A DNA stretch of 64,000 bases, from positions 3,138 through 67,137 of the forward strand of contig NZ_CANMFC010000010.1 in the NCBI RefSeq assembly GCF_947497025.1, in the 5' to 3' direction. The DNA is from an uncultured Kushneria sp. (GTDB taxonomy: Bacteria; Pseudomonadota; Gammaproteobacteria; Pseudomonadales; Halomonadaceae). Below the pieces are notes generated by a model. The model was not told where the DNA came from. It made no database searches and saw only the letters and a list, made by a program, of their open reading frames with translations. Shown piece after piece: positions 1 to 64,000 of the stretch; position 1 is the stretch's first letter; each line of letters opens with the position of its first letter. Both the position numbers and the translations under genes were made by a program.

Positions 1-836
1 GCGGCAATCCTGCCCCCGCCGATACGGCGCATCAGTTGCTGAGAGATCACGCCCTGAAGGGACTCGGACAGCATGGCGCGTACCATTGCCTTTTCATCAC
101 CGGGAAAGACATCCACGATACGATCCACCGTTCGGGCCGCAGATGTGGTATGCAGCGTGGCCAGCACCAGGTGGCCGGTCTCGGCAGCCGTCAACGCCAG
201 CCGCATGGTGTCCAGATCGCGCATCTCTCCCACCAGAATGACATCAGGATCTTCGCGCAGCGCCGAGCGCAGGGCACTGGCCACATCATGCGTGTCGCGT
301 TGCACCTCGCGCTGGTTGATCAGCGCTCGCCGGGAGTAGTGCACGAATTCGATGGGATCCTCGATGGTCAGCACATGCTGGGCGCGGGCGCCGTTGATAT
401 GATCCACCATGGCCGCTAGCGTGGTGGACTTGCCCGAACCGGTCGGCCCCGTCACCAGCACCAGTCCATGCGGACAGGAGGCCAGTCGCCGAAAGACGTC
501 TCCGAGTCCCAGCGACTCAAGGCTGGGCACATGAGAAGGGATAGTACGAAAAACCCCGGCTACGCCCCTGTCCTGATGAAAGGCATTGACGCGAAAGCGG
601 GAAACGCCGGGGACATCGACGGAAAAATCGATCTCCAGCGCTTCCCTGAAACTTTTCTGCTGGGCCTCACTCATGACCGCCAGCAGCAGACGCTCGACGT
701 CTTCGTGTTCAAGCGCCGGGGCATTAAGGCGACGAATCTCGCCGTCGACGCGCATCATGGCAGGTAGACCTGCCGACAGGTGTAGATCCGAGGCACCCTG
801 TTTTGCCGTAAAAGCCAGCAGTTCGGTAATATCCAT
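1..836 (-). CDS. pilT: Type IV pilus twitching-motility ATPase PilT (C-terminus runs off the window at position 1)
   Basis: Absent from the ORF track because it has no stop in the window. Reverse-strand translation from the ATG at 836 gives MDITELLAFTAKQGASDLHLSAGLPAMMRVDGEIRRLN..., with Walker A GPTGSGKSTT. It is colinear with the Pseudomonas PilT N-terminus and divergent from yggS, as in Pseudomonas. Confidence 0.9.
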   Translation of the reverse strand, partial: MDITELLAFTAKQGASDLHLSAGLPAMMRVDGEIRRLNAPALEHEDVERLLLAVMSEAQQKSFREALEIDFSVDVPGVSRFRVNAFHQDRGVAGVFRTIPSHVPSLESLGLGDVFRRLASCPHGLVLVTGPTGSGKSTTLAAMVDHINGARAQHVLTIEDPIEFVHYSRRALINQREVQRDTHDVASALRSALREDPDVILVGEMRDLDTMRLALTAAETGHLVLATLHTTSAARTVDRIVDVFPGDEKAMVRAMLSESLQGVISQQLMRRIGGGRIA

Positions 837-874
837 GCGTTCGCAGTTCCGGACGTCACAAAGAGTGATCACTC

Positions 875-1603
875 ATGAGCGATCAGCAGTCACGCGCGAC
901 CCCCGATCAGAGCCACGCCGTAAAGGACAATATCGTCGCGATACGCCACCGACTTGAGCAGGCGCTTGCCAGCGCCGGTCGGTCGGCCGATAGCGCGGCG
1001 GTACTGGCGGTCAGCAAGACCAAACCGGCGGCCATGCTGCGGGAGGCGTTTGACGTCGGGCAGCGTCTTTTTGGTGAAAACTACCTGCAGGAAGCGCTGG
1101 AAAAACAGCAGGCGCTGGCAGACCTTGAAGAGATCGAATGGCACTATATCGGCGCACTTCAGTCCAACAAGACACGTGACGTGGCCGAACACTTCAGCTG
1201 GGTTCACACCGTGGATCGCGAGAAGATCGCCCGACGCCTGAGCGAGGCTCGCCCGGCCTCCATGGGAGCACTCAATATCTGTCTGCAGGTCAATATCAGC
1301 CGGGAGAGCTCGAAGTCGGGCGTCACACCCGAAGCGCTGCCGGCGCTGGCTGAACAGGTACTGGCCCTGCCGGGCCTTCGGTTGCGGGGCCTGATGGCCA
1401 TTCCGGCGGCCAGCGATGACCCGGCGCAACAGCGACGTCCCCATGCGGCGCTGCGCGAGCTTTTCGAGGCACTGGCAAGGCGTTATCCCGAGGCGCCACT
1501 GGACACCCTGTCGATGGGCATGAGCGGTGATATGGAAGCGGCCATTGACGAGGGCGCCACGCTGGTCAGACTTGGAACAGTCATTTTCGGCAGCCGCGAC
1601 TGA
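875..1603 (+). CDS. yggS: YggS-family pyridoxal-phosphate homeostasis protein
   Basis: 242 aa with the AVSKTKP PLP-lysine motif and an alanine-racemase N-terminal-like fold signature. Sits in the yggS-proC-yggT synteny. Confidence 0.9.
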   Translation: MSDQQSRATPDQSHAVKDNIVAIRHRLEQALASAGRSADSAAVLAVSKTKPAAMLREAFDVGQRLFGENYLQEALEKQQALADLEEIEWHYIGALQSNKTRDVAEHFSWVHTVDREKIARRLSEARPASMGALNICLQVNISRESSKSGVTPEALPALAEQVLALPGLRLRGLMAIPAASDDPAQQRRPHAALRELFEALARRYPEAPLDTLSMGMSGDMEAAIDEGATLVRLGTVIFGSRD

Positions 1604-1629
1604 ACATCCCGACTACAAGGACACCTTTC

Positions 1630-2457
1630 ATGGCAAGTCAATTGACCTTCATCGGAGCTGGCAATATGGCCAGCGCCATCTTCGGCGGGCTGATCGACAA
1701 TGGCTATCCGGCTGATGCCATTACGGCCACCTCTCCCGATGAGACCATGCTCGAACAGCATCGCGCGCGCTACGGCATTCAGACCACCACTGACAATGCT
1801 GCAGGGGTCAGCGAAGCCGATGTCGTCATTCTGGCCGTCAAGCCACAGATCATGCGTGAGGTGTGCGAGACGATTCAGGAGGCGCTTCAGATCAGCCGTC
1901 CATTGATCATCTCCATTGCCGCCGGCCTCACCATCGATACGCTGGGCCAGTGGCTGGGCGATGACAGCCTGCCCATCGTGCGCTGTATGCCCAACACACC
2001 GGCACTGGTGGGCCAGGGCGCCACCGGCCTGTATGCGTCCCCCGGCCTCGGCGAGCACCACCGCGCCCTGGCCGGCGATCTGCTGTCAGCCGTTGGCATC
2101 ATCGAATGGGTAGAGGAAGAAACCCTGCTCAGTGCCGTGACGGCCATCGCCGGCAGTGCGCCCGCCTACTTCTTCTATATGCTGGAGGCGATGGAAAATG
2201 CCGGCGTGGCACGAGGACTGTCACGTGAGACAGCACGGCGTCTGGCCATTCAGACGGCATTGGGCGCAGCCCATATGGCAAAAGAAAGTGAGCAGGACCC
2301 GAAAACGCTCAAGCAACAGGTCATGTCGCCGAAAGGTACTACGGAGCGCGCCATTGCCAGTTTTGAGCAGGCCGGCTTCGAGAAAATGGTGGATGATGCC
2401 ACACTGGCCTGTTTCGAGCGTGCCGAATCACTGGCACGTGAGCTGCGGGATCAGTAA
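1630..2457 (+). CDS. proC: Pyrroline-5-carboxylate reductase
   Basis: 275 aa with an N-terminal FIGAGNMA Rossmann motif and a C-terminal SPKGTTE motif typical of ProC. Confidence 0.93.
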   Translation: MASQLTFIGAGNMASAIFGGLIDNGYPADAITATSPDETMLEQHRARYGIQTTTDNAAGVSEADVVILAVKPQIMREVCETIQEALQISRPLIISIAAGLTIDTLGQWLGDDSLPIVRCMPNTPALVGQGATGLYASPGLGEHHRALAGDLLSAVGIIEWVEEETLLSAVTAIAGSAPAYFFYMLEAMENAGVARGLSRETARRLAIQTALGAAHMAKESEQDPKTLKQQVMSPKGTTERAIASFEQAGFEKMVDDATLACFERAESLARELRDQ

Positions 2458-2502
2458 ATTCACTGTATCTGTCATCTTGTGACGACATAACGGAGAGTCT
2501 CC

Positions 2503-3084
2503 ATGGGGAGCGCACTGGGCGATACCGGCATCATGCTGGTCAACACCCTGATCAACCTTTATCTGTTTGTGCTGATGCTGCGCTTTTTGCTGCACGCTTC
2601 ACGTGCCGACTACTACAACCCCATCAGCCAGGCGATCGTCAAGGCAACCTCGCCGCTGGTGGCCCCTCTGCAGCGCGTCCTGCGACCTGCCGGTCCCATC
2701 GATATTGCAACGCTTGTGGTCGCGCTGTTGTTCAAGATGGTGGGCATCGCCCTGATCTGCATGGCGATCTTTGGCTTTCCGCCCATCGGGCTTCTGGCCG
2801 TGGCGGCGCTGGCTGGCGTGGTCAACGCCATTTTGAAGATCTATTTCTTTGCCATGATCATCATGATCATTCTGAGCTGGGTCGCGCCTCAGTCCGGCCA
2901 CCCCGGAGCACTGCTGGTGTTTCAGATTACCGAGCCGGTCATGGCGCCGGTACGACGCGTTATCCCTTCGATTGGCATGATTGACCTGTCCCCCATTGTG
3001 GTCTTTTTGCTGATCAACGTACTCGACAGCTTTCTGGTGGGCGCCCTGAGCCGCGCAGCCGGCCCCCTTGCCCCGCTGATTTAA
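2503..3084 (+). CDS. yggT: YggT-family integral membrane protein
   Basis: 193 aa, multi-TM, duplicated YGGT repeat architecture, conserved position after proC. Confidence 0.85.
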   Translation: MGSALGDTGIMLVNTLINLYLFVLMLRFLLHASRADYYNPISQAIVKATSPLVAPLQRVLRPAGPIDIATLVVALLFKMVGIALICMAIFGFPPIGLLAVAALAGVVNAILKIYFFAMIIMIILSWVAPQSGHPGALLVFQITEPVMAPVRRVIPSIGMIDLSPIVVFLLINVLDSFLVGALSRAAGPLAPLI

Positions 3085-3093
3085 GACCTGACA

Positions 3094-3119
3094 GGCTGTC
3101 GTGCCCGCGCACGACAGCC
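3094..3119 (+). terminator. Perfect 11-bp GC-rich hairpin after yggT with no U tract
   Basis: GGCTGTCGTGC-ccgc-GCACGACAGCC lies 10 nt after the yggT stop. It is followed by GC-rich sequence, so it may be a non-canonical terminator or an mRNA-stabilising stem. Confidence 0.3.
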
Positions 3120-3225
3120 GCCCCGCCAGCGCTCGCCACCCGACGTCTGCAACGATATGCTACAGTGCGCCTGCGACGCCGGGCCGCAATTTCGGCCTGC
3201 CCTGTCTGACCGGATTTGAGTGCTG

Positions 3226-4392
3226 ATGCCCGAGACACTGTCTTCTACCTCGGTTGGCCTGGTAACCCCCCAGGTCGCCCGCTTTGATACGCCCCTGCGG
3301 CTTGCCTGTGGCCGTGAACTCCCGGCCTTTGAGCTGGTGTATGAAACCTACGGTACGCTCAACGAAACGGCCAGCAATGCGGTCCTGATCTGCCATGCGC
3401 TGTCGGGTCACCATCATGCTGCCGGCTATCATCATGTCGATGACCGAAAGCCCGGCTGGTGGGATGCTCACATCGGCCCCGGCAAAAGCATCGACACCCG
3501 GCGTTTTTTCGTGATTACGGTCAACAACCTTGGCGGCTGCCACGGCAGTACCGGTCCCTCCAGTGAAAATCCGGCCACCGGCCGTATCTGGGGCCCCGAC
3601 TTTCCGCTCATGACGGTGACCGACTGGGTCAACAGCCAGGCCATGCTGGCTGATCGGCTGGGCATCCAGCGCTTCGCCGCCGTGGTCGGGGGCAGTCTGG
3701 GCGGCATGCAGGTCCTGCAATGGGCCATGAGCCTGCCCGAGCGGGTGGCCAACGCCACCGTCATTGCCGCGACGCCACGGCTTTCGGCACAAAACATTGC
3801 CTTTAATGAAGTGGCGCGCCAGGCCATACGTTCCGACCCCGAGTTCTTCGACGGCTGGTACAGCGAGCATCAGACCCTGCCCAGACAAGGGCTGCGGCTG
3901 GCCCGTATGGTTGGCCATATTACCTATCTCTCGGAACACTCCATGGGCGCGCGCTTCGGACGCGATCTGCGCACCGACAGCCTCAACTATGGCTATGACG
4001 TTGAATTCGAGGTGGAGTCCTATTTGCGCTATCAGGGCGACACCTTCTCGACACGCTTTGATGCCAATACCTATCTGCTGATGACCAAGGCACTTGATTA
4101 CTTCGACCCGGCCGGCGAACACGAGGATGACCTCCCCCGTGCCCTGTCCACGGCGACGTGTCGTTTTCTGGTGGTCAGCTTCACGACCGACTGGCGTTTC
4201 GCGCCGGCCCGGTCACGCGAACTGGTCGATGCGCTACTGCGGGCCGGCAAGCATGTCAGCTATGCCAATATCGACTCCCCCCATGGACATGATGCCTTTC
4301 TGCTACCCAATGAGCGCTATGAGGCCGTATTGGGTGGCTTCATGACGCGTGTTGCCAATGACGTGGAACAGGCTACCGGAGGAAATTCGTGA
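3226..4392 (+). CDS. metX: Homoserine O-acyltransferase, MetX family (acetyl versus succinyl specificity cannot be told from sequence by eye)
   Basis: Alpha/beta hydrolase with GGSLGGMQ nucleophile elbow. The N-terminus [16 protein letters not shown] parallels Pseudomonas MetX. Start moved from GTG 3220 to ATG 3226. Confidence 0.9.
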
Positions 4393-4982
4393 TGCGGGCC
4401 GATCTTGCACTGATTTATGACTGGGTCCCGCATGGCGCTCGCGTTCTGGATCTGGGCTGTGGCGACGGGACCCTGCTGGCAGCGCTCTCGGCGCAAAAGC
4501 AGGTCACGGGCTATGGTCTGGAGATCGACAGCGACGGGATTTCACGCTGTCTTGAAAAGGGCGTGGATGTCATCGAACAGGATCTGGACCAGGGGTTGAC
4601 CAATATTCCCGATGACACCTTCGACCTGGTGATCATGACTCAGGCGCTTCAGGTCCTGAGACGCCCCGACCTGATGCTCGACGAAATGCTGCGGGTCGCC
4701 AATGAATGCATTATTGCCTTCCCCAACTTTGCCTGGTGGCGTCATCGCCTGTCGCTGGGGCTCAAGGGCCGCATGCCGGTATCACGCTCGCTGCCGCATG
4801 CCTGGTACGACACACCCAATATTCACCTGTCGACCTTCCGGGACTTTGCCGATCTGTGCCGCCAGCAGGGGCATACCATCACCGATCAGGCGGTGGGCAA
4901 TGGCAACCGGGAAGGCCAGTGGCGCCACCGACGCTGGCCCAACCTTTTCGGCCAGGATGCCATCTTTCGAGTCAAGCGCTAG
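4392..4982 (+). CDS. metW: Methionine biosynthesis protein MetW
   Basis: [29 protein letters not shown]-methyltransferase-like N-terminus. GGAGG RBS upstream of ATG 4392, which overlaps the metX stop. Confidence 0.9.
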   Translation: MRADLALIYDWVPHGARVLDLGCGDGTLLAALSAQKQVTGYGLEIDSDGISRCLEKGVDVIEQDLDQGLTNIPDDTFDLVIMTQALQVLRRPDLMLDEMLRVANECIIAFPNFAWWRHRLSLGLKGRMPVSRSLPHAWYDTPNIHLSTFRDFADLCRQQGHTITDQAVGNGNREGQWRHRRWPNLFGQDAIFRVKR

Positions 4983-5055
4983 AACAGACGGCTCCGGAAC
5001 CCTGGACTTTGGTATGATCGAGTGATCAATCTGCGACGCCCAGCGAGGCCTGAAC

Positions 5056-5463
5056 ATGAATTTTCATACCCGCAAGTGGATCAAGCCCGAGGATCTCAAC
5101 CCCAATGGGACACTCTTCGGGGGAAGTCTTCTGAAGTGGATCGACGAAGAGGCGGCCATCTATGCGGTCATTCAGCTGGCCAATTCGCGCGTGGTGACCA
5201 AATACATGTCGTCCATCAACTTTGTTTCCAGCGCACGTCAGGGTGACATCATCGAGCTGGGGATTACCGCCACCAGATTCGGCAAGACATCGCTCACCCT
5301 TCACTGCGTGGTCCGCAACAAGATCACCCATAAAAACATCCTGACCATTGATGAGATTGTCTTCGTCAACATGGGCGATGACGGCCGCCCCGCCCCGCAT
5401 GGCAAAACGAAGATCACCTACCTTCGCGATCGCGAGCTGGAAGGTCCCGACAGCGCCACCTGA
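5056..5463 (+). CDS. Acyl-CoA thioesterase, hotdog fold (YciA-like)
   Basis: 135 aa. The NPNGTLFGGSLLKWIDE motif is typical of YciA/4HBT thioesterases. Confidence 0.8.
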   Translation: MNFHTRKWIKPEDLNPNGTLFGGSLLKWIDEEAAIYAVIQLANSRVVTKYMSSINFVSSARQGDIIELGITATRFGKTSLTLHCVVRNKITHKNILTIDEIVFVNMGDDGRPAPHGKTKITYLRDRELEGPDSAT

Positions 5464-5465
5464 AC

Positions 5466-6158
5466 CTAATAAAGGCGGCGATAGTGACAGGCTGTCACTT
5501 GTTCGGGCGTGATCTCACAGCCCAGCATCATGACTTCTACACCGGCCTCGTATGCCATCTGAAAGGTGCGGGCATAGGCAGGATCCAGATGCGCTGCCGG
5601 GCGGACGTCATCAATACCGTCATGGGCGACCAGAAAGACCAGCACTGCCCGATCACCGCCGGCGCGCAGTGCCATCAGTGTTTCCAGATGACGGCGCCCA
5701 CGGGTGCTGACCGAATCCGGGAAGTAGCCACAGTCCCCCTCCTTGAGCGTCACCTGCTTGACCTCCAGCCAGACCGGAACGCCGCCTTCAGGCGTCAGAC
5801 AAAAATCAAGCCTTGAGTCCCCTGCCCTGACCTCACGCTGTAATGTCCACGGCGGCTCGAACGGCAGCAGTGTTCCCGTTTCCAGTGCTTCCTGCACCAG
5901 CGCATTGGCACGCCCGGTATGAATAGAGGCCAACGCCCCATCCGGCAGCTCGATCAGTTCCCAGGTCCATGCCAGACGGCGTTTTGGATTGTCGTGCCAG
6001 GATACCCAGACCCGGCAGCCAGGCACATTAACCGCGCGCATCGAGCCGGTGTTGGGGCAATGCGCGGTAATGATGCGCCCGTCATCAAGGCGGATGTCGG
6101 CCAGAAAGCGTTTATAGCGTGCAATAAGTACGCCCGACCATAGTGGCGGCAACCTCAT
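5466..6158 (-). CDS. sfsA: DNA/RNA nuclease SfsA (sugar fermentation stimulation protein A)
   Basis: The N-terminus (MRLPPLWSGVLIARYKRFLADIRL), the CPNTGSM motif and the C-terminal half match SfsA. Start moved to the internal ATG (6158), which gives the conserved RYKRF N-terminus. Confidence 0.85.
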   Translation of the reverse strand: MRLPPLWSGVLIARYKRFLADIRLDDGRIITAHCPNTGSMRAVNVPGCRVWVSWHDNPKRRLAWTWELIELPDGALASIHTGRANALVQEALETGTLLPFEPPWTLQREVRAGDSRLDFCLTPEGGVPVWLEVKQVTLKEGDCGYFPDSVSTRGRRHLETLMALRAGGDRAVLVFLVAHDGIDDVRPAAHLDPAYARTFQMAYEAGVEVMMLGCEITPEQVTACHYRRLY

Positions 6159-6358
6159 GTTCCCGGCCCCAGCGCCGATACCATGCCTTGAACTATACTC
6201 ATGAGGTGATCTCCAGGCCTGCTGACTTTTGTTGAAACCGGCTTGCAATCGGCATGGATTTCCTATAAATAGCACTACCCTGAATCATGCGATGCGGTAA
6301 TCAGGAACAGTCTTGCGGGCTTACAGCATCGCTATTACCTGCAGTGAGGCAATCTCCC

Positions 6359-6790
6359 ATGGCAGTAGCCGAGACGCAGTCGCCCGATACCTTTAAGCCC
6401 TATGCGCCAACGCCGGGCGAAGAGTACATGAACGAGCAGCAGCTGGCACACTTTCGCCAGATTCTGCTCAACTGGAAAAACGACCTGATGGCAGAGGTTG
6501 ATCGCACCGTTCGTCACCTTCAGGAAGACGCCAACAACTACGCGGATCCTGCCGATCGCGCCACGCAGGAAGAAGGCTTCAATCTCGAGCTTCGCACCCG
6601 TGATCGCGAGCGAAAGCTGCTCAAGAAGATCAACGAGACCATCGAAAAAATCGATGAGGATGACTACGGCTTTTGCGACGCGTGCGGCATCGAAATCGGC
6701 ATCCGACGCCTGGAAGCCCGGCCCACGGCCACACTCTGCGTTGACTGCAAAACGCTGTCGGAATTGAAGGAAAAACAGCTCGGAGGCTGA
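6359..6790 (+). CDS. dksA: RNA polymerase-binding transcription factor DksA
   Basis: C4 zinc finger CDACGIEIGIRRLEARPTATLCVDC and coiled-coil DxxDxA tip (ADPADRATQEE). Start set at ATG 6359 (MAVAETQ...). Confidence 0.92.
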   Translation: MAVAETQSPDTFKPYAPTPGEEYMNEQQLAHFRQILLNWKNDLMAEVDRTVRHLQEDANNYADPADRATQEEGFNLELRTRDRERKLLKKINETIEKIDEDDYGFCDACGIEIGIRRLEARPTATLCVDCKTLSELKEKQLGG

Positions 6791-7705
6791 ATGCCGAGCC
6801 AAAGGCATATTGAACACGGCCCCGCGGTTGTTGGTCGCTTTGCACCAACGCCCTCGGGGCCTTTGCATTTCGGCTCTTTGCTGGCCGCACTGGCGAGCTG
6901 GCTGGATGTCCGCTCAAAAGGCGGCCGCTGGCTGTTGCGCATCGAGGATATCGATCCGCCCCGCTGTCCGCCCGGTGCCAGCGATACCATCATCAAACAG
7001 CTTGACGCCTTCGGCCTTTACCACGATGGCACCGTCGAGTATCAGCATGACCATGATAGCGATTACCAAACGGCGCTGGACGCGCTGGTGGAAGGCGGTA
7101 TGGCCTACCCCTGCAGCTGTTCGCGAAAAGAGTGGCGGCATTTCAGCATCTACCCGGGCTGGTGCCGTCACGGTCCCCTGCATCCCGAGCGAGATGTTGC
7201 CTGGCGACTCAGGACCGATATCGGCGTTCCGGACGTCTGCTGGCAGGACCGACGACTGGGCCATCAGAGCTGGTCATTGCCAGCCCTCGGTGATGTGGTG
7301 CTCAAGCGACGCGATGGGCTATGGGCCTATCAGCTGGCCGTGGTGGTCGATGACGCCCGCCAGGGGATAACGGATATCGTCCGAGGTGCTGACCTACTCG
7401 ACAACACGCCCTGGCAGATTCGACTGCAGCAGGCATTGGGCTATACCACGCCCAGGTATCTCCACCTGCCGCTGGTGGTTGCCGCCAATGGCCAGAAACT
7501 TTCCAAGCAAAACATGGCGCCCGCTCTTCCCCTGCAGGATCACGCCGTTCGCCCACTACTTCACGAAGCCCTCACGCTTCTGGGGCAATCCCCCGAGCCG
7601 GCACTGCGCCATGCATCTGTCAGCAACCAGCTCAGCGCCGCCATTAATAGTTGGCGACCGCACTTTCTGGTTTCTCACAATGTTCAACAAACGACTTCGA
7701 ATTGA
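6791..7705 (+). CDS. gluQ: tRNA glutamyl-Q(34) synthetase GluQRS
   Basis: Truncated GluRS-like catalytic domain: GRFAPTPSGPLHFGS (HIGH-type) and KLSKQ (KMSKS-type). Follows dksA, as in E. coli and Pseudomonas. Confidence 0.9.
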   Translation: MPSQRHIEHGPAVVGRFAPTPSGPLHFGSLLAALASWLDVRSKGGRWLLRIEDIDPPRCPPGASDTIIKQLDAFGLYHDGTVEYQHDHDSDYQTALDALVEGGMAYPCSCSRKEWRHFSIYPGWCRHGPLHPERDVAWRLRTDIGVPDVCWQDRRLGHQSWSLPALGDVVLKRRDGLWAYQLAVVVDDARQGITDIVRGADLLDNTPWQIRLQQALGYTTPRYLHLPLVVAANGQKLSKQNMAPALPLQDHAVRPLLHEALTLLGQSPEPALRHASVSNQLSAAINSWRPHFLVSHNVQQTTSN

Positions 7706-7775
7706 CCACTATCGACCATCGTCGTCTTTTTTTACGCCCCGTTACGCGTATGCTGACCCTAGCCAACGAGGGCAG

Positions 7776-7824
7776 TGCACCAAAAATAAGCACGCACGCG
7801 AAATATTCGCACTTTTTTAGTGCA
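7776..7824 (+). promoter_or_regulatory. Two candidate enhancer-binding-protein sites (NtrC-like TGCACC-N5-GGTGCA dyads) with centres 32 bp apart
   Basis: Site 1 is 7776-7792 TGCACC-aaaaa-TAAGCA. Site 2 is 7808-7824 CGCACT-ttttt-AGTGCA. Their centres are about -162 and -130 relative to the predicted sigma54 start. Confidence 0.35.
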
Positions 7825-7919
7825 AAAATGATTTCTGGAATGTACCGGAACTCATTCTGGACAATGCCAGACCAATTAGATTTTCATAGCACCATGAATT
7901 TGATGGGGTTTTTTTTAGG

Positions 7920-7935
7920 TGGCACGTGTTCTGCA
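7920..7935 (+). promoter_or_regulatory. Sigma54 (-24/-12) promoter
   Basis: TGGCAC-gtgtt-CTGCA versus consensus TGGCAC-N5-TTGCW. GG is at 7921-7922 and GC at 7933-7934, correctly spaced. Predicted +1 is near 7946. Confidence 0.6.
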
Positions 7936-7945
7936 CTAATAGAGT

Positions 7946-8415
7946 CGACTGAAGAAGAATAACAGCGATCACCTGACCGGCTTCCAACAAAAACAATGCC
8001 CGGTGCCGATCGACAACCTTGCACAATAACAATATGAAAAGGTCCGTCATAAACGCGTGGATGAGCTGATAACAACAATAATAATGGCACCATCACGTAC
8101 GAGGCGTTAATAACAACAATAAAGCCCTTTCGTTATCCACAGAATGCGATGTCATTGCAGCGTTGTACGACAATAACAACCCAACCCTGCGACACTCCGG
8201 AACAACAATAAAATCTTCGGAGCAGCCTTGTGGCTGTCGTTATGGAAGATTGTTTTGAATACGAGATGTTCGCAGCCGTTTTAGTACACAAAAACAATAG
8301 ATCACGGCATATTGCGTTTGGTGAACATGGTACGTATTCAGGGCGATGCGCCATCACGAAGAAAAACACAATGCATCATCATTGGCGGGGAGACGAAAAA
8401 TGTCTCCCCGTTTTC
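7946..8415 (+). ncRNA. Candidate CrcZ-type protein-sponging sRNA with nine A-rich CA motifs
   Basis: No credible CDS in this stretch. It lies between the sigma54 promoter (7920-7935) and an intrinsic terminator (8387-8415). AAnAAnAA-type motifs are at 7952, 7986, 8023, 8069, 8109, 8170, 8201, 8288 and 8359. Several sit in loops closed by 5-bp stems (7976-80/8000-04, 8195-99/8218-22, 8275-79/8304-08, 8345-49/8373-77). The locus immediately upstream of pcnB matches Pseudomonas crcZ. Confidence 0.6.
8387..8415 (+). terminator. Rho-independent terminator (proposed 3' end of the sRNA)
   Basis: GGGGAGAC-gaaaaat-GTCTCCCC followed by GTTTTCATT. Confidence 0.7.
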
Positions 8416-8448
8416 ATTACCAAAACCTGACTTGTATGACAGGCTGCT

Positions 8449-8476
8449 TTGCAAGCTTTTGCTGCTCGGCTACACT
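8449..8476 (+). promoter_or_regulatory. Candidate sigma70 promoter for pcnB
   Basis: TTGCAA, 16-nt spacer, TACACT. Located after the terminator and before the conserved PcnB N-terminal region. Confidence 0.35.
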
Positions 8477-8539
8477 GAGCTTCTGATCGGCGTCACGATT
8501 TATCAGGGCGCAGACAGATCGGGACATCATGGCCGTTAT

Positions 8540-9928
8540 TTGATCGGCCTCCCGGAATTTCCATCAGGTCAACATGGCTTCACCTTGACGCCCACCATTC
8601 TTCCCCGCGATCAACATCCCATCTCTCGACGAATGCTCAGCGAAAATGCGCTGAAGGTACTTTATCGTCTCAACCAGGCAGGTTTTGAAGCCTATCTGGT
8701 GGGTGGATGTGTCAGAGATTCTCTTCTTGGGCAAGTGCCCAAGGATTTTGATGTTGCCACCAGTGCCACACCGGAACAGGTTCGCAGCGTCTTTCGCAAT
8801 GCCCGCATGATCGGTCGACGATTTCGCATCGTTCATGTTCGTTTTGGACGTGAAATCATTGAGGTCACCACCTTTCGCGGTGGTCACGATACCGAAATGG
8901 CCGAGCGCCATTCACATCAGTCCGAAGAAGGGCTTTTGCTGCGTGACAACGTCTGGGGCAGTGTCGACGAAGACGCCATGCGTCGCGACTTTACGGTCAA
9001 TGCGCTCTATTACAGCGTGCGTGACTTCGCCATTCACGACTGGACTGGCGGTCTTGAAGACCTTGAGCATCGTGTGCTTCGTCTGATCGGTGACCCGGAC
9101 CTGCGTTACCGTGAAGATCCGGTCCGTATGCTTCGTGCCGTGCGCTTTGCCAGCAAGCTGGATTTTACCCTGGCTGCCGAAACCGAGGCACCGCTGGCAG
9201 ACTGCGCATCACTGCTTTTGCAAATCCCCCCGGCGCGGCTGTTTGAAGAAGTACTCAAGCTCTTTCTGTCCGGTTACGCCCTGAGTACCTTTCACGGACT
9301 TAGACGTCATGGCCTGTTTGCCATGCTGTTTCCGGGTACCGAGGAGTCGCTTGCGCAGCTGAGCTGGGCCGAGAAGATGGTCGAGCAGGCGCTGATCAAT
9401 ACCGATGCGCGTATTCGGGCCGACAAGCCGGTGAGCCCGGCCTTTCTGTATGCCGCTCTGCTCTGGCCGGCCACGGTCGCGCAGACAGCGCAACTGATCA
9501 ATGAGGGTGTGCCACCGGTGCCTGCTGCGCAGCAGGCCTCCCAGCAGGTATTGAACCGTCAGTTGCAGCACACGTCCATCCCCAAGCGCTTCAGCCTGCC
9601 CATGCGCGAAATCTGGGACATGCAACTGATGCTGCCACGACGACGGGGCAAGCGTCCCTATCAGACGCTGGTACATCCACGCTTTCGTGCGGCCTATGAC
9701 TTTTTGCTGCTCAGGGAAACGGCCGGTGAAATAGCTTCGGGGCTTGGCCTCTGGTGGACCCGCTTTCAGGAAGCCAGCGAAACCCAGCAGCGTGAGATGG
9801 TGCAAAAGGCAGAACAGGGTCAGGATGATGTCCCCGTTGATGACGAGGGACCGGAAAGCATGCCCGCCCCTGCCCGCAAGCCCAGACGCCGCCGCAGACG
9901 TCGCGCGCCCCGGGATGACCAGGAATGA
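8540..9928 (+). CDS. pcnB: Poly(A) polymerase I
   Basis: ILPRDQHPISRRMLSENALKVLYRLNQAGFEAYLVGGCVRD and the following sequence are colinear with E. coli PcnB. The end is firm. The start is uncertain: there is no in-frame ATG upstream of the conserved block after the terminator, so in-frame TTG 8540 or TTG 8585 are the candidates (E. coli pcnB also uses a non-ATG start). Confidence 0.85.
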   Translation: MIGLPEFPSGQHGFTLTPTILPRDQHPISRRMLSENALKVLYRLNQAGFEAYLVGGCVRDSLLGQVPKDFDVATSATPEQVRSVFRNARMIGRRFRIVHVRFGREIIEVTTFRGGHDTEMAERHSHQSEEGLLLRDNVWGSVDEDAMRRDFTVNALYYSVRDFAIHDWTGGLEDLEHRVLRLIGDPDLRYREDPVRMLRAVRFASKLDFTLAAETEAPLADCASLLLQIPPARLFEEVLKLFLSGYALSTFHGLRRHGLFAMLFPGTEESLAQLSWAEKMVEQALINTDARIRADKPVSPAFLYAALLWPATVAQTAQLINEGVPPVPAAQQASQQVLNRQLQHTSIPKRFSLPMREIWDMQLMLPRRRGKRPYQTLVHPRFRAAYDFLLLRETAGEIASGLGLWWTRFQEASETQQREMVQKAEQGQDDVPVDDEGPESMPAPARKPRRRRRRRAPRDDQE

Positions 9929-10410
9929 GTCACAGGGCCTGGATCGGATTGGGCAGCAATCTGGATCATCCTCGCCGGCAGGTCCTGAGCGCGCTTGAGG
10001 ACCTCGCCGGATTACCTCTGACCAAACTCAGCGCCTGCTCTTCTCTTTACGGCAGCCGCCCGGTAGGCCCACAGGATCAGCCTGACTTCGTCAATGCCGT
10101 GGCAGTGCTGGACACACGTCTGTCACCGCTGGCGCTGCTCGATCAGCTTCAGGCACTGGAACAGCGTCATCGACGCGTACGCAAGCGTCACTGGGGACCT
10201 CGCACTCTGGATCTGGATCTTCTGCTCTATGACGACCGGGTGCTCGATCTTCCGCGCCTTGTCGTGCCTCACCCCTGGCTTGCCGAGCGTGCCTTCGTGG
10301 TCCAGCCCATGCTGGAAATTGCCCCTGAACTTTGCCTGCCCAACGGCCAGCCCTTGAACCGGCTTTCAGCGGCAGCGCCCTCGAATGACTTGAAGCGCCT
10401 GTCGCTCTGA
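9925..10410 (+). CDS. folK: 2-amino-4-hydroxy-6-hydroxymethyldihydropteridine diphosphokinase
   Basis: 161 aa with the HPPK signature ([12 protein letters not shown]). ATGA overlap with pcnB and pcnB-folK synteny. Confidence 0.92.
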
Positions 10411-10456
10411 CCCTAGACTCGATCAGCCATACCGGCTGCTGACTGTCGAGGGATGC

Positions 10457-11251
10457 ATGACCCGCCCCATTACCATCCGAACATTGAACGAACGCCGTGC
10501 GGCGGGACAGCCCTTCAGCTGTCTCACCGCCTATGACGCCACTCTGGCCACCCTGGCAGGCAAGGCCGGCATCGAGGTCCTGTTGATCGGGGATTCGCTG
10601 GGCATGGTGCTGCAGGGACACACGTCCACCCTGCCGGTCACCCTTGAAGACATGATCTATCACACCCGATGTGTAGCACGAGCCGGCACCTCCAGCCTGA
10701 TCATGGCGGATCTGCCCTTCATGACCAATACCACCACGACGCAGACCCTGCAGGCCGCCGGGCAGCTGATGCAGGCAGGCGCACACATGATCAAGCTCGA
10801 AGGGGAGGCCTGGCTTGCCGAGACCGTCACGGCCCTGGTCCATCGTGGTGTGCCGGTCTGCGTGCATATGGGACTGACACCACAAAGCGTCAATGCGCTG
10901 GGCGGCTATCGCGTTCAGGGGCGCAACGATGAGCAGGCCGAGGCCATGCTGAAGGCTGCCATGATGCTGGAGCAGTCCGGTGCCGGTGTCATTTTGCTGG
11001 AGTGCGTGCCTTCTGAACTGGCCGGCCGCATCCGCGAGGCACTTCATGTCCCGGTCATTGGTATTGGCGCCGGCCCCGACGTTGATGGGCAGATTCTGGT
11101 CATGCACGACATGCTGGGCGCCACCACGGGACGACCGCCGAGATTCGTCAAGAACTTCATGGCAGAATCCGGCAGTATCGAGGGCGCCTTCAGGGCCTAT
11201 CATGAGGCGGTCACCACCCGCTGCTTTCCCGCTCCCGAGCACTGTTTTTGA
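10457..11251 (+). CDS. panB: 3-methyl-2-oxobutanoate hydroxymethyltransferase
   Basis: 264 aa with the [14 protein letters not shown] and KLEGG-type motifs of PanB. Confidence 0.95.
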
Positions 11252-11269
11252 GTATGGGTACGACACGGC

Positions 11270-12121
11270 ATGCAAACGTTTGACGATATTAAAGCCCTTC
11301 AACAAACGCTGGCGGACTGGCGCCGCGAAGGCCATCGAATCGCCCTGGTGCCGACCATGGGCAACCTCCATGAGGGCCATCTGAGGCTGGTGGATGCCGC
11401 ACGACAGCACGCCGATCGTGTAGTGGCCACCGTTTTCGTTAATCCGCTGCAGTTTGGCCCTGACGAGGATCTGGATCGCTATCCACGCACACTTCTTGAT
11501 GACCAGCGGCTTCTGGCCGGGCGCGGCTGTGATCTTCTGTTTGCCCCCAGTGTTGACACTCTCTATCCCGAAGGACAGTTCTCTCTGACCCGGGTAAGCG
11601 TTCCACAGGTCTCGGAAGGGCTGTGCGGCGCCCATCGCCCCGGACACTTTGACGGCGTGGCGACCGTGGTCAGTCTTCTTTTCAATCTGACGCGCCCTGA
11701 TGTGGCCTGTTTTGGCGAGAAGGACTTTCAGCAGCTGGCGGTCATTCGAAAGCTGGTGCGCGATCAGCACATGCCCATTGATATCATTGGCGTACCCATC
11801 GCCCGTGACCATGACGGGCTGGCCCTGTCTTCACGCAATCGCTATCTGGATGAAGACGCGCGCGCTCAGGCAAGCCGGCTTTATCAATGCCTTGTGGATA
11901 GTGCCCAACGCCTTGAGCAGGGAGCCAACAGCGAGCAGGTGCTGGCGAAGGGACTGCAACAGCTACAACAGGCAGGATTTCGACCCGAGTATCTGGCGCT
12001 GTGCGATGCCACCACGCTGTGCCCAATCAGCACATGGCAACCCGGCGCGGTGTTGCTGGCGGCAGCCCGACTGGGAAATACACGGCTGATCGATAATCTG
12101 TCCCACGATAGCGCTTCGTAG
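11270..12121 (+). CDS. panC: Pantoate--beta-alanine ligase
   Basis: 283 aa with the PTMGNLHEGHL HIGH-type motif and the FGEKDFQQ motif. Confidence 0.95.
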   Translation: MQTFDDIKALQQTLADWRREGHRIALVPTMGNLHEGHLRLVDAARQHADRVVATVFVNPLQFGPDEDLDRYPRTLLDDQRLLAGRGCDLLFAPSVDTLYPEGQFSLTRVSVPQVSEGLCGAHRPGHFDGVATVVSLLFNLTRPDVACFGEKDFQQLAVIRKLVRDQHMPIDIIGVPIARDHDGLALSSRNRYLDEDARAQASRLYQCLVDSAQRLEQGANSEQVLAKGLQQLQQAGFRPEYLALCDATTLCPISTWQPGAVLLAAARLGNTRLIDNLSHDSAS

Positions 12122-12136
12122 TTTTTCCTGACACAT

Positions 12137-12166
12137 AAAAAAAACCCCGCATTCGCGGGGTTTTCT
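12137..12166. terminator. Bidirectional intrinsic terminator between panC and pnp
   Basis: AAAAAAAA-CCCCGC-attc-GCGGGG-TTTT, with an A-run and a T-run flanking the stem. Confidence 0.8.
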
Positions 12167-12181
12167 GAAATTGCCGGAAAA

Positions 12182-14305
12182 TTACTCTTCCAGCGTGGCC
12201 TCGAAGGCAGCCTTCTCTTCTTCACCAACTTCCTTGATGGAAAGCTTCACGCGACCGCGGTTGTCAATATCCAGTACCTTGACGGTCACCATCTGCCCTT
12301 CACTGAGGAAGTCACGCACGTCATTGACGCGCTCGGGGACAATCTGGGAAATATGAACCAGTCCGTCAGTACCCGGCATGAAGTTGACGAAGGCGCCAAA
12401 GTCAGCGATACGCACGACCTTGCCTCGATAGAGCTTATTGATTTCGGCTTCGGCCGTGATCCCCATGACGGTATCCATGGCCTTTTGCGCACCCGCCTTG
12501 GTCTCGGCATAGATGCGCACGCTGCCATCGTCGTCGATATCGATCGAGGCACCGGTGTCTTCGCAAATCTGGCGAATGGTGGCGCCACCCTTGCCGATAA
12601 CGTCACGGATCTTTTCGGGATCGATCTTGAGACGGGCCATGGTGGGCGCATGCTCGGCCACTTCGCCACGGCTCTGCGCGATCACACGGTTCATCTCGAC
12701 CAGGATATGCTGACGGGCATGGAAGGCCTGCTCCAGCGCCTTTTCCATGATCTCTTCATTGATCCCTTCGATCTTGATATCCATCTGCAGCGCGGTGATA
12801 CCGTCAACGGAACCCGCCACCTTGAAGTCCATGTCACCCAGGTGATCTTCATCGCCCAGAATGTCGGTCAGAACGGCGAAGCGATCGTTTTCCTTGACCA
12901 GACCCATGGCAATACCGGCCACCGGCGCCTTCAGCGGCACACCGGCGTCCATCAGGGCCAGCGAAGAGCCACAGACAGAGGCCATCGAGCTGGAACCGTT
13001 GGACTCGGTGATCTCGGAGACCACGCGAATCGAATAGGGGAAATCGTCGGCAGAGGGCAGCATGGCCGCGATACCACGGCGCGCCAGGCGGCCATGACCG
13101 ATCTCGCGGCGCTTGGGCGAACCAATGAAGCCGGCCTCGCCCACGCTGTAGGGCGGGAAGTTGTAGTGCAGCATGAAGCGATCATGGCGCTCGCCGGCAA
13201 GACCTTCCACCAGCTGCGCATCCCGGGTCGTGCCCAGTGTCGTGGTCACGATGGCCTGGGTTTCACCACGCGTAAAGATGGCAGAGCCATGGGTGCGCGG
13301 CAGAGCACCGACTTCGATATCCAGCGCGCGCACGGTGGCATGATCACGGCCATCGATGCGCGGCTCGCCGTTGAGGACACGCTCGCGAACGATACGCTTC
13401 TCGAGTTTGGCAAAGCCGTTGCTCACGTCTTCGCTGCTGTAAAGTGCCGCGTCACCTTCAGCCAGTTGCGCCTTCGCCTGGGCCTTGAGCTCACTCAGAC
13501 GATCCTGACGCGCCATCTTGTCGGTGATACGGTAGGCTTCGCCGATGCCTGCCTCAAAACCGCTGACCAGCGCCTCCTTGAGCGCGGCATTCTCGGCCTG
13601 GGGCTGCCAGTCCCATTTGGCCTTGCCGCCTTCACTGACAAATTCGTTGATGGCCTTGATGGCCACCTGCATTTCTTCATGGGCAAACAGCACGGCGCCG
13701 AGCATTTCGTCTTCGGAAAGCTCTTTTGCCTCGGACTCGACCATCAGCACGGCTTTTTCGGTACCGGCCACAACCATGTCGAGTTCAGACGCCTGCAGCT
13801 CTTCCTGAGTGGGGTTGATGAAATAACCGCGCTCGTTGGTGAAAGCGACGCGCGCAGCACCGATCGGACCGGCAAAGGGCACACCGGAGATGGCCAGCGC
13901 CGCCGAGGTACCCAGCATGGCAGCGATATCAGGATCCTGATGACGTTCAGCCGAAAGTACCGTGCAGACGACCTGCACCTCGTTCATGAAGCCCTTGGGG
14001 AACAGCGGACGGATCGGGCGATCGATCAGACGCGAGGTCAGCGTCTCCTTTTCACTGGGACGTCCTTCGCGCTTGAAAAACCCACCCGGGATCTTGCCGA
14101 CCGAATAGGTCTTTTCCTGATAGTGCACGGAAAGGGGGAAGAAATCCTGACCAGGCTTGGTGTCCTTTCGAGCAACCACCGTACACAGCACCACCGTGTT
14201 GTCCATGGTGACCAGTACGCTGCCGGTGGCCTGACGTGCCAGACGGCCGGTTTCCAGTGTGACGCTGTGATTGCCGTATTGAAATGTCTTTTTAACCGCG
14301 TTCAA
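12182..14305 (-). CDS. pnp: Polyribonucleotide nucleotidyltransferase (PNPase)
   Basis: Two RNase PH domains plus KH and S1 domains, colinear with E. coli PNPase. Start set at TTG 14305 ([11 protein letters not shown]...) with an AAGGA RBS 7 nt upstream. E. coli pnp also starts with UUG. Confidence 0.95.
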
Positions 14306-14396
14306 TGCGTTGTCCTTTTCTCGTAAACCATTCATCTACTTTCGATGTCATCTTAAAATCAAACGCCCCAGGTGTCACTCTCACCCGACCGGCACA

Positions 14397-14433
14397 ACAA
14401 AAAACAGGCGGCTCCCGAGGGGGAGCCGCCTGT
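14397..14433 (-). terminator. rpsO terminator / pnp leader hairpin
   Basis: Minus-strand ACAGGCGGCTCCC-cctc-GGGAGCCGCCTGT followed by TTTTTTG. Confidence 0.8.
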
Positions 14434-14459
14434 CAGTTCGTACCGGAAAAGCGACGCAA

Positions 14460-14729
14460 TCAGCGACGCAGGCCCAGACGAGAAATGATCTGCTGGTAGC
14501 GATCAAAATTCTTGCGCTTGAGGTAATCCAGCAGCTTGCGGCGCTGGTTAACCATGCGGATCAGACCACGACGCGAGTGATGGTCCTGCTTGTGATCCTT
14601 GAAATGGCTCTGCAGTGTGACGATGTTGTCCGTCAGCAGGGCAATCTGGACTTCCGGCGAGCCGGTGTCGTTTTCAACGGTACCGAATTCCTTGACGATT
14701 TCGGCCTTGCGTTCGGCAGTCAGTGCCAT
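14460..14729 (-). CDS. rpsO: 30S ribosomal protein S15
   Basis: 89-aa [16 protein letters not shown]... Start moved to the internal ATG that gives the canonical S15 length. Confidence 0.95.
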
Positions 14730-14804
14730 GTTACTTCTCCAGTCTAATATGCCTGAGCATTGATAAATGTCGAAGACCACGCATATTTGCAGTCTTCGCG
14801 AACC

Positions 14805-15725
14805 CTACCGACGCTCGTCGGCAGTATTGATTAGCCGGCGAGGCGAACACTGCCCCGACCCGCTGATAGTGACCACGCCCAGAAGGTTGTGGTCATGATA
14901 AAGTCTGGCCGCGCTGCCTTCTGCCAGCCCGAGTGTCTCAAGCGCAATGGGCTGACCCTGCAGGATACGCCGCGCCCCGTCATCATCGGTGGTCAATGCC
15001 GGAAGATGGCTGATCAGCGCATCCACGGGCAATAACCTTTCAAGACGCTGCTCATCGCTCATCGACTCAAGCGTCTCGATATCGAGCATGTCACTGCCAT
15101 CAAAGGGCCCGGTTCTGAGCCGACGCAGCCCTTCAAGATGCGCCCCACAGCCAAGATGTTCGCCGATCTCCTCGGCCAGCGTGCGGATATAGGTGCCCTT
15201 GCTGACGCTGACATCCAGCGAAAAACCCTGCGCATGTCGCGAGGTGAGCGCGATATCATAAATGCTCACACGTCTGGGTGCACGCGCAATCTCTCGCCCG
15301 GCACGGGCATGCTCATAGAGCGGACGCCCCTGATGCTTGAGTGCCGAATACATCGGCGGCACCTGGTCGATCTCGCCGAGAAAACCGGAAAGCACCTGTT
15401 CGACATCACTGTCATTCAATGAAGGGACAGGACACTCCCTGATCACCTCGCCTTCACGATCACCGGTATCGGTGACAGCGCCCAGACGCACTTCTGCCAG
15501 ATAGCGCTTGTCGGCATCCAGCAGCCAGGACGAAAACTTGGTCGCCTCTCCGAGACAGATGGGCAAAAGCCCGGTGGCCATGGGGTCCAGCGTACCGGTG
15601 TGTCCGGCCTTTTGCGCCTGGTAAAGCCCGCGCACCTGCTGCAGTGCGCGATTTGACGTCATGCCACCACTCTTGTCGAGCAGCAGCACGCCATCAATGG
15701 GGCGACCGCGACGTCGTCTTGCCAT
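14805..15725 (-). CDS. truB: tRNA pseudouridine(55) synthase
   Basis: GVLLLDKSGGMTSN and HTGTLDPMATG catalytic Asp motif. Confidence 0.93.
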   Translation of the reverse strand: MARRRRGRPIDGVLLLDKSGGMTSNRALQQVRGLYQAQKAGHTGTLDPMATGLLPICLGEATKFSSWLLDADKRYLAEVRLGAVTDTGDREGEVIRECPVPSLNDSDVEQVLSGFLGEIDQVPPMYSALKHQGRPLYEHARAGREIARAPRRVSIYDIALTSRHAQGFSLDVSVSKGTYIRTLAEEIGEHLGCGAHLEGLRRLRTGPFDGSDMLDIETLESMSDEQRLERLLPVDALISHLPALTTDDDGARRILQGQPIALETLGLAEGSAARLYHDHNLLGVVTISGSGQCSPRRLINTADERR

Positions 15726-16129
15726 CAGTCGCTGCGCTCCGAACCCTCTCCATCGTCTTCCGGAGCCCGTTCACGATCGGACTGCACGGCACGCTCGATC
15801 AGACTCGACAGCGCATGCCCACGGCTGACGGACTCATCGAAGTGAAAGCGAAGCTCGGGCACATGCCTGAGCTTCATGGTCCGGGCAACGCGCGAGCGCA
15901 AAAACCCGCTGGCCCGCTTGAGCACGGCCAGGTTTTCACGAATGCGCTCCGGATCATTTTCACCCATCAGGGTGACGTGAACATCGGCATAGCCCAGATC
16001 ACGACTGACATCGGCCGACGTGACCGTCACCATGCCCAGCCGGGGATCCTTGACCTCACGCTGGATAAGCTGTGCCAGCTCGTGGGCCAGCTGCTCGCCT
16101 ACCCGATCCGTACGACTGAATTCACGCAT
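15725..16129 (-). CDS. rbfA: Ribosome-binding factor A
   Basis: MREFSRTDRVGEQLAHELAQLI... matches the RbfA family. Position between infB and truB. Confidence 0.93.
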   Translation of the reverse strand: MREFSRTDRVGEQLAHELAQLIQREVKDPRLGMVTVTSADVSRDLGYADVHVTLMGENDPERIRENLAVLKRASGFLRSRVARTMKLRHVPELRFHFDESVSRGHALSSLIERAVQSDRERAPEDDGEGSERSD

Positions 16130-16156
16130 GAATCGCTCCCGTCATGGGTGCAGCGC

Positions 16157-18682
16157 TCACAGGGAGCGCTGAACCTCGATCTGGTCGAAGACTTCGATCT
16201 TGTCACCGACCTGGACATCATTGTAGTTACGTACGCCGATGCCGCACTCCATGCCGTTACGCACTTCGCTGACGTCGTCCTTGAAGCGGCGCAGGGATTC
16301 CAGCTCCCCTTCATAGACCACCACGTTTTCACGCAGGACACGGATACGCTTGTTCCGGTGTACGCTGCCTTCAATCACCATGCAACCGGCGACAGCGCCG
16401 ATTTTCGGAGCGCGGAAGACGTCACGAACCTCGGCCACACCCACGATGTCTTCACGCCATTCCGGCGCCAGCATACCGCTCATCGCCAGCTTGACCTCAT
16501 CGATAAGCTGATAGATGACGCTGTAGTAGCGCAGATCCAGGCCTTCACGCTCGACGATTTCACGTGAAGAGGCATCGGCACGGACGTTGAAGCCAACGAT
16601 GATGGCATTCGAGGCCACGGCCAGGTTGGTGTCGGTTTCGGTAATGCCGCCCACACCTGAGGAAACCACAGCCACCTTGACTTCATCAGTCGACAGCTCT
16701 TCAAGTGCGCCGCGAATGGCTTCCAGCGAGCCCTGCACGTCGGCCTTGAGTACGATGTTGACCGTTGCGGTTTCGTCCTGACCCATCTGGCTGAACATGT
16801 TCTCCAGCTTGGCCTTCTGCTGGCGTGCCAGACGCACTTCGCGATACTTGCCCTGACGGAAGTTGGCCACTTCACGCGCCTTCTTCTCATCGGCCACGAC
16901 CATGAAGTCATCACCGGCTTCCGGCGTACCGCCCAGACCGAGAATCTCGACCGGCATGGAAGGTCCGGCTTCATCGACCTGCTTGCCCAGCTCGTTGACC
17001 AGCGCACGCACGCGACCGTAATGGAGACCGGCCAGTACCACGTCGCCCTTTTTGAGCGTTCCGTTTTGTACCAGTACGGTGGCGACCGGCCCACGGCCGC
17101 GATCCAGACGGGACTCGACCACAACACCCTTGCCGGGTGCCTCGGGAACCGCCTTTAGCTCCAGAACTTCGGAGACCAGCAGCACGGCTTCCAGCAGTCC
17201 ATCAATGTTTTCACCGCTTTTGGCAGAAACATGAACGAACTGGGTATCACCGCCCCACTCTTCCGAAATCACGCCGCGCTGAGACAGCTCGTTGCGAACT
17301 CGATCCGGATCAGCACCAGCCTTGTCGATCTTGTTGACCGCCACGACCAGCGGGACACCCGCGGCCTTGGCATGCTCGATGGCCTCAACTGTCTGCGGCA
17401 TGACACCGTCATCGGCCGCCACAACAAGGATAACGACGTCCGTGGCCTGTGCACCACGTGCACGCATGGCCGTAAAGGCAGCGTGACCGGGGGTGTCGAG
17501 GAAGGTCACATCACCGTTTTCATGCTCGACGTGATAGGCACCGATATGCTGGGTGATACCGCCGGCTTCACCGGTGGCAACCTTTGTACGGCGAATGTAG
17601 TCCAGCAGCGAGGTCTTGCCGTGGTCAACGTGCCCCATGACGGTAACGACCGGCGCACGCGTGATCTGTTCGCCTTCGTAGGAGATGTTCTCGAGTACTT
17701 CCGTCTCGAGTGCGTCTTCCTTCACCAGCTTGGGCGTATGTCCCATTTCTTCAACCACGATCGCGGCAGTATCCTGATCGATGGTCTGGTTGATGGTGAC
17801 GGCTGCGCCCATCTTGAACATGGCCTTGATGACTTCGTTGGCCTTGATGGCCATCTTGTCGGCAAGGTCTGCCACGCTGATGGATTCAGGGATCGGCACT
17901 TCGCGGACGATATTCTGAACCGGCTTCTGGAAGCCATGTGCGTTGTCGCTGCGACCGCTACCGCCACGACGGCTGCCACGGCGCTGCTCGGCACGCTTGA
18001 CCTTTTTGCCGCCACGCTTGCGTTCGTTGCGCTCGCTACGCTCATCGGCATCATCACGACGTTCGTCACGACGACCACCCGCTGACTTGCCACCTTCTCC
18101 GCGACGAGCTGTACGACGACTGTTGTCATTGCGCGGCTCGCGGGGAGGCGCTTCAACGGCAGGCGCGCTATCGCCGGTATCTTCCGAAGGCGCAACAACG
18201 GCAGCTTCTACCGGTGCGGCGTTGCTCGCGGTCGTTTCGGAGACAGGTGCTGTCGACTCGGCAGTCGCTGCTTCCGTTGCGGCCTGTGCAGGCGCTTCAG
18301 ATGCTGTCGGTGCCGCGGCATTGCCGGTCTGCTCGGCCGCGGGCGCCTGATCCTGAGACTCCTGCTCGCCGTTTTCCTCGTCGCCACGCTTGACGTAGGT
18401 ACGCTTTTTACGAACCTGCACCTCGATGGTCTTGTTGCGACCATCGCCGGTGCGAATCTTGCTGCGCGTCTTGCGCGTCATGGTAATGCGGTTCTTGTTA
18501 CCGCGTGCACCAGCGCCGCCGTGGCTTTTGGTGAGATAATCGAGCAGCTTCTGCTTGTCTTCTTCCGAGACGGCATCATTTTCTGCCTTGTGAGGCAGAC
18601 CTGCTTCGCTCATCTGCTCCAGCAGGCGGCTGACATCACGCCCCACCTTGCCGGCAAATTCCTTGACTGTTGTTTCTGCCAT
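16157..18682 (-). CDS. infB: Translation initiation factor IF-2
   Basis: 841 aa with GTPase motifs [21 protein letters not shown] and NKID, plus a charged, low-complexity N-terminal region. Confidence 0.95.
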
Positions 18683-18723
18683 TTATGACCTCCTGAACCC
18701 GTGACCTGTCGCGATACGATGGA

Positions 18724-20208
18724 TTATTCGAACCACGGCGCCCGGGCCGTCATGATCAGTGCCGCTGCGCGTTCTTCATCCATTCCCTCAATATCCTTGA
18801 GGTCTTCAATGGACTGCTCGGCAAGATCTTCCATGGTGATAATTCCTCGCCCGGCCAGTCGGTAGGCAAGATGCTGATCCATACCCTCCATCGAGAGCAG
18901 ATCCTCGGCGGGCGCGGTGCCGTCCAGTTCTTCTTCGGATTTGATCGCCAGATTGAGCAATTCATCCTTGGCACGCGCACGCAGCTCTTCGACCAGCGAC
19001 TCATCAAAGCCGTCGACTTCCAGCATCTCTTCCAGCGGGACATAGGCCACTTCTTCCAGCGAAGTGAAACCCTCTTCCACCAGCAGTCGTGCCATCTCTT
19101 CATCAACATCCAGATGGTTGATGAAGTATTCGATATAGCTGTCGAGTTCCTGCTCGCGGCGCCCTTCGGCTTCCTCCTCCGTCATGACGTTGAGCGTCCA
19201 GCCTGTCAGCTCACTCGCCAGACGTACGTTCTGACCACTGCGGCCAATGGCCTGCGCCAGATTGTCTTCACCGACCGCGACATCCATGGCATGCGTGTCT
19301 TCATCCACCAGGATGGAAGCTACATCAGCAGGGGCCATGGCATTGATGACCAGCTGAGCAGGATTATCGTCCCAAAGCACGATATCCACACGCTCGTTGC
19401 GAAGTTCGTTCGAAACGGCCTGAACCCTTGAGCCACGCATGCCGACACAGGCACCAACAGGATCGATACGACGGTCGTTGGTCTTGACGGCAATCTTGGC
19501 ACGAGAGCCCGGATCACGCGCCGCACCCTTGATTTCAATCAGCTGTTCCGAGATTTCGGGAACCTCAATGGTAAACAGCTCCACCAGAAATTCGGGCCGT
19601 GTACGGGACAGAATCAGCTGGGCGCCGCGCGCTTCGGGATCCACACGCCATAGCAGGGCCCTGACACGCTCGTTGAGACGATAACGCTCGCCCGGGATCA
19701 TTTCACCGCGTGGCAGAAAACCTTCCGCGTTGTCGCCCAGATCAATGATCAGGCCATCGCGTGTGGTTTTCTTGACACTACCGCCCACCAGTTCGCCTTC
19801 GCGCTCGGCATACTGACGCACAATTTCGGCGCGCTCGGCCTCACGCACCTTCTGCACGATGACCTGCTTGGCTGTCTGGGCGGCAATTCGACCAAATTCG
19901 GCTGACTCGATCTGCTCTTCGACCACGGCACCCAGACCCAGCGGCTCATCACGCTCTTCAGCAGCTCCCAGCGGAATTTGACGTGCTGAAGTGATGTAGT
20001 CTTCATCAGGCACAACTGTCCAGCGCCTGAAGGTGTCATAGTCACCGGAGTGACGATCGATACGAACCCGGATATCAACATCCTTGCCTTCGTAGCGCTT
20101 GCGGGAGGCGCTGGCCAGCGCCGCCTCGACGGCTTCGAAAATAATGTCGCGGGGGACACCCTTTTCATTCGATATCGCATCGACGACCAGCAAAATATCC
20201 TTGCTCAT
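18724..20208 (-). CDS. nusA: Transcription termination/antitermination factor NusA
   Basis: 494 aa with S1, KH1/KH2 and two C-terminal acidic repeat domains. Confidence 0.95.
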
Positions 20209-20248
20209 GCCTGTGCCTCGCCAGAAAAGTCCTTGTTATCATCAAGCA

Positions 20249-20710
20249 TCAGTTATCAAACCCGGGCACGACACGTGCCTGCTCAATGGTCTCGATAGGA
20301 AATCCATACTCTTCGTCATTGAACTGCAGCAGCACCTCATCGCCATCAACTCCTGCCAGCAGCCCCTTGAAACGACGCTGACCCTCGAAGGGCGCGCGCA
20401 GTTTCAACGTAATCGTGTGACCGGCAAACCGGGCAAAATGTGACAGGGAATAAAGCGGGCGATCCATCCCGGGAGAGGACACTTCAAGTTGATACTGTCC
20501 GGGGAGAGGGTCTTCTACATCCAGAAGAGCACTTACCTGCCGACTGACATCGGCACAATCATCCACACCAACACCATTTTCGTGTTCGATATAGACAACC
20601 AGCTTGGAATGCTTGCCCTGGGCACTGTAATCGATGCCCCAGAGCTCGAAGCCGAGCGCTGCGACGGCGGGTTCTATCAGCGTATGCAGTGTTTCTTGCC
20701 TGGTTGGCAC
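20249..20710 (-). CDS. rimP: Ribosome maturation factor RimP
   Basis: LIEPAVAALGFELWGIDY matches the RimP N-terminus. Start set at GTG 20710 with an AGGAGG RBS 7 nt upstream. The longer ORF would run through the tRNA-proximal terminator. Confidence 0.9.
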   Translation of the reverse strand: MPTRQETLHTLIEPAVAALGFELWGIDYSAQGKHSKLVVYIEHENGVGVDDCADVSRQVSALLDVEDPLPGQYQLEVSSPGMDRPLYSLSHFARFAGHTITLKLRAPFEGQRRFKGLLAGVDGDEVLLQFNDEEYGFPIETIEQARVVPGFDN

Positions 20711-20799
20711 GACATGGCCTCCTGCAGTGGCATCAGGCACCTGAGCGAAAATACAGGAGAGCAGATGAGGTGACTGATGAGCGATCTTGTTGCGCTGTA

Positions 20800-20827
20800 A
20801 CAAAAAGCCCCTTCAATGGAAGGGGCT
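20800..20827 (-). terminator. Hairpin/attenuator between tRNA-fMet and rimP
   Basis: Minus-strand AGCCCCTTC-catt-GAAGGGGCT followed by TTTTTG. Analogous to the terminator after metY in the E. coli metY-nusA-infB operon. Confidence 0.55.
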
Positions 20828-20861
20828 TTTCGGGAAAAATTTCCATCCATTGACACTTGGA

Positions 20862-20938
<77 letters not shown>

Positions 20939-21013
20939 TCAATAGCGCAATCAGTATAAGGACTTTGTCCTGCCGAATCAACATGATCCGTCTGTCGCGA
21001 CTTGCAGTTCCGA

Positions 21014-21100
21014 TGGTGCCGAAGGCGGGACTTGAACCCGCACGACCATAAGGTCACTACCCCCTCAAGATAGCGTGTCTACCAATTCCACCACTTCGGC
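21014..21100 (-). tRNA. leuU: tRNA-Leu (GAG)
   Basis: 87 nt with a long variable arm and anticodon loop CUUGAGG. Lies downstream of secG, as for E. coli leuU. Confidence 0.9.
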
Positions 21101-21247
21101 TTTCGGTTTGACAGAAACCTGCTTTCTGTCTTGCTCGGCATTTCTGCCGAACCAGTGACAAAGCCCTGCTGAATCGAGCGCCTCATCACTGGCGCGAGAT
21201 TATGCATCCCATGACATGATTCGTCAAGCGATGCACGACCTCATGCA

Positions 21248-21655
21248 TCAATTATCGTTGCTGCTGCCTGTAGAAGGGACGCTCAACCCATCGTCACTAC
21301 CACTTTCAGCGCCCTGCTGGGCAGCGGGCGCCCGAGGCGCGTCGTCACCATCATCCAGACTCGGCGCACTGGTACGCTGCTGCTCGATCACGCGGGCATC
21401 GGGAATACCGCTTTGTGAATCGCCGCCACGATCGACCAGCCAAGCAAGCCCCAGCGACGTTACAAAGAACAGCGCAGCGAGCACGCCTGTCAGACGGGCA
21501 AGTGTCTTGGAGGCACCCTGCGAGCCCAGTACCGTTTGTGAAGCACCGCCTCCAAAGGCAGCGCCAGCCTCGGCTCCCTTGCCGCGCTGCAAGAGCACCA
21601 GAGCAATCAGGCTGATGGCAAGAAGGACGTGAATCAAAATGATGGCAACGTACAT
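21248..21655 (-). CDS. secG: Preprotein translocase subunit SecG
   Basis: The N-terminal MYVAIILIHVLLAISLIALVLLQRGKGA is the SecG signature. Carries a low-complexity C-terminal tail. Confidence 0.9.
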   Translation of the reverse strand: MYVAIILIHVLLAISLIALVLLQRGKGAEAGAAFGGGASQTVLGSQGASKTLARLTGVLAALFFVTSLGLAWLVDRGGDSQSGIPDARVIEQQRTSAPSLDDGDDAPRAPAAQQGAESGSDDGLSVPSTGSSNDN

Positions 21656-21659
21656 TTAA

Positions 21660-22409
21660 TCAACCTGCTGCGTGACAAATCGCAATAAAGTCATCGGGTT
21701 TAAGCGAGGCGCCGCCTATCAGCCCCCCATCGATATCCGGCTGGGAAAGAAGATCGGCAGCGTTGTCGGCCTTCATGCTACCGCCATAAAGCAGACGCAT
21801 GCCTTCCCCCAGAGCGGGATCCTTACCTGACAGCCAGGAACGGATCATGGCATGCACCTCTTGCGCCTGCTCAGGCGTGGCGGTGCGGCCCGTACCAATG
21901 GCCCAGACCGGCTCATAAGCAATGACCAGCCGTGAGCACTGCTCCTGTGAAAGCGCATCCATGACCGTTCGAACCTGACCCAGCACCACCTTTTCCACCT
22001 GATCTGCTTCACGCTCTTCGAGCGTCTCACCCACACACAGTATGGGAATCAGACCGGCATCAAGGGCTACCTTAACGCGAACAAGCACGGCCTGGTCATC
22101 TTCATTGAACAGGGTACGGCGTTCGGAATGTCCCACCAGCACATGGCTGACACCGCACTCGCTCAACAGAGAGGCGCTGACTTCACCGGTATAGGCCCCG
22201 GATGCTTCAGGGTGGAGCGTCTGGGCACCGAGTCCGACACCACTTCCCTCCAGCATCTTCCCTGCTGACATAAGCAGCGTGAAAGGCGGAATAATGGTGA
22301 CATCAACACTGGAGGAAATCCGCGCCGACGACAGTGTCTGACTCATGGTTTCCAGCAGCGCCAGCGAACCATTCATCTTCCAGTTGCCGGCAATCAGCGG
22401 CTTACGCAT
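21660..22409 (-). CDS. tpiA: Triosephosphate isomerase
   Basis: AGNWKMNG, VGHSERR and AYEPVWAIGTG motifs. Confidence 0.95.
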   Translation of the reverse strand: MRKPLIAGNWKMNGSLALLETMSQTLSSARISSSVDVTIIPPFTLLMSAGKMLEGSGVGLGAQTLHPEASGAYTGEVSASLLSECGVSHVLVGHSERRTLFNEDDQAVLVRVKVALDAGLIPILCVGETLEEREADQVEKVVLGQVRTVMDALSQEQCSRLVIAYEPVWAIGTGRTATPEQAQEVHAMIRSWLSGKDPALGEGMRLLYGGSMKADNAADLLSQPDIDGGLIGGASLKPDDFIAICHAAG

Positions 22410-22518
22410 GGTGACTTCTCCCTAGCCTGTCGGGAACAGGAAAGTATTGGTAGACGCCTCCGCAAGGAGGGCGATGTTAATGGAGCGATGGCGTGAACAC
22501 AACCATGCCCCGTTTTCT

Positions 22519-23880
22519 TCAACCCTGGGCAGATGTCATGCCCTGCTCGATTTCATCGGCAATTTTCTGTGCCAACGCCTGAACATCAAAGCGCGGACGG
22601 CCTTCAACCATAACGCGAATCAGTGGTTCGGTGCCCGACGGCCTGAGCAGCACACGCCCGGATTCACCCAGCGTCTTCTCGACATCCCGGACGGCCCCGG
22701 CCACCGGAGCGCTTTCCATCAGCGCAGTCTTGTCAATGCCGGGCACCAGGCGCACGTTGATCAGCGCCTGCGGGGCCTTTTCCATCCCTTCAAGCAGTTC
22801 ATCAAGGCTTCGCTCCTCAATCACCATGGTGGCCAGCACCTGCAGGGCAGACACAATGCCGTCGCCGGTTGTCTGGGCATGACCACACAGGATATGGCCC
22901 GAAGACTCCCCGCCCAGATGCCAGTCACGCGCCTGCATCCGCTCGATGACATAGCGGTCGCCAACCCTGGCACGCTCAAAGGGAATACCCAGCTCTTCGA
23001 ACGCCGACGCCAGTCCAAAATTGCTCATCAGCGTACCGACCACGCCACCACCCAGCACACCGCGACGATGACGATCGCGAGCAATGATGTAGAGAATGTC
23101 GTCACCATCCACGATGCGACCGGAGTGATCCACCATGATCACACGATCACCGTCGCCATCAAAAGCGATGCCGAGATCAGCACCGGTCTCGAGCACCTTC
23201 TCGCGCATGACTTCCGGATGAGTAGAGCCGACCTGCTGGTTGATGTTGAGACCGTCGGGCGTGACCCCCAGCGTAATGACTTCGGCACCCAGTTCACGGA
23301 AGACATTGGGCGCAATGTGGTAGGTGGCACCGTTGGCGCAGTCGATGACGATTTTCAGACCATGCAGGCCGAAGCGGTTGGGGACCGTGGACTTGCAGAA
23401 TTCGATATAGCGTCCGGCCGCATCCTCGATGCGCACCGCCTTGCCCAGTCTGTCAGGCCCTACCGTTTCCTGAAGCCCTTCGAGCTCCCGCTCGATCTCG
23501 TCTTCCAGCGCATCAGGCAGCTTGGTGCCGTGCTGTGAAAAGAACTTGATGCCGTTATCCTGATACGGATTGTGTGAGGCGCTGATCACGACGCCTGCGC
23601 TGGCGCGCAGTGTACTGGTCAGATAGGCAATGCCCGGTGTGGGCATCGGTCCCAGCAGGGCTACATCTACCCCGGCTGCCGAAAAACCGGCTTCCAGTGC
23701 TGACTCGAACATATAGCCGGAGATACGGGTATCCTTGCCGATCAGCACGCGTGCGCGACGGTTCTGACGTGCAAAGACACGACCGGCAGCCCAGCCCAGA
23801 CGCAGCATGAAATCTGCCGTAATGGGCGCTTGGCCGACCGTGCCGCGAATACCATCCGTACCGAAATATTGTCTTGCCAT
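22519..23880 (-). CDS. glmM: Phosphoglucosamine mutase
   Basis: [10 protein letters not shown]-terminus, active-site SASHNP and FDGDGDR Mg-binding loop. Confidence 0.95.
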
Positions 23881-23882
23881 TG

Positions 23883-24737
23883 CTATTTGCCTTCCTTGAG
23901 TACTGCACTGGTCATGCCAACGGCATCAGCGCTGGCAGCGACATCATGTGTTCTGATAATCCAGGCGCCCTTGCTGACGGCAAGGGTTGTCAACGCCAAC
24001 CCACCATAGAGACGTTCATCGACCTCGCGAGACAGCGCACGACCGATCATGCCCTTGCGAGAGGTACCGACCAGCAGGGGATAGCCCAGATACTGGAGAT
24101 ACTCTAGGCGATTCATCAGACGCAGATTGTGCGCAAGCGTCTTTGCAAAGCCAAAGCCCGGATCGACCAGCAAACGATCGCCATCAATACCGACACCGCG
24201 ACAACGAGCGATCTGCTGCTCGAGAAAGGTTGCCACCTCCTCTTCGATGGGGCGTTCATAACGTGGATCATTTTGCATGTTATCGGGCTCGCCCACCATA
24301 TGCATGAGACATACGGGCAGCCCCGAGGCTGCCGCCGCCTCAAGCGCGCCCGGACGCCTTAAGGAACGGACATCGTTGATCATGCCGGCACCCGCCACGG
24401 TGATGGCCGTCATGACTTCCGGTGCACTGGTATCCACTGACACCAGTGCACCCAGCTCGCCGGTCAGTCGCTCCACGACCGGCACTACACGATCCATTTC
24501 CTGCTGTACATCAACAGGCGTGGCACCGGGTCGGGTGGACTCTCCCCCAACGTCGATGATATCGGCCCCCTCACGAAGCATCTCTTCAGCGCGGCGCAGT
24601 GCCGCATCGCTCACCGCATGCCTTCCTCCGTCAGAGAAGGAATCCGGCGTCACATTGAGAATTCCCATCACATGGGGCCGGCCCAATGACAGCCGGTGGC
24701 GCTCGCCGCACGACATGGAAGTAGTTTCTTTCGACAT
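23883..24737 (-). CDS. folP: Dihydropteroate synthase
   Basis: [16 protein letters not shown] and [11 protein letters not shown] motifs. Start set at ATG 24737 (MSKETT...) with an AGGAA RBS, downstream of the ftsH terminator. Confidence 0.92.
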
Positions 24738-24787
24738 GATGATTCCTGAAACCCGGGCTGACGACCCGCCATTATAATCACTGGACA

Positions 24788-24812
24788 TAAAAAAACCGCC
24801 CCGAAGGGCGGT
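24788..24812 (-). terminator. Intrinsic terminator/attenuator after ftsH
   Basis: Minus-strand ACCGCCC-ttcg-GGGCGGT followed by TTTTTTT. Confidence 0.75.
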
Positions 24813-24832
24813 CATGATACGTAAAGCCTCGA

Positions 24833-26815
24833 TCAATGTCCGGAGGAGCCGCCAAGCGGATCGGACGGGCGTCGCCGTGTATCATCAGCGCTGTCTCCAT
24901 CCCCTTCCGGATCTTCAACCGGGCGTACATCCGAAGGGCTGGTATCGGCAGGAGTACCCAGACCGCCGCCCGGGCCGTTGCCGCCCGGCTCCTTCGGCGG
25001 ACGCGGATCGCGACCTTCCATGATATCGTTGATCTGATCGGCATCGATGGTTTCAAACTTGATCAAGGCATCGGTCATTGCATCAAGCTTGTCACGATTG
25101 TCATGCAGGATCTGCTCGGCCTGCTTATAGCACTCGTCAATGATGCGCCGAATCTCGCGATCCAGTCTCGACGATGTTTCTGCCGAGCTGAACTTGCTGC
25201 CGCCACCGCCCGGGCCACCCAGAAACTGGTGTGACTCGTCCTCATCATACATCAGCGGCCCCATTTCCTGCGACAGCCCCCATTTGGCGACCATGTTATG
25301 AGCCAGCTCGGTGGCACGCTTGATATCATTGGAAGCACCCGTGGTCACGCCATTGGGCCCCAGCGTCATCTCTTCAGCGATACGGCCGCCGAACAATGAA
25401 CAGATCTGGCTGATGATCTGTTGACGCGTATAGCTGTAACGATCCTCGGTGGGGAGGAACATGGTGACACCCAGAGCCCGGCCGCGCGGGATAATGGTGA
25501 CCTTATAGACAGAATCATGTTCCGGCATCAGCAGGCCAATGATGGCGTGACCGGCCTCATGATAGGCCGTATTGCGCTTTTCCTTCTCGGACATGACCAT
25601 CGAGCGCTTTTCAGCCCCCATCATGATCTTGTCCTTGGCCATTTCAAGCTCTGCCATCCCAATCAGGCGACGGTTCTTGCGTGCAGCGAAAAGGGCTGCC
25701 TCGTTAACCACATTGGCAAGTTCCGCCCCTGAAAAGCCCGGGGTTCCTCGCGCAATCATCTCGGGCTTGACGTCATCGGCCAGCGGTACCTTGCGAAGAT
25801 GCACGCCCAGAATATGTTCACGGCCTCTGATGTCAGGCAGACCCACAGTGACCTGACGATCAAAACGGCCCGGGCGCAGCAGCGCAGGATCAAGCACATC
25901 GGGGCGGTTGGTGGCGGCAACGATGATGATGCCTTCATTGGCTTCAAAACCATCCATCTCGACCAGCAGCTGATTCAGGGTCTGCTCACGTTCGTCATGA
26001 CCACCGCCCATACCGGAGCCACGCGAGCGGCCCACGGCATCGATCTCATCGATGAAGATGATGCAGGGCGCCTGCTTTTTGGCCTGCTCGAACATGTCAC
26101 GCACTCGAGAGGCGCCGACACCCACAAACATTTCAACAAAGTCCGAACCCGAAATAGTGAAAAACGGTACCTGAGCCTCGCCGGCAATGGCCTTGGCCAG
26201 CAGGGTCTTGCCCGTTCCGGGAGGGCCTACCAGCAGTACGCCCCTTGGAATCTGTCCACCAAGACGCTGAAACTTGGAAGGATCCTTCAAAAAGTCGACC
26301 AGCTCCTCGACTTCTTCCTTGGCCTCGTCACAGCCGGCCACATCCTTGAAGGTTGTCTTGACCTGTTCGTGTGACAGCAGTTTGGCCTTGGACTTGCCAA
26401 AGCTCATGGGACCGCCCTTGCCGGCACCCCCGCCCTGCATCTGCCGCATAAAGAACAGAAAGATGCCCAGGATCAGCAGTATGGGGAAGCTGGCAATCAA
26501 CAAACGCGACCAGATGCTCTGCTGATCGGGCTTCTTGCCCACCACGGTCACGTTATTGCTGAGCAGATCATCCATCAGGCGCGGGTCTTCTGCAGACGGC
26601 CTGATGGTCTGAAAGCTGGAGCCATCATCGCGCTCGCCACGAATATCGTAGCCATCGATGGTGACCTGACGGATCTGGTGGTTTTGCACCTGCTCGACAA
26701 ACTGGGAATAGTTCATCGCCTGCGGCGAATTATCGACGCTGAAGTTATTGAATACCGTCAGCAGCACCGCTGCGATAATCAACCATAGGATCAGATTCTT
26801 GGCCATGTCGTTCAA
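24833..26815 (-). CDS. ftsH: ATP-dependent zinc metalloprotease FtsH
   Basis: 660 aa with Walker A GPPGTGKT, the AAA second region of homology, and the zinc motif HEAGHA. Confidence 0.96.
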
Positions 26816-26902
26816 GGGGACACCCTCACTACGTGATTCTGCCTGCCAGGCGTGGCCCGGTATGTGTCGGATAGCTTGGGGCGCAGCCTGTCGATTACAA
26901 GC

Positions 26903-27550
26903 TCATGCGCGAAAACCGCGCCCCAGCAGATATACTTCCCGCGATCTTGGACGCGAGGCATCGGGCTTACGAGTAACTACCTTATCGAACCGAAGGCGCA
27001 TTTCCTTTAGATACTGATCAAAACCCTCACCCTGGAAGATCTTGGTCAGAAAATCGCCACCCGGCATCAGCACCTGCTGGGCCATATCAAGTGCCAGCTC
27101 TACCAGATACATGGCTCCGGGCTGATCAATGGCCATCTGCCCACTTAAATTGGGCGCCATGTCCGATAGCACAACGTTGACCTGTCGATTACCCAGCGCC
27201 TCGAGCATAGCATGCAGCGTGCTTTCTTCCGTAAAGTCACCCTGAATGAAATCCACGCCCGCAATGGCGTCCATCTCGAGGATATCAGTGGCGATGACCT
27301 GCCCCTGATCCCCTACGCGCGCCATGGCGACCTGACTCCACCCGCCCGGAGCGGCGCCCAGATCAACCACACTCATGCCGGGCGCAAACAGACGATCGCG
27401 ATCGTCGATTTCAAGCAGCTTGTAACTGGCACGGGAGCGATAGCCATCCGCCCAGCTGCGCTTTACCCAGATATCATCAAAGTGTTCCTTCATCCAGCCA
27501 TTGTCGGCTGAAGCCTTCTTGCCGGCAGGCGGCTTTTTGGCGCGTGTCAC
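26903..27550 (-). CDS. rlmE: 23S rRNA (uridine2552-2'-O)-methyltransferase RlmE/FtsJ
   Basis: [13 protein letters not shown]...YRSRASYKL...[11 protein letters not shown] motifs. Start set at GTG 27550 (GGAAG RBS) by comparison with the E. coli RlmE N-terminus. Confidence 0.92.
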
Positions 27551-27707
27551 GTTAACTTCCGAAAAGAGGGATTGCCGTGCTATAGCGATCAAACACCAGC
27601 ACGATCAAGGGAAAGAACACCAAACGCGATACAACCGTTGGCGCCACTACCGTCGTGTGGAGTAAGATGATTGCACATGAAAAGGGATCGAGAGTTTTCA
27701 ACATATC

Positions 27708-28019
27708 ATGAGCCTTACAGCGGCACAAAAGAAAACCCTGCGTAGCGTCGGCCATATCCTCAATCCGGTTGTCCGGATCGGTGACAAGGGCCTGACCGAG
27801 GGTGTCACGGGTGAGCTTGAACGAGCGCTCACCGACCATGAACTGATCAAGATCAGCATCGCCGGCGCAGAGCGCGACGAGCGTGCCGGGATCATTCAAC
27901 ACTTACTGGAGCAATCAGGCGCCGAACTGGTACAAAGCATCGGCAAGACTGCCCTGCTTTACCGCCACAACCCCAGGGCCGACCCCAGGCTCTCCAACGT
28001 GGCGCGCTATACGCAGTAA
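27708..28019 (+). CDS. yhbY: RNA-binding CRM-domain protein YhbY
   Basis: The 103-aa MSLTAAQKKTLRSVGHILNPVVRIGDKGLTEGV parallels E. coli YhbY. Divergent from rlmE, as in E. coli. Confidence 0.88.
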   Translation: MSLTAAQKKTLRSVGHILNPVVRIGDKGLTEGVTGELERALTDHELIKISIAGAERDERAGIIQHLLEQSGAELVQSIGKTALLYRHNPRADPRLSNVARYTQ

Positions 28020-28061
28020 TCGTCATAAAGCGTTGACGGCCCACGCCGATGATCTGAATTC

Positions 28062-28093
28062 AAAAAGCCCCCGACAGTGTCGGGGGCTTTTTC
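28062..28093. terminator. Bidirectional intrinsic terminator between yhbY and greA
   Basis: AAAAA-GCCCCCGA-cagtg-TCGGGGGC-TTTTT. Confidence 0.8.
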
Positions 28094-28115
28094 ATGGCAG
28101 GCAATATGGCACTGA

Positions 28116-28595
28116 TCAGCCAACGTGCTCGACGCTGTCAATTTCATATTCGACATCGCCGCCGGGCGTGCGCACATTGACAACATCCCCTTCGGATTTG
28201 CCGACCAGCGCACGCGCGATGGGCGAATTGACTGAAATCTTGCCGTCCTTGATGCTGGCCTCGTCTTCACCCACGATGCGATAGGCCACTTTCTCATCGG
28301 TATCGAGGTTTAAAAGCTTGACCGTAGTGCCAAAGATGACCTTGCCGGTATGCGCCACTTTGGTGACATCAATGACCTGGGCATTGGACAGGCGCGACTC
28401 GATCTCCTGAATCCGCCCTTCAATGAACCCCTGCTGTTCACGCGCGGCGTGATACTCCGCATTTTCCTTGAGGTCGCCGTGCTCGCGCGCCTCGGCAATG
28501 TCTGCAATCACGCGCGGACGATCAACACCCTTGAGCTGGTTAAGCTCTTCACGCAGGGCCTTTTCGCCCTGCACTGTCATCGGAACCCTGGTCAT
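28116..28595 (-). CDS. greA: Transcription elongation factor GreA
   Basis: 159 aa. Has the N-terminal coiled coil with the acidic tip ([16 protein letters not shown]). Confidence 0.95.
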
Positions 28596-31500
28596 GCCGT
28601 TACACTCGTATGGAGTTCCTGAAGTCGCCGCACGGTAATCTCGTTACCATACTCAAGCGCCATACACACGGCACGCGCCCCGGCCAGGGTCGTGGCATAG
28701 GGCACCTTGTGTGACAGCGCCGAGCGGCGAATCATGGAAGAATCGTTAATGGCCTGCCGCCCCTCGGTCGTGTTCACGATGTAGGCAACCTCATCGTTTT
28801 TGATCATGTCGACAATATGGGGACGGCCTTCAAACACCTTGTTGACCGCCTTGACCGGCAGACCCGCAGCCTCGATGGCCTGTGCCGTGCCATGCGTGGC
28901 GATCAACGTAAACCCTAATGTTAACAGAGAACGGGCCACGTCAATAACGCCCTCCTTGTCCGGATCACGAACAGAGAGGAACGCCTGACGATCACCACTG
29001 AGTGCCGGAATGGCCTCTCCCGCGCCCAGCTGCGCCTTGTAGAAGGCCTCGGCGAAGGTCGTACCGGTCCCCATGACCTCACCGGTCGACTTCATCTCCG
29101 GCGTCAGGATCGGATCCACGCCCGGGAACTTGTTGAAGGGAAAAACCGCTTCCTTGACGCTATAGAAGTTCGGAATGTGCTCACGGGTAAACTCAAGCTC
29201 CGCCAGCGTCTTGCCGGCCATGACGCGCGCCGCCAGCTGGGCCAGCGAGCGGCCGATGCACTTCGAGACAAACGGCACGGTACGCGAGGCACGCGGATTG
29301 ACCTCGATAACATAGACCTCGCCATCCTGCCAGGCCAGCTGCACGTTCATCAGGCCCACCACGTTGAGCTCCAGTGCCATGCGCTGCACCTGATCACGCA
29401 TGCGATCCTGCACTTCGCCCGGCAGCGAATAGGGCGGCAGCGAGCATGCCGAGTCACCGGAGTGCACCCCGGCCTGCTCGATATGTTGCATGATGCCGCC
29501 GATCACGACCTCCTTGCCGTCACTGATGGCGTCGATGTCCACCTCGATAGCGGCATTAAGGAAATGATCCAGCAGTACCGGCGAGTCGTTGGAGACCTTG
29601 ACCGCATGGGTCATGTAGTTCTCGAGCTCGTCGGCCGAATAGACGATCTCCATGGCGCGCCCCCCCAGCACATAGGACGGACGTACCACCAGCGGATAAC
29701 CGATCCTGGACGCCTTGACGAAAGCATCTTCAAAGCTGCGCGCGGTCGCGTTATGAGGCTGCTTGAGACCGAGCTTTTCGATCATCTGCTGAAAACGCTC
29801 ACGGTCCTCGGCGCGATCAATGGCATCCGGTGTAGTGCCGATAATGGGGACGCCGGCGGCTTCCAGATCACGCGCCAGCTTCAGCGGCGTCTGGCCGCCG
29901 AACTGCACGATGACCCCCACCGGCCTTTCCTTTTCGACAATGGCCAGCACGTCCTCGAGCGTTACCGGCTCAAAGTAAAGACGATCGGACGTGTCATAGT
30001 CGGTCGAGACGGTTTCAGGGTTACAGTTGACCATGATGGTCTCATAACCGTCTTCGCGCATGGCGAGTGCGGCATGGACGCAGCAGTAGTCAAACTCGAT
30101 GCCCTGACCGATCCGATTGGGGCCACCGCCCAGCACCATGATCTTTTTGCGGTCGCTGGGGTTGGCCTCGCACTCCTCTTCATAGGTGGAGTACATGTAG
30201 GCCGTTGAGGTCGCAAACTCGGCCGCGCAGGTATCCACCCGCTTGAAGACCGGACGCACATCCAGCGCCTGACGACGCTCTCTGAAGGCCTTTTCACTGA
30301 CGCCGATCAGCCGTGCCAGACGCGCATCACCAAAGCCACGACGCTTGTAGAAATAGACCTGCTTGCGACTGAGGTCGTTCAGGGAAGCCTTGGCAATCTG
30401 CCCTTCCAGAACCATCAGCTCCTGAATCTGAATCAAAAACCAGCGATCGATTTTGGTGAAGTTGAAAACGTCATCCAGCGACAGGCCGGCTCTGAAGGCA
30501 TCGGCCACATAAAAGATACGATCGGCGCCCGGACGCTGCAGCTCACCCTGCATCAGCTGACGCGACGCCTCGTCGAAACTGGCAAGCTTCGGATCCAGCC
30601 CGTCGACACCGATCTCCAGACCGCGCAGCGCCTTTTGCAGTGACTCCTGGAAGGTGCGCCCGATGGCCATGACCTCACCCACCGATTTCATCTGGGTGGT
30701 CAGCCGATCGTTTGCCTGGGGGAACTTCTCGAAGGTGAAGCGCGGAATCTTGGTCACGACATAATCGAGGGCCGGCTCAAACGAGGCCGGCGTGGTACCG
30801 CCGGTAATGTCGTTTTGCAGCTCATCAAGCGTATAGCCCACAGCCAGCTTGGCCGCGACCTTTGCGATCGGGAAACCGGTGGCCTTGGACGCCAGTGCCG
30901 AGGAGCGAGAGACACGCGGATTCATCTCGATAACCACCATGCGCCCGGTATCCGGATCCACGCCAAACTGCACGTTGGAGCCGCCGGTTTCGACGCCGAT
31001 TTCCCGCAGTACCGCCAGCGATGCATTACGCATGATCTGGTACTCTTTATCGGTCAGCGTCTGCGCCGGTGCCACGGTAATGGAGTCACCGGTATGCACG
31101 CCCATCGGATCGAAGTTTTCGATCGCGCACACAATGATGCAGTTGTCGTTTTTATCCCGCACGACCTCCATCTCGTACTCTTTCCAGCCCAGCAGTGATT
31201 CGTCGATCAGCAGCTCATGGTTGGAAGAGAGCTCAAACCCCCGATGGCAGATCTCTTCAAACTCTTCCCGGTTGTAGGCCACGCCGCCACCGGAGCCACC
31301 CATGGTATAGGACGGACGAATAATGCAGGGAAAGCCCAGCTCGGACTGGATTTCCCAGGCCTCCGGCATCGAGTGCGCCACCTTGGCCTTCGGACACTCA
31401 AGGCCGATGTTTTTCATCGCCTTGTCAAAAAGATCCCGGTCTTCGGCCTTTTCGATGGTCTTGGCATTGGCACCGATCAGCTCGACGCCGAAGTCATCCA

Positions 31501-31822
31501 GAATGCCGCGGCGGTCGAGTTCAAGCGCACAGTTGAGCGCGGTCTGCCCGCCCATGGTCGGCAGCACCGCATCGGGGCGCTCGCGCTCGATAATGCGTGC
31601 GACGGTTTCCCAGGTGACCGGTTCGATATAGGTGGCATCCGCCATGACCGGGTCGGTCATGATGGTGGCCGGATTGGAGTTGACCAGAATGACCCGGTAT
31701 CCCTCCTCACGCAGCGCCTTGCAGGCCTGGGCGCCGGAATAGTCGAATTCACAGGCCTGGCCGATAACGATGGGGCCAGCGCCAATGATCAAAATGCTTT
31801 TCAGGTCAGTACGTTTTGGCAT
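28592..31822 (-). CDS. carB: Carbamoyl-phosphate synthase large subunit
   Basis: 1076 aa with duplicated ATP-grasp halves and a C-terminal MGS-like allosteric domain. Confidence 0.96.
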
Positions 31823-31910
31823 GACGATTTCACTGCGTCGAAAAATGGGATGCGAACAAGTCGGATGCGATGGCGACCCGGCGCCGGCATAAGCCGCCGC
31901 CGGGACCGGG

Positions 31911-33065
31911 TCAGGCTGCCTGACGGCGGCCCTCCATCATGGCCACAAAGCGATCAAACAGCGGTGAAACATCATGTGGCCCGGGACTGGCTTCCGGATG
32001 CCCCTGAAAGCTGAAGGCCGGTGTATCGGTCAATTCGATCCCCTGCAGGGTTTGATCAAACAGCGACCGATGGGTGGCCCGCACATTGGCCGGCAGGGAG
32101 GCCTCGTCAACAGCAAAACCATGGTTCTGACTGGTGATCATGACATGGCCGCGATCGATATCCAGCACCGGATGATTGGCGCCGTGATGGCCCTGTTTCA
32201 TCTTGACGGTTTTCGCCCCACTGGCCAGGGCCAGCAGCTGATGCCCCAGACAGATGCCAAAGACCGGCGTCCCGGTGGCCAGAATCTCCTGAATGGCCCG
32301 GATGGCATAGTCACACGGCTCCGGGTCACCCGGGCCGTTGGCCAGAAAAACGCCGTCCGGATTCATCGCCATCACCTCACTGGCGGGCGTCTGCGGCGGC
32401 ACCACGGTCAGGCGGCAGCCCCGGCTGGTCAGCATGCGAAAGATGTTGTGCTTGGTACCGAAGTCATAGGCCACCACGTGCCAGGGGCGTTCGCGCTGGC
32501 GAAAATCGGCGTATCCCTTGCTCAGCTGCCACTCACCGTCATGCCACTCATGAATCTCGCGGGTACCGGCCTCGCGAGCCAGATCCATCCCCTTGAGCCC
32601 CGGGAAGGCTTTTGCAGCCGCCAGGGCACGCGCCACGGCCTCATCCCCCTGGGCATCCACCCCGGCCACAATGGCACCGTTTTGTGCTCCCTTGTCACGC
32701 AGAAGTCGGGTCAGACGGCGCGTATCGATATCGGCAATGCCCAGAATGCCATGGGCCGCCAGATAGTCATCGAGCGCCCGGACACTGCGGAAATTGCTGA
32801 CCAGACGAGGCAGATCGCGAATGACCAGGCCGGCAGCATGAATGCGGTGGGATTCAACATCCTCTTCATTGATGCCGGTATTGCCGATATGGGGGTAGGT
32901 GAGCGTGACAATCTGGCGAGAGTAGGAAGGGTCGGTCAGGATCTCCTGATAGCCCGTCATGGCCGTATTGAAGACCACCTCGCCACTGGTTTCTCCGTCG
33001 GCGCCAATGGAGACGCCGTGAAATACGCTGCCATCCTCGAGCGCCAGAATCGCGGGTTTGATCAA
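31911..33065 (-). CDS. carA: Carbamoyl-phosphate synthase small (glutaminase) subunit
   Basis: GICLGHQ catalytic Cys. Start set at TTG 33065 ([17 protein letters not shown], compare E. coli MIKSALLVLEDGTQFHG) with a GGAGG RBS 8 nt upstream. Confidence 0.93.
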
Positions 33066-33203
33066 TGCAACGTCCTCCACAGGGCAAAAGAAACTGTCAG
33101 CGAAAGCGACATGCCACCACGCTGACCGCAAAACCGGCCGTCTGGCGACCCCGTCGACCATGCCCGCCCGGCGCGTTCTGACGGCAGGCGCGACCCCCGG
33201 GCT

Positions 33204-33244
33204 GCAAAAAAGCGGGACGAAACCCTGAAGGGCTTCATCCCGCT
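33204..33244 (-). terminator. Intrinsic terminator after dapB, ~140 nt upstream of carA
   Basis: Minus-strand AGCGGGA-TGAAGCCC-ttca-GGGTTTCG-TCCCGCT followed by TTTTTTG. Confidence 0.65.
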
Positions 33245-33332
33245 TTGTTTGATCGCCATGGTCTGCGGGTTCGACCCGGCCAAATTGTGCCGATGATATC
33301 GGATTTCACGCCCGCATGCCATCACCCAATGT

Positions 33333-34178
<846 letters not shown>

Positions 34179-34255
34179 TCATTGCTCATGTTCGTCATTT
34201 ACTCGTGCTCATCTCTGCCACTATAACCCATCAGACCTCGCAACCGGACGACCCC

Positions 34256-35230
34256 ATGGCGGACAGACGTACCCAACACTTCCTTTCTACAGCTGCCCTG
34301 GCCCTGTGGCTGGCCCTGCTGCCCGGCTGCACCCGGGCAGGCGTTGTCGACCCGGGCGGCCCGCCGGGCGGCTCATCTCCCGAGCGCCTTGAGTGGTGCG
34401 GCATGCTGGAGCTGCCGGATCGCATGCCCGACGGTCAACCCCTCGGAGGACTGTCGGAGCTGGCGTTTGATCAGGAAAACCATCTGCTGTACATGCTTTC
34501 CGATCGTGCCCGGCTCTATCGGGCACGCCCCCATTTCGACGACCGCCAGCAACTGACGCGCCTTGAGCTGCTCGACTCGACACCGCTTCGTGATCAAACG
34601 GGAAAACCGCTTGAGATGCCCTGGGCCGACAGTGAATCCATGGTGTTGATCAAGGGGGAGCAGGGAGAACCACAGCTGCTGATCGGGTTTGAGCGTCGCC
34701 ATCGGCTGCAGCGTTTCACGCTTGACGGGAGACCACTGGGAGAGGCGATACAGCCTTCGGCGCTGGAAGGCGCGCGCGACAACGGCAGTCTGGAAGCGCT
34801 GGTCAACCATCCCGACCATGGAATTATTGCCGGGCTCGAGTTTGCCTCAAAGGGAATGACTGACCATGAAAGTCGATTGTTTGATCTCGACGGCCGTCAG
34901 TGGCGCTGGCAGCGCACCGAGGCACAAAGCGGCCTGACGGCGATGGCCCCATTGGGCGACGATCTACTGCTGCTGGAGCGCAACTTCAAGATCGGCCGTC
35001 CCTTGATCATCTCATTGCGTCGCGCCCGGCTTTCAGGCGCTGCACCGGACAGCGTTGTTCCCGGCAGCACCATTGCCCGTCTGGCCAGCGACGAGGGCTG
35101 GCGGCTGGACAACTTTGAAGGGCTGGCACAAATCGCGCCACAGCGCTATCTGATGATCAGCGACGATAACCTCAGCTGGCTACAGCGCTCGCTTCTGTGG
35201 TGTTTTGACGTCCCGACACCTGCAGAGTGA
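34256..35230 (+). CDS. Putative lipoprotein with esterase-like-activity-of-phytase (beta-propeller-like) domain
   Basis: Start set at MADRRTQHFLSTAALALWLALLPGC (lipobox LPGC). GGLSELAFD...LYMLSDR and LEGLA-type repeats resemble the phytase-like esterase family. Assigned from memory, not by a search. Confidence 0.5.
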   Translation: MADRRTQHFLSTAALALWLALLPGCTRAGVVDPGGPPGGSSPERLEWCGMLELPDRMPDGQPLGGLSELAFDQENHLLYMLSDRARLYRARPHFDDRQQLTRLELLDSTPLRDQTGKPLEMPWADSESMVLIKGEQGEPQLLIGFERRHRLQRFTLDGRPLGEAIQPSALEGARDNGSLEALVNHPDHGIIAGLEFASKGMTDHESRLFDLDGRQWRWQRTEAQSGLTAMAPLGDDLLLLERNFKIGRPLIISLRRARLSGAAPDSVVPGSTIARLASDEGWRLDNFEGLAQIAPQRYLMISDDNLSWLQRSLLWCFDVPTPAE

Positions 35231-35263
35231 CCACCCCGGTGCCGGCCCTGGAGCCACCGGTCA

Positions 35264-36361
35264 TCAGCACTCCGCTTCAGGACCGGCCGCGTTTTCTGCC
35301 AACAGCGTCTCAAGGGTCATCACCTCCCCGCAGCGGTCCGGCGCGTAACCATTCAGGCTCGCCAGCTCGGCCAGAAAGCCACGCGAGGCCATATAGCCCA
35401 GCAGCGCCTGCATATTTTCCTGAGCCAGCCGTTCGGTGTGACAGACCAATAAATAGTGCTCGGTGGCCAGGGAAACGAAATCAAGTCCGAACTGCGTAGC
35501 AGCCGCCTCTACCCCAAAGCCGGCATCTGCCATGCCCGCCGCCACGTAGGCGGCGACCGCCGTATGCGTAAACTCCTCATGGCGTGCCTCGGGGAGCTCG
35601 GTCCCATCAACGCCATGCTCCGCCAGCAGAAGATCGAACAGCATGCGGGTCCCTGAGCGTTCATTGCGATAGATAAATCGAATATCGCCACAGGCCAGAT
35701 CGGCCATGGTACGAATTCGATGATGATCCTCATGACGCAGCATCAGTCCCTGGCACCGGGTCACAAAGCGGATAACGCTTAAATTCTGGCCGGACAGCCA
35801 GGGACGATAGACCGTCATGACCTGCTCGGCCAGAGGTGGGTCCACCGGCAGATGCAGGCTTGCCAGATCACACTCGTCGCGTCGCAGCGCCTCTAGTGCC
35901 TCAATGGAGGAGCAGTAGCGCAGATCCAGCTCGCCCTGAAACTCCGGCAAAAGGGCCACGGCATAGCCATGACTTGCGTGAAGACGCAGCACTGGGTGCG
36001 CGCCGTCCAACAGCTGCTGCAGCTGGTGATTAAGCTCGGAGGCCATGCTGTCGATCTGTGGCCCCAGCCGCGCACGTACCCGCTGCTCCGCCCACAAGAG
36101 CTTCTCCCCCAGCGGCGAGAGCTGCGTGCCATGGCCACGGCGCATCTCCACCAACGACATGCCAAAAAAGGTCTCGGCCCGATTGAGCAGATTCCAGGCA
36201 TGACGATAGGAAACATTGGCCCGGCTGGCGGCGTGGGTGAGCTTGCCGGTATCGAGCAGCCCCGCCAGAAGCACGAACAACACCGGGTCGAGCAGCTCGC
36301 CATCCTCGCGATAAAAACGCCAGGCCGGGGCGATATTCAACTTTTTGCTAAGCATTTTCAT
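35264..36361 (-). CDS. Transcriptional regulator with a LysR/ModE-type wHTH N-terminus and a periplasmic-binding-protein-like effector domain; candidate fds regulator
   Basis: N-terminus GKLTHAASRANVSYRHAWNLLNRAETFFGMSLVEMRRGHGTQLSPLGEKLL. Divergent from fdsG. Confidence 0.7.
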   Translation of the reverse strand: MKMLSKKLNIAPAWRFYREDGELLDPVLFVLLAGLLDTGKLTHAASRANVSYRHAWNLLNRAETFFGMSLVEMRRGHGTQLSPLGEKLLWAEQRVRARLGPQIDSMASELNHQLQQLLDGAHPVLRLHASHGYAVALLPEFQGELDLRYCSSIEALEALRRDECDLASLHLPVDPPLAEQVMTVYRPWLSGQNLSVIRFVTRCQGLMLRHEDHHRIRTMADLACGDIRFIYRNERSGTRMLFDLLLAEHGVDGTELPEARHEEFTHTAVAAYVAAGMADAGFGVEAAATQFGLDFVSLATEHYLLVCHTERLAQENMQALLGYMASRGFLAELASLNGYAPDRCGEVMTLETLLAENAAGPEAEC

Positions 36362-36501
36362 TCATATTTTGCCGCCGTATAGAGAGTGCTAATTTGGTCG
36401 AGAGCGTGACCCTGACTTAAAAACAGTTATGCATAACGATTCCTATAAGACGATCGGATGAGCGTTGTCGCTTGCATCCTCCGACCTGATGAGATCCGGC
36501 C

Positions 36502-37008
36502 ATGTCACAGACCCCATCCCCCGTCGCCGATGCCTGGACGCCGGCGCAAATTCAGGCAGTGATTGACGCTCATCGCGAGAGACCGGGCGCCATGCTGCCA
36601 ACGCTGCACGCCCTTCAGGACCGTTTCGGCTTCATACCCGAGGCGGCAGTGCCCATGATCGCCGACGCCCTGCGCCACACCCGCGCCGAAGTGCACGGCA
36701 TCATCAGCTTCTATCATCACTTTCGCACCCATCCGGCAGGACGCAACGTCGTCCAGATCTGTCGCGCCGAGGCGTGTCAGTCGGTGGGCAGCCGCCAGCT
36801 CGAGGCGCATGCGAAAAAGGCGCTGGGCATCGACTACCACCAGACCACGCCGGATCACGAACTCACCCTCGAGCCGGTCTACTGTCTGGGCAACTGTGCC
36901 TGCGGACCGTCCATTCGCGTCAATGACGACGTGTATGGGCGCATGACGCCCGAGCGGTTCGATCAACTGACGGATGAGCTGTCGGCGACCGTCGTGGAGG
37001 TGAAGTGA
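36502..37008 (+). CDS. fdsG: NAD-dependent formate dehydrogenase gamma subunit (NuoE-like, 2Fe-2S)
   Basis: 168 aa with the Cys pattern CRAEAC...CLGNCACGP typical of NuoE/FdsG. Confidence 0.88.
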   Translation: MSQTPSPVADAWTPAQIQAVIDAHRERPGAMLPTLHALQDRFGFIPEAAVPMIADALRHTRAEVHGIISFYHHFRTHPAGRNVVQICRAEACQSVGSRQLEAHAKKALGIDYHQTTPDHELTLEPVYCLGNCACGPSIRVNDDVYGRMTPERFDQLTDELSATVVEVK

Positions 37009-38576
37009 TGACCGTTACCGTTTACGTCCCCCGGGACACCACGGCGCTGGCCTTGGGTGCCGATCGGGTCGCCATTCGTCTCCAGCGCGGCGCAAAAGCC
37101 CGCGATGTCGAGATCAACCTCGTGCGCAACGGCTCCCGTGGCCTGTTTTATCTGGAACCGCTGATCGAGATTGATACACCCGAGGGCCGGGTGGCGTTCG
37201 GTCCGGTCACGCCCGGTGATGTCGACGCCCTGCTGGAGGCCGGACTGCTCGAGGGCCGACAGGATCATCCCCTGGCACTGGGGCTGACCGAAGAGATCGC
37301 CTACCTCAAGCGCCAGCAGCGCCTGACCTTCTCGCGCATTGGCATTACCGACCCCGTATCGATCGAGGACTACACGGCCCTGCGCGGCTTTGAAGGCCTG
37401 AAAAAGACGCTGGCACTGGACAGCCAGGCCGTGGTCGATGAGGTCAAGACCTCCGGCCTGCGCGGTCGTGGCGGGGCGGCCTTCCCCACCGGCATCAAGT
37501 GGCAGACCGTCCACGATCAGCCGCCGGGGCAGAAATACGTGGTCTGCAACGCCGATGAAGGCGACTCCGGCACCTTCGCCGACCGCCTGGTGATGGAGTG
37601 TGATCCCTACATGCTGATCGAGGGCATGACCATTGCCGGCCTCGCCGTGGGCGCCGATCAGGGCTACATCTATCTGCGCTCCGAGTACCCGCTGGCGCAT
37701 GCCATTCTGGATGAAGCGATCGAGCGCGCCGTGGCGGCCGGCTATCTCGGTGACAATATTCTGGACAGCGGCCGCGCCTTTCATCTGGAAGTGCGTCTGG
37801 GGGCCGGTGCCTATATCTGCGGCGAAGAAACGTCCCTGCTGGAAAGCCTCGAAGGCAAGCGTGGGCTGGTGCGGGCCAAACCGCCGCTGCCCGCCATCGA
37901 GGGGCTGTTTGGCCGGCCCACCGTGGTCAATAACGTACTGTCGCTGGCGGCAGTGCCCTTTATTCTGGATCAGGGCGGTCAGACCTACGCCGACTACGGT
38001 CTGGGACGCTCGCGCGGGACACTGGCCATTCAACTGGCCGGCAACGTCCGGTGCGGCGGACTGGTGGAACTCGCCTTCGGCACCAACCTGCGTGAACTGA
38101 TGGAAGGGTTTGGCGGCGGCACCCTGAGCGGTCGTCCGCTCAAGGCCGTTCAGGTCGGCGGCCCACTGGGTGCCTATCTGCCAGAAAGCCAGTGGGACCA
38201 TCCGGTCGATTATGAAGGCTTCGCCGCGTTTGGGGGCGTGGTGGGCCACGGCGGGGTGGTGATGTTCGACGACACCGTCGACATGGGCGACCAGGCCCGC
38301 TTTGCCATGGAATTTTGCAGCGTGGAGTCCTGCGGCAAGTGCACGCCGTGCCGGATCGGCGCCGTGCGTGGCGTGGAGGTCATTGATCGCATCCGCGCCG
38401 GGGAGTCGTTTGACAAGAACCTCGCCCTGCTCACCGATCTCTGCGACACCATGGTCGATGGATCGCTATGTGCCATGGGCGGGATGACCCCGTTCCCGGT
38501 CCAGAGCGTCATGCAGCACTTTCCCGATGATCTGACACCTCGACAAGCCGTCACGGCGGGAGGTACGACATGCTGA
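37005..38576 (+). CDS. fdsB: NAD-dependent formate dehydrogenase beta subunit (NuoF-like, FMN/NAD, 4Fe-4S)
   Basis: GLRGRGGAAFPTG FMN/NADH motif and ESCGKCTPCR 4Fe-4S motif. Confidence 0.9.
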   Translation: MMTVTVYVPRDTTALALGADRVAIRLQRGAKARDVEINLVRNGSRGLFYLEPLIEIDTPEGRVAFGPVTPGDVDALLEAGLLEGRQDHPLALGLTEEIAYLKRQQRLTFSRIGITDPVSIEDYTALRGFEGLKKTLALDSQAVVDEVKTSGLRGRGGAAFPTGIKWQTVHDQPPGQKYVVCNADEGDSGTFADRLVMECDPYMLIEGMTIAGLAVGADQGYIYLRSEYPLAHAILDEAIERAVAAGYLGDNILDSGRAFHLEVRLGAGAYICGEETSLLESLEGKRGLVRAKPPLPAIEGLFGRPTVVNNVLSLAAVPFILDQGGQTYADYGLGRSRGTLAIQLAGNVRCGGLVELAFGTNLRELMEGFGGGTLSGRPLKAVQVGGPLGAYLPESQWDHPVDYEGFAAFGGVVGHGGVVMFDDTVDMGDQARFAMEFCSVESCGKCTPCRIGAVRGVEVIDRIRAGESFDKNLALLTDLCDTMVDGSLCAMGGMTPFPVQSVMQHFPDDLTPRQAVTAGGTTC

Positions 38577-41530
38577 ACTACTTCGATCCCAAGACAGTCG
38601 ATCCCAAACAGGCCGACCCACACGCCTTCAATGCTGGACTGGGTGGCGTCGGTGACCATCAGAACACCTTCAATCCGGCCTTTTTCGACCGCGACCTGGG
38701 CACGCCGGCGCGCACGTCCGAGACGCCGGTCGAGCTGACCATCGACGGCACCGCCATTCGCGTTCCGGAAGGGACTTCGGTCATGCGCGCTGCGGCGCTG
38801 GCCGGCATCACCATCCCCCGCCTGTGCGCCTCGGACAACCTTGAGGCGTTTGGCTCCTGCCGACTCTGTGCGGTAGAGATCGAAGGCCGACGCGGCATGC
38901 CGGCGTCGTGCACCACGCCGGTGGTTGAGGGCATGTCGGTCACGACGCAGAACGCCAGAATCGCAAAACTGCGCCGCAACATCATGGAGCTCTACATCTC
39001 CGATCACCCGCTGGACTGTCTGACCTGTCCGGCCAATGGCGACTGTGAGCTGCAGGACATGGCGGGCGTCGTGGGACTTCGCGAGGTGCGCTACGGCTTT
39101 GAGGGTGCCAACCATCTCGACGCCGAGATCGATGACTCCAACCCCTATTTCAGCTTCGACCCCAGCAAGTGCATCGTCTGCTCACGCTGCGTGCGCGCCT
39201 GCGGCGAAGTGCAGGGTACCTTTGCCCTGACCATCGAAGGTCGCGGTTTCGACTCGAAGGTGGCCGCCAGCCAGAACGAACCCTTCATGGACTCCGAGTG
39301 CGTCTCCTGCGGCGCCTGTGTTCAGGCCTGCCCCACCTCGACGCTGATGGAAAAGAGCGTCATCGAGGAAGGCGTGCCGGAGCACAGCGTCGTCACCACC
39401 TGCGCCTACTGCGGCGTGGGCTGCTCGTTCGAGGCACAGATGAAGGGCGACAAGCTGGTGCGCATGGTGCCGTACAAGGGCGGCGACGCGAACCACGGTC
39501 ACTCCTGCGTCAAGGGTCGCTTTGCCTTTGGCTACGCCACCCACAAGGATCGCATTCGCGAACCGATGATCCGCGACTCAATCGACCAGCCCTGGCGTGC
39601 GGTCTCCTGGGAGGAGGCCATCGGCTTTGCCGCTCGCCGTCTCAAGGAGATTCAGCATCAGTACGGTCGCGACAGCGTCGGTGGCATCACCTCGTCGCGC
39701 TGTACCAACGAAGAGACCTATCTGGTCCAGAAGCTGATTCGCGCCGCGCTGGGCAACAACAACACCGACACCTGTGCCCGTGTCTGTCACTCGCCGACCG
39801 GCTACGGCCTCAAGACCACGCTGGGCGAGTCCGCCGGCACCCAGACCTTCGATTCGGTCATGAAGGCCGACACCATTCTGGTCATCGGTGCCAACCCCAC
39901 CGATGCCCACCCGGTGTTCGCCTCGCAGATGAAGCGTCGCCTGCGCCAGGGCGCCACATTGATCGTCGCCGACCCGCGCCGCATCGATCTGCTGAGAACG
40001 CCTCACGGCGGTCAGGGCCTGCACCTGGCGCTCAAGCCGGGGACCAACGTGGCGCTGGTCAATGCGCTGGGCCATGTGGTGGTTACCGAAGGCCTGGAAG
40101 ACACTGATTTCATCGCCCGTCGCTGCGACACCGAGGGCTATCAGCGCTGGCGCGCCTTCATCTCTGACCCGCGCCACGCCCCGGAAGCGGTGGAAAGCGA
40201 CACCGGCGTTCCTGCCGCGGCCGTTCGCGAAGCCGCGCGTGCCTACGCCAGCGCCGGCAACGGTGCGATCTACTACGGACTGGGCGTGACCGAGCACAGC
40301 CAGGGCTCGACCACGGTCATGGCCATCGCCAACCTGGCGATGGCGACCGGCAACATCGGTCGGGAAGGCGTCGGGGTCAATCCGCTGCGCGGTCAGAACA
40401 ACGTGCAGGGTTCCTGCGACATGGGCTCGTTCCCGCATGAACTGCCGGGCTATCAGCACGTGGCCGATCCGGCAATCCGCCAGCGCTTTGAAGCCGTATG
40501 GAACACCACACTTGATGACGAGCCGGGGCTTCGTATCCCCAACATGTTTGATGCCGCCATCAACGGCACCTTCAAGGCGCTCTACGTGCAGGGCGAGGAC
40601 ATTGCACAGTCCGATCCCAACACCCAGCACGTCGAATCGGCCCTGTCAGCGCTGGACTGTCTGATCGTGCAGGATATTTTCCTCAACGAAACGGCGAAAT
40701 ACGCCCATGTACTGTTGCCGGGTGCCACCTTCCTCGAGAAAAACGGCACCTTCACCAACGCCGAGCGTCGCATCAATCGCGTGCGGCGGGTGATGCCGCC
40801 GGTGGCCGGCAAGGAAGACTGGGAAGTCACTCAGGATCTGGCCAACGCGCTGGGCTATCCCATGCACTACAGCCATCCGTCCGAGATCATGGACGAGATC
40901 GCAAGCCTTGCACCGACCTTCACCGGGGTGAGCTATGACAAGCTCGAGCAGCTGGGCAGTATCCAGTGGCCCTGTAATGACGACTACCCGCTGGGTACGC
41001 CCACCATGCACGGCGTGGACTTCCCGATCGGCAAGGGAAGCTTTGCCATCACCGAGTACGTGGCCACCGAAGAGCGGGTCAATGCGCGCTATCCGCTGCT
41101 GCTGACCACCGGGCGCATCCTTAGCCAGTACAATGTTGGCGCCCAGACACGCCGCACCGCCAACAGCAGCTGGCACTCGGAAGACGTGCTGGAGATCCAT
41201 CCGTCAGATGCCGAGGATCGCGGCCTGCGTGACGGTGACTGGCTGGGCATTCGCAGCCGCGTGGGCCACACCGTGCTGCGCTGTCTGGTCAGCGATCGCA
41301 TGGCGCCGGGCGTGGTCTACACCACCTTCCACCATCCGGGCAGTGGTGCCAACGTGATCACGACCGACAACTCCGACTGGGCCACCAACTGCCCCGAGTA
41401 CAAGGTGACGGCAGTGCAGGTCGAGAAGGTCTCGCAGCCGTCGACCTGGCAGCAGCAGTTCCAGCGTTTTGATGAACGCCAGCAGGGCTATCTGGCCAGT
41501 GCCGAGTCACCGGAGCCGGCGCTCAAGTGA
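38570..41530 (+). CDS. fdsA: NAD-dependent formate dehydrogenase alpha subunit (molybdopterin, NuoG-like N-terminus)
   Basis: 986 aa. N-terminal 2Fe-2S/4Fe-4S Cys clusters, TCAYCGVGC MopB cluster, and active-site region ARVCHSPT (Cys, with no in-frame TGA). Confidence 0.92.
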   Translation: MLNYFDPKTVDPKQADPHAFNAGLGGVGDHQNTFNPAFFDRDLGTPARTSETPVELTIDGTAIRVPEGTSVMRAAALAGITIPRLCASDNLEAFGSCRLCAVEIEGRRGMPASCTTPVVEGMSVTTQNARIAKLRRNIMELYISDHPLDCLTCPANGDCELQDMAGVVGLREVRYGFEGANHLDAEIDDSNPYFSFDPSKCIVCSRCVRACGEVQGTFALTIEGRGFDSKVAASQNEPFMDSECVSCGACVQACPTSTLMEKSVIEEGVPEHSVVTTCAYCGVGCSFEAQMKGDKLVRMVPYKGGDANHGHSCVKGRFAFGYATHKDRIREPMIRDSIDQPWRAVSWEEAIGFAARRLKEIQHQYGRDSVGGITSSRCTNEETYLVQKLIRAALGNNNTDTCARVCHSPTGYGLKTTLGESAGTQTFDSVMKADTILVIGANPTDAHPVFASQMKRRLRQGATLIVADPRRIDLLRTPHGGQGLHLALKPGTNVALVNALGHVVVTEGLEDTDFIARRCDTEGYQRWRAFISDPRHAPEAVESDTGVPAAAVREAARAYASAGNGAIYYGLGVTEHSQGSTTVMAIANLAMATGNIGREGVGVNPLRGQNNVQGSCDMGSFPHELPGYQHVADPAIRQRFEAVWNTTLDDEPGLRIPNMFDAAINGTFKALYVQGEDIAQSDPNTQHVESALSALDCLIVQDIFLNETAKYAHVLLPGATFLEKNGTFTNAERRINRVRRVMPPVAGKEDWEVTQDLANALGYPMHYSHPSEIMDEIASLAPTFTGVSYDKLEQLGSIQWPCNDDYPLGTPTMHGVDFPIGKGSFAITEYVATEERVNARYPLLLTTGRILSQYNVGAQTRRTANSSWHSEDVLEIHPSDAEDRGLRDGDWLGIRSRVGHTVLRCLVSDRMAPGVVYTTFHHPGSGANVITTDNSDWATNCPEYKVTAVQVEKVSQPSTWQQQFQRFDERQQGYLASAESPEPALK

Positions 41531-41570
41531 GCGCTGTCACCCCGGAATTCATCCAGAGTGCGAGGTGGAC

Positions 41571-41834
41571 ATGAACGATCCCGTGACACCGCTGATCAGA
41601 ATGGTCAATCAGATCAGCCTCAATAATCGCCATCATGACAGCGATGAGGCATCAGCCGAGCAGATTGCCGGCCATCTCAAGAAATTCTGGGCCCGCGACA
41701 TGAAGCGCCGGATCATCGACTATGCCGATCATGACGGCAGTGAGCTCGATCCCGTTTCCAGACTTGCGGTGGCACGACTGAAGACCATGTCGGATGTGGT
41801 CAAAGACTGGGAGGAAACCTCCGACGCCGGATAA
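41571..41834 (+). CDS. fdsD: Formate dehydrogenase delta subunit
   Basis: The 87-aa MNDPVTPLIRMVNQISLNN...HLKKFWARDMKRRI is FdsD-like. GAGGTGG RBS before ATG 41571. Confidence 0.75.
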   Translation: MNDPVTPLIRMVNQISLNNRHHDSDEASAEQIAGHLKKFWARDMKRRIIDYADHDGSELDPVSRLAVARLKTMSDVVKDWEETSDAG

Positions 41835-41868
41835 ACCAAGGGCTCTTTTATCTGGTATCACAAGGCCC

Positions 41869-41906
41869 ATGGCCCCGTTCGCAGTCTGCGAACGGGGCCA
41901 TTTTAA
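41869..41906 (+). terminator. Intrinsic terminator of the fds operon
   Basis: A 15-bp stem ATGGCCCCGTTCGCA-gtc-TGCGAACGGGGCCAT followed by TTTAAT. Confidence 0.8.
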
Positions 41907-42032
41907 TGGAGCTCTTATATACCTCAGGCGACCTGAAAGAAGGTTCTGTTACTTTCGCACCTGCCTCAATGCGATTCCCGACTCGTGGCGCTCGACGGTC
42001 TGCGTGAAACCTCGCATAATGCCGAAAAATGC

Positions 42033-42052
42033 GAATGATAAACCTTATCATC
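42033..42052 (+). promoter_or_regulatory. Candidate Fur box
   Basis: GAATGATAAaccTTATCATC is an inverted TGATAA/TTATCA dyad resembling GATAATGATAATCATTATC. It lies 70-90 nt upstream of the ABC binding-protein gene. Confidence 0.5.
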
Positions 42053-42120
42053 ACATGGCAGGACGCTGACCGGTATCGCGTTCACAACGTGTGTTTCCCT
42101 CTCTGGCCATTACAACGATC

Positions 42121-43251
42121 ATGAAAAGAAACCTGCTGTTTACCGCTTTCGTAGCGCTTGTCCTGTTCTCCGGCATCACTTCGGCAAAGGAAATGGTGGT
42201 CACCGATGTGGCAGGCCGTCAGGTCCATGTCGAGACCCCGGTCAAACGCATGATTCTTGGCGAGGGCCGCCAGATCTATCTGCTGAGCGTACTGCAGCCG
42301 AAAACCCCCTTTAACGGTGTGGTGGGCTGGCGCGAGAACCTCTCGCAGGCCGATCCGTAAACATACGCCGCCTATGCCGCAAAATTTCCCGAATTGAAAG
42401 ACATTCCGACCTTTGGCGGTTTCAAGGATGGCACCTTTGACGTGGAGCAGGCCGCTTCTCTCAAACCCGATGTGGTCTTCATGAACATCGAGGCGCAAAC
42501 GGCCACCGAAGATGCCGGCTACGAGGACAAGCTCGCCGCCCTGGGCATCCCCATTGTCTATGTGGATTTTCGTGAAGATCCCATCAAGGACACCCCGGCC
42601 TCGATCCGGCTCATGGGGAGGCTTCTGGACAAGGAAAATGAAGCAGAGCGCTTTATCAACTTTTCCAACCAGCAGATGGCGCGCGTCACCGATGTGATTG
42701 AACAGGCCGACCCGGAGCGCCCGCGCGTATTTATCGACCGCGCCGGCGGCTACTCTGATGACTGCTGCATGAGCTTTGGTCCGCACAATTTCGGTGACTA
42801 CGTTCGCATTGCTGGCGGCCAGAACATTGCCGACGACATCATCCCCAACACCTTTGGCACCCTCAATCCCGAACAGATCATCGCCTCCAACCCGCAGCAG
42901 GTCGTGGTCACCGGTGGCGATTGGGAAGCCTATGTCCCCGGCGGTGCCTGGGTGGGTGTCGGGCCGGGCGCTGACATGACGGAAGCCCGCCGCAAGCTCG
43001 AAGCCCTGACACATCGCACGGCCATGACCGGCATCGATGCCGTCAAACACGATCGTGTCCATGCCATCTGGCATCAGTTCTACAACAGCCCCTATTACTT
43101 TGTGGCGATTCAGCAGCTGGCCAAATGGTTCCATCCGGACCTTTTCAAGGATCTCGATCCGGATGCCACCCTGCGCGAGCTTCATGAACGCTTTTTGCCT
43201 TTGACGTACCAGCCAGGGTACTGGGTGTCGCTCGAGGCGGAAGATGAATAA
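42121..43251 (+). pseudogene. Periplasmic binding protein (FecB/Peripla_BP_2 type) of an iron-siderophore/cobalamin-class ABC importer, interrupted by an in-frame TAA
   Basis: ORFs 42091-42360 and 42394-43251 are in the same frame (offset 303 nt) and separated only by TAA at 42358-42360. The N-terminal part has a signal peptide (MKRNLLFTAFVALVLFSGITSA). Together they form one full-length binding protein. Confidence 0.7.
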
Positions 43252-44314
43252 GTCGACGGCCGCCATGACCTCTCCCCAACAGGGTCGCACCTTCTATCGC
43301 ACCATGGTCCTGCGCCGTCAGGTGATCCTGCTGGGGCTTCTGGGCGCCCTGTTTTTAAGCTTTTGCGTCGATCTGGCACTTGGGCCTGCTCGATATGAGC
43401 TGACAGAGGTGCTGAGCGCGCTGCTCACGCCCGGCTCGGTCAGTGAACAGATCAGCGTCATTGTCTGGCAGATCCGTATGCCGGTGGCGCTGATGGCGAT
43501 CGTGGTTGGCGCGAGTCTCTCTATTGCCGGCGCGCAGATGCAGACCATCCTCAGCAACCCGCTGGCCAGCCCTTTTACACTGGGCATTTCGGCCGGTGCC
43601 GGGTTCGGCGCGGCGCTGGCGCTGGCCTTTGGGGTGTCGATCGTGCCGTTCGCAGTGGACTATATCGTGCCGATCAATGCGTTTCTGGTCGCCATGCTCA
43701 CGGCGCTGATGATTCACCTATTGAGCATGCGCCGGGGCGTGACGATTGAAACCATCGTGCTGCTGGGCATTGCCATGGTGTTTATCTTCAACGCGCTCAT
43801 GGCGTTGATCCAGTTCTTTGCCAGCCAGCAGGCCCTGTCGGCCGTGGTGTTCTGGACCATGGGCAGCCTGACCAAGGCGACCTGGCCCAAGGTCTGGGTA
43901 TCGCTTGCGGTACTGGCGATTGCGATTCCGCTGCTGGCCCGTCACGGCTGGGCGCTGACCGCCATGCGACTGGGCGATGCCAAGGCCGAAAGCATGGGCG
44001 TGCGGCCGCGTCGGCTCCGGCTTCAGGTGTTGATGCTGGTATCGCTGCTGGCGTCAGTGTCCGTGGCCTTTGTCGGCACGATCGGCTTTATCGGCCTGGT
44101 GGGGCCGCATATCGCGCGGATGCTGGTGGGAGAGGATCAACGCTTCTTCCTGCCGGCGTCCGCCCTCTGCGGCGCCCTGATCCTGTCGGTGGGATCAGTG
44201 ATTTCCAAGATGCTGATTCCGGGCACGGTGATTCCCATCGGCATCATCACCTCGCTGGTCGGCATTCCGTTTTTTCTCTTTCTTGTTCTCAACCAGAAGA
44301 AATCGATATGGTAA
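43244..44314 (+). CDS. FecCD-family ABC transporter permease
   Basis: 356 aa, ~10 TM, FecCD signature region (GIITSLVGIPFFLFLV at the C-terminus). Confidence 0.9.
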   Translation: MNKSTAAMTSPQQGRTFYRTMVLRRQVILLGLLGALFLSFCVDLALGPARYELTEVLSALLTPGSVSEQISVIVWQIRMPVALMAIVVGASLSIAGAQMQTILSNPLASPFTLGISAGAGFGAALALAFGVSIVPFAVDYIVPINAFLVAMLTALMIHLLSMRRGVTIETIVLLGIAMVFIFNALMALIQFFASQQALSAVVFWTMGSLTKATWPKVWVSLAVLAIAIPLLARHGWALTAMRLGDAKAESMGVRPRRLRLQVLMLVSLLASVSVAFVGTIGFIGLVGPHIARMLVGEDQRFFLPASALCGALILSVGSVISKMLIPGTVIPIGIITSLVGIPFFLFLVLNQKKSIW

Positions 44315-45057
44315 GCCTGACGCTTGAACAGGTGACCGCTCACTACGGCAAGCGTGAAGTGCTCTCGAGCATTACCACTCCGACGCTGTCGGGCGGCCAG
44401 GTGGTGGCGCTGCTGGGCCCCAATGCTGCGGGCAAGTCCACGCTGTTTCGACGCATTCTGGGGCTGCTAACCGGTGGCGGGCAGGTTCGCATCGCCGGGA
44501 CAAACGCCGAGCGCCCCGTGGCCTACATGCCACAGGAAACCCGCATCGATGCGGTGTTAAGCGTCTACGAAAGCGTTTTGCTGGCACGCATGCAGGGTCG
44601 CCGTCTCAAGGTGCAGCCCGAGGACCTGGCCCAGGTGGATGCTGCCCTTGACGAGCTCAATCTTCAGCCACTGGCCCAACGCGATATCGGGGATCTCAGC
44701 GGCGGCCAGCGTCAGCTGGTCAGTGCCGCCCAGGCGCTGGTCCAGTCTCCTGACATTCTTCTGCTGGATGAACCCACGTCCGCGCTTGACCTGCATCGCC
44801 AGATCGGGCTTTTGAGCGTGCTTCGCCGACTGGCCGAACAGCGTCAGATGCTGATCATCGTGGCTCTGCACGATCTTGGCCACGCGCTGCGCTTTGCCGA
44901 TCAGGCCATTGTGCTGGCCGGCGGCGCCCTGAAGGCATGCGGGCCGACGCGGGCCGTGGTCACCGCCGAACTCCTGCGCGAGGTCTATCAGGTCGAAGGG
45001 CGCATCGAAACCTGCTCCAGAGGCAGCCCGATGCTGGTGGTTGAGACCGCGCTTTAG
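44308..45057 (+). CDS. ABC transporter ATP-binding protein (FecE-like)
   Basis: Walker A GPNAAGKST, signature LSGGQRQ and Walker B ILLLDEP. Confidence 0.9.
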   Translation: MVSLTLEQVTAHYGKREVLSSITTPTLSGGQVVALLGPNAAGKSTLFRRILGLLTGGGQVRIAGTNAERPVAYMPQETRIDAVLSVYESVLLARMQGRRLKVQPEDLAQVDAALDELNLQPLAQRDIGDLSGGQRQLVSAAQALVQSPDILLLDEPTSALDLHRQIGLLSVLRRLAEQRQMLIIVALHDLGHALRFADQAIVLAGGALKACGPTRAVVTAELLREVYQVEGRIETCSRGSPMLVVETAL

Positions 45058-45102
45058 GCTCTGGCAACACCTGCCGGCAGGCGGCTTCGAACCGTCGAAC
45101 AG

Positions 45103-45510
45103 CTACTTCAGCACTTCCACCCTGACCGGCGCGACGCCACTGCGAATCATGCCGATCTGACTGGCCGCAGCTCGGGACAGGTCGATGATTCGCCCTTTGG
45201 AAAAGGGCCCGCGGTCATTGATGCGCACCACTGTCTGGCGCTGATTGTTCAGATTGGTCACTCGCACCCGGGTACCGAAGGCGAGCGTTCGATGGGCTGC
45301 CGTCATGGCATTTTTGTTGTAGCGTTCACCGCTGGCAGTGCGCGCACCCTGATGGCGGTCGCTGTAAAAGGAGGCCTCACCCGAGGCGGTGGCCCCCGGT
45401 GCCTCAGACAGCTGCCTGCCAGCGCACCCGGCAAGAGCGAGAAGACACAGCAGCGCCAGAAGCTGCTGCCCTTTCAGCCAGCACTTTGCCGGCATTGATA
45501 CGATCGACAT
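45103..45510 (-). CDS. rlpA: RlpA-family septal ring lytic transglycosylase lipoprotein (DPBB domain)
   Basis: Lipobox LALAGC, then [21 protein letters not shown]...[33 protein letters not shown]. Confidence 0.8.
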
Positions 45511-45526
45511 GGCCCGTACTCTTCAT

Positions 45527-45570
45527 AAAAAAACGCACCGCAGTCTATCAGAGCTGCGGTGCGTTTTTTG
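45527..45570 (-). terminator. Intrinsic terminator after ohr (bidirectional architecture)
   Basis: AAAAAAA-CGCACCGCAG-(10 nt)-CTGCGGTGCG-TTTTTT. Confidence 0.8.
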
Positions 45571-45589
45571 ACGGGATCACACGGTGGTC

Positions 45590-45994
45590 TCAGTGACCCT
45601 TCACTTCGATATCGACCTGAATGTTGCCTCGAGTGGCCTTGGAGTACGGGCACATCTCATGCGCCTGAGCGATCAGCTTTTCCGCTTCGGCCTGGGGCAG
45701 AGCCACTTCCGCAGTCAGTTTAACCGCCAGATTGTAGTCATGATTTTCAGCATCCAGCGTGACATGAGCGGCCACCGGGATGTCATCGAGCTTGTGACCC
45801 TGCTGGCGTGCCACGCCCATGGCCGCGCTGGAGAAACAGGCAGCATAACCGGCAGCAAACAGCTGCTCCGGATTGGTGGCATCTGTACCACTGCCCGGCA
45901 TGGCGAGGTCGACATCAAGAATGCCGTCATCACTTCTGGCATGTCCCTTGCGTCCGCCGGAGACATTGACGGTGGTTTCATACATGACTGACAT
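45590..45994 (-). CDS. ohr: Organic hydroperoxide resistance protein (Ohr/OsmC family)
   Basis: 134 aa with the two Ohr cysteines in the contexts AACF and MCPYS. Start set at ATG 45994 with an AGGAAGAG RBS. Confidence 0.88.
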   Translation of the reverse strand: MSVMYETTVNVSGGRKGHARSDDGILDVDLAMPGSGTDATNPEQLFAAGYAACFSSAAMGVARQQGHKLDDIPVAAHVTLDAENHDYNLAVKLTAEVALPQAEAEKLIAQAHEMCPYSKATRGNIQVDIEVKGH

Positions 45995-46118
45995 GATGCT
46001 CTTCCTGTGTTGAAAACCTGCTGCAAGCGTAGTTGATACCGGCTCAGGACGCCTGGCCATGCAGACAAACATAAAAAAACCCTGCCGACCGGCAGGGTTT
46101 TGATGTCGATCCAGACGC

Positions 46119-47270
46119 TTATGGGCGCATGTCATCGAAAAACTTTTTCACGCCGTCAAACCAGCGGCTTTTACGCGGCGAATGGCGCGTGTCCGTGCCG
46201 TCCAGACTTTCCTGGAACTGACGCAGCAGCTGCTTTTGCTCTTCATCGAGATTGACCGGCGTTTCCAGTACCACCTTGCACATCAGATCGCCCGGTGCGC
46301 CGCCACGTACCGGCTTGACGCCCTTGCCGCGCAACCTGAAAAGCTTGCCGGTCTGGGTCTCGGGCGGAATGCGCAGCTTGACGCGACCCTCGAGCGTTGG
46401 CACTTCAAGCTCACCACCGAGGGTGGCGTCCACGAAATTGATGGGCACTTCGCAGTAGAGATCACGCCCGTCGCGTTCGAAGATGGCATGGGCCTTGATG
46501 GCCACCTGCACATACAGATCGCCTGCCGGGCCACCGTTCACGCCGGCCTCACCTTCACCGTTGAGACGAATGCGATCACCGGTATCGACGCCGGCCGGAA
46601 TCTTGACCGACAGGGTCCGCGTCTCCTGAACGCGCCCTTCACCGTGGCACTTGCGGCACGGCGTATCCACCATCTGCCCCTGGCCATGACAGGTCGGGCA
46701 GGGCTGCTGCACGGCAAAAAAGCCCTGCTGCATGCGAACCTGACCCATGCCGTTACAGGTGGAGCAGGTGCGCTTGCTGGTACCGGGTTCGGCGCAGTCA
46801 CCGTGACAGCGATCGCATTCCACCAGCCGCGGCACGCGAATATCGACCGTCGTGCCGGCAACGGCCTCTTCCAGATCGATTTCCAGGTTGTAGCGCAGGT
46901 CACTGCCACGCGCGGCACCACCCGGGCCACGCCGTCCGCCGGCACCCCCGAAGATGTCGCCGAACACGTCACCAAAGATATCGCTGAAACCGCCTGAGCC
47001 ACCGGCACCACCAAAGCCACCGCCGCCAAAGCCGCCGCCCTGACCATCAACGCCGGCATGACCGAACTGGTCGTAGGCCGCCCGCTTGTCACTGTCGGCT
47101 AATACTTCATAGGCGTCAGAGACCTCTCGAAACTTCTCGGCAGCCGTCTCATCATCAGGGTTGCGATCGGGATGATACTTCTGTGCCAGGCGACGATAGG
47201 CCTTCTTGATTTCCTTGTCGTCGGCGCCGCGCTCGACGCCGAGGACCTCATAATAGTCACGCTTGGACAT
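46119..47270 (-). CDS. dnaJ: Molecular chaperone DnaJ
   Basis: J domain with HPD, a G/F-rich linker and four CxxCxGxG zinc motifs. Confidence 0.96.
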
Positions 47271-47302
47271 GGTCTAACGAATCCTCCGAAGTCTGACACC
47301 TG

Positions 47303-47336
47303 CAAAAACAACGCGGGAGCAAGGCTCCCGCGTTGT
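47303..47336 (-). terminator. Intercistronic hairpin/partial terminator between dnaK and dnaJ
   Basis: Minus-strand ACAACGCGGGAGCC-ttg-CTCCCGCGTTGT followed by TTTTGC. Confidence 0.55.
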
Positions 47337-47357
47337 ACAGATCAGGCGTGGAAAACC

Positions 47358-49280
<1,923 letters not shown>

Positions 49281-49353
49281 AGTGTCACCTCGAAAAATCT
49301 TTTGAACCAGAATTGCTGTCGATGCGCAGCCAACGCTGCGTGTATGTCTACCT

Positions 49354-49381
49354 ATGTGTGGGCATTACGCTGCTTTTCAAG
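49354..49381 (-). promoter_or_regulatory. Candidate sigma32 heat-shock promoter of dnaKJ
   Basis: Minus-strand TCTTGAA-N13-CCCACACAT versus consensus CTTGAA-N13-17-CCCCATNT. Confidence 0.6.
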
Positions 49382-49425
49382 ACCCCACACGTATCGTTGT
49401 CGACAAATCATCCGAAACCGGGTAA

Positions 49426-50052
49426 TCAGGCCTGCTTGCTCACCACCACCATGGCCGGACGCACCAGGCGACCATTGAGCGTGTATCCCTTCTGCATGAC
49501 GTCCATGACCGTATTGGGATCCAGCTCCGGATTGGCCACCTGCGTCATGGCTTCATGGTACTGGGGATCGAAGGGCTCGCCGTGCGGGTCGATCTGCTCG
49601 ACGCCAAACTTTCCGAGAACGTCCAGCTGCATCCGAAGGGTCATGGACACGCCTTCACGATGCGTCTCGCTGACATCCTCGCTCATGCTTTCAAGGCCCT
49701 TTTCGAGGCTGTCCACGACCGGCAGCAGCTCCTTGACGAACTTTTCCAGCGCAAACTTTTTGGCCTTCTCGGCATCCTGCTCGGCACGGCGGCGTACGTT
49801 TTGCGCTTCGGCCGCAGCCCGAACCTGCTGGTCCTTCGCCTGCGCCAGCTCCTGCTCGAGCTCTGCCACGCGCCCGGCCAGAACGTCGGCTTCCTGCTCG
49901 CTCTGGCTCAGTACGGCATCGTCGTCCGAGGCCAGCTCGCCTTCGATATCCTCGAGAGTATCCGTATTGTCGGTGTCAAGCGGTTGCGGCTCGCCTTCGC
50001 GCTCGGCACGCTCGAGTTCTTCATCCCTTGGATCATGCGGCTTGTTGGTCAT
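49426..50052 (-). CDS. grpE: Nucleotide exchange factor GrpE
   Basis: Acidic N-terminus, then a coiled coil and the C-terminal [16 protein letters not shown] motif. Start set at ATG 50052 with an AGGAG RBS. Confidence 0.92.
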
Positions 50053-50175
50053 ACCCCACTCCTGACTCGCTGTGTCTACCATTTGAATCATGGCGCTCAT
50101 TTTGCGCGGGCATACGCGACCGGCTGTCAGTGCGTCATCCTGTAGAGCGACATTCATGCTGAAAACTGTTTACCC

Positions 50176-50204
50176 AGATGGGGCATTCGGGTCGCAATCT
50201 CAAG
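50176..50204 (-). promoter_or_regulatory. Candidate sigma32 heat-shock promoter of grpE
   Basis: Minus-strand CTTGAG-N15-CCCCATCT. Confidence 0.65.
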
Positions 50205-50257
50205 GCATGACGACGATGAAATTACCAATTCAGGGTATTGAAGCCCGTTCAGAGCAG

Positions 50258-50292
50258 CTGTATAAAAACACATTCACTGTATATAAAATCAG
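50258..50292 (+). promoter_or_regulatory. Tandem LexA (SOS) boxes upstream of recN
   Basis: 50277-50292 CTGTATATAAAATCAG is a perfect CTG-N10-CAG. 50258-50273 CTGTATAAAAACACAT is an imperfect one. E. coli recN also has multiple SOS boxes. Confidence 0.7.
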
Positions 50293-50342
50293 TCTCCATC
50301 CACTAAACCCAGTCATTTGCGACACCGCACACGGGAGTGGCC

Positions 50343-52016
50343 ATGCTGTCTCAGCTATCCATCAGTAACTACGCCATCGTTGAACATCTGGAACTGGATT
50401 TCCGGGATGGCATGACGGCCATCACCGGCGAAACCGGTGCCGGCAAGTCCATTCTTCTGGATGCCCTGTCGCTTTGTCTGGGAGAAAGAGCCGATGCCGG
50501 CAGCGTGCGCCATGGCGCTTCGCGGGCCGATCTGGCTGTGCGCTTTGATGTCGAGAAACTACCAGAGGCACGCACCTGGCTTGCCGAGCGCGACCTCGAC
50601 GATACGGAGTGCCTGATGCGACGCTCGGTTACCGCCAACGGTCGCTCGAAGGCCTGGATCAACGGCGTACCGGCCACGCTTGCCGATCTCAAGGTGCTCA
50701 GCGAACATCTGATTGATATCCACGGTCAGCATGCCCATCAGACCCTGATGCGTGAGGAAACGCACCTGCGCCTGCTGGACGATTTTGCAGGCCACAGCGA
50801 GAAGGTCGAACAGCTCACGCAGATCTATCGCCAGTGGCAACAGGCCAGCCGCCGACTGAAAAATGCACGGGAAAGCGGTGACGAGCAGCAGGCTCGCTGT
50901 CAGCTGCTGCGCTATCAGGTTGAAGAACTCGATGCGCTGGCACTGGGTGAAGAAGAGCTTTCGGCACTTGAAGAGGAACAGACCCGTCTGGCCAATGCCG
51001 AAGAGCTTATCACCCAGGCACAGTTCGCCGCGGACTGTTGCGACGACGATGAGAGTGGCGCCCTGCCCCGGCTGACTCAGGCCAGACAGCGACTGGAGCA
51101 GTTGCCCGGCAGCGATAGCGGCGCTCTGGCCAACATTCTGGGTATGCTGGGGGATGCCTGCATTCAGCTGCAGGAAGCAGGCTATGAGCTGCATCGCTAC
51201 GTCAATGCTACCGAACTGGACCCTGATCGTCTGATGACGGTCGAGTCACGTCTGGCCGAAATTCACCGCATTGCACGCAAGCACCACGTCATGCCCGAGG
51301 AAGTACCGGCGCTGCATCAACGCCTGCAGGCGGAGCTTGCCGATCTTCAGGAGGGCGGGGAAGACATGGAGACGCTGGTCGAGGCCACAGAAACCGCGCG
51401 CAACGCCTGGCGCGAGCTGGCGCGCCAGATCTCCGAACAGCGTATCGAGGCGGCACGCCGCATGGGCGAGGAAGTGAAGTCCCAGCTGGCCTTTCTGGGC
51501 ATGGAAAAGGCAGACTTTACCGTTGATGTCGCGCACAGGGAGACGGCACAGCCCGACGGGATGGACCGGGTCAGCTTTTTGATCAGCGCCAACCCCGGGC
51601 AACCGGCACGTGCCCTGACGCGGGTGGCATCGGGCGGCGAACTGTCCCGCGTCAGTCTTGCCATCCAGGTGGTTGCCGCACAACACAGCACCATTCCGAC
51701 ACTGGTCTTTGACGAGGTGGACGTGGGCATTTCAGGCGCCACGGCAGAAATCGTCGGACAGCTGCTGCGTCAACTGGGCAGTCACGGTCAGATTCTCTGC
51801 GTCACGCACCTGCCTCAGGTCGCCGCGCAGGGACATCAGCATCTGCATATCGAAAAGCAGGCGGATGAGCGCACCACGCATACCACCATGGCACTGCTTG
51901 ATGAGGGTGGGCGTGTACGAGAACTGGCGCGAATGCTGGGGGGCGTACACCTTTCAGAGCGCACGCTGGCCCATGCCCGCGAGATGCTGGACGTCAGCCA
52001 ACGATCCGCCCATTAG
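50343..52016 (+). CDS. recN: DNA repair protein RecN
   Basis: MLSQLSISNYAIVEHLELDF, Walker A GETGAGKS and an SMC-like coiled coil. Start set at ATG 50343 (GGGAG RBS). Confidence 0.94.
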   Translation: MLSQLSISNYAIVEHLELDFRDGMTAITGETGAGKSILLDALSLCLGERADAGSVRHGASRADLAVRFDVEKLPEARTWLAERDLDDTECLMRRSVTANGRSKAWINGVPATLADLKVLSEHLIDIHGQHAHQTLMREETHLRLLDDFAGHSEKVEQLTQIYRQWQQASRRLKNARESGDEQQARCQLLRYQVEELDALALGEEELSALEEEQTRLANAEELITQAQFAADCCDDDESGALPRLTQARQRLEQLPGSDSGALANILGMLGDACIQLQEAGYELHRYVNATELDPDRLMTVESRLAEIHRIARKHHVMPEEVPALHQRLQAELADLQEGGEDMETLVEATETARNAWRELARQISEQRIEAARRMGEEVKSQLAFLGMEKADFTVDVAHRETAQPDGMDRVSFLISANPGQPARALTRVASGGELSRVSLAIQVVAAQHSTIPTLVFDEVDVGISGATAEIVGQLLRQLGSHGQILCVTHLPQVAAQGHQHLHIEKQADERTTHTTMALLDEGGRVRELARMLGGVHLSERTLAHAREMLDVSQRSAH

Positions 52017-52040
52017 AAGGGCCTTCGATTTACCGACGTC

Positions 52041-52068
52041 AAAACGCCGCGAACATTCGCGGCGTTTT
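52041..52068. terminator. Bidirectional terminator between recN and fur
   Basis: AAAA-CGCCGCG-aacatt-CGCGGCG-TTTT. Confidence 0.7.
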
Positions 52069-52098
52069 CATGATCACCCAGGTCTTCGTCGCCTCTGA

Positions 52099-52551
52099 TC
52101 AGCGGCGATTGCCACCGCCATCCTGACGCGTCGCACTGGACCCCTTGGGGCGAACATAAAGCACGAGGGCGTGATCGACCAGCTCGTAGCCGCGCTCTTC
52201 GGCAAGCTCGCGCTGACGGCGTTCGATATCGCGATCAAAGAACTCGACGACTTCGCCCGTTTCCAGACACAGCATATGATCGTGATGTTCTTCCTGAGAC
52301 ATTTCGAATACAGCATGGCCGCCGTCAAAATTATGACGTACAACAAGGCCTGCAGATTCGAACTGTGTCAGAACACGATAAACGGTGGCCAGACCGACGT
52401 CTTCACCGGAATCCAGCAGCGCCTTGTAGACGTCTTCAGCGCTCATGTGCAGATCCTCTTCCCGAGTCGCCTCGAGGATCTGAAGGATTTTTACGCGGGG
52501 CAGGGTCACCTTGAGGCCCGCCTTGCGTAATTCCTGATTTCTATCGGCCAT
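52099..52551 (-). CDS. fur: Ferric uptake regulator
   Basis: MADRNQELRKAGLKVTLPRVKILQILE and the HHDH/C metal-site region. Start set at the internal ATG 52551. Confidence 0.93.
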   Translation of the reverse strand: MADRNQELRKAGLKVTLPRVKILQILEATREEDLHMSAEDVYKALLDSGEDVGLATVYRVLTQFESAGLVVRHNFDGGHAVFEMSQEEHHDHMLCLETGEVVEFFDRDIERRQRELAEERGYELVDHALVLYVRPKGSSATRQDGGGNRR

Positions 52552-52624
52552 GGTAGCTCTTCGCAGTCTCTGGATGTATCGGGTATGATCGATCAAGGCA
52601 AACGATAGGGAAAGTCCCAGGCAA

Positions 52625-53065
52625 ATGCAAAACACGCTCAAGATTATAATTTTTTCTTTTCTGATCAGCCTGTTAGCGGCGTGCGTTTATAAGCGCGACC
52701 TGCCACAGGGCAATCTGATCACTCCTGACATGGTGTCGCAGCTGCAGCCCGGCATGAGCCGTCAGCAGGTGGTACAGGTCATGGGGAGCCCTTTGATGTA
52801 CAACGCCTTTGACGATTCACACTGGAATTATGTCTATCGGCTGAAGGATGCTGACGACAATATCACTGAAAAGCAGGTTTCGCTCGTCTTTAATGGCAAT
52901 CAACTGGCGGAGATTCAGACCGCCGGCGATATCGATGCCAGCCCCCGGACCCAGCAGGGTGACGCCCCTGCGTCAGCCGCCGCAGCCGGTCCTGGAGAGG
53001 TCGTCTCTCCGATGGGCCAGCCAACATCAAATCCCGAAGGTGGCGCGGCGGATCCGGCCCTGTAG
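52625..53065 (+). CDS. bamE: Outer membrane protein assembly factor BamE (SmpA/OmlA)
   Basis: Lipobox LLAAC, then QGNLITPDMVSQLQPGMSRQQVVQVMGSP. Divergent from fur, as in E. coli. Confidence 0.88.
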   Translation: MQNTLKIIIFSFLISLLAACVYKRDLPQGNLITPDMVSQLQPGMSRQQVVQVMGSPLMYNAFDDSHWNYVYRLKDADDNITEKQVSLVFNGNQLAEIQTAGDIDASPRTQQGDAPASAAAAGPGEVVSPMGQPTSNPEGGAADPAL

Positions 53066-53088
53066 GTCATCGACTGGATAACCGGCAT

Positions 53089-53397
53089 TCAGACCTTTCG
53101 TCGGGCCCGGGCCCGACGAGCCTGCTTCGGGTCAACCTGTAGTGGCCTGTAAATCTCGATGCGATCCCCTTGATGCACTGGCTGATCGGCGGGCGATTTT
53201 ACATGCTCGCCGAATATCCCCAGCTTCAACGTATTGAGAGGCACATTCCTCAATTCGCTTACTCGATTGCAAAAACCCGAAGTTTCGAGCGCACCCAGCA
53301 CCGTGGTACCCAAAGGTACCGTGATGATTTCGAGATACTGTGACTCCGGTGTCGCCCAGACGACCTCGCAGGTAATGTATTTCTCTTCGTCATGCAT
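53089..53397 (-). CDS. rnfH: RnfH-family ubiquitin-like protein
   Basis: 102 aa matching the conserved RnfH/YfjF family. Follows ratA with a 1-nt overlap. Confidence 0.85.
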   Translation of the reverse strand: MHDEEKYITCEVVWATPESQYLEIITVPLGTTVLGALETSGFCNRVSELRNVPLNTLKLGIFGEHVKSPADQPVHQGDRIEIYRPLQVDPKQARRARARRKV

Positions 53398-53831
53398 TAG
53401 CGTCCGTACACCCTGTCTGCCCGCTCGATAAAGGCATCCACCAGCTGGCCCGCCAGCTGATTGAAAAGGCGTCCAAAGGCCATCCCCAAAAGCCGGCTGG
53501 AAAACTCGAACTCCAGATGCAGCTCTACCCGGCAGGAGCGATCATCAAGGGCGACAAACTTCCAGTACCCCTCAAAACGCCTGAAGGGTCCGCTGGCCAG
53601 GGACAGATCAATGCGATCAAAGGGTTTGAGCGCATTGTGGGTGCGAAAGGTCTGTTCTATCCCTCCCTTGCCCAGGGTCAGTTCCCCTACCAGATGATCG
53701 TCTTTTCTTTCGACCGTACGCGCGTTGCGACAGTTGGGAAGAAATTCTGGATAGCGTTCAAAATCATTCACCAGCTCAAACATCTGCTGATCGGTATGGC
53801 GCACCATCGCGGAGCGATCAACGGTGGGCAT
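53397..53831 (-). CDS. ratA: SRPBCC-family RatA/YfjG (Coq10-like) protein
   Basis: VNDFERYPEFLPNC motif. Start set at ATG 53831 (GGGAGAAGGG RBS). Divergent from smpB, as in E. coli. Confidence 0.85.
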   Translation of the reverse strand: MPTVDRSAMVRHTDQQMFELVNDFERYPEFLPNCRNARTVERKDDHLVGELTLGKGGIEQTFRTHNALKPFDRIDLSLASGPFRRFEGYWKFVALDDRSCRVELHLEFEFSSRLLGMAFGRLFNQLAGQLVDAFIERADRVYGR

Positions 53832-53984
53832 GCCCTTCTCCCATGACGCAGGCACGCTCAGCGCGTACCATGGTTGACGTTTGTTCACACATACTTGAAT
53901 GATATCACGCCTCCCCCCATTTCAAGGTGAGCACGCGCATGTGATGTATTGCATGATCTTTATAGTCAAGGAGATGACATTTCG

Positions 53985-54461
53985 ATGGGCAAGAAGAAAC
54001 AACAGCCCTCAGGCAACCTGATTGCCCAGAACCGCAAGGCGCGCCATGAGTACCACATCGAAGAGAGCTTCGAAGCAGGGCTTGCTTTATCCGGGTGGGA
54101 AGTCAAAAGCCTGCGCGCCGGCAAGGCACAGCTGACCGATACCTATATTCTGGTGCGTCGTGGCGAAGCCTGGCTCATGGGCGCCCATTTTACGCCTTTG
54201 AACACGACCAGCACTCATGAAGTGGCGGAACCAGCCAGAACGCGCAAGCTGCTGCTACATAGAAAGGAAATTGCCAAAATTTTTTCACGCACGCAGGACA
54301 AGGGACATACCTGTGTCCCGTTGAGGCTTTACTGGAAAGGGCATCTGGTCAAATGCGAGCTGGCACTGGTGGTCGGCAAACAAAAGCATGACAAGCGAGA
54401 AACCGAAAAACAACGGGACTGGCAGCGGCAGAAGGCGCGTGTGGTACGCGAGCAGCGTTAA
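53985..54461 (+). CDS. smpB: SsrA-binding protein SmpB
   Basis: [15 protein letters not shown] and GWEVKSLR motifs with a basic C-terminal tail. Start set at ATG 53985. Confidence 0.95.
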
Positions 54462-54572
54462 TCAACCGGGAAACCCTGCAACGGCATGGCAGCAGTACGC
54501 GCAGAATCAGGTATTTCAGTACCGATAGCAATTGGCGCTCACTTCAATTATTGCTACACTGTGTATTGATCT

Positions 54573-54954
54573 GGGGGCGTTATGGATTCGACGCCGGTTG
54601 CAGATCCTGAGGTGCATGCCGAGAGCGTAACGTATCTCGTAAATCCCACGTTACTTTAAAATAGTCGCAAATGACGAAAACTATGCTCAAGAGGGCGCGC
54701 TGGCAGCTTAAACCCTGCTGGTAACCTTCTTACCCCGAAGCGATGTGCCTGTTCATCGTAACGGGGCTATGAGCTACAGCTGACAGGATCGTGGTTGGCT
54801 TTGTTCTCGCGTCAACCGCTAAACATTAGAGAGCCCGCTGTATCGGATCCTGCTCGTCGGAGCCGATATGGTTAAACCAAAAGACGAATCTAAGCATGTA
54901 GAGCTGATGGACGAGTGCCGGCGGACGGGGGTTCAACTCCCCCCGCCTCCACCA
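54573..54954 (+). ncRNA. ssrA: tmRNA (SsrA)
   Basis: 5' GGGGGCG pairs with 3' CGCCUCC-ACCA, including the G3-U alanine identity pair, and a T-arm GGGGGTTCAACTCCCCC is present. The tag reading frame from GCA 54667 to TAA 54709-54711 encodes ANDENYAQEGALAA. Confidence 0.95.
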
Positions 54955-54960
54955 AACATC

Positions 54961-54995
54961 AAAAAAGCCGCTGAGCAATCAGCGGCTTTTTTTTA
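54961..54995 (+). terminator. ssrA intrinsic terminator
   Basis: AGCCGCTGA-gcaa-TCAGCGGCT followed by TTTTTTTT. Confidence 0.85.
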
Positions 54996-55593
54996 TTTTG
55001 CGCTTTTCAATCAGTTACTTAACCTCTGCCGATTATATATTAATTTAATCAATCCCAAGATCAAAAAGAATTTCCAATCAGTAACAATGGGAACTTTAAT
55101 CTTCATAATCACTCGCCCTACCAGGAATAATGCACCAAACTTGACCGGACCCCTCAGATACATTGAAACCTTATGAGGATCGTCACTTTGCGCGTTCCAG
55201 CCTACCTGTCTGGGCGTACCACACGATTTAATGTCGTGGACCATGAATATTTTTTTAATTACCCCGAATGGCAGCGGTAATTATGCAGAAAGTAACAAAA
55301 GATACACAACGTGACCTGCAACACCACTTCGGCACATCCCGGTGGTGAACACGCTGCCAATATGACGCTATCGCAGCTAATACCTATCGGACTGATGTTT
55401 TCCCTGGATGGCGCCGTACCATTTTTCAGATCAAACTGAAAATTTTACGACTACCTTCATAAACGGTTCAGCGAACTATATTTATTCGTTAACCGGCAAG
55501 GTTGTTCATGGCCAATACAGGACATCATCCGATGCAACAACCCAATCAAATGGGCAGCTGTCTCGCAGGGTATCCAAGAATGAAGGAGGGCAT

Positions 55594-56565
55594 ATGCCCA
55601 GGGCCGTAAAAAACCTGTTTGCCGACTCGCTGACGGCTGAATCGGAGCCTCAAATGAAGAAGCAGGACAGCAGGGTGGTCGATGTGGAGAAAAGGGACCG
55701 CATCGATGAGTACCTGCGTCTGGCACGTCGCAGCATCATGAATGTCCTTCCTGACAAGTGGCATACGGCGCTTCGCTATCGACGCGTATTCGGAGAATTC
55801 CCGGATTTAAAAAACCCGCGCACCTTTAATGAAAAGATCTGCTATCGCAAAATTAATCCTCAGCCTATTTATTCTGTTCTGAGCGACAAGATTGCGGCAC
55901 GCGATTATGTAGCGCACACCATCGGCGAACAGTACCTGGTGCCCTGCTACGCCATAGAATCCGAGCCTACACCGGCCACCTATTCAGCACTGCCGGAAAG
56001 CTTTGTCATGAAAGCCAATCACGGCTTTGGATATAATCTGCTCGTGCGTGACAAGGCCGACCACCCCTTTCCTCAGATCTACAATCTGGGACAGCACTGG
56101 CTAGGGCAGGATTTTTACGATGTTTGTCGCGAAGCACACTATCGTCAGATCAAGCCCCGCCTGATTTTTGAAAAGCTGCTTCTGGATGACCTTGGCAACA
56201 TCCCCAAGGATTTCAAGTTCCATTGCTTTCAACGCGAAGGCGAAGATCCGGTCGTTTTTATTGAAGTGACTCACGACCGCTTTACCAATTACAAGGTCGA
56301 TTTTTACAATCAGGACTGGGAGCTGGTAGAAATTCGCCGGCCTGAAGTCAGCACCGGGCAGGCCATGCCAAGGCCGCAACAGCTTGATGAGGCCCTTGAG
56401 CTGGCGCTCAAGCTTGCCAACGGCTTCTCTTACGTTCGGGTTGATTTTTACCTAGTGGGTGACGCCATTTATTTTGGTGAGATGACCTTTACGCCGACGG
56501 CCGGACTGACAAAGTTCAAGGATCGCGAAACCGATCATCAATGGGGCGCCCTGTTCGACATCTAG
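55594..56565 (+). CDS. ATP-grasp fold amidoligase family protein (TupA-like)
   Basis: LKNPRTFNEKICYRKI, FVMKANHG, PKDFKFHCF and RVDFY...IYFGEMTFTP motifs are typical of the TupA-like ATP-grasp family. Start set at ATG 55594 with a strong AGGAGG RBS. Confidence 0.75.
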   Translation: MPRAVKNLFADSLTAESEPQMKKQDSRVVDVEKRDRIDEYLRLARRSIMNVLPDKWHTALRYRRVFGEFPDLKNPRTFNEKICYRKINPQPIYSVLSDKIAARDYVAHTIGEQYLVPCYAIESEPTPATYSALPESFVMKANHGFGYNLLVRDKADHPFPQIYNLGQHWLGQDFYDVCREAHYRQIKPRLIFEKLLLDDLGNIPKDFKFHCFQREGEDPVVFIEVTHDRFTNYKVDFYNQDWELVEIRRPEVSTGQAMPRPQQLDEALELALKLANGFSYVRVDFYLVGDAIYFGEMTFTPTAGLTKFKDRETDHQWGALFDI

Positions 56566-56611
56566 ACCCGCCCTTCATGGCATGGCCACCATCCGATGGC
56601 CATGTCATGAT

Positions 56612-57316
56612 CTACTCTCCCTGCCGATCACTGGAATCAAGTGGCATTCTCAGATCGCGCTGCCATCGGCGCACCTTGAGCCGTTGACGCCGCTTGCCCA
56701 GCTGCTGCGTTCCAATCGTTTCGGGGACAAGACTCAGTTTTTTATCGTCATCGTATTTCATGTTGAATCGTCGGCTTGCCCCTATTGGGCTGGTCTCGGC
56801 ACCAAAAATCATGATCAGTCGAATTTCAACGCGACTGAAACCTACCTCCCCGGTCGGACGACAGCTTTCATCAACGGTAATACCATGCTCACTGGCCACT
56901 TTCTGAAGCAGCGTTCTAAAGGTACCCGCGTTCATGTACTCGCCAGAACCCAGCGGCCCCTGTCGCGTCACCTGGCGCAGCTCTTTCATGTCGACATCAC
57001 TGCCGCCCTCTCCCTGCTCGTCCACAGTATCGGTCACGTCGGTAACATACTGGCCATCGCTGGTTTCGAGCTTGACGATAATGCTGTCGACAAACACGGC
57101 AGACTGACTCATGTTGCTGACGATGCAACGTGAATCGATTCCTCGACCATAGCCATGATTGATAATGATCTGAGGACGGCGCTGCATACGAAAGTTATGC
57201 AGAAGCAGCTGCAGATAAACGCCCCATATCAACAGCATGCCAACGCTGGTCAGCCCGCTGAAGACCGTAGCGTTTTCCTGTATCCAGTCCCACAGATTAC
57301 CCAAAAAATAGATCAC
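56612..57316 (-). CDS. Hypothetical membrane-anchored protein of unrecognised family
   Basis: 234-aa ORF with one N-terminal TM segment (FSGLTSVGMLLIWGVYLQLLL), an acidic central region and a basic C-terminus. I recognise no motif. Confidence 0.5.
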   Translation of the reverse strand: MIYFLGNLWDWIQENATVFSGLTSVGMLLIWGVYLQLLLHNFRMQRRPQIIINHGYGRGIDSRCIVSNMSQSAVFVDSIIVKLETSDGQYVTDVTDTVDEQGEGGSDVDMKELRQVTRQGPLGSGEYMNAGTFRTLLQKVASEHGITVDESCRPTGEVGFSRVEIRLIMIFGAETSPIGASRRFNMKYDDDKKLSLVPETIGTQQLGKRRQRLKVRRWQRDLRMPLDSSDRQGE

Positions 57317-57590
57317 TGCTGCCCCCTGAAAAATATGCGCCTGAATGCCACTTCAACCTGTTTATCGAGGCGGACTTCCTGTCAGATAAGCATGGCTGAA
57401 AAAGCAGCACTCTGCTCGAGTATGCCTCTCTATCGACCAATGGATGTTCATGACAGGCACATCAGGAGATAACCACCCACTATAGTACCAGACAGGTGGC
57501 CGCTTTCCGGTGGCCAACTGCATGAAGCATGAATCGTTTGTCCGTGACATCAACACTGTTTTGGACCCCGAGCGGTCCTGGGAGTGCATC

Positions 57591-58184
57591 ATGATTCATC
57601 ATGTCTGGGGCCTCATGGCTCATCCTCATCGAGAGTGGAAGCACATCGAAGGGGAACACGAAAGCGCGACACACATGTATGCCAGCCATGTTCTTTTATT
57701 GGCTGCCATCCCTGTCGTCAGCGCCTTTATTGGCACAACGACTGTCGGCTGGGACTTCGGACGCTCGGCCGTCGTAACGCTTTCAACGACCAGCGCATTA
57801 CAGCTGGCCGTTCTGTTCTATCTGGCCATTCTGGGGGCCATCGCCCTGATGGGGTTTGTAATTCATCGCATGGCGCAACGATACCCCGTTCATCCCGATC
57901 TGAATCGCTGCATCGTTTTTGCCGGTTATGTGGCGACCCCCATGTTTCTGGCCGGGCTGGTCGCTCTGTATCCGATGGTATGGCTGTGTGTGCTGGCAGG
58001 GGTAGCAGGACTCTGTTACACGGGCTATCTACTTTATCTGGGCATACCGGGCTTTCTGGGCATAGATCGCAAGGAGGGCTTCATCGTTTCCAGCTCGACG
58101 CTGGGCATTGGCGTACTGGTACTTGAGGTGCTTCTTGCCATTGCCGTCTTGCTCTGGGGATATGGAGCCCATCTTGTTTACTAA
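57591..58184 (+). CDS. Yip1-family (DUF1282/YohC-like) inner membrane protein
   Basis: N-terminal MIHHVWGLMAHPHREWKHI followed by five hydrophobic segments. Start set at ATG 57591 (GGGAG RBS). Confidence 0.7.
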   Translation: MIHHVWGLMAHPHREWKHIEGEHESATHMYASHVLLLAAIPVVSAFIGTTTVGWDFGRSAVVTLSTTSALQLAVLFYLAILGAIALMGFVIHRMAQRYPVHPDLNRCIVFAGYVATPMFLAGLVALYPMVWLCVLAGVAGLCYTGYLLYLGIPGFLGIDRKEGFIVSSSTLGIGVLVLEVLLAIAVLLWGYGAHLVY

Positions 58185-58271
58185 GCAAAAAGGCAGGGAT
58201 ACATCATGAAAAGGAAGAAGGGGGAGGACAGGAATAAATAAAAGGCCAAACAAACGCACACAACAACAAAT

Positions 58272-58303
58272 AAAAAGGGAGCTGCCGATGGCAGCTCCCT
58301 TTA
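58272..58303. terminator. Bidirectional terminator shared by the Yip1 gene and csp
   Basis: AAAAA-GGGAGCTGCC-gat-GGCAGCTCCC-TTTA. Confidence 0.75.
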
Positions 58304-58325
58304 CAGTAGAATTTAATCTACCGAC

Positions 58326-58529
58326 TTACTCGGGGCGGATTGCAGAAGCCTGCAGACCTTTTTTACCCTGAGTAACGTTGAAGGAGACCTTCTGGCCTTC
58401 CTGCAGCGACTTGAAACCTTCTGCCTGAATCTCGGAGAAGTGTGCGAACAGATCGTCGCCACCGTCGTCAGGAGAAATAAAACCGAAGCCTTTGCTGTCG
58501 TTGAACCACTTAACAGTGCCAGTTGCCAT
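58326..58529 (-). CDS. Cold-shock protein, CspA family
   Basis: 67 aa with RNP1 KGFGFI and RNP2 LFAHF motifs. Confidence 0.95.
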
Positions 58530-58911
58530 GCTTTTGATACCTGTGCAATAAATTAATGATGGTTAGCCCATTGTGGGCAAAAACAAGATAGCCATTCATA
58601 TGCTCTCGACAGGATCGATTACAACTGACGATATACTGCCTTGTTCACCATCTAGATCATAGTGCACCTATCGCTTTACCGGGTCAAGTAACCCTTTGGT
58701 AGGGGGTATGCGATACGAACAAGATGAACACTCCGTATAACGGAAAAACGAAGGGAGGTCAACAAAATCCGAATATTTAAAACCAGACGCGACATGCATG
58801 GCGTCCGGATCGGGCAATGGCATGAAAACCGGATGGTCTGCTCAACGTCTTTATTCGAACCAACAGGCGCTGCCGATCGTTGCGATCAGCACCTGGCCGG
58901 TCATTTACCTA

Positions 58912-58945
58912 TAAAAAAACCGCCCTGAAGGCGGTTTCTTTTTTC
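58912..58945. terminator. Intrinsic terminator after the tRNA Phe-Gln-Thr cluster
   Basis: AAAAAAA-ACCGCC-ctgaa-GGCGGT-TTCTTTTTT. Confidence 0.75.
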
Positions 58946-58971
58946 GAGATTGCCTTTAAAGCAATTCGAAA

Positions 58972-59047
<76 letters not shown>

Positions 59048-59073
59048 ATATTCAGAATGCATGCAGACTGAAA

Positions 59074-59148
59074 TGGCTGGGGTACCAGGACTCGAACCTG
59101 GGAATGCCGATACCAAAAACCGGTGCCTTACCACTTGGCTATACCCCA
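59074..59148 (-). tRNA. tRNA-Gln (UUG)
   Basis: 75 nt, TGGGGTATAGCCAAGTGGTAAGGCACCGGTTTTTGGTATCGG..., close to E. coli tRNA-Gln(UUG). Confidence 0.9.
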
Positions 59149-59153
59149 GCAGA

Positions 59154-59229
59154 TGGTGGCCAGAGACGGAATCGAACCGCCGACACGGGGATTTTCAATC
59201 CCCTGCTCTACCGACTGAGCTATCTGGCC
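59154..59229 (-). tRNA. tRNA-Phe (GAA)
   Basis: 76 nt, GGCCAGATAGCTCAGTCGGTAGAGCAGGGGATTGAAAATCCCC..., with an encoded CCA. Confidence 0.9.
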
Positions 59230-59246
59230 GCTGCCAACGGCTGCGT

Positions 59247-59275
59247 ATTAAATCGAAAACCTCTTCTCGGGTCAA
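59247..59275 (-). promoter_or_regulatory. Candidate sigma70 promoter for the tRNA cluster
   Basis: Minus-strand TTGACC, 17-nt spacer, TTTAAT, with an A/T-rich UP-like sequence upstream. Confidence 0.5.
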
Positions 59276-59302
59276 CACCTTTCTCAACATTATTTCAAAA
59301 AC

Positions 59303-59575
59303 TTATTGAGAGGGCGGCACGTAGCCTTCAGCGCTGTCGGTTTGTTCGTTGTTGAAAAATTGCGTCATCTGCATCATCAGATAATCGCGGGTCTCTGGAT
59401 CGAGCATGTTGAGACGCTTTTCATTGATCAGCCGCGTCTGCAGCGCCTGCCACTCCTCCCAGGCCTGTCTGGACACATTGTCATAGATGTCCTGACCTTT
59501 GGCACCCGGCAGGGGCGGCATCTGTAGTCCTTCCATGTCCTGCTGATACTTGCGGCAAAATACCGTACGAGTCAT
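59303..59575 (-). CDS. yggX: Fe(2+)-trafficking / oxidative damage protection protein YggX
   Basis: The 90-aa MTRTVFCRKYQQDMEGL...WQALQTRLINEKRLN matches the YggX family. Follows mutY, as in E. coli. Confidence 0.9.
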   Translation of the reverse strand: MTRTVFCRKYQQDMEGLQMPPLPGAKGQDIYDNVSRQAWEEWQALQTRLINEKRLNMLDPETRDYLMMQMTQFFNNEQTDSAEGYVPPSQ

Positions 59576-59597
59576 TGAAATACCTTTTTAAACGCTC

Positions 59598-60755
59598 TCA
59601 AAGGAGCGTGGATGATGACAGGGATTCAAGCAACGCCTTGACCGGTGCTGCCAGCCCTATGCTGTCAGGTTGATCCGGATCATACCATCGCCGCCTGGCT
59701 ACAGCGGGGTAGCCACCGCTGCCGGACAGATGCGCCTGAACCGGCGTGATCTCAAGTCGAAAGTGGGTAAAGACATGCGTAAAGCACGGCCATTGCCCCT
59801 GCATCTCGCTACCGGGCATCTCCCGGGCCAGCCAGGCCTGCAGTGCGTCATGATCATCAAACTGCGGCATCCCCCACAGGCCACCCCATAAACCGCTGGA
59901 AGGACGCTGCTCCAGCAGTACATGCCCACGTTCATCACGCAGCATCAGCATCACTGTCTGACGAACGGGCTTTTCCTTTTTCGGCTTCGACTCGGGAAAG
60001 CGGTGCTCCTCTCCCCTGGCATGGGCCACGCAATCGGCTTCAAAGGGGCACAGGAGACAGCTGGGACGGCGCCGAGTGCAGAGGGTAGCCCCCATGTCCA
60101 TCATTGCCTGTGTGAAGTCAGCACAGCGCCACTGCGGTGTATAATGCTCGGCCAGCTGCCAGAGCCTTCGTTCCACTTGCGGCCGACCGGGCCAGCCCTC
60201 GACACCATGCAGGCGCGTCAGTACCCGCTTGACGTTGCCATCCAGAATGGGGGCCCGCTTGCCGGTGGCCTGCGCAATGATGGCACCGGCCGTCGAGCGG
60301 CCGATACCCGGCAGCGCACTCAACGTCTCGACGCTTTCGACCGGAAACTCGCCGCCATGCTCATGCACGACACATTTTGCGGCGCGGTGCAGATTTCTGG
60401 CACGGGCGTAGTATCCCAGCCCCGTCCAGAGATGCAGTACCTCATCCTGCTCGGCCGCCGCCAGCGCCTCGACATCCGGAAAGCGCTGCATGAAGCGCTC
60501 GAAATAGCCGATGACGGTGGCCACCTGGGTCTGCTGCAGCATGATCTCTGACACCCAGACGCGGTAAGGGCTTCTGTCCTGCTGCCAGGGCAGATGGGTA
60601 CGGCCATACTGATCAAACCAGCCCAGCAACCGGGTGCGAAAATATTCGGCATCCAGCGGCTGCAGGGCCTCGATAAAAGTACTCACGAATTGGCTCTCGC
60701 CCGGATATGAAACTCGGAAAGTGCCGGCGCCCTGATCAATCGGGACGCCGGCCAT
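59598..60755 (-). CDS. mutY: A/G-specific adenine DNA glycosylase MutY
   Basis: HhH-GPD domain (VSEIMLQQTQV, LPGIGRSTAGAI), 4Fe-4S Cys cluster (C..C..C..C) and a C-terminal NUDIX-like domain. The start is uncertain: ATG 60755 or in-frame GTG 60686. Confidence 0.9.
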   Translation of the reverse strand: MAGVPIDQGAGTFRVSYPGESQFVSTFIEALQPLDAEYFRTRLLGWFDQYGRTHLPWQQDRSPYRVWVSEIMLQQTQVATVIGYFERFMQRFPDVEALAAAEQDEVLHLWTGLGYYARARNLHRAAKCVVHEHGGEFPVESVETLSALPGIGRSTAGAIIAQATGKRAPILDGNVKRVLTRLHGVEGWPGRPQVERRLWQLAEHYTPQWRCADFTQAMMDMGATLCTRRRPSCLLCPFEADCVAHARGEEHRFPESKPKKEKPVRQTVMLMLRDERGHVLLEQRPSSGLWGGLWGMPQFDDHDALQAWLAREMPGSEMQGQWPCFTHVFTHFRLEITPVQAHLSGSGGYPAVARRRWYDPDQPDSIGLAAPVKALLESLSSSTLL

Positions 60756-60764
60756 ATGACGTGA

Positions 60765-63098
60765 TTACTGGAACAGCCCCTTGATGGCATTTTTCAGATT
60801 GTTGCCGGAATCCTCGCCCAGCTTTTCCTCGATGCGCTGCCCCAGTTTACCATCCAGCTGACGGTCCAGATGCTCGCGCAGCGTCTGCTGCCCTTCGCTG
60901 GCAGCGGTCTTTTGCAGGATGGCGCGAAAGGCGTCGGTATCGAAGCGACACCACTTGGCCGGAGCCTCCTTTAGATCCCCCGAACAGTGCAGCGGCAGCT
61001 GTATGCGGCTCAGCGTCGCGCTGACCGGGCACCCCTGGGTGTCGGCGGTATTGACCAGCCGAGCGGCCAGCGCCATGTCCAGATTCTGCGCCTTCAGGTC
61101 TACCTGACCGCTGCCGGCAATATCAATCCCTGGCAGGGCCACTTTCAGGTCATCATTTTGAATGACACCGTCGACAATATCGAAGCTGGCGGCGAACTGA
61201 TCGAACTCGGTATCGCTGCCCCACTCGTGCGAGGTGCTGTTGCCCTGCAGCATGGCAGCCGTAGTACACAGCTGACCCGGTAGATTGATGCCCAGCATGG
61301 CGCCATCAGTAATCTCGAACGCTGCCTTGCCATCAAGATGGGCCAGCAGAGAATTATCTTCTCCAGGCGTAGAGGACAGCGCCGCCTGGGCATTGAGCGT
61401 ACCGCGGAAAAGGTCATCACGGCCCAGCGCGTCACTCAGCAAAGGTTGCAGCGCCACACCGGTCAACCGCGGCTCAAGCGACAGTGACACCGGGGATGCT
61501 GCAACATCCATGGCGCCACTGGTCTTGAGCGTGCCCTCATAAAGATCGGCGTCAAGCTCCGAGAGACGGTAACGCCCATCACTACCCTGAGCCTGCAGCG
61601 ACACATTCTCAAGCTGGAGATCACGTGCCTTGAGCGCCTCGAGACGTAGATTCAAAGCAAGATCCAGCGAGCGGGCCAGCGTCCAGGCTCCTTCACCAGA
61701 GGCGTTTTCAGTGCCTGTGGTTGGCGCTGCTTCGCTGCCTCTGGGCTGTGGCGCACTGTTGGCCTGAGACACTTGCGTGGCTTTCGGTGGCAGATAGCGA
61801 TCAAGATCCAGCGAATCACTCGAGAGATCAGCATGCAGATGAGGAGAATCAAGTCCCAGCGATGCCGTCCCTTTGAGGGTCGTGTCATCAATATGGATGG
61901 CCAGGTCCGCAAACCGCGCTGAATGTGTATCACCCTCAATTCGCGAAGAGACGCCCACCCGCTGAAACGCTTGAGCATCTGCAGTGGCCGGCAGTTTTCC
62001 CAGCCGCTCCAGCCAGCTGCGAAGATCAGCCGGCGCCATATCGACCTGCCCCTGCCAGCGCAGATCATCCTGCAGGTTGCGGGCCTCCCCGCTGCCGGTC
62101 AGGCGCAGCCACTGGCCGCTTGTGAGCGCAAACGACGTCAGGGTCGCATGATCGTCCGCCAGCGATACCTCACCACTGGCCTCGCCGCCCAGTGGCAGGG
62201 CGTGCTCACCCAACGACGGCACGTGGAAGGTGGCATCGAATGCCGCATCGTCGAAGGTATAAAGCTGCCGGGGCAGATCCGCGGCAAGTTTTGACGCATT
62301 GACGGTGAAGCTCTGATCGTGAGCGTCATCCAGTGTCGACAGGTGTACTGACCCTTTCAGGGCCAGGCCACTGAGGGTATAAACAGCGCTATTCAGATCA
62401 AGACTGGCCTGACTTTTCAGACTGACACTGCCCGCCACTTCGGGCTGGGAGCTTTTCAGGTCAAAGGACAACTCCAGCGGAAAGGCACCGCCGGAGGTGA
62501 CGTTGGAGGCCAGCAGGGCGAGCGAGGACAGCGTGATGTCACGATCGTACTGATGATCCTCAAAATGCACCTGACCATCACTGACCTGGATGCTGGCGAT
62601 ATCCATGGCCAGAGGCCGATCACCGGCGGTCGTGACGCGCTGCGGGCGCCGAGAGGGCGAGGCTGGCGGGGCATCGTCCTGACGCGCGGCGGTATCGATC
62701 AACGTCTCCCAGTTACCCCGCCCCTGCTCGTCACGTTCAAGATTGAGACGAAGACCGTCGAGCGTGAAACCGTCGACTTCGATATTGCCACTTAACAGCG
62801 GGGCAAAGCGCAGACGCGCCTCGGCCTGTCTGAACGCTGCAAAGGGCGCCTCTCCTTCATTCTGGTCGGGAAGACGTGCCGAGGCGTCTTCAACGGTGAT
62901 GCCGATGCGTGGATAAAACGTCCAGGACAGCGGGCCATTCAGGGACAACTCAAGCCCCGTGTGCTCACGTACGGCATCGGCAAGCCTTGGCTTGAGGTCG
63001 TTGGGATCGAGAAAGGTCGTCGCATAAATGACCACGGCCACGGCCAGCAGTCCCAGCACCCCCATCGCCGCCAGCACTATCCTGAACAACGCTTTCAT
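60765..63098 (-). CDS. asmA: AsmA-family outer membrane biogenesis protein
   Basis: N-terminal anchor MKALFRIVLAAMGVLGLLAVAVVIY followed by a long beta-rich periplasmic region typical of AsmA. Start set at ATG 63098 (GGGAGAG RBS). Confidence 0.85.
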   Translation of the reverse strand: MKALFRIVLAAMGVLGLLAVAVVIYATTFLDPNDLKPRLADAVREHTGLELSLNGPLSWTFYPRIGITVEDASARLPDQNEGEAPFAAFRQAEARLRFAPLLSGNIEVDGFTLDGLRLNLERDEQGRGNWETLIDTAARQDDAPPASPSRRPQRVTTAGDRPLAMDIASIQVSDGQVHFEDHQYDRDITLSSLALLASNVTSGGAFPLELSFDLKSSQPEVAGSVSLKSQASLDLNSAVYTLSGLALKGSVHLSTLDDAHDQSFTVNASKLAADLPRQLYTFDDAAFDATFHVPSLGEHALPLGGEASGEVSLADDHATLTSFALTSGQWLRLTGSGEARNLQDDLRWQGQVDMAPADLRSWLERLGKLPATADAQAFQRVGVSSRIEGDTHSARFADLAIHIDDTTLKGTASLGLDSPHLHADLSSDSLDLDRYLPPKATQVSQANSAPQPRGSEAAPTTGTENASGEGAWTLARSLDLALNLRLEALKARDLQLENVSLQAQGSDGRYRLSELDADLYEGTLKTSGAMDVAASPVSLSLEPRLTGVALQPLLSDALGRDDLFRGTLNAQAALSSTPGEDNSLLAHLDGKAAFEITDGAMLGINLPGQLCTTAAMLQGNSTSHEWGSDTEFDQFAASFDIVDGVIQNDDLKVALPGIDIAGSGQVDLKAQNLDMALAARLVNTADTQGCPVSATLSRIQLPLHCSGDLKEAPAKWCRFDTDAFRAILQKTAASEGQQTLREHLDRQLDGKLGQRIEEKLGEDSGNNLKNAIKGLFQ

Positions 63099-63359
63099 TG
63101 AACACTCTCCCAAAGGCCCTTTACCACCCACCTCATCGACAGGCTCCGCCATCATGGCAGAAACCCGCCCATCGGTTGCAGGCGTTAGTGTAGCGGATGG
63201 TCACTGCCCTTCTCTATAATGGCGCGTCGGCGCAAGCGCTCGGGCGTACGGCAACAACCTTTCAGTCCATCGAGCCGCGCGGGCGTGATCCGCTTTTGAT
63301 ATCGTTGTGATCCATTACGCCTTGGCAAGGCGATGATCTTCTTTTTGCAGGGAGCCTTC

Positions 63360-63959
63360 ATGACCCAGTCGCCGCGATGCGCCAGTATTTCACGTCATAC
63401 CAGCGAAACGCGCATCAGCGTCTCGCTCGATCTTGACGGCCAGGGGGAGCTCAAGGCCGATACCGGCGTGCCCTTTTTCGAGCATATGCTCGATCAGATA
63501 GCACGCCATGGCATGATCGATCTAACCATCGATGCCGACGGCGATCGTCATATCGACGATCATCATACGGTCGAGGATACCGGCATTACTCTGGGCCAGG
63601 CCTTTGCCGAGGCGCTGGGCGACAAGCGTGGCATCCATCGCTATGGTCACGCCTATGTCCCCCTGGATGAGGCACTCTCACGCGTGGTGATCGATTTTTC
63701 CGGCCGCCCGGGGCTTTTCATGAATGCCAGGTTCACGCGCGCGACCATCGGCGCCTTCGAGACCCAGCTGGTGTCCGAATTCTTCCAGGGATTCGCCAGC
63801 CATGCCCGTGCGACCGTCCATATCGACAACCTGAAGGGCGACAACGCCCACCATCAGGTCGAAACCATCTTCAAGGCCTTTGGTCGCGCCCTGCGCATGG
63901 CCGTCTCTCCGGATGAGCGCATGGTGGGCCGTATCGCCTCGACCAAGGGCAGCCTGTAA
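63360..63959 (+). CDS. hisB: Imidazoleglycerol-phosphate dehydratase
   Basis: [16 protein letters not shown] and the DDHHTVED and NAHHQVE metal-binding motifs. Start set at ATG 63360 (AGGGAG RBS). Confidence 0.95.
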
Positions 63960-64000
63960 TCCAACACCATCCGATCGGCGTGATGCCGGTTGGCAAGGAG

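Follow-up and report, generated by a model that had tools for sequence, protein, structure and literature searches.

A probable counterpart of the Pseudomonas RNA CrcZ in the gluQ-pcnB gap of Kushneria and its relatives among the Halomonadaceae

The gluQ-pcnB gap of Kushneria raises the question of whether an RNA of the CrcZ type exists outside Pseudomonas. Catabolite repression through Hfq/Crc, together with its antagonist CrcZ, is treated as a Pseudomonas speciality. CrcZ is a sigma-54- and CbrB-dependent RNA with A-rich motifs that titrates Hfq/Crc (PMC8871633, PMC5815094), and a 2022 review describes CbrAB and the cbrA-cbrB-crcZ arrangement as unique to the Pseudomonadaceae (PMC8871633). 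Our searches of the literature on CrcZ or CbrB in Halomonas, or on CrcZ-like RNAs, found nothing relevant. A sequence-only reading of the window, i.e., the whole 64-kb stretch of Kushneria DNA analyzed here, had inferred a sigma-54-driven, CrcZ-type RNA with multiple A-rich (ARN) motifs upstream of pcnB, and this core inference is supported by the homologues, synteny and covariation presented below. What lies in the gap looks like a non-coding RNA gene of about 470 nt that both resembles and sits like Pseudomonas CrcZ. We propose that it probably specifies a stand-alone, sigma-54-driven regulatory RNA that serves as a decoy for the distal face of Hfq, as the counterpart of CrcZ.

The gene and the elements that delimit it are as follows:
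7920-7935, + strand: sigma-54 (-24/-12) promoter TGGCACGTGTTCTGCA, preceded by a T-tract and unique in the window
7947-8414, + strand: RNA gene of about 468 nt, delineated by profile match, fold and non-coding pattern, its start predicted from Pseudomonas CrcZ
8386-8414, + strand: intrinsic terminator, CGGGGAGAC-GAAAAAT-GTCTCCCCG and then TTTT, recovered in the minimum-free-energy (MFE) fold and by RNAalifold

The promoter is present exactly as the earlier reading had it: it reads TGGCAC-N5-CTGCA with GG-N10-GC spacing and is the sole match to TGGCAC-N5-YTGCW in the 64 kb. It is also conserved in relatives: of 80 related loci, 78 have a -24/-12 match (GG-N10-GC) scoring 17 or more out of 19 in the corresponding place, 300-830 nt ahead of pcnB. 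At the level of sequence, the sigma-54 (RpoN) promoter expected of a CrcZ thus appears to be in place. In each of the three control loci, the match to the Rfam CrcZ model starts 12 nt past the promoter 16-mer, and by analogy with Pseudomonas we predict the start at 7947 and not at 7946, where the 5' end had been put. At the other end, the strong terminator claimed earlier consists of a G+C-rich 9-bp stem (8386-8394 with 8402-8410) followed by TTTT at 8411-8414; in K. aurantia (GAGGCC/GGCCTC), Salinicola and Cobetia, compensatory changes preserve it. A simple terminator scan did not list it, but the MFE fold shows it. A terminator reported by the simple finder at 8256 was rejected, as its T-run belongs to a conserved core helix and no proper hairpin precedes it. 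Between its ends the gene has a G+C content of 45%, as against 58.7% for the whole window, and a fold z-score of -2.79. An nhmmer profile built from seven Kushneria sequences matches the window RNA over its full length (7953-8415, E 3.8e-114), including the core ATTGTTTTGAATACGAG ... CGTATTCA(G/A)GGCGAT; there is no second match in the 64 kb, and the gene is hence single copy there.

Nine A-rich motifs had been read directly from the sequence, and every one of the strings is found where it was reported:
7952-7964, + strand: motif 1, AAGAAGAATAACA, in the unpaired 5' leader of the fold
7986-7996, + strand: motif 2
8023-8034, + strand: motif 3
8069-8084, + strand: motif 4, ATAACAACAATAATAA, with five triplets and a closing stem that is weak in this strain
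8109-8123, + strand: motif 5
8170-8180, + strand: motif 6
8201-8213, + strand: motif 7
8288-8299, + strand: motif 8
8359-8371, + strand: motif 9, AAGAAAAACACAA, in a single-stranded linker ahead of the terminator region

Their supposed confinement to the + strand agrees with the distribution of AAYAAYAA, which occurs 12 times on that strand of the 64-kb window and not at all on the other; ten of the 12 occurrences fall within 8025-8211, and shuffled sequences average 2.24 and never exceed 6. The earlier contrast between nine motifs here and five to six in Pseudomonas holds as far as the nine are concerned but was overstated, in that the same relaxed ARN pattern, applied to all loci, gives 6-7 blocks for CrcZ of Pseudomonas and Halopseudomonas.

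These motifs are displayed by a series of short hairpins that is followed by a longer 3' domain:
7967-8011, + strand: hairpin 2, whose 16-nt loop contains motif 2 and is closed by ACCGGC/GCCCGGT and, further out, by a GATC/GATC helix
8016-8043, + strand: hairpin 3, with motif 3 in a loop closed by ACCTT/AAGGT
8101-8133, + strand: hairpin 5, with motif 5 in the loop, from the MFE fold and covariation (helix 1)
8149-8194, + strand: hairpin 6, with motif 6 in a loop closed by the stacked 4-bp helices TGTC/GACA, GCAG/CTGC and GTTG/CAAC (covariation helices 3-5)
8195-8222, + strand: hairpin 7, with motif 7 in a 14-nt loop on the 7-bp stem CTCCGGA/TTCGGAG
8237-8359, + strand: 3' core domain, a long irregular helix, from RNAalifold on 18 sequences and from alignments
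8275-8308, + strand: hairpin 8 atop the 3' core, with motif 8 on a GCCGT/ACGGC stem

At least four motifs had been placed in stem-closed loops; in the MFE fold, seven of the nine blocks lie in hairpin loops, with stems of 5-7 bp closing those of motifs 2, 3, 7 and 8 and the stacked helices closing that of motif 6. The closing stem of motif 4 is clear in relatives (GAGCTG/CGGCTC and others). The accessibility of the motifs, which the sequence-only reading had proposed to examine by folding, is borne out in 18 homologues folded independently, where the bases of the motifs are unpaired with a probability of 0.82-0.95 and the remaining bases with one of 0.31-0.38, though A-rich loops are intrinsically unpaired, so that a high value is by itself weak evidence. 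Simple hairpin loops with a closure of at least 5 bp contain 55% of 119 motif blocks, versus 14% when the flanks are shuffled, and the closing stems vary between genera yet remain complementary. Covariation was counted on an alignment to a 135-position covariance model, which is itself fitted to the structure: 89% of cells pair in it, whereas shuffling leaves 61% and sliding the partners 38-47%, double changes occur in 32 of 33 pairs (in all seven pairs of the hairpin 7 stem, covariation helix 6), and the covariation score is 0.529 versus at most 0.125 in controls. The flank-shuffle and covariation controls meet the problem of intrinsic unpairedness only in part. The covariance model was used because the MAFFT alignments were out of register: RNAalifold on such an alignment of the 18 full RNAs recovered just the 3' helix and the terminator, the 5' hairpins being out of register, and a MAFFT alignment of hairpin 7 alone, similarly shifted between genera, was dropped for counting. 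Alignment of the gluQ-pcnB spacers of relatives, suggested earlier as a check, shows the RNA to be conserved and its stems to carry compensatory changes. Within the 3' core, ATTGTTTTGAATACG (8250-8264) pairs with CGTATTCAGGGCGAT (8333-8347), and the arms of the helix are near-invariant from Kushneria through Halomonas. The invariant 3' helix is left unexplained by a pure sponge model.

Full-length homologues were detected with nhmmer in Chromohalobacter (E 7.2e-69), Halomonas (E 1.5e-59), and Salinicola, Cobetia and Terasakiispira (E 1e-15 to 1e-42), so that six genera of the Halomonadaceae, Kushneria included, carry the full-length RNA. In Terasakiispira, Halomonas, Chromohalobacter and Cobetia, the homologue lies directly downstream of cbrB and upstream of pcnB, with cbrA preceding cbrB at the Terasakiispira and Halomonas loci, and in all four genera TGTTAC/GTAACA stands ahead of the same sigma-54 promoter. 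The Rfam-defined CrcZ fills the same slot in the three control loci. The evidence points to a counterpart RNA throughout the Halomonadaceae. A search with the Rfam CrcZ model (RF01675; gathering threshold of 95 bits), which the sequence-only reading had put forward as a check, gave no match, either at the gathering threshold on the window or at E <= 10 on 7650-8650, and none in the six Halomonadaceae homologue loci even at E <= 10; the positive controls scored 293, 268 and 137.5 bits (two Pseudomonas loci and one Halopseudomonas locus). No other Rfam family matched inside the window RNA (gathering threshold; E <= 10). The RNA therefore falls outside the CrcZ family as Rfam models it, and, with the model silent here but able to detect the controls, it is best described as a positional counterpart of CrcZ that forms a separate sequence family. 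The Halomonadaceae nhmmer profile found no significant match in Microbulbifer, Gilvimarinus, Motiliproteus, Marinomonas or Pseudomonas. The one hint was a weak, position-consistent match to the core block in Marinomonas (TGGAAAATCGCTTTGGATA against TGGATTATTGTTTTGAATA), which is suggestive only, and look-alike sigma-54/ARN RNAs were seen in the same slot of several marine polysaccharide degraders. As the profile does not reach into Pseudomonas, orthology rests on synteny, promoter and architecture and not on alignable sequence; on these grounds, the Halomonadaceae RNA is probably a CrcZ orthologue that has diverged in sequence beyond recognition by the Rfam model. On a wider scale, much of the GTDB order Pseudomonadales might have inherited the cbrAB-crcZ-pcnB module from a common ancestor, in which case the module would not be an invention of the Pseudomonadaceae; it would span the Halomonadaceae, Microbulbifer, Gilvimarinus, Motiliproteus, Marinomonas and others, its RNA having diverged into families that current models would miss.

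The window itself retains the pcnB side of the CrcZ slot, and the cbrB side is absent: gluQ is the gene upstream of the RNA, no CbrB-like gene is found within the 64 kb, and the other Kushneria and Salinicola loci likewise have gluQ upstream and no adjacent cbrB. The sub-sites through which CbrB activates from upstream are TGTTAC/GTAACA (PMC6296734). Such half-sites occur at about -90 to -150 in every locus with an adjacent cbrB, those of the Cobetia, Terasakiispira, Halomonas and Chromohalobacter homologues included. In the window, the 240 nt that precede the promoter contain no such half-site, and the same interval is devoid of them in five of six other Kushneria and all six Salinicola loci examined. 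In this comparison, which covered six of the nine Salinicola loci and seven Kushneria with the window among them, both half-sites and cbrB are missing from every Salinicola locus and from six of the seven Kushneria. As judged from these loci, the adjacent cbrB and the CbrB half-sites are lost in Kushneria and Salinicola, and the sigma-54 promoter is kept. An intact promoter of this kind requires some activator, which with cbrB and its sites gone must be an enhancer-binding protein encoded elsewhere, and the input signal may accordingly differ from that of CbrAB. In the region concerned we found two dyads:
7776-7792, + strand: upstream dyad 1, TGCACCAAAAATAAGCA (TGC-N11-GCA), a candidate enhancer site some 162 nt ahead of the predicted start
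7808-7824, + strand: upstream dyad 2, CGCACTTTTTTAGTGCA (GCAC-N7-GTGC), about 130 nt before the start

One possibility, which we hold only tentatively, is that the same RNA has been rewired in Kushneria and Salinicola, with another activator of the NtrC family, possibly NtrC, working through a remodelled enhancer in place of the carbon output of CbrAB, so that the availability of Hfq would be tuned by nitrogen status or another signal. Dyad 1, a candidate site for such a sigma-54 activator, stands in Kushneria and Salinicola at the former F-site position, the place taken by (T/C)GCACCA(G/A)TTGTTAC in Halomonas, Chromohalobacter and Cobetia. Dyad 2, centered 32 bp from it, is kept at the same place in six of seven Kushneria, with variable flanks, and the half-sites and three-turn spacing appear NtrC-like, fitting the classical NtrC site TGCACC-N5-GGTGCA. 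Moreover, a search with the Cobetia CbrB protein listed dozens of other Halomonadaceae genera but no Kushneria or Salinicola among the best 120 of 7999 matches. Nevertheless, cbrB could have moved elsewhere in the genome, of which 64 kb is visible; TGCACCA also stands beside TGTTAC in Halomonas and is hence ancestral, so that the dyads may be diverged CbrB sites and not NtrC sites; and GCAC-N7-GTGC is not enriched in the window (2 found versus 2.5 expected).

A second question is whether the A-rich region acts in trans at all, and it turns on the elements flanking the RNA:
7713-7733, + strand: weak hairpin (CGAC/GTCG) with a run of seven T, just past the gluQ stop (7703-7705)
8450-8477, + strand: TTGCAA-N16-TACACT, the likely sigma-70 promoter of pcnB, conserved in Kushneria

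In more than 80 loci, pcnB is the sole invariant neighbor of the RNA, whatever stands upstream, the distance to the pcnB start is short, and in E. coli there is a functional link between Hfq and poly(A) polymerase I. The region might on these grounds serve chiefly to control pcnB, the gene for poly(A) polymerase I, as a leader acting in cis or by read-through transcription, and not as a sponge acting in trans. We consider this unlikely, given the strong terminator with its compensatory changes that ends the RNA and the conserved TTGCAA-N16-TACACT between that terminator and pcnB. The latter is also found in Salinicola, Cobetia, Halomonas and Chromohalobacter, and by our own count scores 8 of 12, whereas the promoter scanner needs 9 and lists no promoter there; its presence implies that pcnB is transcribed separately from the RNA. 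Further, CrcZ in the same position in Pseudomonas is documented as a trans-acting RNA (PMC8871633). The hairpin past gluQ falls within a block (7708-7736) that is almost invariant across Kushneria and is possibly the terminator of dksA-gluQ. Another terminator-like site, at 7798-7810, is not conserved among other Kushneria and was set aside.

Under the favored model of a stand-alone RNA acting as a decoy for Hfq, activation of the sigma-54 promoter would cause the RNA, ended by its intrinsic terminator, to accumulate. Its roughly nine (A-R-N)n tracts, most of them displayed in short hairpin loops, would then present high-affinity decoys to the distal face of Hfq, which binds ARN repeats, and by soaking up Hfq would free mRNAs that Hfq keeps untranslated via similar A-rich sites near their ribosome-binding sites, with Pseudomonas CrcZ as the model for this titration step. 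Crc might join Hfq on the RNA, if it is encoded in the genome, and catabolite repression via Hfq/Crc, which the sequence-only reading had expected here, may then operate. Hfq is near-universal in the Gammaproteobacteria; neither crc nor hfq lies in the 64-kb window or in the related loci checked for them. Protein-database searches for Crc, with a query validated against PDB 4JG3, returned no protein named Halomonadaceae among the best 120 of 935 and of 652 matches, those listed being Pseudomonas-like, unnamed or Endozoicomonas proteins. Slightly less probable than the cis-acting leader is a decoy for a protein other than Hfq, such as a CsrA/RsmA sponge or a ligand of ribosomal protein S1 or another binder of A- or CA-rich RNA. 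The multi-hairpin, multi-motif build does recall RsmY/RsmZ/CsrB, and the invariant 3' helix suggests an additional sequence-specific partner. However, all five GGA triplets in the RNA are base-paired in the MFE fold and none lies in a loop, the conserved loop motif AAYAAYAA is an ARN repeat, i.e., a ligand of the Hfq distal face, and no Rsm/Csr family matches the RNA, save for a 28-nt terminator-like match in Cobetia.

Finally, that 7947-8414 encodes a small protein, or is the decaying remnant of a gene that did, is highly improbable: open reading frames of 58-110 codons can be drawn in it, but the variable columns of the Kushneria comparison are spread 49/62/46 over the codon phases, with no three-base periodicity or third-position bias, frame-breaking indels separate it from its relatives (a single 1-nt indel versus the closest Kushneria species and 6-14 that are not multiples of three versus the five others of the six), the longest open reading frame differs from species to species (that at 8230-8430 is interrupted by a 2-nt indel), and conservation tracks helices and loops, not codons. 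The earlier view that the gap has no credible coding sequence is thereby upheld, and the periodicity that it had named as a possible refutation was looked for and is absent.

The Halomonadaceae include industrial halophiles used for the production of ectoine and polyhydroxyalkanoates, in which substrate preference matters. In this context, our findings would extend a CrcZ-type device to this halophile family, with the device apparently cut loose from CbrB in Kushneria, and they indicate that the Rfam CrcZ model is too narrow for annotating the RNAs of the Halomonadaceae. One small gene and a search profile thus offer a handle for studying or altering the carbon-source hierarchy in the Halomonadaceae and in marine polysaccharide degraders. 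Kushneria and Salinicola would constitute a natural experiment in which the sponge outlives the loss of its cognate two-component system; if the rewiring is real, global Hfq availability would answer to a different nutritional signal, e.g., nitrogen.

Several parallels are offered by known regulatory RNAs. Like RsmY/RsmZ/CsrB, the Kushneria RNA is an array of short hairpins with the same protein motif in each loop, suited to titrating a global translational repressor; unlike them, with their GGA motif for CsrA/RsmA, its loops carry ARN, and GGA is rare and paired. NrsZ of P. aeruginosa, an NtrC- and sigma-54-dependent small RNA, provides a possible parallel on the input side, namely, a sigma-54 promoter with NtrC-type dyads upstream, yet it is encoded beside ntrBC, acts by base-pairing, is processed into repeats and lacks an array of ARN loops. 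CrcY and CrcX of P. putida, P. fluorescens and P. syringae share the sigma-54/CbrB-dependent design with multiple A-rich motifs and are redundant with CrcZ (PMC8871633). They are paralogues at other loci, whereas the Kushneria RNA is at the crcZ locus and single copy in the window. From CrcZ of Pseudomonas and Azotobacter (RF01675), the Halomonadaceae RNA differs in the absence of an RF01675 match and of nhmmer profile matches in either direction, in its different conserved core with the long 3' helix (8237-8359), in its nine motif blocks in Kushneria versus 6-7 by the same count, and, in Kushneria and Salinicola, in standing without an adjacent cbrB or TGTTAC/GTAACA. In common with CrcZ, it lies directly upstream of pcnB, and directly downstream of cbrB wherever a relative has retained that gene, is preceded by a sigma-54 promoter with a predicted start 12 nt after the -12 element, presents several unpaired AAnAAnAA/ARN tracts, ends at an intrinsic terminator, and is a stand-alone gene in the size range of 370-540 nt.

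The RNA lies in the gene order sfsA (reverse strand), dksA, gluQ, gap, pcnB, folK, panB and panC, and is present in one copy in the 64-kb window, whose PcnB shares 98% identity with the Kushneria phyllosphaerae protein and 82-94% with its counterparts in five other Kushneria species, which places the window in Kushneria (Halomonadaceae). The elements of the gluQ-pcnB gap are listed below.

7776-7792, upstream site TGCACCAAAAATAAGCA
7809-7823, dyad GCAC-N7-GTGC
7920-7935, sigma-54-type promoter TGGCACGTGTTCTGCA, GG-N10-GC spacing
7947-8414 (+), RNA gene, start predicted
8386-8414, terminator, stem CGGGGAGAC/GTCTCCCCG followed by TTTT
8450-8477, candidate pcnB promoter TTGCAA-N16-TACACT, conserved, between the RNA terminator and pcnB

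A sequence-only reading had proposed here a relative of CrcZ, the Pseudomonas Hfq/Crc sponge, with nine A-rich strings on the + strand between a sigma-54 promoter and a terminator. All nine strings (ARN motifs 1-9, blocks of A-R-N triplets) are present at the coordinates it gave, as are the terminator and the promoter, which is the sole sigma-54-type match in the window. The strand bias is also real: AAYAAYAA occurs 12 times in the window versus 2.2 expected from shuffles, always on the + strand, with 10 of the 12 within 8025-8211. Folding 7946-8418 at minimum energy (-126.6 kcal/mol, z = -2.79) places seven of the nine blocks in hairpin loops, where at least four had been claimed.

The 7947-8414 region is an RNA gene and not a coding sequence, as the same reading had held. 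Variable columns fall 49/62/46 by codon phase, giving no three-base periodicity; indels of lengths not divisible by three separate the window from other Kushneria (6-14 in five of six species, one in the closest), and the longest ORF is a different one in each species. In a seven-Kushneria alignment of the gap, the promoter, the nine motifs, blocks at ~8230-8275 and ~8320-8365 and the terminator are all conserved, and the DNA from gluQ to the promoter is far more variable than these elements. The terminator stem shows compensatory changes (e.g., GAGAC/GTCTC to GAGGCC/GGCCTC in K. aurantia). Directly 3' of the gluQ stop, another near-invariant block (7708-7736, 7/7 Kushneria) contains a 4-bp hairpin followed by seven T and may act as a weak terminator or bind a protein.

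Searching with a Kushneria RNA profile brought up full-length homologues in Salinicola, Cobetia and Terasakiispira. When 18 homologues were folded independently, the bases of the ARN motifs had an unpaired probability of 0.82-0.95, versus 0.31-0.38 for bases outside the motifs, or 0.48-0.66 when only adenines outside them are counted. Among 119 motif blocks, 55% form simple hairpin loops with a stem of at least 5 bp (14% with shuffled 14-nt flanks) and 39% with a stem of at least 6 bp (5%). The closing stems vary in sequence among genera and keep their complementarity, as in hairpin 7, which carries motif 7.

Closing stem of hairpin 7 in four genera
Kushneria, CUCCGGA/UUCGGAG
Salinicola, UUCCCGG/CCGGGAA
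Cobetia, ACCCCCGA/UCGGGGGU
Terasakiispira, UCCCGAUG/CAUCGGGA

A covariance model of hairpins 5-7 (135 positions, from six Kushneria sequences) also picks out the orthologous stretch of the Salinicola and Cobetia RNAs. On its alignment, 89% of the pairing cells are complementary (61% in shuffles, 38-47% when partners are slid). Double changes occur in 32 of 33 pairs, and the covariation score is 0.529 versus at most 0.125. All these numbers lean towards structure because the alignment was fitted to the model; the independent single-sequence folds agree with this structure. RNAalifold on the sequence alignment recovers the terminator and a long 3' helix (~8237-8359), whose arms, ATTGTTTTGAATACGAG and GCGTATTCA(G/A)GGCGATGCGCCATCACGAA, are near-invariant across six genera from Kushneria to Halomonas and far more conserved than the ARN hairpins. 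This constraint exceeds the need for base pairing; such near-invariance suggests that a partner recognises the sequence or that the RNA is processed there.

The A-R-N triplet is the ligand of the Hfq distal face, and each loop offers three to five of them. We propose that the best-supported role of the RNA is that of an Hfq sponge. With about nine tracts, one molecule could occupy several Hfq hexamers and would release Hfq-repressed mRNAs, with Crc involved where present, much as CrcZ releases mRNAs repressed by Hfq/Crc (PMC5815094, PMC8871633). The window has no crc; in protein-database searches with Crc as query, a sequence 100% identical to PDB 4JG3, no protein named as Halomonadaceae stood among the best 120 of 935 or the best 120 of 652 matches. 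One alternative is that the RNA is a leader of pcnB, in keeping with the striking linkage of the two, which is unbroken in all lineages; it is unlikely because the terminator ends the RNA and pcnB appears to have its own promoter, to which the conserved motif at 8450-8477 points. A CsrA/Rsm-type sponge is likewise unlikely, since the RNA has only five GGA triplets, all paired.

No in-frame ATG is found near the conserved PcnB N terminus (8540-8600); the start candidates are TTG at 8540, TTG at 8585 or an ATT codon. E. coli pcnB starts with an ATT codon. Elsewhere in the window, Rfam matches comprise a tmRNA, a cspA thermoregulator-like 5' region (80.7 bits, barely over threshold), a ribosomal S15 leader and five tRNAs, at 54573-54954 (+), 58272-58666 (-), 14673-14800 (-), 58975-59229 (-) and 20865-21100 (-). 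In K. aurantia, one spot 3' of the pan genes (locus 8140-8276) gives sub-threshold matches that are RsmY-like, istR-like and rnk-leader-like (21-25 bits, E 0.1-6); they could be due to chance or to some unrelated small RNA.

The proposed kinship with CrcZ did not emerge from Rfam: RF01675 matched neither the window nor any Halomonadaceae homologue, even at E <= 10. Control loci gave 293 (Pseudomonas asuensis), 268 (P. fluvialis) and 137.5 bits (Halopseudomonas pachastrellae) just upstream of pcnB; in all three the model starts 12 nt after the promoter 16-mer, an offset that predicts an RNA start at 7947. An nhmmer profile of the Kushneria RNA did not reach outside the Halomonadaceae clade; beyond that clade, Marinomonas alone has a weak resemblance to the core block.

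The case from gene position is strong. In 78 of 80 loci, pcnB is preceded at a distance of 300-830 nt by a sigma-54 promoter, with ARN-rich sequence 3' of the promoter in the representative loci examined. Upstream stand cbrA-cbrB in Pseudomonas, Halopseudomonas, Microbulbifer, Gilvimarinus, Motiliproteus and Terasakiispira, dksA-gluQ-(59-codon ORF)-cbrA-cbrB in Halomonas shantousis (locus 1915-6383; the ORF is cbrX-like by position), and gluQ-cbrB without cbrA in Marinomonas, Cobetia (locus 125-2806) and Chromohalobacter (locus 3974-6365). Kushneria and Salinicola have neither gene, and their gluQ-RNA-pcnB order looks like the final stage of successive deletions at this locus. Clear homologues in the gaps of Halomonas (E 1.5e-59) and Chromohalobacter (E 7.2e-69) show that the Kushneria gene is homologous to an RNA which, within its own family, follows cbrB in the position of crcZ. 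In Cobetia the protein is a true CbrB, with REC, AAA+ and HTH domains and a C terminus nearly identical to that of Pseudomonas CbrB. Several Halomonadaceae orthologues are named "two-component system response regulator CbrB" by NCBI. This conflicts with reviews that restrict CbrAB to Pseudomonadaceae; a review of 2022 describes the cbrA-cbrB-crcZ arrangement as unique to that family (PMC8871633).

Across all comparison loci and window 7947-8600, only pcnB is always found next to the sigma-54/ARN-rich RNA; on the upstream side the neighbour is cbrB in some loci, and gluQ in those of Kushneria and Salinicola. Upstream of pcnB in an Oceanicoccus MAG (locus 3162-3300, 3672-3800), two sigma-54 promoters stand in tandem, and downstream of each come a short stretch rich in ARN and a GC-rich stem-loop resembling a terminator, an arrangement that looks like a duplicated pair of mini-sponges. 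The Gilvimarinus xylanilyticus RNA (locus 3390-3770) has repeated AATAACAACAACAAACAATAA modules with little predicted stem structure, the genus showing 17-22 overlapping AAYAAYAA matches per 500 nt, and a Pseudomonadales MAG (locus 3706-3800) has a version of only ~90 nt with two blocks.

The published CbrB sub-sites, TGTTAC and GTAACA (PMC6296734), occur at ~-90 to -150 in every cbrB-bearing locus, including Cobetia, Terasakiispira, Halomonas and Chromohalobacter, and are absent from the window, from all but one of the six other Kushneria and from each of the six Salinicola loci examined. The corresponding upstream site is TGCACCAGTTGTTAC in Halomonas, TGCACCACAATCAGGCA in Salinicola and TGCACCAAAAATAAGCA in Kushneria, a change from which a TGC-N11-GCA dyad arises in the latter two; the second Kushneria dyad, 32 bp away, is kept in six of seven species. 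Both resemble NtrC sites in half-site and spacing, and could equally be diverged sites for a CbrB-like protein now encoded elsewhere. The 64-kb window has no gene of the NtrC family, CbrB-like or other. The best 120 relatives of Cobetia CbrB, a list saturated by other Halomonadaceae, include none from Kushneria or Salinicola.

The RNA is absent from Rfam 15, and the searchable literature yielded no description of a CrcZ-type RNA beyond Pseudomonas and Azotobacter. As a new sequence family within a known functional kind, with its usual regulator apparently lost in this lineage, it is a useful extension of that kind and an evolutionary case open to testing rather than a new principle. Whereas it differs from Pseudomonas CrcZ in lying outside the RF01675 model and in having no adjacent cbrB, both share the slot upstream of pcnB, the sigma-54 promoter and the ARN-rich sequence.
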